Source: Yuukianura sp. NJ FZ-2021 | Lineage: Eukaryota | Length of the DNA stretch: 64,000 nt | NCBI GenBank assembly: GCA_046563655.1 | Contig: CM102286.1 | Span: forward strand, 14,446,001-14,510,000 | Direction of reading: 5' to 3' | Part shown: positions 1 to 64,000 of the stretch, piece after piece | Numbering within the stretch: the stretch's first letter is position 1 | Layout of the letters: every line of letters starts with the position of its first letter | Translations under genes and position numbers: made by a program | The notes under the pieces: model-generated | The model's database searches: none | What the model saw: only the letters and a program-made list of their open reading frames with translations | What the model was told of the DNA's origin: nothing

Positions 1-88
1 CAAAGTTGACTAAAACTCAGAATAAGGTGAAATCGGAATTTTATCAAATGTCGTCGACATTTCGTTTTATGAAATTCTAAGTTGTTAC

Positions 89-460
89 CGGAAGTGCCGG
101 TTTGAGTAGGCCAAATTCCGTGGATGGAAAAAATGCTTGGGTTTTGTTCATAGCGACACTTGGATCCTTGATGACCGTGACCTTCCTTGAAGTCTAAACA
201 TTCCGCATGACCCCACGTTTGTGTAAATTTGATTTCGTTAAAGTCAGTGTCATGTCCTGCTGTTGGTTCTTCTGCGCAGAATCGCTCGTACAACTCCTCA
301 GCACCAACATTATACGTCGTACTCCTGTACAGAACACAAAGAACGCTGGGTTTAAACTTGGGAAACTTCTGGCGGGAACTTTAAATTTGAAAAGAAAATT
401 ATTTAAAACTTACCTTATCGAAAGGAAAATCAAACACAAAATCGATGTTGAAACTCTCAT
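89..460 (-). CDS. RNASET2: Ribonuclease T2 family protein, secreted; 5' exons only, gene continues beyond the window start
   Basis: Manual splice of exon 460-414 (ATG, signal peptide MRVSTSILCLIFLSI) with exon 324-89 gives ...DFNEIKFTQTWGHAECLDFK...CRYEQNPSIFSIHGIWPTQTGTS. IHGIWP is the RNase T2 CAS I active-site motif and is preceded by the typical FTQxW..C segment. Boundaries are GT-AG. Confidence 0.85.
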
Positions 461-1101
461 GTTCAGAATGTGCAAGTGCTTCGACAAGGTTTCTAAAATT
501 CTAAAACAAAAAAAGTTTCGACAGATTTTTAAAAAAGTTTCTAAAATTCAAAAAAAGTAAGAAATGCTAAACAAGTTAGTTAGCAAAATTAAATACCGTA
601 AGTTATGTGATGTGATGAAGGCGTATTAAAAGGTACGCTGTTGTTGTTGTGAGCTGTCCACTTTCTAATATCCTGTCACTGTTTTAGCACAAAAACTGAG
701 ATTAAAGTGCAAGTTTAAAGAGCCAGGTCCGTCCGGTGGTCCAGCTCCCTGCACTTTATGTATATTTTGGGAATATCATGTTATATCCAGGAACATGGAC
801 CGGTATGGATACATCTTCTGGTCCCCTATTCTCAAAACCTCCCGTGATGGCTTGTAAACACAAACACAAACACACGTGACTGTGAGAGACAGGTAAAATT
901 AGCATAGACTATTTTCCGATTACTTTTTAGTACTTTTACTTTAGTACTTTTGCGGTTTTAATTCTAGTTTGCGAAGTTTTAGGCTCTGCCTCTACTGTTT
1001 ATACTTAGAAATTATACTAAATCGTCTAAAATATTTGGTGAATTCGGGAATTCCTCATGCAAAATGCGCTTCCCAAAAAATAGCACTGTAAAAAGTTGAG
1101 C

Positions 1102-4100
1102 TTAAAGGTTAACGTTTCTGGACAGACTTCTATCCCAAGATAAGAACTCCCAATCAGCAGTATCTCCCTCATCGTTTTGGATCATCCTTGCGTTTGGTCT
1201 GGCCGTCCTGCTGCTGTCACTGGCATGCAAGTACAATTCCTCTACAAAATGCTTCAACAAACTCCCATTCCCATCTAGAATCCAAACTTCGTCACACACT
1301 GACACTGGAATTAGAAAACAATCATCCATTACAATTTTAACAATAACTAATTAGTTTAATTAGTAATTAGATTAATTACTCATTGACAGATTACCTGTGA
1401 GTACTTTTGCAGTCCCGGGTATTCGTTTCCAGGAATCTCCAACAAAGTTTGTACTAGAGATTCCGCAACGTCGAAATATTTCTCCCTGCGGTGACAGTGC
1501 CCAAACTGCTGTCTCACTTCAAGTATAATGTTTAAAATTTTGAATTTCAATAATTTTGATTCAAATTTTCGAAATCGAAATCGAATTTTAAAAATCAACT
1601 AGACATTTCATACCTAATTGCCAAGCTCACAGCTTCTACCGATGGAATCAAAACCCAGGAAGTTCCGATTGGTAAATCAGGAAACACTGCTTCTCTGGCG
1701 TAAACACTTCCGCGATTATCCAGTGCAAAAACGATTCTATCAGACGGCCCAACGTAAACCTACACAAAAACGATGAAATGCAATGCGTTACTCTGAATTA
1801 GTAGTTGAAAGAATCCTAATTACTAATTGAAATTGATATGCCACCTTAGTAAATACAGCATCTAATCCATAGTTTGGAGACCCGTCAACCCTGATCCATG
1901 CTGGAGAAATATCAGTTGAGCTAGGTGGATTGAGCGATCCATTCCGAATGTAAACTCCACCACGGTCATCCACACTCCACACGAGTTCAGATCCACATGA
2001 GATATGTACTAACTTACGATCCTCTAACAAAACAATTAAAAATTCAAAAACGTATTTCAAAATTTTGAACTCAAGTTTCAAAATTTAAACTTAACCTCAC
2101 CAGGTATTGGACAGAGTTGAATCTTGTCCCAGCCGTTGCCGAGTTCATTATCTGGATTGATGTTGCATCGAGCATGAATAGTTCCATGACTGTCCAACAC
2201 CCAAAGTGCTTCCGGTGCTGTCGCAATGGTCACAATGTTGTTACAGGGCGAATCAATTGGCTAAAAACAAAAACCAAAATTAAACATCTCAAAACACCAA
2301 AATACTTGATCAGACTCAATTTAAAATTTTCAAATTTCAAAAATTTTCGAATCTCAAAAATTAATTTAAAAAACCTGCAAGTTTCCTTTGGGTCCCTTGA
2401 GACAGAAAATCTTCGCCTTGACATCTTCCAGCCACAGAAATCCATGGTTGTTGTAAATGCTGCCGCCGTAGACGTTTTTCAATTTCAAATTTTTCGAACT
2501 TCCTTCAATAACGACAGGATCCCATTTATGACCTGCAAATTCAAAATTTTAGAAGGTAAAAAAAACTTTAAAAACTAAGTTTTCAAAACAGACTAACCAG
2601 AAACGCAAGTTTTGTTTAGAAAAACGTTTGTTCCTCCTCGAATTGCAAAGGCAACCATGGAATGACAGCTTGATAAGATGGGTGAAGAGACTTCCTGGAC
2701 TTGTGACGAAGCGGCCCACCGTGTCAACTTTTGTGTCCACTGACTAAGGGCATTTGGTTGTTCAGTCTGTGCTGCTAAACTGGTCAGTTCTTCACAGATA
2801 TTGACATTCCACATTTGATACTTCCCTCTTGAAGCTATAAAGTCATTGATAAAGCAGATCTGACTGGTTGCATCCACCATCCACACGGAGCCTTGGGGTC
2901 CCAACGACATAGCGACGATCGGTGGAATGGCCAGTTTCAGTTCGTTCCAACCGTTGCCATACCAACTGTCCAGTGAGTAGCCAATACACGTTCTATAAAA
3001 CACCCGACCATCCACTCCCAGAGCCCAGATTGCATCATCCAGCACATGGATTGAAGTCAATAGACATGGAACAGGAACGACTTCGAGTATCAGCTGATCA
3101 GCAATCAGCTGATTGGCAATCATACGACGATCAGCAATCAGCTGATCAGCAAGCCTCAGCCGATCAGCAATCAGCTGATCAGGATCCTTAGTTAGGCGTG
3201 TCACATGGACAGTATTGTCAGTCTTGATAATGAAAGCTAGTTCGTTACTCACAACAGCTGATTTGACCTTGTCGCAAATAGTGTGCCACTTGGCAGAAGG
3301 ACTGAAGGGGTGATCAGCACTTGCAGATGCTGCCAGTATTCCGGCAGTATTGATCCTCCATAGAATACTTCCGTCGGAGGAAGAAGTGACTTGAGTAGCT
3401 TGGAATGGAGCTTTGATCCAACAGAGTTCATTGGTCGTTTGGGCCAAACTGCTGTAGTAGACGGAATGCTGGTTGTCAATACAAATCAAATACTTGTCGG
3501 AACCGGAGATGCTGGTGACTGCTGACGGTAAGTCGTACTGAATCCAGTAGTCATTCAGTATCACTCCGGTCACTGTCATGTCTTGAATAGGCAGAAGTGA
3601 CGGTAAAGAGTGCGGTTGCGGATCGGGGTGCCGAACGGTTCGGGCCGAGCCGGGACATTCACCGAGTGTGACATTGCTACTTCCTGATGGTGGACCAAAA
3701 AAGTCGGATCCGTTGACATTGGACAGTGTTCGAGTACTGGATGCTTGGCTGATGTTGTCACTTATGTCGTCGTAAATACTTGGATAGTGGTCGTAGTCTC
3801 CACCCGTGATAGTAATTGAATCGCTGTTATCGCTTGCACTTGGTGTATCAGTATTCAGCGATTTCATTTCAGCCAAAATCGCTGTATAGTCAAGGTCTGA
3901 TTCCTGCGTGAAGATAGATCTTGTTGGTTCTTCCTTTCCGATACTTCCGGAATCGTAAAATTTTCGTTTCGTTTCAGCGTCAGTGTCATCTGTATCGCTG
4001 CTGGAAGTGACAGTATCATCTTTTACACTGCTGGAACGACAAGTATCTGTTTCAGCATCAATTGTATTGGAAGTTTGGGAAGTCGCGGCTTCATAACTTG

Positions 4101-6245
4101 GTAAAAGTTCAGACCACTTCAACATCTTCGCCAGCATTTCTTCTTTCGAACGGAGGTCAGTTTCACAAATATTCTGAGCAATTGCGGGTAACTCCAAGTC
4201 GGTTTCGCTAATTTCAAAATTCTGGTCAGCTGACTGGTTGCCTAGCGACGATACTTTGGTAAAAGTTTGTTCCTTCTCTGGAGTGCTTGTCAGTTCGGAA
4301 CTGGTTGAGCCTTGGCTACTCAAACTGACTGAATCAGCTGACGCAGCATCTCCATTTCTCCTCTTCATTTTCCTCCTCTCTGGTTTAAATTGTTCTAAAA
4401 GTACTTCTTGAAAGGAATGTTTCGAAATGAGGTCAAACCGATCAATCTTTTCTGCATTGTGCTGCTCAAGTTCGGGTGAAATTGGATATTCTTCGTTCGA
4501 TTCCGTCAGTTCTGTTGGTAAACCGCCACCCATTGGAATGATACTTGTAGGAATGAAGCCATCTTTGATATTTAAATCAGCCTCCAGTACTTGTTTCATG
4601 GTTGTCATCAAGGATGAATTGAATTTCATTGGCAACGCACGCGAAGTTTCTTTGATTTTGGACGCGATGAAACGGAAATCCGGTTTTAGTCCGGGAACGC
4701 TATCGAGCAATCCCTTAGAATTGGATTCTGGAATGATGAAAGGTTCTGCTCTTGACGATATTCTGACGATACTTCTGTTGGTTTCGATAACAAAGATTTC
4801 GTCTTTGTGGACATCCAGAGCTATAATGGACCGGAGTTCGTAGCAACTGAAGATGACTTTGACGGTTGCTGGATCCAGGACGTAGAGAACGTGATTGAAA
4901 GAGGTAACTAAATACTTGCTCATGAAGTTATACAACACTGAAAACTGTTTCTCCAGGGCAGCGTTGTACTTGACAACTTCGGAGGATGCTGGATTCAATA
5001 TTGGGATGGTCGGGTGAGTATTCAAGGCGGAATCCTAGAAAGTTAGATTAAAAACTAAGTCAAGAGTTAAGTAAGTAAAGTTAGCAGGTTATAAAAATTA
5101 ATCAAGTGAGTACTTACTTTAAAAATCAAAGTGTTCTGGACAGCACCCTCTTGATCAGCCAACCAGATTCTGAGTCCAGGCCGAGCCGCGTAGAGTTTCA
5201 TGTTCTTATTCCACAGTCCTGAGGCAAATACTCCGCCGAGTGGCCCAAAAGTTTTACGTTCCTGGTTTCCAACTTTCGTAATCTGTCTGGTTTTGGTTGA
5301 GTAAAGAAAAGTTCGCTGGAATGTTGAGATTAGTAGGTTTTGATTGGAGTAGCTCAGTTGAACAATTTCGTTTTCTTCATCCAAAAGTTTATAGGACTTG
5401 ATAAGGCCCTGGAACGATAAAAAGTCAAAACATAACATTCAAGGTCAGATTGAAGTGTCGATATTTAGCAAAAAAGTGTGAAATATGGTACAGCACAAAA
5501 GTCGATTTGAGTTTCGGCGATAACTCCCAGCATGTCACCACTGAAAAGCTTCATGCCATTGGAACTCCAGTGGAGTGCAGTGATTCCGCTGTTGTGGATG
5601 TCTCTGACCGTGTATATCTGCACCTATTGGGAGAAAAAACACAGTTGTAAGTTTTTGTTAGTTTTGACACTTAAGGTTAAACTTTTCACATAACAAGGTC
5701 AAACTTTTTTAGTTTTCCTGGGATCTCTAAAAGGAAAAGGCTGCTGATGTTGTGGAGCTGATGGATCTTCTGGAATGGATTTCGGTATTTGAAAAATAGC
5801 GATCAGTCCGTCACGATTTCCAGCAGCAATCATGTAATTCTCACAGGATACGACACTGATGCTGATAACTGGACTAGTGTTGCTACCCTACCAAAACAAT
5901 TTATAAAGAATATGATTAAAAACCTTGGATTGTTTTTAGGAGTGATTTGGATTAGCTAAAAGTTACCTCAAATTTTAGTCTTTCCAAGCTATCCTGTTCC
6001 CGGTTGTACCAGTAGATGATTCCGACATTTGTACCCAGTGCAATATAATCTGAAATGACCCCAATACATGTCAAATTCAAGTCCAGTGTCTGGAATCCCT
6101 TCTGTGCCTTTTCCGGAATTTTGTTTAGCAAGTGAGTTTGTGGTGTCCATTCGCGTAAATTTAATTCCGCAACTTGATTTTCGGCCCTTTGAACCGTCGA
6201 CGTTGTCATTATTGACGGATCCCCGGCAATATCTCCAGCTTCCAT
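1102..6245 (-). CDS. TECPR2: Tectonin beta-propeller repeat-containing protein 2 (multi-exon)
   Basis: N-terminal HPS5-like WD40 region (DYIALGTNVGIIYWYNR; LYAARPGLRIWLAD..GAVQNT), long acidic/Ser-rich middle (ORF 2593-5025), C-terminal TECPR repeats (IWALGVDGRVFYR; VWSVDDRGGVYIR) and a C-terminal LIR-like DWEFL at 1141-1155. Confidence 0.85.
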
Positions 6246-7855
6246 TATTTAGTAGAAATGAAATTGACAATATACAAATGAGATAAGTTGTGCTAAAACT
6301 TAATGCTAAATGTCCGTTAAATGTCAAAATGAAAACAAACATGAAAAATCTAAATTCCTATTTCTAAGAACTTTATCTAAAATTGAGTCAGCAAATCTTT
6401 AAGTCCAATATTGGCGCGGGTTCGGCCCAACACTTAATTGAGATTCAAGGAAAATGGAAAGATGAAGGTTAGAAGTAATGTGTTAGATTAATAACTGTTA
6501 ATTAAGATCCTTAGATAAGTTAATCAAGCGTTATCTAACCATTACTAAAGAATCTAAATTGAATTCTGGAAACTGGAAAATAAACAAAAACAAAATCAAG
6601 ATTTTTGGGAAATGAGGTAAACAAAACACAGCTGTTTCTCATTTGGCGGCAAACGGACATCTGTGTTTCAAATTTAAAAAAAATCGTAAAATAATGGTGA
6701 AAACGTTCTAATTTTAGTCAGTTAATCGTTATAATGTTACTTGCAGGTAAATGTTTTAAATTGAAATTAATATTTTGTTACAGCAAGCGTGAGTAATCAC
6801 GTTAATTTACAAGTATTTAGAGCCATTAAATTAAAGGGAGTTAACAATTAAAACAACAGTGGGATAGGAATCTTCTTTGGTCAACATAAGCACAGGTGTT
6901 GGTTTTTAATGCGCTCCTAATTATTTTAATTCACATATTTTATAAATTTATTTTTATTAGCTTCAATGAAATATTATTATTCCATTATTATTATTACAAT
7001 TTAGTATTGTTCACCGTGTCCTGCAATCAACGTTGCATTCTTATGACAAACGTCTAAAAAATTGTTAGAAGTACTGGTAATTTTAAAATTCGCCCTTAAT
7101 ATGATGTTTGCTTCGTTAATTTTGTCCTTTTGTGAAAGTGGGCCTTCATTCTTTTTTTCGTAATTAACAAGAAACTTTGAAAAATAAACGTGTTTTAAGT
7201 ATACCTAGTTCTTTTAAAAACTCGATTTAAAAAAAATCTAGAGGTAATGGGTATTTTGAAAATTGGAATTGTTGGGAGTTTTCCTTGTATAAGTAATCCT
7301 TCATTACAGTCCTTTCGGAATAAGTAAAACCGGTTTGAAAATCCCTTTTTTTAGAATTCTGGTTTCTTTTAAAAACTCAACTTTAAAATTTGTGTTAAAT
7401 TGTGTATTTGTTTTAAATGCATAACTGTATTTTATTTTGAAATTGACATGTGCGCAACTTCGTATGACAACTGTGGTAAAGAGGGACCAACCAGTAGTAT
7501 CACATAAGTGCAAAAGTCCTCCCTATTCTGCAGCAGCAGTTCACTCACATAAGAGTGACAGGCGATCGCTATTAATGGGGAAGGCTCTTTCGTTTTTTGT
7601 TGTTGTTGTTTAACAATTTGTCAAATCTAATTAACAATTAACGTTACTTCACACCTCTGTGTAGTAGTCAATCTGTTATAAACGATACACCATCGTTTGT
7701 TTCCCACTGGCAATCAGTGAAATAGTTTAGCCAAAGTTGTACCTTATACAAAAACTGCCTTAATTGTGTTTTTCATTTTTCGATCAGACGGAATTGACCT
7801 TCCCGGAGGAACGGACCTTGATTGACGTTGACATTGACATTGGTTGTCATTGACG

Positions 7856-10800
7856 ATGGAGGCGGCGGTTCCTGTCACTGTCCAGGTCCTAAGATCAGCG
7901 GATCGAGCAGTTCTGCTATGCAAGGACAACCTTATATCTCGAGCGGAGTATCATGAGAAACTGAATGTCATTGTGGCAGGGACCATTCATGGAGAAATCT
8001 ACGTCATGGATCCAAACCTCGGTGACGTCCTCTATTCTGCAAAAGTTGGTTAGTAGACGGTTCTATGTCAACCATTAATCTCGAATTAATCAGATCAATC
8101 AATTGGAGTGACTGTGACTGGTCTATTTGTTTACAGCTGAGATGAATGACAACTGGGACTTTTCTGTCGGGAGTGACCGTATAGCCATTGCAACCAAAGG
8201 AAAACTTGGATTACGAAGTGACTACAACGGAATACTCCTCTTGAATACAATCCTACAGACTCCTCTTACTGCTAACAAAGAAATGGTGGAAATAGAGTTG
8301 ACCAAGATGGAGGTAACCACCGTTGACCGTTTTCGTTTGAATAACGTCGATAAATCGTTGTTCTATTTTTCTACAGGCGGAGTTATTATGTCAAGCTCTG
8401 GCTATTCAAAGTCTGAAAGTGCAGGACACCGAGTTGAAAGAGTTGCTTCAGTACCTCAAGTCTCAATTACTCCAAGCCAAGGAACGGGATGAACCCAAAC
8501 CAGACTCCTCAACGTTTTCAGTAAAGAGAGAGAAGGTAAAAGTGTTTCATATTCTAAGTAATTGTATCATGCTCTTCTTGATTCCTTACTGTTGATCTTG
8601 ATCTTGTTTCAGTGGAACACGATAGTTTTGAAATACAATCACTCCTCCATGAAGACCGTACTTCAAGGAATCATGAACGAATTCTTGAAGAGAACTCAGT
8701 ATAATCCGCAACTGTCAATTGCTTCTTCTATCCTGGAAAGACTGAATGCGCTCCTACCAACTCAAAGTCAAAGTCAAGAAACTACGGATAAGAGTTCCAT
8801 GTTCAGTGAAGCAGCCAGGGTCAACACATTTATGAACTGGCCACACAGGGATTACAAGTAAGATCCTCTCCAGCACTTCAAAATACTTGCCAATTTTTAA
8901 CCAGTATTGCCAGCACTTCAAATACTTGCCAATTTTTAACCAGTATTGCTTGGATTTAGGTGGGCACATCCTGTCAAGATGGCACAAGCCGGATTCTATC
9001 ATAGCCCCAGCTCCACTGGAGAGGACAGAGCTATGTGCTTTACCTGCAATGTCTGTCTCGTCAGCTGGGAACCAACAGATGAACCATGGTAAACATAAGC
9101 TCCGAAGTTAATGTTAAAATTTTAACTTTTCACTTGATTTTAACTTTTAACTTTATTTTAACTTTACTTTTTTTTTGTTTTTGTTCAAGGTCTGAGCATG
9201 AACGACACTCTCCGTTCTGTCCTTTCGTGCGAGGAGAACATACTCACAATGTTCCTTTGTCTCTGTCATATTCAACGTCTCCGGCCATCGTCATGACCAA
9301 AAAGCCGCACGAGACTGCAATTCTTGGCAAGTCTACTTGTCCGAATGCTCTTCCCATGTGCTACATGGATGGACTTATTGTCATCTGGGACACTTTGAAG
9401 CAATCTAAGGTACTTAACACAAGTTTATCACTTGTAAGAAGTTTTGTGCATAGTTATACCGACTGTTTCTGTTTTTGATTTTGTAGGAAGTATTCAATTT
9501 CGAAGTGACGACGACGGACTTGCAAGATCTGGACCCCATGTCCATTGCAGGCTACAGTGACATTGACTTGAAACCAAAACAAGCCTGGGTCGAAGATATT
9601 CCAACGCCAAAGTCACTTAGCGTTTCTGAAGCTGGTGAGATTGAAATATGCGACTTTTGAAGAATGATGGAGATGGACTGACTTTTTTCTAAAACTTTTT
9701 TATATGATTTTTTCCAGATTGTCTTCAAGACTTTTCTAGAAAAGTTCAGTTGAGGAAAGTTGCTTTGATCTCATCGCCCACCCCTTCTCCTCATGTTCAT
9801 GTTCCACCTTCTCTCGTTGTGGCCGGTGGGACTGTGACCTGGGAAGGAGAGTACATCGAGTCATGGATTCTAGTTTTTTCACTCAGCCCAACCATACTCA
9901 CGGCAGAAGACGATGTATTCGAGGCTGATGCTTATGAAATGGAAACTGGTGGTAAGTAAAAAAAAAACGCAAAAACTAAACGTTCAAAATTGACAGTGTC
10001 ACATGATAAACTTTATCTTTTAATCAATAGGAACAAAGAAAGAGACGCCCCACTACGAAGATGAACTGTTCGGTCCATTTCTGAGCGAAAGTGACATCAT
10101 ATCGGAGTCGATGGTGTCTGACTCTCTCACTGTTTTCAGTGAGTCCAACATGTCGGAATCTTCGTACATCGGAATGTTCCCGCCCTCGGAGCACTCTGTC
10201 CCACCTCCAAGTACTTCATCAGCAACAAAACAACTCACTCCTTCTGCCAGTTGGATGGAGAAGGCCTTTCCCAAGTCCAAACCTGGCTCTACCAACTCCA
10301 GTGTCACGATTGTTCAGAAACTGTCTCTCCCTGATAATGTAAAACATTGTCAAGTGAGACTACTGGAACCAACACCGGAGAAGAACAAGGTAGTGGTGAT
10401 ACTGCGTGAGCTCGTTCCAGACATGGACAAGAAGTATCGTGGTGCTATTCTTGTGTACGAAATTACCGTCAATGAAGCCAATATTGTTATGCTGTCATCC
10501 ACGCCGATTCAGCAGTTGAACCTGGAAGATGAGCTGGAGATACCGATCCGATGCTGCTTCATTCCCATGGACATGCACAGCATGTCAGTGGCATTTGTAC
10601 TGGACGATGGATCGGCCAGAATCTACTCCTTGACGGACCTCCGACTCCAGTTTGTCATCCATTCGCCGATGCTGGATGATCCCATCACATCTTTAGTATA
10701 CTGTTCCAGTAAGTCATAGATAAGTTATAAATTAATTAAGTTTAGTTAATTAGTTGTTTAATTGATGAACTCGTTTGATCTTTGTGTAGGTATTGAGAAG

Positions 10801-13800
10801 CTCTGGTGTGGAACGGCACAAGGATATTTTCTGTTGTATTCAATTGGCCTCAATGAATCGGATGAAGACAACTTGACCCAATTTGAAAGCGAGACTGCGG
10901 AAACGGATGGAACTCCTCGTGTCCAATCGGATCTCATCTTGAACAAACCTCTCAATACTGCTTCGTTGCAACAACTTCGACAACTCACTAAATTTGAAAA
11001 CATCAAGTTACCATTTTGTGTCAACACGCCAGCATGCTGGCAGAAAGTAATTCAGGCTCAGAAGGAACGGAAACATCCACTTCATCTGCATAGTGAAACG
11101 GATTGGACACAATCAAGCTTCTCTTGGAGGCTACAGAGGAACAAGTAAGTAATTTCAAAATTTCAAACTGTGGTAATCGATCAGCTGATTGCTTACTTGT
11201 ATTTTTGTATTTTTATTGATCAGCTGATTACTCGATTTTTTTTATATGTATCGATCAGCTGATTACTTGGATTTTTATATTTTGATTGACCAGCTTATAA
11301 CTTTGGTGTTTTTGATCTTTTTGAATCAGCTGCTGATTACTTGGATTTTTTTGGTTTTTATTTCAGGGATTCAAAGAAAGAGCATCTTTTTGAAATTACT
11401 TTTCCAAAAACTGCTAACGTGGGTCACATTGATTTCAAGTTTTCACTTCAACCTGGCTGTACAACACTCTTGCCTTTTGAAATTACGCTGTACATGGCTC
11501 GTTCCAAGAGGGGCGGAACAGCAGTTGATGCTGGAGTTGATTTTAGTCCACAAATGCAAATGTCTAATCGGTCTCTGGAGTTTCTCAAGTCCGCCAACGC
11601 TGAAATTGTGTGTGGTCCACTGCAACTGGCCAATCATCTGGACATTACGGCTCAAAGTGGACTGCTGGTCATGACAAGTCCGATGCTGCTGCTGTCCAAG
11701 GGAAGAAGTTACTTTCTGCATGTCAAGGCCACTAAGCATGGCAGATCTGAGTCAACTGGTTCGAGCAAAGTGAGGGTTTGTTTAACTTTCTTTATTTTTG
11801 GGTGTGACTAATCCTCCGAATGCACAGATTTGTATGTATTTTCTCCAGGAACAAAAGTTACCGTCACCGAAGAAGGCAAAAAGTGCTGGAAGTGGATCTG
11901 GAAGTAGCAAATGTCCGAAGATGAAGTCATCGTCAGTTGGCAGCAGTTACAAGAAGTATCATCCGTTTATGTCCAAGGACTTTTTCAAAGCGTTCAATTT
12001 CACTGGAAAAGATACTACTTCGCTGGCAGCTCAGATCAAAGCAGCCAGTCGCAGTACAATTCTGGAGGAAATGGAGAAGAAAAGAGTCTATGAAGGATGC
12101 GACTGGCTTCATGAAATTTCACTGACAGTGAGACAAGTCAAGGAATGTCCGCTGCCAAATTCAGAGTAAGTACTTTTTTCAAGATTTTGAGAATGTTTTC
12201 AAAATTCTGAAATTTTGTTTGTGTAACAGGCTTGAGCGGAAGGCGATGCTGACTTCTCCGGAATTTGTTAGAAGATTACTGCAAGTAGTGACGTTTGGAG
12301 GAACGGAGGTTTCCTTTGCAGCTCAAAGTATTGCACTGGATCTACTTAATTGGATAGCAGGAATCAAGCTGTGTGGACCGCAATTGGGAAGTGGACGCTA
12401 TCAAGTGGACTTCATTGAAGCAATTGAGCAATGTCTGTCCGGCCTTATCCTCAAATGTATCCTGCTCGCTGATCGATCTACTGCTCACAAATGTGCCAAA
12501 TTGCTAATCCTCTGTTTTGAGTAAGTCTTTCCTTCCATAATACTCAAAACTTATGAAAAAGTTAAAAAGAAAAAATTACCGTATTTCCTGGTGTGTAATG
12601 TAATACGCACTCGACTATAATTCGCAGCCCCGAATTTCATAACGCAGCATATAAGCACAAGAAATTCAGTTTAAGTTAAGAATTTAAATTGAGTTAATAT
12701 TAAGTTTTCTGAACCAACGAAATTTTGGTTTTGTTTTTGCGAAATTTCACAAATAATAGGCGTATTATAGGCAAGGAAATACGGTATTTTTTTTTTGAAA
12801 TCTTTCATTTGGTGCTGTTTTTTTACTTACGATACTTTTTTTTTGTAGTGTTGTGGAAGTTTATCACAAGAAAGCCAAGGAAATAACTTTCTTGAAGTCG
12901 CTAGTGAAGAATCTGATTCATTTACTTCCGTTTACACTTCAATGTACCTCGGCCGGAGCACTTCAATGGTACTTTCTGCTGCTGAACCAAGTGAGAACAG
13001 TGGATCCAAGTTTGGTGAGTGAGTCCATGCTGGAAATGCTCAATATCGTGTCCAAGGAACTACTCGCCAGAACAGATCCTCTACATGCAATTCTTCGATC
13101 GAGGTGAGATTAGTTTGAGATGACTTATTTCTGTGGATATTTTTAAGTTTTTGATTTATTTTTCTAAATTCTTGTGTAAATTGACAGGTTTGGTTTGTAC
13201 GGAACTCCTTTTGATCCTGATTTGTTTGACCTGGAAGAAACGTCGCTTCCGAAACTTACTCTTCCTAGCAGAGGAAATGCGAATGGACCAAATGGACCGA
13301 CTCATGGAGAGCCGCACACTTTTGGTCCAGAACCTCCGCCACCACCAGCACCTACGTCCAAAGACTTTGACTTCCGTGATCTCCTTCTCGGAAATCCTCT
13401 GCGTCACAGTAAAGTAGTGTCACCAAAACAACAAATTCATGGTCTCATTGAAGTAGAGGCGCTGCACTTTACGTGTCATGCTGCGTCGGATGGAGCTCGA
13501 GTGGAGAAGATGGATCTGGGTAATTCTAAAATTAATTGATGGAATACAATTAATTGCAGCAGTTAATTGATTGTTGACTTAAAAATGTAGGTGGTTCAAG
13601 TACGTTTTCTCCTATGCCGATGCCACAAAGCTGGGAGCCTTTTACGAACGTTGCTACCGGAGAAGGATCCAAGAAGTCGGATCTTTACAAGGTAATATTT
13701 TTATTTTACTTGTACCGTATTTTCTCGCATATAATGCGCTCTCGTGTATAATACGCAGTTTTATATTCTGGTATACACTTAGCATACTATATCTATACTA

Positions 13801-16800
13801 TAGCAGTATACTATATCTATACTATATACCGCATCGACTATATCCAACATACTCTCATAGTATAGCCACGGGTAAATTTGCATAAATCTGCAAAAGTTAG
13901 GGTGTTACGGCGAAGAGCCTAGTTTTACCTGAAAAACTTTTTTGTTCCGGATATTTCAAAAATTTCTAGATAATGTGTCCGCAGTATTAGCGAGAAAATA
14001 CGGTAATTGTGAAACAGCTTTGCATTTGTACTTTGAATTGAGTTGTGTTCCGTGTTGTTACTTTTTTTGTGTTGTGTTTGCTGTTATTGGTTAAACTTAA
14101 TATACAGAGTTTGAGCAAGTTGGAGAAGATGAAGATGATTGACCATGATGCATACTGCGATTACCTCAAAGATGTGAAAATGCTGGAAGGGAATCTGAAC
14201 TTGATTGATATGATGACGTTTCAGACGAGCAGTGACGTAAATCCGAATGCTCATGGCTTCATCCCAGGGATGCTCCAGGACTCGGCTGGCAACAGTTACA
14301 ATGCCTTCATCCACCAAAGTCAACTTCCAACACAAATTCCCAAGACTTTCAAAGTGGCTGCACCGATCCTGAAACCATACACGGCCCAAACGGATTTTGC
14401 AAGTTTGGATAAGAAGATAAGGGGACAAATTGACGGCAAGAGTCCAAAAGCGACAACGAGCAAAGGAGACGAAGGACTGAGGCTACTCATGTCACCATGG
14501 CAACAAATGATGTATGTGCCCACTCAACAGGCTCTGGTTGTGGACAGGATGCACTCGGGTGCTCGTCGCTATGTTGTTTTGGATTTTGGTTGTCCAATAC
14601 TTCTTACTGACTTGTTGATCCCACCATGTCCAGATTTAGCATCTCTGTCAATTGATATGTGGCTAAAACGAGAAGATATGGATGGCCAGAGACTCGTCGT
14701 GGCATCAGATATTGCCTGCAAACCGCTGATTTTCAATGATATTCAACCTCCTCCTATCTGCAGATATCTGAAGGTAAGGATTTTGAAATTTGAAATTTTA
14801 GGAAATTTTGAAAATTGAAAAGTTAATTTGAAAAATACTGTTTCAGGTGACAACGATTGGACGCTATGGAATGGGCACCATGAAATGCAAAATTCCGCTG
14901 GGAATGTTCTATGGACACAGTGCTATTCTGCCGAATGACATTGAGATTGACGGTTCGGAGCCACGAGTGGATTTGCCAGTTCTTTCGCCTGTCAGCACGC
15001 CAGCACATCTTTCAATTTTGGCGTATGTGCTGGAAGATATTGGATGTCGCTATCAATTGGCTTGTGGAAAACTGAAGAGACTGCTGGAACCACTGGCGAA
15101 ACCGGAAATTGCTTCGATTGATCACATTTCGTACTTCTTGCCTAAAGGGAAGGAGAGAGCGAAGCTTGGACTTTCTTCTGGATCAGACCAAACTATACTT
15201 GCGTCCTATCAAGTAATTTTGAAAAACGAAAGAAAAAAGTTTCTTTTTATGATTTTGTTTCATTGTTTTCGATTTTTGTTGTTTTTAGGAGTGCATTACC
15301 CTACAGCAGCAGCTGAATGTGACGAAGAATGTGATCTTTCGTTTGCAAAGATCTTTGGAACCGTATGCTGCTATCCTGGAAGTTGAGAATCCAATGTCAC
15401 TGTTACCCAAAGTTCCTACAGACAAAATACGCTTACTCAGTACGTTCATAGTGGAATCGCTGCTGGGCATTAGTTTCATGTCGTCCAACAAAATACTGGA
15501 GACGGTAAGTATTTATCATTTTTCACAAAAAAAAGTTTGATTTCAAAAAAAGTTGAGCTTTTTACTTTCTTTTGAACTTTTTTTTCAGATTCCTTATCCT
15601 CTGTACTCCAACATGACCCAATCAGCTTGTTCTGATCTCTTCCTAAACATTTGTGTACTGGAGAATACTCAGTTTCAACATGCTGCCTGTACTTTTCTAC
15701 TAAGAACGTGTGGATTCCAGCCATGGTGGGGCAATTTCCTCACTTCTACGCTCAAAAACTTGTTTTCTTCCACCAATACTTCTGTTTTTCCACAAGATCG
15801 GTAAAGGCACAAACTAATTTTGAAGATTTAAGATTTTGAAGTTAGTGATTTTTTGAAATTTTTTCATTTTTAGACTTTTTACTCTGATGGTGTACTTGAG
15901 TCAGAGAGTGTCTTGGCTTGGACAGAAAGCAACGGTGGTAGAAAGTACAATGAAGTTACTGGAAGAAATTGTTTCGTCGGGAGATGAAAGTCCTGCCGGA
16001 TTCACTCGTGCTAAAATTGACATGAACTTATTGGGCTGGACAGTCATGTTTTTGTGCCTTAGTTTGGACGGCATGACCCATTCGGCCTTGAAGTCAGAAG
16101 AAGGCAGAAAACTCAAACGAGGAAGAACGAGTTGTAAGTTAAATTCGAATTTTAAAATTCCTGGTTTCTGAGAATCATTTTGTCTGTTTGCAGCGATTTA
16201 CATCGCTTCGAGATGGAATTTTATCCAAGGTGAGAGCATTCTGCATGAGAGCTTGACGGACAATCTCAAGTCTTCGGGATCGACGAGCATGAAACGACGA
16301 ATTTCTAAGAAGATTGCGACACTGAAACAGAAAGTCAATGACATCGAGGATCTTCCGTCTGACTACAGTTCAAATGTCATTGCCTTGGCGCCGTTGCCCG
16401 GAGCTCAAAATTTGAATGCTGTAAGTTGATGAAATTCTTAACAATGTACTTGGAAAGTCAACATTTCTAAGGTTCTTGACATTAAATTTTGACATATTTT
16501 TTTTTGTTTAGAAAAATGTAGCTAAAGCTGGCTGGAAACTGGATCCTGGTGGACTTTTTGTGGGAAAGGGAACAACTGCGAAGGTAATCAAAAACAAATT
16601 GTTTTTGAAATTTTTATTTTGGAATTTTCATGTCTTTCTGCTGTTTTTTATTTTTGTGATACGTGATTTGTGTTTTTTTTTTCTTTTTTTTTTGTAGAGT
16701 TTGCAAGATCTGCTCCTGGGAAAAGACAAGCGAGACAATACACCGCCGCTCAAATCGGGCCGAGAAGGAAATGAAGTTTCAGATATCGAACTCAATCTGA

Positions 16801-19800
16801 ATCTGAATTCTGGCCTTTGCTACAGTTTGTCCAAAGCCCTTGGTTCCTTTCTACTAAAAATGGACTCAACTTGTCACTCTGACATTTACTTACTACTTTG
16901 CAAAGCACTGGCTCGAATATCCACTGCATGTCGACCAGCCATGCGCCTTGGAGAAATTTTCACTGAAAGCCAAATTCTGCAGTTAGTTCAAACTGGAGTG
17001 GGGAATGACTTTGTGAATCAAGTCAACTGGTCTTCCTCTTGGATTTCACATGCTATCATGTGCCTTATACAGGATCTTCTGGACGGTAAGGTTGAAACAT
17101 AAATTTAAGTTATGTAATTGTTATGTTATCTAATTGTAATTTTTGGTGTTATGATTTACTAGGTGAGAATCGATACCCGGAATCCTCGGAAAGGAAAATG
17201 GAAATGTTGACAACGGAAGAATTGGATCGAGTTTTCTTTGGAACGAGTCGCTCGCATGAAAAGTTAAGCGAACCGATGATGGTGGATGCAACGGATGTTG
17301 ATGGAGGTGATTTTAACTAACTTTGCTTAAGCTTAAGTTTACTTTGGGATTTACTAATCTAACTTTGTTTTTATAGAGAGCGATGGACTTCAGACAGTGG
17401 CGCCGTCGCAGTCAAGCAGTGCAACGACCATGATTTGTGTTGAATCTGAAAGCGATTACGAGAGTCTCGATGAGTACTATCCATTTGGATCTCATGAGTC
17501 AAAGGTCATGAGAAGTTCAAGGCTGGCCATGGAAGCGAAAGATCAGTCACAAGCATCCGGGTAATTTAAGAAACTAATTTTTAACTTTTAGCTTAACTTA
17601 AGTTTTAACTTTTAACATTTTAACTTGACATTTCAGACTTATGTCTTCATTGGATTCGAGATTGGACAGCGGAATTGATTGTTCAACGGAAATTCGACTT
17701 CGGATGATCAGTGCTATTCAGGCGGAAGTTGTTGTGAGGTCACTTGGAGATGGAGTTGAGGTAAGATGCGTTTTCAAGAACACGTTTTCTGGATGCTGCC
17801 AATATAAACTAATGTGCTGTCAATACTTTCAGGTTCCAGCGGAAGTACTGCGAAATGTAACGACGAGATTGTCGTCCAGTGGTTTGGATCAACCCATTCT
17901 ATTTGGCGACTCGAACTCTTGGTATTTCTTGTCACTTTGTTTCGACGAATTGTTTCGCATGATGGCACATGAAGTGAGCAAAGGATTTTCAACTTTTTAG
18001 TATAATAGAATTGTCAAAAGTGGTAACTTTGTGTAAATTTTGTTTTTGCAGAATTGCAGTGTGAACATTGAGAAAGTGCTGCTGTTTTGGTTGAACATCG
18101 GCAGGGAAACGATTGACACGGCAACTTGTCAGCCCAAACTCACTATCCCTTTAGATCCTGCGGCCATCAGTGGACTAATCGCTGCTTTGGCACGGTTTGT
18201 CTTTTCTTTTCTTTTTTAATTTAAACCATGTATCAGTTTGTTGTAAAAATGATGTAAAATGTGTTTTTTTAAGAAATGTTGGAATCGGTGTTGAAGATTG
18301 GGGATTAGGACTGAAATGTCTTGGACGATTGGTCAACCAACAACCCTCTGCTCGTATTTCAATTCCCGTTGCAATCATGACTGATCCCAACTTCCCGGAG
18401 ATGATACTAAAATTTATCTCTGGGTCCGGAATGAATCTCATGAGAAATCATGTACCTGCTGTAAGTACTTCTTGCTAAAAGATTAAAATCTTTTTGAACA
18501 ATTTCAAAGTTTGATTTGTAATTTGGACATTTGTGAATTTTAGATGGGTCCAACACTTTGTGAAGATTTTGATCTGTTCTTCAGCCGCTTGTTTAGTTCG
18601 ATCAAAGGAATGCCATGGGTCAACTACCTTCTAGAACTGCTTTTGCGTGTTTTGAGTGAATTTGTGTCCGGACCGTTACTGGGATCAGAGTTTCCGCTAG
18701 ACGCTTTCAACAAGTTTTTAGACATTTTCATGCGATTTGAACAAGATTTGACAACAACCAACGCTGCTGTGCTCATCAGTGTCGTCAGTCACGTTTGTGA
18801 GTTGAATTTTTTGAAATTATGTTTCGAAATCGAAAAAAAATGATGGTTTTGATATTTTTTGCTCTGGAAATTTTAGCACATGCGCTGCATCGACATGTTT
18901 GCTTCCCGAACAAAGTTGCTGTAAAGTCAAATGCAGAGTTGAAAGGAGCTCCGGCAGCTACAACTTCTAATGGACTGCCGCTGATTGGCTCAATTAGTGA
19001 AAGTTTTAGGAAACCGCATGACACGGAGTCACTCTTGGTCCGTCTCCTGTCCCTTCTGTCTGACATTATCACAATTCGTAAAAAATCGTCTGAGGTAATG
19101 TTTCTGAAATTTTAGAATTTACTTCAAAATTTCAATTGATTCATTTTGATTTTTTTTGTAATTTTGAAGGGAGCGAAAGAACAAGAGAAAAAGCTGAGAG
19201 AAATTAACTTCCCAAGGGATTTGGCAACGTTTGAGGAATTTGTGGAGGAATATGGAACGCCAGGGACTGCTGGAAAAGTTGACCGAATTGCTGATCTTGT
19301 GGTTCAGATGGACACGACCATGATGAGACTCTTTTCAGTTCTGGCGAATCCTAAAGGAAAGAGTAATCTACTCGAAGAAGAAGTTTCACATGCTTCCACT
19401 TTTTGCACAGAAGCAATGCCACTGAGAATTCCTGATTTCATGATCCGTCTCATTTCTCGACTCATGTCTTCCCTCACTGACCAAAAACAAATAGTACAAC
19501 CGCTGTTTAAATTTCTTGCTAGTAAGGTTCCTATTTTGAAGTTTTTTTTTCTTTTCAAGAAAAAGTTTCATTTTTTTGTAAAATGTTTCGAAATTTTATA
19601 TTTTTAGAATCACCGTATGAAGACTACTGCTGTCCATTGATTGTGTCCCAAATGTTTATTCGGACCATTCTGAAAGTGATCAAGGAAGAAGCCAACCTGG
19701 AGGAATTTGTGAGGACGAACTGTATCCAGGTAAAGTCACGGATTTTTATGAAAGTATATTTTTTTTTTCAAAATTTTTTGAAAAAAAAATGGTAATTTTT

Positions 19801-22800
19801 TGAACTGATGATTCAAATCTATGTTTTCAGTCAATCTGCCAAAAATTGGTAGCAAGTTCGAAGCAGTTTTTCAGTAGTTGTCCCACTTTTGCTTCCATTC
19901 TGATGCAATACATTGGACGAGCAGAGAGCACGAGTTTGTTTGGCCAACGAAGATTTGGAAATGAACTGGCTGATCTCTCTGGTGGAGTTATCAACGTAGC
20001 ACCACTTGGTAAGTGTTTTGAAAAAGTTTTTGGAAAACTGAAAATTTTAATGAACTTTTTGTGTTTCAGGAACCATCACGTCCTTGAATTTTTCTGCTCA
20101 TCCTTCCGAAGTTTTACTCCAAGCGAGTCCACCACATCGACGAGCTCGAGCTCCTGTTTGGTCCTACCATTTTTATCCAGAAGAAACTTTTCTGGAACTA
20201 GTCATCACCCTGCCTTGTGCTATTTTGTTGAAAGAAATCCAAATTGTGCCTCACATTTCGTCCCTGGCAAGTAAGTTGAGCTGCACCTTCAAACCAGCCA
20301 TAGGTTAGTCTAATATCGTGGAATTTTTCTAAAATTCGAGTACTAAAATCCTGAATTTTTTAAATTTTTAGCATCTTCCCCGTCTGCTGTGATGATTGAA
20401 ATTTCTAAAGAGCGTCAAAGCACTCTGGTGGCAAAAAGTCCTCCAGTCCAGTGCAGTGGAATGACCGCAATCAACATTCAGTTGACTCAACCGGAAGTGG
20501 GACAAACAGTTTTGCTCAGACTGTACAAACCGAAAGACTCAAATACCCTGGGACTGTCACAAATCAAAATACTTGGATGCACTACGTTCTGTGAATCAGC
20601 CTTTGAAGGCCTCTCGCAACAACATGTTGCCAAAAATGTTCAATCTAGGTAAGAAAAAACATGAAACGAAAAATTACTGTATTTATCGGCGTATAACACG
20701 CACTCACGTATAACGCGCACTGAAATATCATTTTTAATCTCTAACCTAATTTCTAATTTCTAACATAACGCCAATAAGGTACTTTTTAAGTTTTAGAATT
20801 AACAATAAGTTCTCATTTTTTTTTTGAAAGTGCTCAATGGATGTACATTTTGGACCATGCTATTACGGCAGCTAAACCTGAACTGAGAAGCCAAATTATT
20901 GGACTTGCTGTGAATATTCCGGATATCCTGCAAGCTTGTTACTCAATGCTGATGTGTCCAACGAGTGGCCAGGATGGACAAGAATCTTATTTGCCTCATG
21001 TGTCTTCTGTGCTTTTTCATTTTGGAAGTTTGTCTGACATCAACGAACAACTTATGGACGCCCTTCTTGGCCCCGTTCAACTGGCTCTGTCTCATGGTTT
21101 GTTGAAATTCAAAATTAAAAAGTGAAAAGAAGTGCGAATTTTTGAATTTTGTTTTTGATTTTTTAGGGATGACTGCCCATACGAACGTCCAATCAATAGT
21201 GTTTGGATCTTCACAATTGAACACCGTGGTGGAACTCATTTACAAACTGTGTTGTGCTGTTCCAACAAATTTTGGGTGCAACAACCTCACAACGGTCATT
21301 CATTGGTTGGAAAAATGTGCTGATGAAGCTGTCGCAGTAAGTTGTCTTTTTGCTTTTAAGCAAGACTATGCTAAAAAGCAAATTCGGAGAGTCTAGTCCA
21401 GTGCTTGATGTTTTTATCGTTGTTTTTTAGGACGCATCTCAAAGTCATCAGTTGGTTCCGGAGTATGTACAGAGTATTGCAGCAGCGCTATGGTCAGTCA
21501 CTGTGGAAAGGAAGGTGGACGTCAGCGATTTGGTCACTGCAAGGTTGCTACTAAAGTTGCTCAATTGGTCCAAATGTCTCAACTTGAAGAGTGAGCTGAA
21601 AGCGGCAGTGGATCATATGCTCTGCTCAATGTGCTACAACAAACCATGGCTCTTTGTGTACTTGAATTTTGAAATGGGGTTTCTGGAATTTGAGTGTCCG
21701 GAAGGTAAGTTGTTTTTTGGAATTTTGAAATTTTTTGTCTTGTGAATGATTTTGATTTTTTTAATTAAAAAATTTTTTGGATTGAAAATTTTAGATGTTG
21801 AGCTGCAGTCACCAGCAGAGCTGATTGCAATTTGGTATGAAGAGAAATCCATTTGTGAGCGGTTGAAATTAAAGAATTTGGACACTGCAGAAGTCATTTG
21901 CTCTCCACTGCTCATGACATTGGCAAGGGCAGCACATTCTGAACCTGCGGCCACGTTCGTCTTCGAATGTGGTCTACTTACCAAGCTCAATGACATGATT
22001 ATTCGTAAGTTCGGATTTGAGAGATTTTTGGAGTGTTCTGGATCAGCGATTTTTCAAAAGTTCTGATGATTTGTAATTTTTCAGAGTTCCTCAACAATCA
22101 AACTCTGCACTTGACTGGATCTCAACCACCAGAAGCTGCGACAAGTAAGTCTTGTTTCTAGAAATTAAAACTTTTTGTGTTGATTGTTTTTTTGTTTTTT
22201 TTTTAATTTTTTTTTTCAATTTTTCAGACTTTATTTCAACACCGCAATTGATTGCAATTCTGGAATTTTATGGAGAACTTTGCTCAATAACTCGCTTCAA
22301 AGACTGGTTTGGAACGGAGGGATCCGTTTTCTGGAATCCGATACTCCAACTGCTGTCTATGGTTCCTTCAAACATGAAGGCGTCCTGCTTTGGATCTCAT
22401 CTGTACGAACTGGAGTATATTGTGATCCAGTATTTAGCTAGATGCTGCTGGTCACATCCGGAGAACCAAACGTATATTGCCAAACGCCTCTCAGAAATGA
22501 TTGTGACACAAAAACAGTCGCCTCACAGTAAGGATACGTTTTCTAGAAGCGTTCAAAATTTTGGATTAATTTTAATCGTTTTTGTTGTGTGGTTTTTTTG
22601 TTTTAGAAGCCGTTTTCCTTCACTCTTTGTCTTCCTTTTGCCGTCGTCTGTTGATTCAAGTTTTACTTGAAAATGAAAAAATGGTTGTCCATGTAAAGAA
22701 CTATACCACAACAAATTTCAAATCGCCAGTGACAAGTTTGCCGCTCAAAGACAGACATCCGTCGATGGGTGTCAATGGTAAAGACAGGATTTTCCTTGCC

Positions 22801-25800
22801 AGCATTCCATCAACTGCCTATGATCTAATGAAGTTGCTCGGTAAGTTCTGCAAGTTTTCCAATTCCAAAATCGAATTGTGTAAATGTTCTAAGATTTGAA
22901 AATGTACTGGGTTCAATTTGTTATGTTGGTGTTTTAGATCCTGCTGCTGTGACTTTAGTTGAGAAAACACCGACCACTAACATCAATTTGAAAAAGGCTT
23001 GTGACCCAGGCATCGCAGGATGGAATCTAGGCATGGCAGAGAATGTTCATGAGATTGCGTATCCTGGCGGTGGGTATCATCAAGGTCCAATGGCTTACAA
23101 CATGGAGGATGACGTGCTACAGGAAATACTTGGATTTGAAACTGTTGTGAAGATGGGAATGAAAGCAAAGAAGGCTAGAGGCGAAAAAACTCAAGAGGTG
23201 ATGGTCGTCGTGCCTGAGCCGGAGCGGTATCGTCCAAAATTCGTAAGTTTAAAAAAAAAAGTCAAAATTTCAAATGATTTTCAAAATTTTATGAAAGAAA
23301 TTTTGTTAATTGTTGTGAAATAGGTTCTGGAAGCAGAAGAGTTTCCTGATGTCAAAATTCCGCTGGGTTTGAATTTGAGCAAGGTTAAAGCAGTCATTCG
23401 AGAGCAAAATCCGGGATACTTTTTAGAATTGTTGGTGCTTGTTGCAAGAAAAGAGGTTGCAGGTAAGTCGAAGTTTGAGTGAAAAGTGAAAACATTTTAA
23501 CTTTTAGGTGAAAAGTTTTAACCTATGTTTGCTCTTTTTCTGAAGGTCCTGTTCCAGTATCTGAGACTTCTTCTTTCACGGCCATGGACGTAGACGATAT
23601 TGAAATCAACGCTGATACTGAAACTGTTGAAAAAGTTCCTGACATATTCAAAATTCCAGCACTTCCAACAACTATCGAAGTATTTTGTCGTGTTGGAGGA
23701 TTCGGACTACTGGCGAAGCATCTTCCAGTCATCTACCCGGATACTTTGCGTCAAATGTCCGTGGGATCCAAGAGTACTGGAACTGCAGGCACGACTTCTG
23801 GAACGGACAAAGGTGGACCATTGTTGGTGGTGGACAATGATTGGGTAAAATTGGAAAATCCGGAAGAATTTTATGAGGTACGTCTCTATTAGGCAACTTT
23901 CGGAAAATTTATAAAATTTTGAACTTTTTTGGTAGGAAAATGATGCTGGAGTGCTGGACAACATAGTGCCGTCTCCCATGCAAAGTAGAGCGTTCAGTAT
24001 AAAACCGGTTGGAAGTGTACCTGGAATTCCACCGCACTCGATGGCAGCATTTGGTTTGTTCCTGGGGTTACCGAAGTATTCTGAAGTACTGTTGAGAGAA
24101 AGAGTTGGAGCTCAGTGTATGCTGCGATTGGCGATGGGTGTGACAGACGATGCTGATGGAAATGACATTTTCTGTTCGGCGGTGGCAAAAACTTTACCTA
24201 CACTTCCGTTTCAAGTTTTGAATCAACTGCTGGATCTATTATCGCTGAAATCAGATGAAGGAAAGCATGTGAGACAGGCGATGTTTGAGTGTAAAGCGAT
24301 TCACTTCATTCTGGCATGTTTGGCAATATTTACGCATCAGCCGTGTGATCCCGTGTTGGTTCCGAGTGTACAACATGAGGTGAGTTATCACCAGGGATGT
24401 CAAACATATTTAGTCTCCATGCCCGTAATGTTAACAAAAAAATATTTGGGGGGTTTTCGTTTCTAAATATTTATTTATTTGCCCATGCCCTTAATGTTAA
24501 ATAAGTAAATATTTGGGCTATTTTTAAAAAACATATTTTTTTGTCCATATTTCGGGGGTTTTTAGCACATATGTTTGACATCTCTGGTTATCACTCAAAA
24601 TTTTAAAATGTGCAAAATTTTGAAAATGTGTTTTTTGAAAATTTTTGTTTTTTGTTGCAGTTGGTTTTAGCAGCAACTAAAGCTCAAGGAGAGTATCCTG
24701 GCAAGTGCGACAAGTCGGATGACAAATCACATGTATATTGGGCCAAAGGTACTGGATTTGGTACTGGCAGTACTCAGGAAACTTGGAATGTTGAAAGAGC
24801 CATGGAGAAGCGTGTTGCAGAAGAGGAAAATGTCACTTGTCTTCTACTCGTTTTGTCCAGCTACATTTGTCCGCAAGTATCCTCTCAACCTGCTCTGTTT
24901 TCTAGTCCAACTCCATCCAGCAGTTCGTTAGTGGAACTTCCACAAGAACTTGAAGAACTCCTGCAAATTTCTTGCCTCTTTACCACCATTTCCTTGTATT
25001 TGAAAAACGATTCAGGTAATTTTTGATAAAATTTTTGAATTCTTGAATTTTTGAAATTTTGATTTTGATTTTTTTTAGTTCTGGATATGGCAAGACACAT
25101 TCCTCTCTATACGGCTGTCCTCCAGTTTCTCCGATCTATTTTGCATATCCCACAACTTGTTCCGCTTTTGGATCAAAAGAAGTCCAAATCCAGTGGAAGA
25201 GATGATCAAAAGATTTCCACACTTCTGCATCAAATGAAGACCATTGTGGATAGTTACTCCAAAAGACTGCAGTAAGCTTTTTGAAAAACAGAATTTTGAA
25301 GTATCGTAAATCAAAATTTTTAAAATTTGCTGATTTGTTGTAGGAGCAATGCAAAGAAAGGGGCCAAGTCAAAGAGCAATGAGAGCAAAGTTGACGAACT
25401 TCAGGATGAAGGTCTCGCTAAGCTGATTGAAGATATCAAGTCAACGGCGACGTTGGTCGAAGTGGCACTGAAGGAAGAATGCCCAGAGTCGACTGGTGAC
25501 GAAGATGGGTTTGCTACTGCTCAAATTGAAAAAACTTTGGAAGATGTTTACCTTGAGGAGATGAAGAAACTGCAATTTGGTAAGAAGAAACTAAAAGATT
25601 CAAAAATTTAAAACTTTAAATTTTTGTTTTACAGCGTTTTTTGAAATGTTGGTGGAGGAGGAAGAGAGCGTGAGCGGAGTGAGGTTCACGGTTTCTCATT
25701 TCTATGAAAACAGCATTAGAACGAACTGGTCTCGAAGTGCCCCTGCGAGACTCAAGAGACTTGCACAGGAAAGTATTACTCTTTCGACGTCACTTCCGAT

Positions 25801-27072
25801 TGCCTTTGGAAGTACAATTTTCGTACGCTGTGATACTGATCGCCTTGATGTCATGAAGGTAAACGCAACTTTGACTGTCGATGTTGAATTTAAGTATTTA
25901 TTTATTTATATATTTTATTTTATGCATTTATTTTATGTTTTTTAGGTTCTGATTACTGGACCTGCTGGCACTCCTTACTCAAATGGTTGCTTTGAATTTG
26001 ATGTGTACTTTCCAATGGAATATCCCAATGGTCCTATGCTCATTCACCTACAAACTACTGGAAGGCAGAGGATTCGATTCAATCCCAATCTCTATGCGGA
26101 CGGAAAAGTTTGTCTGAGTATTCTCAATACGTGGCATGGACGCCCAGAAGAGAAATGGAATGCACAAACGTCCAGTCTCCTTCCGGTAAGCAAAAATTTT
26201 TGAAAAGTTGTGCTGATTGTAGGAATTGCAAAGTAGTTTTATTCATCTCTGTTTGGTTTTAGGTTCTTGTTGCAATTCAATCTCTGATCCTAAATGCGGA
26301 ACCGTATTTCAATGAACCCGGGTACGAAAAGTCACGTGGAACGGATGGTGGAGAGAAGAGTAGCCGAGAGTACAATGCTGGAATTCAAATTGCTACGCTG
26401 GAATGGGCCATGTTGGACCAAATTCGACATCCTTCAGTTTGCTTCAAAGACGTTAGTTGGAAATACTCCTGAAATACTGCCAGCATTCAGTATTCCGTAC
26501 TGGGATTCATGGTTGTGTGTTATTGTACAGGTCATTCACAAGCATTTCTGGCTCAAACGAAACGAAATACTGTCCCAGTGTGAGCAGTGGTACGAAGAAC
26601 TGGTTGTCACTTGTCGAAATGACAAGAGAGTTGGGAAGTCAATCACCGGGAATTCTGACCCTGTTACCGTCTTCAAGGTGAGATTTTAAAAAAAAAAAAC
26701 TTCAAAAATGCACCAGTTTTCATAAAATTTTGATTTGTTTTAACTTTTTTTTAGAACAATCTAAGTCTTCTCCGAAAGGAACTCCAGAACATGACTCCTC
26801 CTGCTGGTCTTGAATTCTTAGCTGACAGTCTTCCACAAAACCTAGAAAGTGAACTAGGATCTGCAGAGTCCAGCACAAGCAGCAACTCCGTTTTTGAAAC
26901 AAGTATGGACGGGACAGCCGGAGGTGCTACGGAAAGTGGCCCAACTCCAGTCGTTTTTGAAGAATTTGTTGAATCTGATGTCGCCGTCATGTCCATTCTG
27001 AACAATCTTCCAGAAACAGAAGATGGAGGAGATCTGGATGAACCAATGCTAACGGATTCTGAAACTTCATAA
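7856..27072 (+). CDS. BIRC6: Baculoviral IAP repeat-containing protein 6 (Bruce/Apollon), giant E2/E3 hybrid with many short introns
   Basis: Spliced BIR domain at ~8800-9230 ([55 protein letters not shown]); conserved internal motifs [15 protein letters not shown] and [16 protein letters not shown]-terminal UBC domain ([29 protein letters not shown]); stop at 27070-27072. Confidence 0.95.
8870..8949. repeat. Tandem duplication of ~40 bp filling a BIRC6 intron within the BIR domain
   Basis: CCAGCACTTCAAA(A)TACTTGCCAATTTTTAACCAGTATTG x2. Confidence 0.9.
11177..11342. repeat. Intronic array of GATCAGCTGATT(AC) motifs (~5 copies)
   Basis: The motif recurs with ~35-40 bp T-rich spacers in a BIRC6 intron. 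Confidence 0.75.
12579..12784. mobile_element. MITE, pogo/Tc1-mariner-like (CCGTA termini, TA target-site duplication), in a BIRC6 intron
   Basis: TA|CCGTATTTCCT ... AGGAAATACGG|TA inverted termini, plus sub-terminal TAATACGC/GCGTATTA. Confidence 0.8.
13715..14003. mobile_element. MITE of the same CCGTA/TA family, in a BIRC6 intron
   Basis: TA|CCGTATTTTCTCGC ... GCGAGAAAATACGG|TA, a perfect 14-bp inverted repeat. Confidence 0.82.
20677..20781. mobile_element. Degenerate/truncated copy of the CCGTA MITE family
   Basis: TA|CTGTATTTATCGGCGTATAACACGCAC resembles the left ends at 12579 and 13715; the right end is decayed. Confidence 0.5.
24392..24586. mobile_element. hAT-type MITE with an exact 8-bp target-site duplication, in a BIRC6 intron
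   Basis: Termini CAGGGATGTCAAACATAT / ATATGTTTGACATCTCTG (one mismatch), flanked on both sides by GTTATCAC (24384-24391 and 24587-24594). Confidence 0.88.
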
Positions 27073-27301
27073 TTTCTACCACCACCTAAATACTACACTA
27101 AACTTATAAATTTTGATACTCTTCAATCTAATTTATCTTCCTAAATGTTTACCTCGTAAATTAATTTTTGCTACTTGGCAAAATTTTATTTAGACTTTCT
27201 CTATTTAGTGGTAAAGTCTTTGTGTGAATACATATATATTACTATTTCTTCGAAATTTTGAAACTTTGTGACTATTTTTTATTTTTGTGAACACATTAAG
27301 T

Positions 27302-30300
27302 TTAAGCTGTTGGAAGTAGTTTGAAAATTGGCTGGACTTTGTTGTTTCTCCAGCGTCGAATTGGTGTTCGGACGTACTGGAGAAGTATGTCTGGCAGAAT
27401 GCAGGTAACTGCTAAGATGAAAATCGTAAACCAAAAGGCTCCTTGTTCCTGAACTGCGAAAAACACATGATACAGGACGTTCGGTGGGCTTCCGGGAGTC
27501 CTGGACAAAAATTTTGAAGTTTTTTTTTAGAGTTTGTGATTTTTCGAAATTTTAAATTTTGACTTACAAATCCACTTCGGTGATGATGGCAGTTAACCCG
27601 AAGAAGCTAACAAAGGAACATGCGTAGGCAACCAGCATCATGATTGTGATGTACTTCATGTGGACAAGAAGCTATGATGTAAAATTTGAGGTAAAATTTT
27701 CACTTCTTTCTGAAAAGTGACTTTGAAATTTTGAGTTTTTTGAAATACGTTTTTCCACTTACCGCAATGTTGACAATTGCAACGACACAAGTGACCATGA
27801 AAACTCCGTAGGAAGTCCAATCTTCAATGGGGAGTCCATCAATTGCAAAGTAGACAAAGGAGAAGATGAGTGCAGAATGCCAAAAGGCGCGAATCATCCA
27901 AACTCCGAATTCCTTCCATGTCAAATAGCTGTTTTTAGTTAGATTTTTGTAAAGTTCGGGATGATTAAGAAGCGTTTTGTAAGGAACTGGCTGTTCCTGG
28001 AGGGCGTAAGCGAAGATGGGTGCTGAGGTGAAGAAAATGTTAAAGTACGTCATGAAGAAAGCGTTGAACAAGGTCTGTTTAAAAAAATTTACAAAATAAA
28101 AAAAAAAGGTTAAGTAGTGAATAATTGCAAGAGAGTGGTAACTCCAGAAACTCTCTAAATCAACACAAAAATTGCTATAACTCGAGAAATCTGCAGTTCC
28201 GGTTAATTTTAATTGCAGATTCGGATTCAGCTACTCAAAATCTTTACGAATGCACTCACAAAAGTGGGCATTTCGAATTTACGCTTTTCTAAAAAACGTC
28301 AATGGGTTAAAAATGGAACTCAAAATAACTCCTAAATTACATGAAAACACTTGTAACTCTAGAAATATGCAATTCCGGGGAAATCTGATTACTTGAAAGC
28401 ACACTTCATCATTTTTTTTTCAGGTTGACCTTAAGTGACCTCACCTGACTAGAAAATGCTGACTGGATGGCTGACAGTGACGGGGGCATGATGAGAACAA
28501 GATTTTTGTAGAAGAAGTAGTGGATCAGCGTTGCTAGGCGGACGTAGTACCAATGCCCGTGGACCAAAATGGCTTTTTTCAGGAACGAAAAGCGAGCGAG
28601 TGCAAAGTCCGCTGACCTGGCAGCTTGTCGGCCTTCTTTTCCAAAAATTCCTGGCAAAAATTTGAATAATGTGTTAGATTTCCAAAAAAAAATTGGCTAA
28701 ATTTTTCATGTATACCTAAGCCAATATGGGCTTCTTGAATCATGGCGACGTCGTTGGCTCCATCTCCAACTGCTGCTGTGATTGGACTACTTTTGGTTGA
28801 CTTGACCATGCTTACAACCTGGAAGTACACAGAAAAGTACTATGTGTAATGAGAAGTTACGGGTAAGGTAATTCCGGAATTCCATAGTCACTAATTGATT
28901 TATCACGATTAGGCTAAAAAATGGCTTAAAATGGATATATTTTCCTCATTTATAAGAAATTGAAAAAATTCGAAAATATTGTATTTCTAAGCAACATCAC
29001 ACCTTCTAACTGTCTACAGTAGGACTTTTGGAAAAGTCACAATTAGGCTGAGAAAATCACTCAAGTGTATTTTCCTCATTTATGAGAAATTGAAAAAATT
29101 CGAAAATATTGTTTTTCTAAACAACATCATACCTTCTAACTTTCTACAGTAGGACTTTTGGAAAATCCACAATTAGGCTGAGAAAATCACTCAAGTGTAT
29201 TTTCCTCATTTATGAAAAATTGAAAAAATTCGAAAATATTGTTTTTCTAAACAACATCACACCTTCTAACTTTCTACAGTAGGACTTTTGGAAAAGTCAC
29301 AATTAGGCTGAGAAAATCACTCAAGTCTATTTTCCTCATTTATGAAAAACTTAAAAAATTCGAAAATATTGTTTTTCTAAACAACATCACACCTTCTAAC
29401 TTTCTACAGTAGGACTTTTGGAAAAGTCACAATTAGGCTGAGAAAATCACTCAAGTGTATTTTCCTCATTTATGAAAAACTTAAAAAATTCGAAAATATT
29501 GTTTTTCTAAACAACATCACACCTTCTAACTTTCTACAGTAGGACTTTTGGAAAATTCACAATTAGGCTGAGAAAATCACTCAAGTCTATTTTCCTCATT
29601 TATGAAAAATTTAAAAAATTCGAAAATATTGTTTTTCTAAACAACATCACAGCTTCTAACTTTCAAGAGTATACCTTTAGAAAAAGTCACGATTAGGCTG
29701 GGAAGGTCACTAAAGTGTGTTTTCCTAATTTATGACAAAAAAATTCCAAAACTTTCTACAGTATAACTTTTAGAAAAAGGCATTCTTAGATTAAAAATTA
29801 TGACGATGCAGGTGAAGCCTTTGCAAGCATGTGTGGTATGCTTCTGTTATATAATGTTGCAGTTGAGTGTAAATTTATTTGAAGTGCGAGGTGACATAAA
29901 AACGATGATTTTTTCTTACTTGAGCTTTTTGTAATGGCGCCAGGCGACAACAGACGACTCGTCCTGCGTTCATCAAAACCGAACAGAAAAGTTCCGAACA
30001 AGTTTCGAATGCAATGGCTAAACTTTCTCCGTCGATGATGAAAGTTGTGTCTTCGTTGACTGCATTGTCACGTCTGGAATTAAAAAGTTTCAAGATTTCT
30101 GAAAAAAAAAAGTTTCAAAAGCTTTTAAATGTTTCAGCGCGCACTTAAGTCCTTCCAAGTAGGTTGTTAAGTCCTCTGCAGTTTTGAAGTTTGTGAGCCG
30201 CATTTGTTTTGATGTCGCCGTGAGGAGACCACAAGCCACGGCGACATTAACGGCCGTCTCCACTTTGTCGCCCGTGAGAACCCAGACACGAATTCCAGCA

Positions 30301-33300
30301 TGTCCAAGTGCAGTCAACGTATCTTGGACTCCATCTTGGAGTTGGTCTTCTACTCCTGTGGCTCCTAGAATTTGGTATTGTGATTCCACCGATTTGTACA
30401 ACTCACGCATTTTCTCTTCACGATTTTGCACTTGACGGCGTGCTTTATTCACTTCTTTGGTAAAATCTTCTAGTTCTTTTTGCGTCATTTGCTTTTGAGC
30501 TACTGCCAGAGTGCGCAAGCCCATCTGTCAAAAACCGAAAGAAACTGAAACTTTAGTTTTCAACAAACTTTTGAAAATGGAAATTTTGTTTTCGACAAAA
30601 TTTTCACGATTTCTCACTTGAGCAAATTCATCAACATGCTGATTGGTCTTTGCAATTGGGCCGGAAATCCCTTTTGGAAATATTGACGACTCAGCTCCTT
30701 TTGTTAACATCCAAATTTCATTTTGTGAATTTTCAACTATGACGGACATGCACTTCCTGTCTAAAAAATAAACATCGAATTCAGAATTCTTGAAATTTTT
30801 GGAAAATTTGAAGTTAAGAAAACATACCCGCGTCAAATTCCAAAACGAAATGCCGCTTGTAGGTTTCAGTTCTCCCAAAAACATCCAAAGTCAAAATCTC
30901 GTTTTTATCGCTCACAAATCTTACTCCAAGACTGAAATGTTTTGAAAAAAGAAAAACTCAAAATTTTGAAACACTAAGTTCATTGTGTAACTTACGCTGC
31001 ACATGATTGAAGCAGCGCCAGTTCATCAGGGCTGGACGCTTGAAAATCGGGAATGCCCTGCGGCGTGCTATTTTTGCTACCTTTCACTTCAATCTCTCCG
31101 TTTTTAAAACTTTTTCTCCTAGAAGATTGTCGTTTCTTGCGCTGTTCATCTGTAGTGACCTGTACTGTATGACAGAGAGCAAGCGTTCTGAAAAATTGTA
31201 AAATTTCGGAGTTTTTGGGTTCTGAAATGTCCAGAACCGTTTTTGGTTCTTGTTGGGACACAATGGCTTGTGTCTGCTTATGATACGAGTAGCGAACTCC
31301 ATTGACCGAACAGTCCCGGAACTCCATGATGTTTTCAGTTAAAGTTCCTGTTTTGTCACTAAAAAGATACTCGATTTGACCCAGCTCTTCGTTGAGGTCA
31401 GAAGTGTTACAGAGTGGTGGAGCTCCAGTTTCTGGACACTTCATGTCATTGTCCCACACGAAAAACATGGCACCAAAGAACGTTTGCAATTCTGTTGTAA
31501 CATTTTTAAAGGAAAATTTCAAACTTTAAATTTCAAAATTTCGAACTTCATTTCAAATTTTATACTAAACTTACCAATAGTTACGTAAAGTGAAAGTGGA
31601 ACGACGTAGTAAAAGACAATGAGAAACGCAAAGGAAATTTCTACGACGTACATAAAAGTAACTTCGTCTGGTGGACCCAAGTACCAAGCGGACTCTGAAA
31701 TGTAACAATAATAAAAAAATACATAAATAATATAATAAAAATTAATTAATTAAAATAAATTAACATTAATTAGTTAATTTTTTACCAAGTTTTAAATATA
31801 TGTCGGTTTACCTATGATGGGACTCCAAAGCCAAAAGAAATGTATAACAGTGTACAGTGTAACAGCTAGCAACATCAGTATCATTATGAGCACCAAGAAG
31901 CTGTTGATTGACCTAAAATATATAATAAATTATATAATATAATAACATAACTTATATAATATAATAATAATGTATAATTGAAACTGTATTGGGTTTACTT
32001 GTCCGCTGTTGAGTACTTGGCTGTAATTTGTTTTGAATTTAGTGCGAGACGTGTGTCCACTCCAGTGTAAATTACGAGGCCATAAACTGAATCCGTATTT
32101 TTGAGTTTCGTACCTCGCAGAAGCATGTTTTCCATCGTAATTGGAATTTCTAGAAACTCAGATGCAGACGGAACTTCATCTTCTTCTTCATCTTCCAAAA
32201 TTTTGGTGTTCAGTTTTGCACGGATTGAGTCCCGAATCTATTTTTGGAATAAAACTTTTATAATTTGAAATTTTATACCACAGTTTGGCACTATAGTCCG
32301 TCCATTTTTGCTTTGCTTTTAGTTTTACCGCCAGTCCAAGTTTTCTAGACATTGAATCAGAAGTTGATGCGGCCATTTCAAATTTTTCTGATTTGCGACT
32401 GCGCATGGACTCTGGTTGCTGAAATTGGCGTTTAAGTAGAAGCAGATTCCCGTTGAACGAATACAAATTGGCGTTCGGGTGTTCACATTCCATGACGGCA
32501 TTCAGCGATGAAAAATCTGACGGTTGTTGTAATACTGGAAGCCCGGGAGGACAGTAACGCATCTAAAAAAAAACAAATTTTTTCAAAAAATTTCGCAAAA
32601 CTCCACTTTTTTTTAATTCTTGAACTTTTAGAACCTTCAGATTTGATTCTCCATCCAAGTTTGCTGTGGTGATTTGGCAACGATGAAATTCGTCGCTAGA
32701 GGACAAGACGAGAATGTCGGCGGGAAGCGGATCTTCGTCTTCCAGCCGAACAATGTCGCCGACCTTGAGATCCTTAGACTTGACCGTCTGGTTACATAAA
32801 TTACATAAGTTACATAAGTTAACATAATGTTTGTTAACATAATCTTGTCAAATCTTTAATCAGTGAGTCATTACTTTTAGAATTCCATTTCTGACTACGT
32901 CAACATCCCGATTATTCACAGCGCCATCCGCTTTGTGACGAAGGTAATCTTCATAGCCCTGCTTAATTGCAGTCACAGTTAGGATAACAATGATGCCCAA
33001 CATTGAAGACCAAGGATTTTCTGGACTTGGTATGAACAACTATTCAAAAAAAAAATTCAAAATTTTGAAATTTTCAAAAGTTATGATTCAAAAAATAGAA
33101 AATTTCGTACCATCAGTATAGTGATCGTGATAAAGTAGAAGTTGACCCAACGCCGGCATTGTTCGTACAAATTTTTCGGTAGGAAAGTGAAGATGGTGTA
33201 CTTAAATTTTAAAAACAAAAAAAATGAAGCATATTTTTTTTATTTAATTTTTTTTTTAGAATTTACCCGCGAAGTTTTGATGTAATTGCTGCAGAATGTT

Positions 33301-33759
33301 TGTTGTTTAAAATAAGACTCGGTTTCTTCAATCCCATTGGTTCTTCTGGATCCTCCTCTTCTCGTTGTCCGTCTCTGCGTCGACGCTTGTAGCTGCCTGC
33401 GTTTAGAAGCAGACGCAACACTACTGTTTCTCCTGACGACAGTTTTAGTCGGTGTGTCTTCATCTGCACGTCGTCGAATAGTCCCGTGACTCAGAGTGTC
33501 GCGATTCGTTCTGCGTCCGCTCCATCTCCGGCCTTGAAACGGCGGTTCTTCTTCAATTTCCGGAACTTTTCCGACGTAAATTTTCCTAGGAACGGCAGAC
33601 TCTGCGGTTTCCTCTGTCAATTTGGTCTTCCTGGAGCACCGATTGCCCTAAACATAAAAAACACCGAAGTTAAAAAAAACGCTAAAATACAGTAACAGTA
33701 AAACACCGAAACACAGTAACACTAAAACAGTAAAACACTGAAACGCTGAATTTTACCAT
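27302..33759 (-). CDS. ATP11: P4-type phospholipid-transporting ATPase (flippase), ATP11-like class
   Basis: Motifs [78 protein letters not shown] and [13 protein letters not shown]. The probable first coding exon is ATG only (33759-33757), spliced to GNRCSRK at ~33648. Confidence 0.92.
28903..29770. repeat. 130-bp tandem repeat array (~6.5 copies) in a P4-ATPase intron
   Basis: TTTCCTCATT recurs at 28941, 29071, 29201, 29331, 29461 and 29591, with a variant at 29721; internal copies are nearly identical. Confidence 0.95.
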
Positions 33760-34360
33760 TTGTGTGTTGGAAATTTAAGAAAACAGCAAGTGATATTTTC
33801 CCTCGTCGTCGTTCTTTGTACAAATAATCAAAAAATGTGTACAATTAGTTAATTATTTGCTAAAATTTGTGCAATTAGTCAACAATTTGCTAAAATTTGT
33901 TCAATTAGTTAACTATTCGCTAATTAATTTGTAAACACTTTAGCCTACTTTCACTTCTTGACTAATTTCCGTACTTTATTGACTGATATGCTAAAACCGC
34001 AATGCCGCAAACAGTACGTCTGAAGTGGAGCTGAAGATAGGCTGGAGGTGGCAAATTTTTGCCAACTTAGTAGGCGCCGCCCGAATTTGTGTCCGGATGT
34101 GCCAAAATTGTGCAAATTTGCAAATCTTATCGCATGGGTGATTAGTAATCACAGACCTTGTGAAGTGCAAAGTGTCAAATATTGACAAATTTCCCTGACA
34201 TTGAACAATTGTAAGAGGATTCTGTTCATGTGACTGAGGTTAGTCTGCGTCTGTGCAATGTAGTACAATACAGTGCCTTTTTTTGTAAAGATGACAATTT
34301 CTAAAGCTCAAGCCAAACTGTATGATTTATTGGGCATGAAAATTAAAATTGATGACATTT

Positions 34361-36163
34361 TTAGAAAAAGTGACGCATGACAACAAGAAGTGGCACAAAA
34401 ATGAACAGATTTTGAATTCGAGCGAAACCGACTCCAGAATTCAAAGATGAATCGTCCATCGTTTCAAGGACTTGGATTCCTTTCCAAACTTCTACAATAT
34501 TAAAATTTCAAAAAAAAAGTAAAAAAAACTGAATTTCGAAAACGAATTTTGTAAAATTCATTTTTAAAATGATACGTTGTAATGTTACCTTCTGCTGTTG
34601 GAATGATTTGGTCTTCAGGCAAATCATACCCTAAAAGAAAATATGTTTCTTGTGTATTATTATATTAATTATATTATATGAATTAAATTATATTACTAGG
34701 GTCATACCATGGGAACCACCACATCTGAGTTCTACGGTTGCAGCGTACTTGGCTCCAAGGTTTTTGGCATAGTCGTCACTGGCACCTCCGACGCCATCTG
34801 AGAGTATAAAATGAATTTGAATATTATTATAAATAATTTATTTATAATATACTTACAAAGCAACTCTGCTGCTTGACCATAAGTATAATTCTGTCCATGA
34901 ACGCTATTGATTGCTTCAGTACTTAATCTGCCCCAACGCTCCTTAATTAACCAAAAAAATCAAAATAAGTTTTACAAAATGTTGAAATGAGAACATTTTC
35001 AGAAATTTTTTTGAAAATTTTGAAGTCATGAATTTACCAGCTCTTTGTACTCTTTGGGAAAGGCATTTGCAGTATACCCCCAAGACAATAGCCAAAGCTA
35101 AAATTTAAAAAGACAATTTTTTTTGGAAAATAAAATTTGGTTTGAAGGTCAAAGGTCAAATGACTTCTTTCTTACGGATCCACAAGCATGGAGAGTAATG
35201 TACGCGAAAATTCCGTTTTCATTGCCTATCAAGCTTTGCAATTGTGTGCTTAATGCTGCCGTTTCCGGTTCTGATAATGCAGTACTTCCTCCTGAAGTTT
35301 CAAAATTTTGAAAATTTAATTTTTTTTTGAAAATTTAGAAACATTTTGAACACAGGAAGTGCTTCCTAGTTTTGCTTATCCAAACTTACTGTAGTTGTTA
35401 GCACACGGTTCAGTCGAGGTATTCTCTCCACCTACAACACAAAAACATTCCGTTCAAATTCAAAATGCAAACCCGCGATTTTCAAATATTTAAAATTTTG
35501 AATCGATTTAAATTTTGGCGCCATACCGAAGAAGTAAGGGAAGTTTCTGTTTGGATCGACTCCAATGCATGCAGTATTGACCGTCATGCTTCGTGTTTTT
35601 CTCCATGATCTGTCTCCGTCGGGTGCATGTGTAAAGATGTATCCGTCTGGATTTAGAACCGGCACAATTCGAAAATCAAATTTACTCAAAATGGCCATGT
35701 AGTTGGCAGTGTTGAACGTCAGTTCATTGATGATGTACACAGCAACAGCACTCGAAATCCACTCATTTGCATGGATGTTGGCATCTATGTAGATGATCGG
35801 CTTTGTTTTCCCTTGTGCGTCCGGTCCAGTTGAAATTTCAACTTCAAAAATTTCATTGAGATCCGTACTTATTCCAATTTCGTTAACATAAGCTACTGCG
35901 TTTGTCTCCGCTTTGCCTACTTCCTCCACCAGCCACGTTTTGATCTTAAAAAATGACAAATATTTTGAAAGATTGAGAAAATATTTTAGAAAGTAAATTT
36001 TTATGAAAATCTTTTAGGTAAACACATGACCTTTGACCTTGATGAGGTCAAGACTTACATCTGCGAAGCTGTTGTACTTGGCCGTGTTGATTGCTGCTTT
36101 TGTGCTTTGCGTAATTGTGGAAAACGCAAAAGACAAAATCAAAAATGCACAAACTTTTTTCAT
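34361..36163 (-). CDS. M14A zinc carboxypeptidase, copy 1 (CPB-type Asp255; no pro-domain; hydrophobic C-terminal tail)
   Basis: Signal peptide MKKVCAFLILSFAFS; IHANEW, WRKTRS, GVDPNRNF, ITLHAC, YGVGGASDDY, TVELR; last exon ends ...ARIQNLFIFVPLLVVMRHFF*. Confidence 0.88.
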
Positions 36164-36893
36164 TTTGGATGAACAGAATCTAGACTGTTTTTTAACTTTT
36201 TAAAATGTGGGTTTGGTTGAAGTTAGTTAAAATTGAGTGGCATTGATTTTTAGCAAAATCAAAAAAATTCGCAAAAGTGGACAAAATTTATCTCGATTTG
36301 GCTACAATCAGTAGCAAAAGTAAAAAGTTTGGCTAATTTACGTTTTTTCAGAATCGGAATCCCTCTTCACTTTTTTGGATTGAAGTGTTTGCATTTTAAT
36401 TACACCGGGTTGCACAAGAAATCAAAATTCGGTCACATTTGGATAATAAATTTCATTTGGCTTAAAACTATAAGTGCTAGTTGATGTCATTTTGATTTGA
36501 GTTTTTAATAAATGGAGAACTACTTCAAAATGGTATGATAAAATCTGTTGCTGTATTTCCGTAATGGCGAATTTCACAAGAATTTTTTTCGAAAATCCTC
36601 AGGTGATACTGGTTTTTAGTTTTACGGCTGATGTTTTGCACAATGAAATGACAGAGCAATTTCATCATCAGTTCATCAGGGTTTCTCGCTTTCATGATAA
36701 CTTGAAACGCCAAACTGGAGAAAAAAAGTTCAATTTTACAAAACTTTGGGTTCTAAACGACAGTTTTATTGAAAACTTTGTTGATTCTTAATAACATGAA
36801 GTGAATTTTCGTAATTCGTAATTCGTATTTTCCAATTTCAACTTTTACTGTTATATTTATTTCAAAAACGTCTTTTGTTTAATTGTTATAGAA

Positions 36894-39052
36894 TTACATC
36901 AAGTATTTCGCTAACAAAAGTAGCTGAACACCAATCAGCCACTGCTTTGCAAAAATCGCTTCAACGCCTGACACTGAGTTCGGATCACGCTTGTAAACGT
37001 CGCCGATCACTTGAATTCCCTTCCACACTTCTACAGAGTAAATTTCAAAAACTCAAATTTATATTTTCAAAATTTTGAAAGTTGTGTCTCCTAAAATACC
37101 TTGAGAAGTTGGGAGAATTTGTTCAGGAGGCAAAAGAAAACCTGAAAATTTCGATTTCGGTTAACTTTTTGCAATTCCATTGAACAACTGAAACAAAAAT
37201 GAGAAATTACTAACCATAACGTCGGTTGTCCCTTAGCTCAAGCGTTGTTGAGTATTTGATGCCAATGGATTTGGCCCAATCGTCACTAGCACCTCCAACT
37301 CCATCTGAACATAACACATAATAAGTTATGTTAAGTTATGTAAGCTTACATTATGTAAGACTGTACTTACATAACAAGTCAGCTCCAGTTCCATAGGTGT
37401 AGTTCATTTGATGAACGCTGTAAATGGCCTCTGCACTTTCTTTGCCCCAGGCGTACTGAAAAAAGTACATTTTCGTGTGAATCAAAATTTTGAAAGTCAA
37501 CGGTCTGTTAAATCGTCGACTTTTGGTTTTGCTTTAAAAAGCAGAACTTACAATATCTTCGTAGTCCCTTGGAACAACGTTTGACGCAAATCCCCATGAA
37601 AGAAGCCACAACTAAATTTTAAAAACTTGTTTGAATTTGAAACTTTTCAAATTATATAAAGAAAAACTTTTTTTTGAAAATCCCGCACTTGTCCGTATGA
37701 ATGAATGGTGAAATAGGCGTAGATTCTGTTTGCTTCTCCGCCTTGAACTTTGGTAATATCCTCTGCCAACGCCTTCGTTTCTGGTTCGGACAGTGGCGCA
37801 GGTCCCTCTAAATTTCAAACAAATGAATTTCAAATTTCTAAATGTAAATGTAAATGTGAATTAAAAATATTTAAAATTTAGTAATTTAAAAAATAAACGT
37901 GAGTGTAAATGTAACTAAACACGTACTGTAAATGTCACTGGAAGGATCAGAGGAAGTTGATTCTCCGCCTGCGGATTCAGAAATTTTGAGAATGTTAGGA
38001 ACTAAAATTTTTTTTTCAAAATCAAAATGTGCTCGGAAAAGTTTCTACCAAAGAAAAATGGGAAATTTCTGTTGGCGTCAACTCCAATATGACCAGTATT
38101 GGCATCTACACTTCTCGTTTTCCTCCACATGCGATAATTCATGTCTTCTGGATCTACATGTGTAAATGCAAATCCATCTGGATTCAGAACAGGAACAATG
38201 TAGAAGTCAAACATATCCAGAAGCGAAGTGTACGCGGCAGTGTTGAGCGTAAGTTCATTGATGATGTAAGTGGCCACTGCACTCGTAATCCACTCCCGCG
38301 CATGGATATTGGCATCCATGTAGATCACTGGCTTGGCTCCGCCCCCAGACAAAGCTCCAGTCGACACAATCACTCGGTATAGTTGTCTACCCTCTGTACT
38401 TTTACCAATTGTATCAACTGTTGCAACGGAACTGGCATTTACATCATTCACCAACCAACTTTCAATCTGAAATTTTGAAATTTTGTTCAATTTCTCACTT
38501 TTTTTTGAAATTTTGGGTGAATTTGTGCTTACCTCCTCAAAAGTGTGGTAGGACGTCCATTCCACAGCTTTCGAACTCGCGGCGCGTTTTTGTGCATTTT
38601 CAGCAGCTTGCTGAGCCAGTAAGCTGAAAAGTTAAAAAGTTAGAAATTCTGATGAAGTTAAAGTTTGTTTTAATTTTGTCTTTTAAAAATTTACCTCTGA
38701 ACATCGGAAATTTTAGTTTTGAATTTCAGTTTGTGAGTCATGAGTAAGGATTTGAGTTGGTCGAATTTGTTAGAACGAACCATGATGTCTGCATCTCTGT
38801 TCAAAACTGCCGGTTTCCAAAAATCATAATCTTTTGTAGCTTCAATTTCCTTCAAAAACTGAACTTGATCTCTCGTTTTAGGTGTAACGCTAACTACTCG
38901 GTATCTACAAAATTTGAAATTAGAATTTTAAAATTTTAACCCAAAATTTTGATTTGACCCTTGCCCTTGCTTTACCTTTCACCCCCAGCTTCCTCCTTGG
39001 CGTTGACTACTACGCCTACACACAAAATGGAAAATAAAATAATTTTTATCAT
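36894..39052 (-). CDS. M14A zinc carboxypeptidase, copy 2 (CPB-type, with activation pro-peptide; hydrophobic C-terminal tail)
   Basis: Signal peptide MIKIILFSILCVGVVVNA; pro-peptide exon ~38905-38696 (DYDFWKP..DIMV..KISDVQ); IHAREW, WRKTRS, GVDANRNF, FTIHSYGQ, GGASDDWAK, TLELRD; ends ...WLIGVQLLLLAKYLM*. Confidence 0.9.
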
Positions 39053-40654
39053 TTTGAACAAAGCTGTTGTAAATTCAGAGACAAAATTAAAACTAAAGTG
39101 AGATTTTGAAAAGAGTGAAAGTTTGGTAGAACTTGAAACTTTTATCACCAAAATCCGTTTAATCAGCACAAAAAAATTACCCAACTGAAAATTAAATTCA
39201 ATTGAGCTCCTTTTACTGATAAAGTGACTTCACATACTCTTCATTTCCAAATTGGCAAAATTGAAATTCTGTGAAAATTAAAAGAGCAACGGAAAGGCTC
39301 ACTCGGTCGTACCAGAAAAAAAATTGAAAATTTTCGTCAAAGTTTTCCTTTAATTTTTTGAATTTATACTCCAGAGCAATTAATTGTAAAAGTTTCGTTA
39401 CTTTATGGTCTGTTGTTGCATTAAACTCAAAGTGTTTTGGTAATTACCGTTTTTCTAAAACAAGAATTATAACTTATTGCTATAGTTTACAACATTTTTC
39501 CTCCAAGAACTTTTTTCCCAAAAAATTTCATTTTTTAACCTTAAGCGATCAGCTTCAGTTTCTATCTCCAGCATAGGATTATCTTGCCGCTGCCTGTCCT
39601 AATGTGGGAAAGTGTGAGACTGTCAGTAACAACCCAACCATAACTTTCTCCAGCGATCGCTGGAGAATCGCTGGAGAAAAAAAGCATACGGATAGCACTG
39701 GAAGGAGAAGCGCTTCCATTTTATGATCATTTCCTACCATCATCATTCCATCCCAAACTCATAATCATTATTATCCTCCTGCCACTCCAACTAAACACAA
39801 TTACTTCCACTCTTCTAAATTTTCAAAAACAGAACTCCTGTTTCCCGAAATTTCAAAATTAATTTCAAAATTTCCAGGGTTTCAAATTAATTTCCACTGT
39901 TTAATTAATTCTGAACTAAAAATTTCATTTCCAAAGCAAACAACTGCAGGTTTGGAGACCGAGATTGAAAATATGAGTAATGGGATACGTTCTAAAATCC
40001 GTTTTTTAGAAAAGAGACATTTTTTTTTTAAAAAAAAAGCGTAGAGTCTAGACAGTGACAAATGCGGAAGGTTGATTTTGGAATGGGGTTGCCATCCGGT
40101 GGCTGCTGCTGTTGCCATTGCCAGCATAGTGTCTGTTGTAGTGAAAGTAATTTTCTCTTGTCATGTATTTTGTGGAGGTGGCTACAGCTCATTGCGTTTT
40201 GTTTTCTCGAGAGAACTGCGGTGCTGGAAAGACGCTGGAACGACTGGAAAGACGCTGGAACCTTCCAGCCCTGTCTCGCTCCTATTTTGCAGATTTTGAA
40301 CTGTGGAGGGCCTTTCATTTCCCTTTTGTTCTGGAACTCCAGCGGCGCAGCGCTGCTTTTTACACTTTCTCTTACTTTCTCCACAAACTTTTACTTTTTC
40401 TTGAAGTTTGGATCACCATTTTCACCAGTGCCGAATTTCAACTGGACCTGATCACTACTTCTGCTCTGTTTTTTCAAAAAATAGCCCTTGATAGCAAGTA
40501 ATTTGGAGAAAAGTACGACAGTCGTTGAGAGAAATTGGAGGGCGGTGACCTGTGACCTCAATTTGAAATTAAGTTTCTAAAAGTGGCGCCAAATTGTTCC
40601 TGCTGAATAATTTAACAGGTCACCAACTTCGGTGTCCGCACTCTCCCTAGGCGC

Positions 40655-43600
40655 ATGAATAAGGTAAAAAACATCAATAACTTCAAAATAATATGGTGAA
40701 AAATGGAAATTCCGAAAATTTACACGCCTTAAGTTTTGAAGTTTAACAAGTTAAACTAGCTAACGTTCAGTCAAGTTTGTTTTTTAAATTCACAATTTCA
40801 AAATTTTACCCGTTGAGGACTCAAGCCAAACTGGTTCAGTTTCTTTTTCTTTTCATTTCAATATCGAACTTTTTTTTATTTCGTGCGGCGTTTTGAAAAA
40901 GTTAACAAGGAAAGAATTTTTATTTGGAAATGTGATGACCTCCAAAATTTATAGTTTTTTTTCACATTTCGGATTCATGTGAAAGTTTTAGACCACACAG
41001 AAGTTTGAGTTTTGAACTTGAGAAATGAAAATCGAAATTTGAATATATAATTTCCCGCCGCCCACGCTTTCTCCGTGCTGAAACTTGTGTAGGTTGGCGA
41101 ATTCTAGCATAAACCAGTTTTGAATTACTGCTGAATTACCATTGAATTACTTGTGTGTTGCAGGTGCTGGGTGGACTGTTTCTAGGTAATTACCGAGACT
41201 CGAAGGACGTGGCACAGATCCAGAGACATAGGATTACTCACATTCTGTCCATCCACGACGCCCCGAAGCGCCATTTCCCGGTACCAACACAAAATATTCT
41301 GAAAACTAACGTAAACCTAACTTTCCTAGCCTAACAAACCTTAAACCCTTAAGACTTGGAACTTTAGTGAGGTTTTAGCCTAAGCCAAAACCTATTTTGC
41401 ATAGCTGAGGTTAGGTTTTGTGTAACTACATTAGGTTGGGCTATTTGCATGTTGAGCAAGACTAAATGGAGCAGAGCGCGGGAAGTGTAGAATCCGCAGT
41501 GCAGCAAAGGCGGGGGAAAGCAGGAGATTTATTTGACCCGAGAGGTGAAAGTGGGAAATCAAACAAAAGTTTTTTCTTCTCTTCCTTTCGTGTGTCTCGT
41601 TCAATAACCGCCACAATTTCCCCCGATTTCCCGGGAACACAATTTCCCAGTGGAATTCATGTTTCAATTTAAACTACTAAAACTTATGTACTTTTACTTT
41701 CTACTTTTATCTTTAGCCAAAAGTAATAGTCCTTTTACTTTCTTCCTTTCCTCCAGGAAATCTTAAATCTTTTGTGACTCCTTTCCTTTCTTTTACAAGT
41801 GAAACATTACACCAATCCTATTTTTACTTCTTTTCCTTTCCCGTAGTTACTCCCGCCATTCTGAACATAGGTGCTTTCCACTGCGTTTCTAATAATAAGT
41901 TACTCCCTCCGCATTTCCTTCAGTTATTCTTTGCATACTGCTCGTCTAGTTACTCCCTCCATACTTTCCTTCCATTTTACTACCTGCCTTGTGATAATAG
42001 TTACTTCCTTTATTTTCTACCTCTCAATATACGTAGTTACTCCCTCCATGTTTTTAGATTTTCAATATATGTAGTTACTCCCTCCATATTTTTAGATTTT
42101 CAATATATGTAGTTACTCCCTCCAATTTCACCATAGTTACTCCCTCTAAAATTCAATTGTAGTTACTCCTCCTTACTTCCCACGAAGGTAGTTACTCCCT
42201 CTATTAATATTACTTTCGTCTCCATGTCCATATAGTTACTCCCTTCATACAAGTTATATACCTACTCTTATTGTTCCCGTAGTTACTCCCTCCATTTTAC
42301 CTCTGGATTTCCGAAGTGACCCGGAGACGTTAAGATGTCAAATAACTTATTTCACAAGCAGAGCACGTCTCTTTAGTCTCGCCGGACCATTTTTTCTTTT
42401 CTTCTTCTTAGCAGTTTAGCGACTCAGCAACTGCGGAATCTCTCCTGTTCTCTTTTTTTAGAACACGAATCCTCGTTTTTTGAAAACGGAATTTCCCGTT
42501 TTCATTTTATTTTTGAAATTGAGGTCTTTTTCTTTGGAAGTGATGGCGTGTCAAAGGGCAGTTTCGTTTTTAGAAATTGAGGTCAACTTAGGGAGGAGCA
42601 GGCGAGGAACAAAGCAAAACTGGAGAAGCGTGTGTCTCGTGTGGGAGTGAAAAGTTTTGTGAGGTCTTTATTATTCGTATTATGACGGAGGGAAATCAAA
42701 GGAATAACGACGGAGAACGAACACGCGGGAAACGGAAAAAGTTTTTGAATTGAATTGAAATTGGAAAAGTTTTTGAAAGAAAAAGTATAAAAAACGATGA
42801 TAAAAAGTGTGGTGTAGTAATATAAGTTTCCAAAAGAATGTTTGTGGCGAACCAAAAAAAAAGAGCGGGTAAATTCAAATTGTGGGTTTCATTATGGTGG
42901 CACTCAGCAGAAAAAAAAAGCGGGAAAAGAAGGTTTTTTTTTAAAAAAAAAAAAGTTGGTGTCAAGGGCCACATTATGTTGAGTACTATCTCGGCTCCTA
43001 CTTTGGTCCTAATGAAAAGATGTTTGAATTTTTCAAAATGTTACATTTTTTGAAAAAGCTGGTTTCTTTTTTTCAAAAACTTGTTGTTTAAAAATTTCAG
43101 GAAAAGGAGTACTTGTGCATCATGGCGTCGGACTCAACGAACCAAAATTTGTCTCAATATTTTTCTACTTGCAACGACTTTATCCACATTGGACGAACTA
43201 CTCCTGGCGGAAACGTTTTGATTCACTGGTACTTTTCAAAAAAAAGTTCAAAATTTTGAAAATTGACTTTTTGAAAAACTTTGACCTTTGACCTTTCAGC
43301 TTGGCTGGAATGTCTCGTAGTGTTACCATTGCTATAGCGTACCTCCTTAGCATCACTTCATTTACGCTCAGTGAAGCCGAAAAAATCGTTCGCGGAGCTC
43401 GACCGGTATCGAATCCGAATTCCGGTTTTATGAAACAACTCCAAGAATTTGAATCCTCTTCACGTCTGTTTGAGGTAAATTTCAGATTCAATTTCAAAAT
43501 CTCCCGCCGAATGACAGAAATTTCGATTTCAAGAAACAGTCAGGTTATAAATTATTTTGGTTTTAAGCTAGGTTTTGGTTAAACCTAACAAAAGGCGAGA

Positions 43601-46181
43601 ACAGCTTAAGCCTTTGTAGAGGTAATCAAGATTTATGAAAGTGAAAGTGTAACCTAAAACCAACGACGAAGAGAAAGTTCAAGTGAAGGAACGTGCAGAA
43701 AGGTGTTGTTGATTTATTGATTATCCAGCTCCTTAAGTTCGAATCCCACACCAGTCGTGTTTTTCTTACTTAACAAAGCCTATAACCTGAAATTCACAGT
43801 TCATTCCAACACTCAAGTGATGTTTTTATGTCAAGCATTATGTTATTTTATGCAAAACATCATGTATTTTATGTTATTTTATGTAAAACGAGTTTTTATG
43901 TTTTTATGGCTAGCTTACTTTAAGGTTAGGCTCTTCGTGTGTTGTTTAAGAAGACGGTTGAGTTTGAGTAGTACCGGTTTGGTGTTTGGACTTTGAGAGC
44001 GGAATGAGTCGGTTTCCGACACGACGAAACCGGCCGACGATGTTGTCAATAATCGGAACCTTGGATCCGAAGAAACTAATTCCGAAGACGGTCGTGATGA
44101 CCTGAAGATGTTCATTTTCCCAGCGAATGGTCATCTGCCGATCATCTTCTTCGTTCCAGTTGCAAATGCTGCCAGTATGTACTCCAGCACCCATCTTCGG
44201 AGTAATCACGCTGTGAACTAGTTTTCCAAAAAACAAGAGAAAATTTAGACAAATTTAGAAAGTTAAAAAAACACAGACTCTGGGAAGGAGTTTAGACACT
44301 GTTGTACCGAAAGTTTTTTTTTTTGGAAAGTGTTTTGTTTTTTGTTTAGAAAAGTGATTTTTTAGTTCTTTTTTTTTGAAATTGATACCAATGTATTTGA
44401 ACGGCTTTTGAAGGTCCATAAGAGAGGCCATTACTGTTTGTAGAATTGCGTTCGTGTCATCACGAACTGTGCGATCGTCGTACGGCTTCTCGCCTATCAC
44501 TTGATCAATTCCAGATTTTACAAGAGCCTCCACTTCAGGAGACAAGAAGATACACTTAAAAAATTAATTGCAATTAAACTTTAATTGACTTAGTGGGAAT
44601 TCAATTAGCTTAATTGAGAATTCAATTAATTGGGAATTCAATTTAAATTGAAGAATTCTTACGTCATTTTTGAACTCATCCTCCAGTTCATCAAAAGTTG
44701 CAACGATCGACATTTTTGCAATTGAATTGCAGCGGGGTTCCAATTGCTTACTCCAAAAACTTTTTTCGACAAAAGTTTACCCAAACTTTTCGAAAGGTTA
44801 AAAAAGAAGAAGTCGTTCCGGCCCTGATCCAACTTCTGATCAAAAGTGAAGGAGACAAGAGCGAAATTCGATTTTCAGAAAATTAGATGAAATTGGTTTG
44901 GAAATTGAAAATTTAGTTTAACTGCTTCTCTTTTTAGAAAGTTGTAGTACTACGATGCTGTTGTCCATGGCAACTCAAAATGAGAATTTTTTTTTCCGAA
45001 ATTGGATTTCAATTTTTAAATTTTTTTTCAGGAAAGACGTCGAATGCTGGAGACGTATCCAGGGTCGACATTTTTCGACGGAGATGCGGAGTACTGTAAA
45101 AAGCATTTAGCAAGTTACAACCATTTGATAGCCCATCAACATCCAATCAAAACTTCGCCTAGGAAAATCCCACCAACACCTCAACAATCCAAGTATACAA
45201 TTTTTATAACTTATTTTATTAATATTTTATATCATTTTAATATTTTATACATATTATTGAGTTTTATTTTTGAATTTCCCACAGATTCGATTCGGCTGAA
45301 AATGTTGCCGCTAGTCGTGAATCTCTCAGTGGCACTGCAGGGCCGTCTCGCAGAAAAGCCAGTTCCACTCCAAATTCTCCAGCGATTGGCGACAGCGGTG
45401 GGCCCATGTCACGGACAAGGTCAACGAGGTCATCCAGAACACATCCTATGAGCCGCTCAACTGGTGGGGCCACGCCACCAGAACCCACCCCACCGTGGGA
45501 ACGACACTACGGTTGCTGGAAGGAACATTTCAGGGCCAAGAATAGTGTCAGTGGCGGGAGTCCTTTGCATAGCAACTCCACACCTCCGAGTCCTGTCCAC
45601 TACAAGGTGACACGGACACACTCCAGAACGGACTCCATGACATCAGTGACCTCTGTGACCTCTCTCCCAGCTCACTTGACCTCTGCTGGCAACACTCCGC
45701 TTGTTGCTAGGCGACCATCGACCACTTCTGCAATTGAATCACAGTCTCCCGAGAGACGTCGACCCGGTAGAAGGCAGCTACCACAACCAAAACCAAGGTA
45801 ATTTAAAAAAAAAGTGAGGTAATTTTCAAAAAATAAATAGCGGGAACTCAGGTTTTCAAAATTTGAATTTTTAGATACCCGCCTTCTGCCAGGGGATCAC
45901 GTGAGCTCAATGTTGGTGAAGAGGAAGATGAGACGCTTGCAGTCGTTTTGGTGAGTCAGCCGGTCGTTCCAGCCCCAAATCCAAGCAGTTCTCATCCGAT
46001 TCAGCGCAATAAATGGCCGGTCGCTGTCGCTTCAGCGCTTCCTCCGACGATTCCCGAACTCCGACTTCGGGGTCATCAAGTGGACAAAAGTCGGAGTCTA
46101 ACGGCCAGAGCCAGTCTGGGCATTACTCGGTGGGTAATGAAGAGAAGTGGTGCCTTTCGATATGCCATGGACAATTCATAA
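40655..46181 (+). CDS. Atypical dual-specificity phosphatase, DUSP15/DUSP22-like, with a long disordered C-terminus
   Basis: Exons: MNK (40655-40663); 41164-41280 VLGGLFLGNYRDSKD..ITHILSIHD; 43101-43228 YLCIMASD..NLSQYF..VLIHC; 43300-43474 LAGMSRS..NPNSGFMKQL (catalytic HCLAGMSRS); then exons from 45032 to the stop at 46181. The true N-terminus may extend upstream. Confidence 0.88.
41842..42293. repeat. Array of ~12 TAGTTACTCCC motifs with variable spacers, in a DUSP intron
   Basis: The motif (G)TAGTTACTCCC(TCC) recurs every ~25-55 bp; two spacers (42034-42110) are a near-exact 38-bp duplication. Confidence 0.85.
43946..44713 (-). CDS. Dynein light chain Tctex-type (DYNLT1/3-like), nested antisense in a DUSP intron
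   Basis: Three exons (44713-44663, ~44554-44388, ~44218-43946): MSIVATFDELEDEFKND/CIFLSPEVEALVKSGIDQVIGEKPY..LQKPFKYI/VHSVITPKMGAGVHTGSICNWNEEDD..IRWENEHLQVITTVFG. KPFKYIV, GAG-H and W..D..RWEN..VFG are Tctex-1 family signatures. Confidence 0.88.
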
Positions 46182-46699
46182 ATTGTGAAGAAATGGAGTC
46201 ATTCATGTCAACAAATTGGCAACTCCACTGGATTCTGCAAGAATCTTCTGGAAGGGAGGCTATAGGCACAATAATACCGTAAATCTTCAAATAATACCCC
46301 CGGGGTACTAATTCTTTTGTAGACTTTTGGAGGAGTGCTAATAGAAATAGAGGCATTATTTGAGAGTGGGGTACTACTTGAAGGTTTACGGTATCTAAAA
46401 GATAGAAAAATTGGCACGGTGCCACCAACAAACACAGAAAAGACGCTTTTGCAAACAAGTCGAAAAATGATTTGGTGCTACTGGCTGAATAACTTTTGGA
46501 TTTGGAGAGATTATAAATTATATGAGTTACACAGCAATAATACTCAAAAGCTATACTATGAGTTAGTTAAACTGAATTGCAAATTAATTAAACTCTATTA
46601 ATCAATTTTAAGTTGATTAAAACTAGTAAAAGTTAAAACACCAAGTTTAAACAACGGCCTTGCAAATTTGGAAATAAAAACTACACGGATACGCGGTTT

Positions 46700-46733
46700 T
46701 GATAATGCACGTTATACGCGAGAAAATACGGTA
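46700..46733. mobile_element. Solo right end of the CCGTA MITE family
   Basis: GCGAGAAAATACGG|TA is identical to the right terminus at 13990-14005; no matching left end was found. Confidence 0.5.
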
Positions 46734-47241
46734 ACAATCAAGGTAAATAGAATACAATAAATTACAAATTATTTCCGCCTCGCTATTACTTTGCTACACT
46801 ATGCTTCACTTTAAAAAAAAAAGTTTTTGAAAAAACGACTTTCAAAAAAAAAGTTATTGACAAAATGCTTATTTTTTTTTTTACATATTTTATTGGAACA
46901 TTTCATATTTTTCAGTTTATGTTTTAACTTGTGTGTATTACAACTTTGAACTTTTTAAGAATAGATGTTTAGAAATTATTTAATCATGTCTAAAAATTAT
47001 TCATTTTTTGAAAAAACAAGCAACAAAAAATGAACATGGAAACTTAAAAACGTTTTGTTCTGCATAAACCTAAATCGATCCAGTTAACGTATACCGTGGA
47101 GAAATTAATTAGGAATTAAATTATTTAACTTAATAAATAATTTAAATTAGGTTTAACGTCAACTTAACTTAAATTAACTTCACCAGCTGAGGTCACTAAA
47201 CTGAATTAGACATTGAAAGAACGATTAGTCACTCTGTGTTC

Positions 47242-47783
47242 TTATTTAGATCCTCCGTTCTTGACCTTCCCCCCGTCACCAGCTTGACCTTCGTCTTCCT
47301 CTGACACCTCATCATCATCTTCTTCCTCCTCGTCACTGATATCTTCGTTCTCTTCTTCGTCAACATCATCATCATCGTCATCGTCTGATACGTCAATGAC
47401 TTCCGCTGGAACCTTGTTCTTTGGATCCTTCCTGGCCAAAACGGCTGGAGCTACGTCTTCATCATCCGACAAGTCTTCTTCGTCATCATCGTCTTCCACG
47501 TCATCGTCACTCCCAGACTCTTCGTGATCGTGTTTGGACATTCTGGGTTTCTTGGCACCTTAATTTCACAATGACTTCAGTTAACTAACTGCAACACTTA
47601 CTAACTCAACTGACAAGTATCGAAGTACATCGTAACTAGCTTACCATTCATAGTCCTAGTGGCTAGTTGCGGCTGAGGTACTCCACCAGTTGACTTTCGG
47701 GCAGTCACTTTGGCCACTGGAGCTGGACCACGATTAGCCTTGTTCGTACTGACGGGAACTTCACCTTCATCTGAATCTGACAT
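47242..47783 (-). CDS. Uncharacterised 151-aa acidic protein with a histone H3 N-tail-like segment and no histone fold
   Basis: Exons 47783-47645 and 47558-47242, joined through a GT-AG intron, give a continuous frame: [60 protein letters not shown]..GGSK*. Confidence 0.8.
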
Positions 47784-48201
47784 TGTTCTGAACGTTTTTA
47801 AAACAAGAGTTAGCAGCGACTCCGGATCCGGAATTCCTTGTTCTAAAAAATTAAACAAGACGGCGTCACTTTTACAACCAGAAATTCGTAACCTCCCGCA
47901 CACGCGGTTTACATAAAAAAAAGGACTCGGCTCGGCGTCTTCAGGTTCACGCCGAAACCAATGCAAGTGGAACTTACCTCTTTAGACTAATCGATTAACC
48001 GATGATTAATTGAGGTTATTCGGCTCTTTGATTCTGTTCAACTTATTTAGAACACACAAGTAAAGATGACTGAAGGTATTTACGAATACGACGGAGATGG
48101 AAGAACAAGCAAGGGAAAGATTAATTTTTCAAAGTTCCTTTGTGTTATTGGGAAAAAAGCATAGTAGGAAAAGCAAGGTTATTTGCTAGTCTTACAACAA
48201 A

Positions 48202-48643
48202 CAGGCTGTGCCACATGGCAAAATTTGGACACTTCGAGTTTTATATTACGTCAAGCAACAATAATTATTTGTGTCATAATGTCCATAACTGACCCGCGAT
48301 GAATTCGACGGTGGCTAAAGGTAGCCAAGAACATTGATGTAAATTCTTTTATTAATTACTAGAATTTCTACACCTCTTTCTATACCTTTCAACCGTCTCA
48401 ATAGCACTTACTCCAACTTTTAGGATTCACCAAAAACATGAATCTAAAAGTTTCCATTCTATTACATTTAGCAATTTAGCACCAAAATTTGAGTAAAAGT
48501 TTCCTTTCTTTTACACTTATCGTTAGTACTAAAAACATGGGGCTAATAGTTTCCTTCCCGCTGAATTTTATACCAAAAACATGAGTTTGTTTTTATATTA
48601 TGCTGAAACGCAAAGTCCAAATTTGGCCATGTGTCACAGCCTG
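48202..48643. mobile_element. MITE with ~29-bp TIRs (Tc1/mariner-like)
   Basis: CAGGCTGTGCCACATGGCAAAATTTGGAC versus the reverse complement of GTCCAAATTTGGCCATGTGTCACAGCCTG: two mismatches. Right flank TA, left flank AA. Confidence 0.8.
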
Positions 48644-49044
48644 TAAAATAGGGGCATTCTGGAAGGCATAGCTTTTTTCCATATATCGTTCGTTAGGGGA
48701 CGGACAGAAGCAAAAGCATGCATGACATCGATGCTTTACTTTCTAATAGGATGCTTGTTGAAAGCTTGATGCTAAAAATTAATTTTAGAACCACAAATTC
48801 TCAGTTTGGACAACTTAAAATGAATACTAAGAAAAATAACATCATCTTTCAATAATATTTTTTTGAGAAGTCCCAAACAGGAAAAAACTCAACAGGATTC
48901 CAATTTCTCGTGAATGGATGTTTGTTTATTAAAGCTTTTTAGTAAAACGTTCAAGTGTTAAAATACGCTATCAAATAAAATTCCTAAAACTACAACTAAA
49001 AGCACGGATTTTCAAATTCTCTGCACAGACGCAATGATATTGTT

Positions 49045-50948
49045 CTAATTTCTGGATTCTAGGTGGAGCCACATTCCATTCAGTGGTTTCAGAATTCCTT
49101 TCGTACCGAATTTTGGTGGGATTTCTGTTTTCTTTCCCGGGGAAATTTTGAAATTCAAAATCAAGTGGGCCACGGCAGCTTTTCCTTCCATCAGAGCAAA
49201 GCGATTGGCAATGCATGCTCTTGGTCCAAGGCCAAATGGCAAGTATGCATATGGATGTCGACTGGCTTTTGCTTCTGCGCTGAATCGCTCGGGGTCAAAT
49301 TTTTGTGGTTCTGGATAAATTTCGGGGTCATGGTGAATTGCATAAGTTGGAACAATGATGTGCGTCTCTTTTTGAATAACGTATTTGTCATTTGGAACTT
49401 GGTAGTCCTTGTTGCACTTTCTTTCTGACCGGACTCCAGCCGGGTATTTTCTCAAAGTTTCTGAAAAAGAAACCCGAAATTTTAAGATTTTTTGCATTAG
49501 AGGGAAAAAACAAGGTTCCTATAGCACCGAAATAGCTATCTTTAACAGGTTAGACAATCAGTCCAATTTTCCAAAAATGTAAAATCGGAGCTAAAATCGG
49601 CAAGGACACAGAGCTGCCGTGATGTCGTTTCATGTTTTCAATTTTTGGGGGAAAATAATAATACTTATTGCCTAACCTGTTAAAGAAAAATTAGTTTCTT
49701 GTTTACGAACCTTGGAAAAAACAGAAATTTTTTGTTGATTTTTAAAGTTAAAAGTCAATGACCTTTGACCTCACCTGAAATAACCATGTCCAAATATTCA
49801 ACTTTGTTGACATTATCGTAGCTCAACTCTTCTTTGTTTCCATTCGTAGCCAATCGGAGAGCGTCGTAAAGTTTTTCTTGAATTTGCGGCGCAATTGCTA
49901 ATTCGTAACAGGCCCACATCAGGAGTGACTCTGTCGTGTCAAATCCAGCGACAAAGAATAAATTGCACTGTGCAATTAACAAATCATCGTCCAATTTAAC
50001 TTTGTTAACTTTCTTCAAATCCAATTGAGCATCAACGTCATACTGATCTTGCGTCTCCGCAACTTCTGCGCCTGTCCCATTCTCTCCTCCCAGAGATTGA
50101 TCTTGTGCTTCCAACATTAGTTGCAAAAAATCGTTCCTTTTCTCACCAAGTTCCTTACGACGTCGAATGCTATCTCGTACCACCGATTCTAAAAAGTTGA
50201 TTGCTTCTTCATTAAAAAGTGGCAATTTCCATTTTTTGGCAAGTTTCGGAAACAAAATCATGAACATAAATTTGAACATGACGAATTTTCCAAAATTATC
50301 TTGCAATCCCCGTGCGTTGACAGCAAAAGCAGAGTTGGCGTCCTTGAAATTTTGACTGTCGACGCCAAATGCTGCCGATGCAATGACATCCATTGTGTAA
50401 CGACCACAAACTCCGCGCAGCTCAACTTCGCCACCGTTTTGGCCAATTTCTTTGTTCAAAAAGTTGACCATCTTCTCCCCACTTTCGTTGAAAACGCCAA
50501 ACATTCTTTTGATTTTGCTGGTGGTGAAGGTGGGACTCATGGTGGCTCGCAAGTCTTTCCAATCTTGACCCACCATGTTGAACAACATTTTGTCAAATTT
50601 GACATCCGAAAACTCAATTCCTCTTCGGTTGACGAAATGGTCAAAATCTTTGACCAAAATGTTTTTGATCAAGTCGGGGTCAAGGATGAAGAGCATGGGA
50701 TGTCTGAAGAGTGTTGTGCCGCCAAATTTCAAACCGGGTTGTTTTTTCATTTCTTTGTAAATTGCTAAATCGTTGGCTTGAAATGGAATTCGAAACAGAA
50801 AGCGATCTGGAATGCTAAAAAGTGAGGCAGCGCTGACATAGAAAACGCCGCGTTTTGTCCAGTAGTCTTGATTTCCATCGGCGTATTTGTAGACTAACCA
50901 AAGTACTGTACAAACCAATACTACTGTTGCTACTAAGGCGAACAGCAT
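49045..50948 (-). CDS. Cytochrome P450, CYP3 clan (CYP9/CYP6-like), two exons
   Basis: N-terminal membrane anchor, WKDLR C-helix, FFVAGFDTT I-helix, ETLRKYP K-helix, FDPERF and heme motif PFGLGPRACIA; single intron ~49774-49463. Confidence 0.95.
49511..49714. mobile_element. Probable MITE in the CYP intron (CAAGGTTC termini, sub-terminal inverted repeats)
   Basis: CAAGGTTC/GAACCTTG termini; TCTTTAACAGGTTAGACAAT versus ATTGCCTAACCTGTTAAAGA inverted pair; GAAAAAA on both flanks (possible 7-bp TSD). Confidence 0.6.
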
Positions 50949-53498
50949 TTTGAAAATTTCAGAAATTATATTTCAAAATTTCAAAATTTCAAAATTTGTT
51001 CAAATGAACTTTACTACTTTGAAGTTTTATTGGTTGTCTATACGTCTGTCCGCAGAGCTGTCCAGAGTAAGTCTGTCCAGAAAAAGTTGAACACACTGCC
51101 AGATATAGGAATTTTACTCTGCAAAAAAAATCATCTTCACGTGTTTGTTTTCACTTTGTGTAAAAAGTGAATCAGATGACGCAAGTTGAAGTGGCAAAAA
51201 GCGTCAAATTTAGATAAAATGACCTTGAGGCGGTCAATTTTAACTTTTCAAAACGTTCCAGAGAAGTAGAATCAAGTTGACCTTCATTTTTCATACTTAG
51301 CACAAAAAACAATTTTGTTAGTGGCAATCTTTGTAATCTTTTTGCCTCATACTGGACAGAGGGCGGAGGTAATTGAAAATTATTGTATGCCTGGCAATTG
51401 TTATGCAGAACATAACTATTGCTACAAAAAATTAAAATGTGGAGAAAGAGCACTTGACCATGAATAGCCTTCAACACAATTCTGCACACAAAAAAAGGTA
51501 GAAAAAAAAATATTTGCAAATTGTTTGCCAAAATACTTGACAATGTTGAATCTTTTTCTCCACGTGATTTTGACGCCGCATAGTAGTATCTGATAATAAT
51601 AAACAATTTGACAATTGAAGCAATTGAAACTGTCACATACTGTTTAATAACACTTGAGAATCAAATATGTTTTTAACACTGACCTTTGACCCGGACTTGG
51701 AAATGTCCAACCTTGGCATGCGTACTACAACAGTATTACATTGATTTTTTGATTTATCTCAATTTTATCATCCACATATACACCTGAAACTCTAAAATTT
51801 GGCATTTTTTTTTAAATTTTCGAAAATAGTTTTCGATTTCATCTTCAACGGGACTCATTCGAGTACAAAACTTTCACTGAAATTGGAAATATAAAAAGTT
51901 GTAAAGGTTTTGGCCAAAAGTTGCCTTATGCTAGAGCGAATCTCTTCACTTTTTAGTTTTTGATTTAAAAGATTAAACTTTTTCGTCTGCTCGTGCTCTT
52001 CGTTAGCTACAAAAATTTTACGAAGTTACAAGTGTGGAAAATTGGCAGCAAATTGTGTGGTTACGAACATTTGCTTTCATTTTACGTCATTTTGTACAAC
52101 TCCTACACTAATAAAAACATAAGTTTCTCCATCTGAACTTAATGATGTAAACTCAAAACCGTCACTTTCACGTGCGAAATTCAAATAGTAAAGGTCAAAG
52201 GTCAACTTTTACGCAAAAGTGATGGCACTGAACTCTGTTTTTAATCAACTATGTAAAAAAAAAGTGTTCTTACTTTTTTTTCGATTTTGTTCCCTTTTTC
52301 GACAATCATCTTTTTTTCTTGTTTGGCACAACTAAACTTTCCAGACACAAAAAAAATTCCGGAAAATTTCTACTTTTTACACATATAATTTCCAATAAAA
52401 TTTTGTAATTAAAAAAAACAATGAAATTTGCAATAATGTTAAACTGGTTTAAGTAGGTTTTCCTGAAACCGCCTTCTCCTGCTCCACCTCGACAACAAAA
52501 CAATTGTTGCATTTTTTTCAAAAGACGGAAACTAATGCATCAGTGACCAGTCAGTTACAAACCAAAATACAAACAAAATCCAACTGTAGCTCAAAAATCC
52601 GAAAACAAAGTTCAAAAGTCTACTTTGTGCCAAAATTCTACAGAGTTGTACAATAATTATTGAGTCACTTTGAGCTTATGAGCAATTAAAAGTTTAAAAG
52701 ACTTTATAATGACAGGAAGCTAAAGTTCGTGTGTCATCTTTTGATGTTCAATGGTTATGAAACTGACAACAACTCAAACACTATGCCCCATTTTAAGCAA
52801 CAACTTAATTCCGTTTTGCAGTTTTGTTGAAATTGAAATTTTGAATTTTGTCATAAAATGGGAATAGGGCTGTTCATCCTTATTCTCACAAACAACAGCT
52901 AAAGAGATGCTCGAAACCACAATAAATTTGAGATTTAGGCAAGTTATAAAAAAAAGTTAGTACAGGAAAATTTACTTTCATATAAACATGTGAAACACAA
53001 AGATTTCATAAAAATGGATACTAAAAGGCGAAACAAAGGGGGAATTGAAACATATTAGTCCAACGCCCTTACGAACTCATTTCGTCTGAAAAGATAAACT
53101 TTGAGTAATTACTTTAAATAATCAGGTTTTAGTCTCTACTTAGTCAAGCATCGGTTCAACGCGTCTCACTACAACTCGTTTTCTAACTCAATTAACAATT
53201 GAACTTCACTTACGAACGACTTACCATTGCAACTGTAACCTCAAAATACACGAAAAGTATTTCAACCAAAAACTACATTTCAGAAATGCTTCAAAATTGA
53301 CGTTTTATCTGTGAGGAACCAGGAAAAACTAGTTGAAACCTGAAAAAATTCTCGAAAAAGCATTGTTTTTTGAAAAAGTGAAAATGGTTTTGTTGTACCT
53401 TACGGTTGATTTTGAGTGTTGATAGAAGAAAGTCGTAAATCCTGTTTGATGAGATCCTTCCGACGGCGGTTTTATTTGAATTTTGAAATTCGGCAGGC

Positions 53499-55573
53499 AT
53501 GAACCGCCTTTTTCTGCTTGTCCTTGCCGTTCTGGCTGAAATCGTGAGTTCCAAAATTTTCAGTGGCGGTGTAAAACATTTTGAATATGGTGCACAGTGG
53601 AAACAGAGTCACGTGGGATGGAGTGAAAGTGGTCCATATGCCCAAGGCTACGACTACACTTCGTATATTTATGGTCCAGGATGCAGGTCTGCAGAGCGTA
53701 TGCGGTATCCAAGGACACACGCTGAAGTGGTTGCCATAGTGAAAGAAGCGCTGGAGAGAAAAGTGACGGTGAAAGCAGTTGGAGCAAGACATTCAGCCAC
53801 GGACATTATTTGTACTGACGGAATTCCAGTGGATATGCATGGAATCCATGAAATGGCGCTGGATAGCGACAATGTCGTGACGACCGGGGCTGGAGCCACT
53901 GTTGGACAACTGACGGAGTACCTTGCGTCAAAAGGCAGAGGATTCCCGATCATTCCTGCGTTTCAAAATATAACTGGTAACGAATATTTAAAATTTTCAA
54001 AATTCTTCAAAAATGTGAAAAAAAAAGTTCGAAATTTTACAAATTCTCAGAATTCGCAAGGTTACTGACCTTGCACTTCTGAAATGTTGAAGTTTCCAAC
54101 TAGTCAAACAAGTTTCGAGTGCTGGACAGCAACTGGAACGTCCAGTTTTACAGGAATCCTGAAATTGCACAGCTTTGGTTCCGTTATACACAGATTTTTA
54201 AAATTGTTATTGAAATGTTTGAATTTTGCCTCTTTTTTTGAAAAGTGGGCGGAGCCATTGGAACAGGAGCACACGGAAGCTCGCTTCGATACACCGCGTC
54301 GTTGTCCGACCAGACCTTGGAGGTTCTTATTGTCGACGGACTCGGCAACATTCGGCGAATCACGTCCGACCAAGACTTGATGTCCTTCAGAGTCCATCTT
54401 GGTCTCCTTGGCATCATTCTGCAAGTCAAGTTCAGAACAATCCCACTTTTTAAATTTCGTGCTCACAATTACGTCATGGAAGACTCCGTACTTCGGGACA
54501 GAGCTCTCTACATGGCCGAATCCACTGACGAAATCCTCTACCATTGGTATCCCTCCTTTGAAAAAGTGGTAGTAGCCAACTGGACACGAATTGAAGACAT
54601 CAATGTTCCAGGAAACGCTCATACCAATGCCCTCATCCCACCGACATCAAGATCCTTCAACTTCTTGGGCAAAAGGACCCTTGAAACAGCCCAGGCCCTT
54701 AAGTCCCTCCCTTTTATGAACCTCCTCCAGTACATCAGCTTCTTAGCACTATTCAAAACACTGCCAGATATCCAGCCGATTTATACCGAAGATGATCTCC
54801 TTGTAAAGAATCCGGCGATTGGACTTTATCACCGTATGAGTTCAGTCAGCTGTCGTGACGATGGGTGGGTCCAGTGTCCATGGTCACATGGTCAGGATGG
54901 AGCCAGAGCTCTAGATAACGAAATGGCAATTGAACTCAAAGATCTTCCAAGATTTGTTAAAAGAGTTAAAGATATTTTACAAAGATGTCCAGCAGTGTTT
55001 CCATTTGAGGGTATCTTGATCCGGTTTTCTGGAGCTTCAACTAGTCACTTATCACTCAGCCGTGGACGAAAGACGTGTCATGTTGAATTTTATCCGTTGT
55101 ATCGAGAACGGAGATATGAAGATCCCATGGTAGGATTGGCAGCATATCAAGCCATAATGCAGTCCCTCCTGAACGAGTTTTCTGGAAGGTCACATTGGGG
55201 TAAATCCGGAGCTTACTATCACTCAAGGGCCCTTCTGGAACGTAAAGTGGATCCAGAGGCCCTTCAAGGGTTCTCGGAAACAATGAAACAGTATGACCCC
55301 AATGGAGTATTTCTGAATGACTTTGGACGAAGACTGTTGGGGCAGAGTGAGAAGATGAACTGGGATCCACGGGTGGTGCACTGTGCTCTGGACGATCATT
55401 GCATTTGTTCCAAAGATGACGACTGTGCTAGGGGTCAACAATGTTCCAGAATCGAAGGATATCCAAACTACCCGGTATGTTTAGACAGACGACCAATCAA
55501 AAGAAATCGTCCATTGTTCAATTACGCACGGTACACCATCTACCCTAAAAGAATAAAATATACCAATTACTAA
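53499..55573 (+). CDS. Secreted FAD-linked L-gulonolactone oxidase-like protein (FAD_binding_4 + ALO), plant GULLO-type
   Basis: Signal peptide; VKAVGARHS (flavinylation His); ITVGGAIGTGAHGSSL across one intron (~53977-54245); LGLLGIILQVKF; C-terminal HWGK; Cys-rich tail CALDDHCICSKDDDCARGQQC. Confidence 0.85.
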
Positions 55574-56012
55574 TCGTTAATAAACAGCAATTTAGTTAAT
55601 TGATGTTAGTTAAACGTTGAACTTACGTTTGGAGGAGTAATTTTGGAATAGTGTGACCTAATTTTAGTACAGTACGTCTAAATCTCAGCTGTCGTTCCTG
55701 CCATTTTTTAATTGAAAACGAAATTCCGAACAAATGGAAACTCTCCGCCATTTTCGAATTGAAAACGAATTTTCAAACAAACGTAAACTTCCCGCCATCC
55801 TTAAATTAGAATCAGCCGGTTTCAATTTTAAATTTAGTGGCGGGAAACGACAGCTGACATTGACACACACAGCACAGGAATCCCCCGTTGTTGATACAAA
55901 TAGAATCAATTGTTGATTAATTAACTATAATTAATTAATTTTACTAATTAATTAGTCATATAAGCTCCAGATTCTTGATAACATAAACATAAAGTCAAAG
56001 ACATTAAAATTG

Positions 56013-58596
56013 CTAAGTCACATTAATATTCCAAAATATTTTTAGAAATGCTTTACAGTCCAGGAAGTCAACAGCATTTCGGCAGCATGTCCACCCGTCC
56101 CCCTTCGGATCCTTCTTGATTCTAAACACTTCCGGAAAATGTTTCAAAACAAAAGCTTGCTTTAGTACTGTCCATTCTGTCGATTGTTGTGATTTACTCA
56201 GTGAGTCCAGTTCCTTCTTTCCCAGTGTTCGTCCAAGTACTTTGGCACCAAAAGGAAACACGTCCCACTTGAGCTTCTTCGTCACCGTGTCGACAGCATA
56301 ACGTAGTGACGTTGGAGCGTAGGCCAAGTGACCCAAAAACGTTTTCTCATACTGCTGCCTGGAGTGTTTTCGTTGTAACCTTCTCTTCCGATGTTGCTTC
56401 CGCTGCTCCCGAAGTTGTCGCCTTTCTTCAACAGTTTTTTCTATAACAAACGGATGACCTCGGCCGTTTTGAAAACGTCGACGACGCTCTTCTTCTTCTT
56501 CCAGCTCCGAAGCACCGTAAGTTTCAGATTCGGCTCCAGCTGATTCCGTATCGGGACTTTGTGGTGAAGCAGTTTCGTGTGACAGGACGGATTCGGAGCA
56601 ACTGCTGGCTTCTTCTGATGACCTAACTGCTTTAGGGTTAAACTCAACGTCAGATTCGGAATCGGATGAGTTGAGCCTCTGTCGTACCGTTTCGGCTCCA
56701 ATCATAAGGTGACGAACGTCTTCAACAACTAACGGTTTGTTAGCTCGAATCCGTTTGTAAGTCTTCCATTCTCGAGTTTCACGGAGTCCAGGAGGCGACG
56801 GTGATCGACGAATAGGCGGTGGTAGACGATCTAAAGTGACTGAACAGGGTTTCAGTTTTATCTCGGATCTGGACTTCCTTTGTGCTTGTGCTGGAGATTC
56901 GTCTTCTGAAGATGACGACAGAATCCGCAGTTTTCGCTTTGCTCCTTTCCTTGGACCGTTTGAAACAGGCACATGAATTGGGATTACCAAGTCAACTGAT
57001 ATGCTGGGTGCTGGACGAACTAGCTCTGGAACTGGTGGATCTGCGTTTTCGATTGCTACTTGGTTTGGTGGCTCTGATGGTGGGTCCGGTGGCGCTTTCT
57101 TAGGAGATGGTGCAAAGACACTCGTTTCAGAGTCTGAAGGAACCACTATTTCTTCGACGGGTTCTGGAGTTGGAGGAGGAAGTATTTCGACAAAACTTTC
57201 ATCCGATTGTTGTTCCGTTAACTTCAACGTCTTTTTTCGTTTTTTCTTTGGCTTTTTCTCGGGAGGCTGCATTGGATTTTTGACTTGAGAAGGCTCCGAA
57301 CTGCCATGAGTAATCAACTCTCCGTCTTCGGACCAATGTGGCTTGTTATTTGCATTTGGACCATTTTCGGCAATTCTGGAAGGCGGTTTGCGTGGGTCCA
57401 ACATTAACAATCTGAAATTGTAAAAGTGACTTTTAGAAGAAAAAAAAAGCAAGGAAAACAAAATGAGAGTGGGTTACGCTAGTGATTCGGCCTCGGTGAG
57501 TCTGACAAACGGCAGCAGAAGTGTTCGATCAATCTTGTTTATAACGGGCTCCGGATCAAGGGCATCAAAACTGTTTTGGCAGCAAGTCCAGTTGCCATCC
57601 ACCCTCTTCAACTTGATGGCACTGCGGAAATGCCGCATTAAGAACCGGAACTTCTTGGTTCTCATGATCGTCTGCCTCTTTTTGAGCTTAACAGTAGATC
57701 CGAACTCAAAGGAACAAGAAAAGGCCAGTCGAAACTTCTTGGCGAAATTGAAATTATCCAATGCGTAGGCAATTGGCACACATTTGTACGGTACTCCAGT
57801 GGAACCATCGCTTGGAGTCATTCCGTTCTGCTTCTTCTTTTTCTTCTTCTTTGTCTGAATTTTAAAATCAAACCGTAAACCATAGTGCAGCAAATGATAT
57901 GTCTGAAACAGTTCCAGTTTAAAATTAAAATTGTTCGCACCTTGTTCGCTGGGGTGTTGCTTGTTCCTCCATTTCCGTTGGTAACATTCAAGCTAACTTC
58001 TTTTGCTGCAGTTGACTGCGTTGGTTCTAGAAGTCTGTCCAGTTCCGGATCCCCTATCCCTTCCGTCAATATTCTAAACAATTACAGTGAAGTAATTCCA
58101 AATCAGAGTCCAGAAACGTAAATTGAATTAAACATTTAACAACTCACTGTTTAACGTGGTGCGTCGTTGGTCGGACAAATGGCAGCAGGTCCTGCGGCGG
58201 AATATTTTTGTACATAATAATTCTACGGAGTATAAGGAGGTCGACTCTTCTTTTGCAACAAGTCCACGTTCCGGTAGCACTGTTTAGCCTAATCTTCAAC
58301 TCGGATGCGAAATGTTTTCGAAGAAATTGAAGTTTTGCATTCTTGATGTAATCCGTCTGCATTTTCCTACTCCCATTTGGTAAAAGGTCACTGCGAAAAA
58401 CATGTCTGGAGCTACTCGTGAATCGACTAATGACATACTGAATATCGATTGGTTCATAAGGCAAATTTACTGCACGTTCCATAAGTCTCAGATACTTTCC
58501 TGTCCGTTCCTCTTCCTCTTCGCGTTTCTTCTTCATCTCCCGCATCTTAGCTCGTTGGTTTCTTTCCGCGTTCTGGGTTTCCAGTGTTTCGTCCAT
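56013..58596 (-). CDS. Uncharacterised, probably nuclear, protein with three copies of an ~100-aa repeat (KxxFLxKHF...GxWTCC...D.L)
   Basis: Consecutive same-strand ORFs (58596-58144, 58081-57818, 57893-57474, 57461-56013) separated by short GT-AG introns. Basic NLS-like clusters (KKPKKKRKK, RKGAKRK) and a Pro/Ser/Glu-rich linker. The 3' end is uncertain. Confidence 0.7.
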
Positions 58597-59202
58597 AACC
58601 CTGATTCAAAGATCAAATTTGTGAAACTGCAGAAACGAAGGAAAAATTCAACTTATTTTCTGAACCAAAAAAAAATGGATGTACGAAATAAAACAAACAA
58701 ACCTTGTCAACGTTTAAGTCCAAGCACGTACGGAAGTGGATTGGAGGTCGAGGTCAGAGGTCAACTTCCGGGGGGAAGCCCGTGCTCTCCGTGAACCGCG
58801 AGTAGCTAGTTAATTAATGATTGATTACCGTTGGTCTTATTCGTCCTCCCTGCCATGTGCGTGTATAAATTGTAAAAAGTGAAACTGAAGTGATAAGGAT
58901 AACTAATTCTTCCCGCACCGTCATTTCAAACCTCTTTGCATTCGTATGTGTCCAACACTGTCTCCTGTGACATGTCCATCAGCTGATCGGTGTCGATAAT
59001 CTCATCTTCTTACTAAGTAATTTACAAAAAGTTTTCTCTCACTAAAAATCGGTTAGTACCAATTCTATCTGCGTTTTTTTCAATTATTCATCAATCTCCG
59101 GCTTGCCTTGAGTACAAATATTTACAACTTTTACATTTCAGTTATTTACACTTTGCTGGAGAACAAGAGAGGTCAAACATCGACCCATCGTGCGTGACGG
59201 AC

Positions 59203-60393
59203 ATGATGTCCTCGTCTGAAGCTGACAAGATCCCGGACGATGTCATTCATCAACAATCGGATGAACTAACACTCAAACAGCAAGAAGGGATTGAGAAAGA
59301 GGCAAGTATTCATTAACGTTACAGTTTTCTTAACTATGCTATGCATATCCGTTTAACAGTAGTTTGTAAACCGACAGATTTCTGAAAACATTCCTCTGGT
59401 CGGAAAGAAGATTGACATATTGGAGACACTGCTGCCGGAGTACGCCCATGACCAGATTTACCAAAAGAAAGTTCTGGAACTCAATGAGAGCTATAGTTTC
59501 ATGAGACGAATGAGGCCAGACGGTAAGGCTCATGAATTCTGGCCCACTGGCTCATGCCGAACCTTTGTTCTCATTTTAAATTAACCATAATTTAATTAAC
59601 TTCACAGGAAACTGTTTTTTCCGGGCCTTTTCATACTCTGCCCTGGAGCAACTCCTTGGGAACCGTGAGGCAGCCGAGAGTTTCCGAGCCAAAGTGGAGA
59701 AGAGCCGTGATAAACTTACTCAAGCCGGATTTACTCAATTTACTGTAGAAGACTTCTATGATCTGTTCATCGAGGTATGTTACATCAACCATCATTTCAC
59801 ATTTTACTTTGGTTTAGTCTAAATTCTGATTGTGATTGGTTTGTAGATGGTGAACAAGGTGGCTGATGGTTTAGATGCTGAAGGATTGGAGCGTGAATTT
59901 GAGACTGTTCAATTGGCCGAGTACTTGGTCGTCTACCTTCGGATCCTCACGTCAGCTGAACTCAAGAACTCGGCCGACTTCTACCAAAACTTCATAGAAG
60001 CAACAACCTTAGAAGAGTTTTGTCAACTTGAAGTTGAGGTAAGAAGAGTAAAACTTGCCAAGTGAATTTTTTCAGTTGTCAATTCTGTTTCTGTTTTTAG
60101 CCAATGTCAAAGGAAAGTGATCATCTCCAGATCGTTGCCATCACTGCTGCCTTGGAGCTGCCCGTTCGTGTAGTCTACATGGACCGTGGAACTGGGTAAA
60201 ATGGACAACATTTTTTAAAAGTTACTAACTTTTCAGTTAGACTATTTAGTTAAATTAAACAGCACTAAAACTAAATATTTGATTTGTTCAAAATTGCAGA
60301 GCTACTCATGATTTTCCAGAAGTGGAAGGGCAGACGCCTTCGATCCACCTTTTGTATCGACCAGGCCACTACGACATTCTGTATCCAAAGTAG
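59203..60393 (+). CDS. OTUB1: Ubiquitin thioesterase otubain
   Basis: Spliced product ..QQEGIEKE/ISENIPLV..YSFMRRMRPDG/NCFFRAFSYS (catalytic Asp/Cys), FTQFTVEDF, YLVVYLRILTS, FCQLEVE/PMSKESDHLQI, LLYRPGHYDILYPK*. Confidence 0.93.
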
Positions 60394-60895
60394 CAAGCAC
60401 CAGAACCACTAAAAATATGTAAATGAAATGTACCAATTCTCATCCAAATCCAACGATGTACTGCGTCAACTAACGTCGTTGCATAATGTAAAGTTACACC
60501 TCTGTCACTACTAAGAAATAATGTTGAAATGATGCACTTAAAACTAAAAGTTAATTAACACTTAACTTAAATTAAACTAAAGATAAATGTTATAAATCTT
60601 GCTAAAACTTTAGTATCACTGCCAATTTTTTTTTACTTTGAGTCAGAATCTCCAAGTGAACCGGTTCGAATTTCAAATTGTTTGAAATGTTTGACCTTTG
60701 ACCTTTGGTGAAAACATCCGATTTCAGAACAGTAGTTTTTCAAATTCAAGTTTTCAACCCAAATTTTGTTGCCGTTCAGTTCTAAATCTGACGATGACTA
60801 TCGAAATTTAAGTTTTGATTGGTCCTTAGCCGGTGACTTTGAATTAGGTCATCGTGAAGGTTTTAAGGGCAGGGGGGACTTGGAGGGAACAAAAA

Positions 60896-63129
60896 ATGCG
60901 CAGAGTGCCCTTAAAGGTTCTCCAAACTCCGAAGACCGGAATTCTGGATCTTCCGGAACGGGTAAAGCTAAACTATTTTTTAAAATGGTTTCGAAATTGT
61001 GATTTTTTGTTTTCAGGTACGCGTCAAAATTTTGAAATTTTTGACCTACAAGGAGAGAGCGGAGGTTCAGTTGGTTTGTCGAAAATTTCGAAATGAAATT
61101 CGGATGCGAGTTGGACTGCAGTCGCGTGTGACGGACGTGTCACGTCAAGGGCTCCTCTTCATGCGCGATGTCATCATTGACACGGTCACTGTCGGATGGT
61201 ATGTCATAAAAAAAATCTTAAACCGAATTTCTCGAAATTCGAAACTCTCTTACCCGAGTTTCTCGAAATTCGAAACTGTTTCGAAACTCGCTTCACGATT
61301 TTTCATTTTTCTGACATTCCTGTATTTTTTAGTTTTCTGGAACCCACGATTACTCCAACGCAGATCATTGTAAGGTCAAATGTTACAGAAATTTGAAATT
61401 TTGGTGTTCTTCAAAAAACTTTTTTTTTTCAAAATTTTGTTTTTTAGGGAAATCCAGACAAAGTGAAGCACCTTGTCTTTGAGGAATCAATTGCAATTGA
61501 AATGATTGACGCCTTTTTGGCGCGGTGTCTCAAACTGGAAAGTATCGTTTTTGCTGCAGCACCTTTACCGCTGGAATACTTTTCAGTTTCTCCCTCCAAC
61601 AACCAACCACTATCGGCCATTCGTAGGAAAAATTAAAAAAAAAACTAAAATTTTGAAAAAAAAAAGTTTCATTTTTTCATTTTTCCAAGGACTTCGATAC
61701 GCCGTTTCAAAAACGCTGAGATGCTGGGAAGTGATTTCCAAGGCTCCGTTTGTCCTGGAAAATCTGCGTACCCTGAGCCTCGTCCTTCCTGGACGAAAAT
61801 CAATCTTCTTTTTCCAGAAACTGCTGACTCTGGTGCATTGCCCAAACCTCGTGACCTTCTCACTCCGAATTGGAAGTGACAAGGATCGAGTTGACTCCAG
61901 GTTGATCCATACTCGCATTTTCCATTTCCTCAAAAAGTACCAAGGACTCCGCAATCTCTTCATTTCCACCGCTCCGGAACCATGTGACTCCAAAATCCTA
62001 AATTCCTTGACCTTAGTTGGTCTTCCCAAGACTGAAATCATGACCCTGTCGACCGAACTTAAGCTAAAGTCAATCGTTCTCACGGAACCGACCGCCCTGT
62101 ACCAGATCTGGAGTGTCTTTTTGGCAGAACAGCATAAGCTGGAAGTATTTCAGGTTAGACAGCACATTTTTGAGGTTCAGGGATCACATGACTTGAGAGA
62201 CAAAGAATTACAGTGAAAAAAAAATAATGAACCGAGTGGGACTCGAACCCACATCGCTTCTATCCAGGAAGAGCTCTAACCCTTGAGCTATCACGTTCCA
62301 ATCAAAATTTTGTCCTCAGGTACTCCAGCATCTCCAAGTCCAAGTGATGACGCCGATTATTCAGCGAAACGCCAAAACGCTCAGAAAGGTGAGCCTCAGC
62401 CAATCTCTTGTTTGAATCAACTCAAAATTTTGAAAATGTTGAAATTTAAAATTTTCAAAATTTTGAAAACCAGATTGCTATTCACGTCCCACTGCGTCAG
62501 AAAGATGGGTACCACAATCCCATGAACTTGGAAATTTTCAGAGACTGTGTTGGGCTGGAGGAACTGATGATCGATCTCAGCCGAACAACGATGCCCAAGG
62601 CTCAAGGAGACGTCGAGAACAGTACAAAAAGTTCAACATTTTGAACTTTTCAAAATTCTGAACTTTTTCCAAAATCTATGATCTTCTAGGTGCCAGTGTG
62701 CCAAACGTCATCCTGTTACGTGAACTGCCCAAGTCGTTACGGATTCTGGCTCTACGTGACTGTGCATTCCTGACCCACGGCCTCATCCAGATGAAGAACC
62801 AACTGAACAAGTTAGAATCGCTTGGACTCGTGTGTATGAAGGACCTCAGTGCAGGATTCGGAGTCAACTACGCAACTCTGCTCCAGCTTCTGCGCTATCC
62901 ATCGCTTAACGAACTCCTCGTCACGGGGATTCGTGTGAGCGACAGAGACAGAGTTCTACTGCGCAGGGTCAAGGAATCGGTCAACGCTGAAATGAGACTC
63001 AACCGAACCGGAATCTACATTGGGCATCCAGAGAAACCCAAGTGTCGGTGGGTCATGGGACCAAAAAGTTCGTGCTTCTTTCGGTTCGGTGCGTCGTCAT
63101 GGGGAGTCACAGAATCCGAACCGTGGTGA
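60896..63129 (+). CDS. F-box / leucine-rich-repeat protein (lineage-expanded type)
   Basis: Spliced F-box motif ILDLPER/VRVKILKFLTYKERAEVQLVCRKF, followed by LRR-like units (LENLRTLSL, CPNLVTFSL, LPKSLRILALRD, LNKLESLGL, YPSLNELLV). Confidence 0.75.
62229..62298 (-). pseudogene. tRNA-like element (pseudo-tRNA or tRNA-derived SINE head) in an F-box gene intron
   Basis: Minus strand GAACGTGA-TA-GCTC AAGGGTTA GAGC-T-CTTC CTGGATA GAAG-CGAT-GTGGG TTCGAGT CCCAC-TCGGTTC-A, followed closely by a T-run. A box, B box and the D, anticodon and T stems are recognisable; the acceptor stem has a bulge. Confidence 0.7.
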
Positions 63130-63568
63130 CCTCTGAAACTTTCAGAAACTAGCGGTGAGCTCTGACCTCTGAAAATTTCTGAAATTACGGTGACCTCTGA
63201 CCTCTGAAAGTTCCTCAAATTCCTGGCGACTTTTGGACATCTCGCTTCAAAATCCAAAAACTTTTGACCCCGTTGTCCTGAAATCTCAAAATTCCAAAAT
63301 ATTAAAAAGTTTATTTAAATTGGATTAATTTAATTATAGTTGATTAATTAGCTAAAGTGATACTTAACCTGTTAAAACTGGATAGATATTTAGTAATTCA
63401 AGTGATAGTTTAGGTTATGAGACCAATGGGGAACTAGATTTTCATTGTGTCACATGACGACATGTCATGTGTCACGTATCGGATCAAGTATACTCGGTGA
63501 GTTCATGTTCTTAAGTTTAACGATGATCACATCTAATTAATCGATTAATCGATTAATTAACCCCAACA

Positions 63569-64000
63569 TCAAATCCACTTCATGTCCGTCAGGAACTTGT
63601 GAATGTTGGTCCAGTCGTCCGTTGCTACGGTGATTGGACACTCCCGATGGGGTGACTGGATAAACGCAGTTTTGTACGCAAGGTAGTCCCATGGCTCTAG
63701 GTTTAGTTCGAGGCAGAGCTGTTTTCAAAAAGTTGAAAATTGAAATTTCAAAATTTTGAAAATTAGTTTTCGAAAATGTTGACCTGTATTTCTGGCTGCG
63801 TGAGGAGCCAGACTGCGGGTTTGTTCTCAATGTCAGCAGTAAATGGGGCGTCCGAATCCCTTGGTCCTTCGTCCCTTAGCTGGCAGAAGTCTCCCGGGTT
63901 TTTGTTTTCCGTTGGCAGTCGAAATGTAGGCGGAGCGAATGGCGATACCACGCAGTTTGAGTTGGTATCGTCGCATGAGAACGGCTGGACTGTGGGACTT
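63569..64000 (-). CDS. 3' end of a transcriptional adapter 2 (ADA2/TADA2)-like gene, SWIRM domain; partial
   Basis: The exon ending ..ADIENKPAVWLLTQPEIQ (donor ~63783) splices to LCLELNLEPWDYLAYKTAFIQ..WTNIHKFLTDMKWI*. This matches the ADA2 C-terminal SWIRM pattern LL...E..LC..L.L.P..YL..K...I..FL...WI. Confidence 0.7.

Follow-up and report, generated by a model that had tools for sequence, protein, structure and literature searches.

A small acidic protein of Yuukianura sp. with an internal copy of the histone H3 tail: a candidate H3K9-type histone mimic

Introduction

Histone mimicry is known mainly from four-residue motifs in large proteins, or as a trick of viruses. Within the H3 tail, HP1 chromodomains contact about residues Q5-S10, Aurora B phosphorylates S10 in the context R-K-S, and many PHD fingers need the free A1 of H3.

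The closest described cellular cases are the automethylation site (ARKT) of G9a/GLP, ATF7IP/mAM and LIG1 K126, where a disordered region of a non-histone protein contains an internal A-R-K-S/T. According to the published accounts, G9a/GLP methylate the lysine of such mimics, and the methylated form is recognised by HP1, MPP8 or the tandem Tudor domain of UHRF1 (PMC2175347, PMC7585203, PMC6172828). According to the sections of PMC2175347 that concern these peptides, G9a methylates non-histone ARKT/ARKS peptides with H3-like kinetics, the methylated ARKT of G9a itself binds HP1, and the G9a, EuHMT and mAM peptides have the four-residue core ARK[S/T] alone in common with H3, their carriers being large multidomain proteins. 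The recognition pattern of EHMT is given as [GCSAKLN]-R-K-[TGQSVMALNKER] in the corresponding part of PMC10611923, and a passage of PMC7585203 estimates H3 to be in about 1000-fold molar excess over the mimic LIG1 and over LIG1's reader.

Stand-alone cellular mimics of the H3 tail that compete with H3 at a methyltransferase are represented by EZHIP and NOP16; according to the literature, both imitate the region around K27 and have PRC2 as their target, and the EZHIP sequence is K27M-like. Among viruses, influenza NS1 (ARSK) and SARS-CoV-2 ORF8 (ARKS) have been described as non-histone proteins with a short H3-like motif.

Here we analyse a small gene of Yuukianura sp. NJ FZ-2021 whose 151-residue product carries a 21-residue segment resembling the H3 tail around K9. 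"The window" denotes the whole stretch of DNA that was analysed (64,000 nt of contig CM102286.1).

Gene structure and genomic context

An earlier note, made from the letters of the window, had described a spliced gene with a coding intron at 47644-47559; its exons, this intron and every other element that it described were found at the positions given. The gene model is as follows.

47978..48071, minus strand: predicted non-coding 5' leader exon, the 5' end of which is a guess (TCAGTC initiator-like motif) and the 3' end of which is the donor AAAGAG/GTAAGT (slash, splice point)
47843..47977, minus strand: predicted 5'-UTR intron, 135 nt, GT..TTTTTTAG
47645..47842, minus strand: exon with the start codon (ATG 47783-47781, context AACAATG); its coding part, 47783-47645, encodes residues 1-46 (P0001, 46 aa)
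47559..47644, minus strand: coding-region intron, 86 nt, phase 1, GTAAGC...TTAAG
47242..47558, minus strand: last coding exon, residues 47-151 and the stop codon TAA (47244-47242); translated from the split first codon it gives P0002 (105 aa)
46889..46894, minus strand: likely poly(A) signal AATAAA, about 350 nt past the stop codon, with a second candidate (ATTAAA) at 46984

The coding sequence (CDS) comprises 456 nt, i.e., 151 codons plus TAA, and its frame is preserved over the phase-1 junction, both ends of the coding intron being of the GT-AG type (donor G/GTAAGC, acceptor TTAAG/GT). The leader intron has a strong donor (exon end at 47978) and an acceptor in which TTTTTTAG is followed by AAC (exon start at 47842), and the TCAGTC of the leader exon resembles what we take to be the initiator consensus. 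Without leader splicing the frame 5' of the ATG stays open as far as 47981; with the leader splice, an in-frame TAA stands two codons ahead of the donor, and neither leader piece contains an ATG. The open reading frame (ORF) thus cannot extend in the 5' direction, and the ATG at 47783 is the first ATG of the predicted mRNA.

The neighbouring genes bracket the locus on both sides.

Last ORF ending at 49045, minus strand: cytochrome P450, upstream neighbour, reaching position 454 of the 462-position Pfam p450 profile in a closed ORF
45274-46181, plus strand: convergent long open frames rich in S/T/P/R, without a Pfam family, downstream neighbour
43946-44563, minus strand: Tctex-1 gene, farther downstream

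The locus is a compact three-exon minus-strand gene of about 1.2 kb (approximately 48.07-46.89 kb), separate from its neighbours. That it is a separate small gene, as had been proposed, agrees with the P450 gene upstream, the convergent plus-strand ORF downstream and the TAA that blocks 5' extension. We also considered whether it might be a fragment of a larger gene and ruled this out from the in-frame TAA, the closed P450 ORF and the lack of a histone fold in the window; the earlier note had itself raised the case of a larger protein with exons encoding a histone fold, and the 64 kb contain no such exon.

Three other regions of the window were recorded in passing. The convergent frames at 45274-46181 (plus strand) may be another gene for a disordered protein; 35432-38631 (minus strand) holds a tandem pair of M14 zinc carboxypeptidase exons or genes (Pfam E-values 1e-35 and 5e-41); and 53487-55573 (plus strand) encodes FAD_binding_4 and ALO/GULLO domains, as in a gene of the L-gulonolactone or D-arabinonolactone oxidase type.

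The copy of the H3 tail

The segments that resemble histone H3 lie on either side of the coding intron.

47652..47714, minus strand: H3-tail copy, residues 24-44 (21 residues), aligned to H3 residues 3-24
47542..47556, minus strand: AKKPR, residues 48-52, collinear in the alignment with H3 GVKKP

The 19-residue segment to which the earlier note had drawn attention was located at 47711-47655 in exon 1. When P0001 was compared with the PDB by phmmer, 106 distinct sequences were found at E<=10, and all of the 60 matches listed are histone H3 or H3 peptides. The best match (E 0.065, 17.2 bits) pairs query residues 24-44 with H3 residues 3-24, with one gap at the position of K14, and 14 of the 21 positions are identical; this alignment reproduced the 14 identities and the exact TARKSTGG reported before. 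TARKSTGG, the equivalent of H3 T6-G13, is a run of eight contiguous residues. The equivalents of K4, R8, K9, S10, T11, P16 and Q19-T22 are kept, while that of K14 is absent, K18 is replaced by P and K23 by R, so that the pattern of kept and replaced lysines is the one previously claimed. The copy is internal, beginning at residue 24, and the equivalents of A1-R2-T3 are missing, so there is no N-terminal tail beginning at A1. Because this end and the equivalents of K14, K18 and K23 are lacking, the copy is not a full tail.

The E-value of 0.065, taken alone, is marginal, the finding was picked from a very large scan, and the segment might therefore be a convergent or chance resemblance, with neither descent from H3 nor any H3-linked function. 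The resemblance was set against shuffled sequences by the BLOSUM62 local score to the H3-type ORF of metagenome locus L010, which is an H3 variant and not canonical H3. For exon 1 the observed score of 57 was reached by none of 20000 shuffles, although one came as close as 56; for the spliced protein the observed score was 67, again reached by none of 20000 shuffles, the highest of which scored 53. The best alignment of the spliced protein is collinear across the splice junction into GAKKP, which bears out the likeness to H3 noted earlier for GAKKPR; its two blocks correspond to H3 4-23 and then 33-38, with a gap of seven residues at the K27 region. The collinearity of two blocks is better explained by descent from H3 than by convergence, and the restriction of the listed PDB matches to H3 likewise speaks against chance, an explanation that we regard as improbable. 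An exact run of eight residues, a K at the spacing of K4, P16, and QLAT at the right distance do not plausibly come together by chance, and the copy probably descended from a fragment of an H3 gene, as far as sequence can tell.

A28-R29-K30-S31 matches the EHMT recognition pattern given above. The second ARK of the protein (residues 88-90) is followed by D and does not fit that pattern; the LARKD that the earlier note had compared with the K27 context is no more than this second ARK. AKKPR resembles a nuclear localisation signal, K-K-x-R being what we take to be the consensus, and might act as one.

The acidic tail and the absence of a fold

Downstream of the H3-like segments the protein is dominated by acidic residues.

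47290..47523, minus strand: acidic tract, residues 59-136, with S/T-x-x-D/E sites at 61, 63, 77, 104, 121 and 132
47365..47403, minus strand: SIM-like segment, residues 99-111, with the pattern [VIL][VIL]x[VIL]

Counted directly, the whole protein has 52 D/E among its 151 residues, a pI of 4.05 and eight S/T-x-x-D/E sites; exon 2, which begins GAKKPRM and then passes into the D/E tract, contributes 48 D/E in 105 residues. The single site of the pattern [VIL][VIL]x[VIL] in the protein is VIDV (100-103), followed by S104 and by D at 105-111. We take the consensus of a SUMO-interacting motif (SIM) to be a hydrophobic core flanked by Ser and acidic residues, and VIDV has this arrangement. The D/E tract, the CK2-type Ser sites and the SIM-like motif of the original description are thus all present.

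At E<=10, Pfam returned no family for either exon, and no PDB sequence matched P0002 at E<=0.01. A histone-fold exon was sought in the 64-kb window by tblastn with three H3-type ORFs (L003, L009, L010), and none was found: the tail alone was matched (47711-47676), and the other rows were noise, with E-values of at least 0.07 and several containing stop codons. AlphaFold2, run on exon 2 as a single sequence (a weak test), gave a mean pLDDT of 61, a pTM of 0.13 and no secondary structure, which agrees with the composition of the exon. The 151-residue protein is predicted to be disordered and without a fold, and the earlier claim that it has no histone fold is upheld by the Pfam null, by the tail-only match in the window and by the AlphaFold2 model of exon 2.

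Such a composition raises the question of whether the function resides in the tail. The H3-derived segment could be a relic, the protein working through its acidic, SIM-like part (e.g., as an acidic nuclear chaperone or a SUMO-binding protein) and the head serving as a basic patch, import signal or charge counterweight without any use of the H3K9/S10 machinery. The D/E tract makes up most of the protein, with its CK2-type sites and its VIDV-S-D7 element; the equivalents of K14, K18 and K23 and the free N-terminus are gone, and AKKPR fits a K-K-x-R import signal. Moreover, the passage of PMC7585203 cited above implies that bulk H3 would out-compete a decoy. Against this reading, an exact run of eight residues with QLAT at the right spacing exceeds what a basic patch needs, and both substitutions observed within the motif are synonymous (see below), though these are two events only. 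We consider a relic unlikely on balance, though a serious contender.

Substitution pattern and coding strand

The sequences used for comparison are contigs of unknown kind ("DNA?") from three runs (X1, X2 and X5) out of five that stem from two studies; among them, X2 represents a second haplotype and X5 another organism (organism B), with about 2-4% divergence at the DNA level. One X2 contig (7063 nt) spans the whole locus (46800-48300) and differs from the window by 33 letters, of which 30 are listed. The listed substitutions fall in the CDS (11), in the 86-nt intron (7) and in the flanks (12). Ten of the 11 listed CDS substitutions are synonymous third-position changes, the remaining one being E68D, and the one listed coding indel removes or adds 3 nt at codon 149. 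The probability of at least 10 synonymous changes among 11 is 1.4e-6 when a synonymous fraction of 0.21 is expected (all changes) and 1.3e-4 when it is 0.33 (transitions only). In organism B we found T13P, G7V and K95R, and E68D is common to X2 and X5; the X5 contig over most of exon 2 has a depth below 5 and 3 of its 12 differences are listed, and the X5 contig over exon 1, the intron and the leader has a one-letter gap the position of which cannot be placed. Across X2 and X5 together there are nine variable sites in the 86-nt intron versus four in the 139 coding nt of exon 1.

Within the 21 H3-like codons, X2 and X5 show two substitutions, both synonymous (A28 and T27), whereas the two substitutions of X5 in codons 1-23 both change residues; two synonymous versus two non-synonymous events are a description and not statistics. 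As a separate observation, the UTR and flanking regions are oddly conserved in X2 relative to silent sites (12 listed differences in about 920 nt versus 10 synonymous ones in the 456-nt CDS).

The frame looks constrained, judging from these substitutions, as it would under purifying selection. The gene might nonetheless be a non-working one, either a young ORF that is not expressed or a chimeric duplicate in decay, and no homologue of it was found in the protein libraries that were searched. The prevalence of synonymous changes among the listed coding substitutions and the in-frame indel do not fit decay, nor does an intron that diverges much faster than the exons, and the splice sites, the start context and the poly(A) signal are intact; we give this explanation little credence.

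Two antisense frames complicate the assignment of the constraint to a strand.

47288-47527, plus strand: antisense Ser-rich ORF, sharing third-codon positions with the minus-strand frame
47677-47916, plus strand: second antisense ORF, sharing third-codon positions with the minus-strand gene

None of the nine exon-2 variants inside the Ser-rich ORF changes a residue of the plus frame, not even the two that alter the minus-strand protein, and the constrained frame might thus be this antisense ORF, with the minus-strand reading as a by-product. Because the third positions of both frames coincide, the substitution pattern shows constraint but not strand. The plus-strand ORFs do not begin with a start codon, belong to no Pfam family and have no gene model, whereas the minus strand has an ATG, frame-keeping GT-AG junctions, a stop codon and the match to H3.

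A further contig bears on the strand. An 824-nt contig (X1) joins position 47980 to 47826 with 12 letters between them, which corresponds to the exact loss of the GT-AG leader intron together with two substitutions and one fewer TCCGGA unit. On the window this contig covers 47769-48045. The match takes in five codons of the CDS and breaks off after 47769, and the remaining 687 nt of the contig align nowhere in 46800-48300. Possible explanations are a retrocopy, a paralogue with a common leader, a chimera, or a transcript from a mixed run. Since the intron is exactly removed in it, the X1 contig supports the leader intron and hence the minus strand. The complete gene model, the H3 match and the X1 contig, set against plus-strand ORFs that have neither start, family nor model, lead us to assign the gene to the minus strand; that the antisense Ser-rich ORF is a real gene is unlikely, and that it accounts for the constraint while the minus-strand protein is a by-product seems to us very improbable indeed.

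Searches for relatives

In word-indexed searches, P0001 gave 12 candidates among longer proteins, none at E<=10, and P0002 gave 1623 candidates among proteins of near length, none at E<=1. A HMMER search of P0001 against 1.84 billion representatives returned one match (E 1.4e-4), a 553-aa protein with repeated NTAPVAK..TSGT units, which we rejected as a chance score summed over repeats. Searches of the open-access literature yielded no stand-alone protein combining an H3 tail with an acidic part. The earlier remark that the protein belongs to no recognised family is in line with the Pfam, PDB (P0002) and protein-library searches, all of which ended without an accepted relative.

As a control, an exon of the neighbouring P450 gene was searched. 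Among named relatives the springtails Allacma fusca, Orchesella and Folsomia came first, at about 42% identity or less, and the best relative overall is a metagenome protein at 68% identity. These matches point to a springtail, or something closely related, as the most likely source of the window. Missing orthologues are weak evidence, because the nearest named springtail proteomes are only about 42% identical even for the P450, a distance over which a short and disordered protein could not be followed. It is possible that the gene is lineage-restricted.

A degenerate DNA pattern for the H3-like motif, in which a residue other than K is followed by P, matched 22 loci in metagenome contigs, none of them orthologous, and had no match in viral contigs. 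By tblastn against the 22 loci, the matches of P0001 were confined to the motif and P0002 matched none.

Several of these metagenome loci carry H3-tail copies of their own. Four related contigs (L002, L006, L008 and L016, at about positions 1000-1035 of each) encode MAQTKTT.KRKASP... and an H3-like motif, with no histone fold in the ORF; the ORF of L002 equals that of L006, which leaves three distinct sequences, and in all three the 20 residues around the motif are identical while the flanks differ. No Pfam family was found in the L002 and L008 ORFs, the two that were scanned. At L015:863-2035:+ an H3-type tail is joined to a PhyH (phytanoyl-CoA dioxygenase) domain (Pfam E 8.9e-9), which has a 2-oxoglutarate oxygenase fold, in a contig of 71% G+C. 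In the open frame of 552 aa at L013:1-1656:- the start of the H3 tail occurs three times as TKQTA[RV]K, and Pfam gave no family for this frame; L017 has three H3-tail-like matches on one strand, about 900 nt apart. At L019:365-826:- a K/A/P-rich stretch is followed by the H3-like motif and then by an acidic DEFDEEDDEEYE stretch, a layout loosely like that of the window protein, with no similarity detected beyond the motif.

Like the window protein, L002/L006/L008/L016, L013, L015 and L019 have an internal or N-terminal H3-tail motif with a non-lysine next to it and no histone fold in the ORF; unlike it, they belong to different lineages and have different partners, and nothing beyond the motif is similar. 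Being unrelated, these metagenome fusions suggest that capture of the H3 tail may have been repeated in eukaryotes.

Proposed function

The reading that we favour, tentatively and at somewhat less than an even chance, is that the protein is an H3-derived histone mimic acting as a soluble pseudo-substrate or methyl-dependent adaptor for the enzymes and readers of H3K9 and S10. The exposed T-A-R-K-S-T-G-G would be bound by those enzymes and readers for which this internal segment suffices: K30 would be methylated by H3K9 methyltransferases of the G9a/SETDB1/Su(var)3-9 types, the methylated K30 would then be bound by HP1-type chromodomains, and S31 might be phosphorylated by kinases of the Aurora-B type. 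The protein would thus behave as a soluble pseudo-substrate or methyl-dependent adaptor and not as chromatin. Because the free A1, K14, K18 and K23 are lacking, the K9/S10 subset alone would be engaged, and readers that require a free A1 N-terminus or K14/K18/K23 would not be expected to bind. The acidic tail and the SIM-like motif may offer an additional point of contact with chromatin proteins that are basic or SUMOylated; alternatively, the tail may be an autoinhibitor that folds back on the basic head and is tunable by phosphorylation. An adaptor role, or a role off bulk chromatin, would be likelier than titration, because H3 is estimated at about 1000-fold excess over the mimic LIG1 and its reader.

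A more specific version, which is speculative and to which we assign a low probability, is that the gene is a tail-only H3 paralogue, which arose from the 5' coding part of an H3 gene by fusion with a disordered tail that is acidic and binds SUMO, and that its product is a regulatable competitor or methyl-dependent adaptor for H3K9 methylation, HP1 and S10 phosphorylation, i.e., a K9-side counterpart of EZHIP.

The gene itself, in one poorly sampled lineage, is well-supported, whereas its function as a mimic is putative. What appears to be new is the length of the copy and the fact that an H3-tail copy is the only recognisable content of a tiny protein. To our knowledge, a host gene with a 21-residue copy of H3 K4-K23 as its sole recognisable content would be the most complete natural tail mimic known. 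If the reading is true, the gene would be a natural experiment on which readers and writers need just the linear K9/S10 segment, and it would illustrate how a gene can arise when a histone tail is captured. Should the protein prove to be methylated and read, it would show that animals can control the H3K9 system through a competitor in solution, much as EZHIP serves mammals for K27.

Comparison with known systems

With histone H3 the window protein has the K4-K23 segment, and possibly G33-P38, in common; it differs from H3 in that the tail is internal, beginning at residue 24, the K27 region is missing and there is no histone fold, and the lack of this fold excludes it from the histone H3 family. 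Compared with the folded acidic histone chaperones (nucleoplasmin, NAP/SET and ASF1), it likewise lacks the folded core, as indicated by the Pfam, PDB and AlphaFold2 nulls.

Like the viral mimics, NS1 and ORF8, it has an H3-like motif outside a histone; unlike them, it is encoded by a host gene with introns, and viral contigs did not match the H3-motif pattern. With EZHIP and NOP16 it has in common a short H3-like peptide in a stand-alone protein; in those lineage-restricted cellular proteins this peptide is the active part. It differs from both in that the K9 region is copied, and from EZHIP in that the target lysine is kept (K30) and there is no K-to-M replacement; because the lysine is kept, a role as substrate or adaptor would be expected, and not that of an inhibitor of the K-to-M type.

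The closest likeness is to the automethylation site of G9a/GLP, ATF7IP/mAM and LIG1 K126, which likewise present A-R-K-S/T internally in a disordered stretch of a non-histone protein, as the pertinent source passages have it. Whereas the G9a, EuHMT and mAM peptides have the four-residue core in common with H3, the alignment of the window protein gives 14 of 21 positions matching H3, eight of them contiguous, in a carrier of 151 residues that appears to have no other domain. By its sequence, then, it is a candidate H3K9-type histone mimic.
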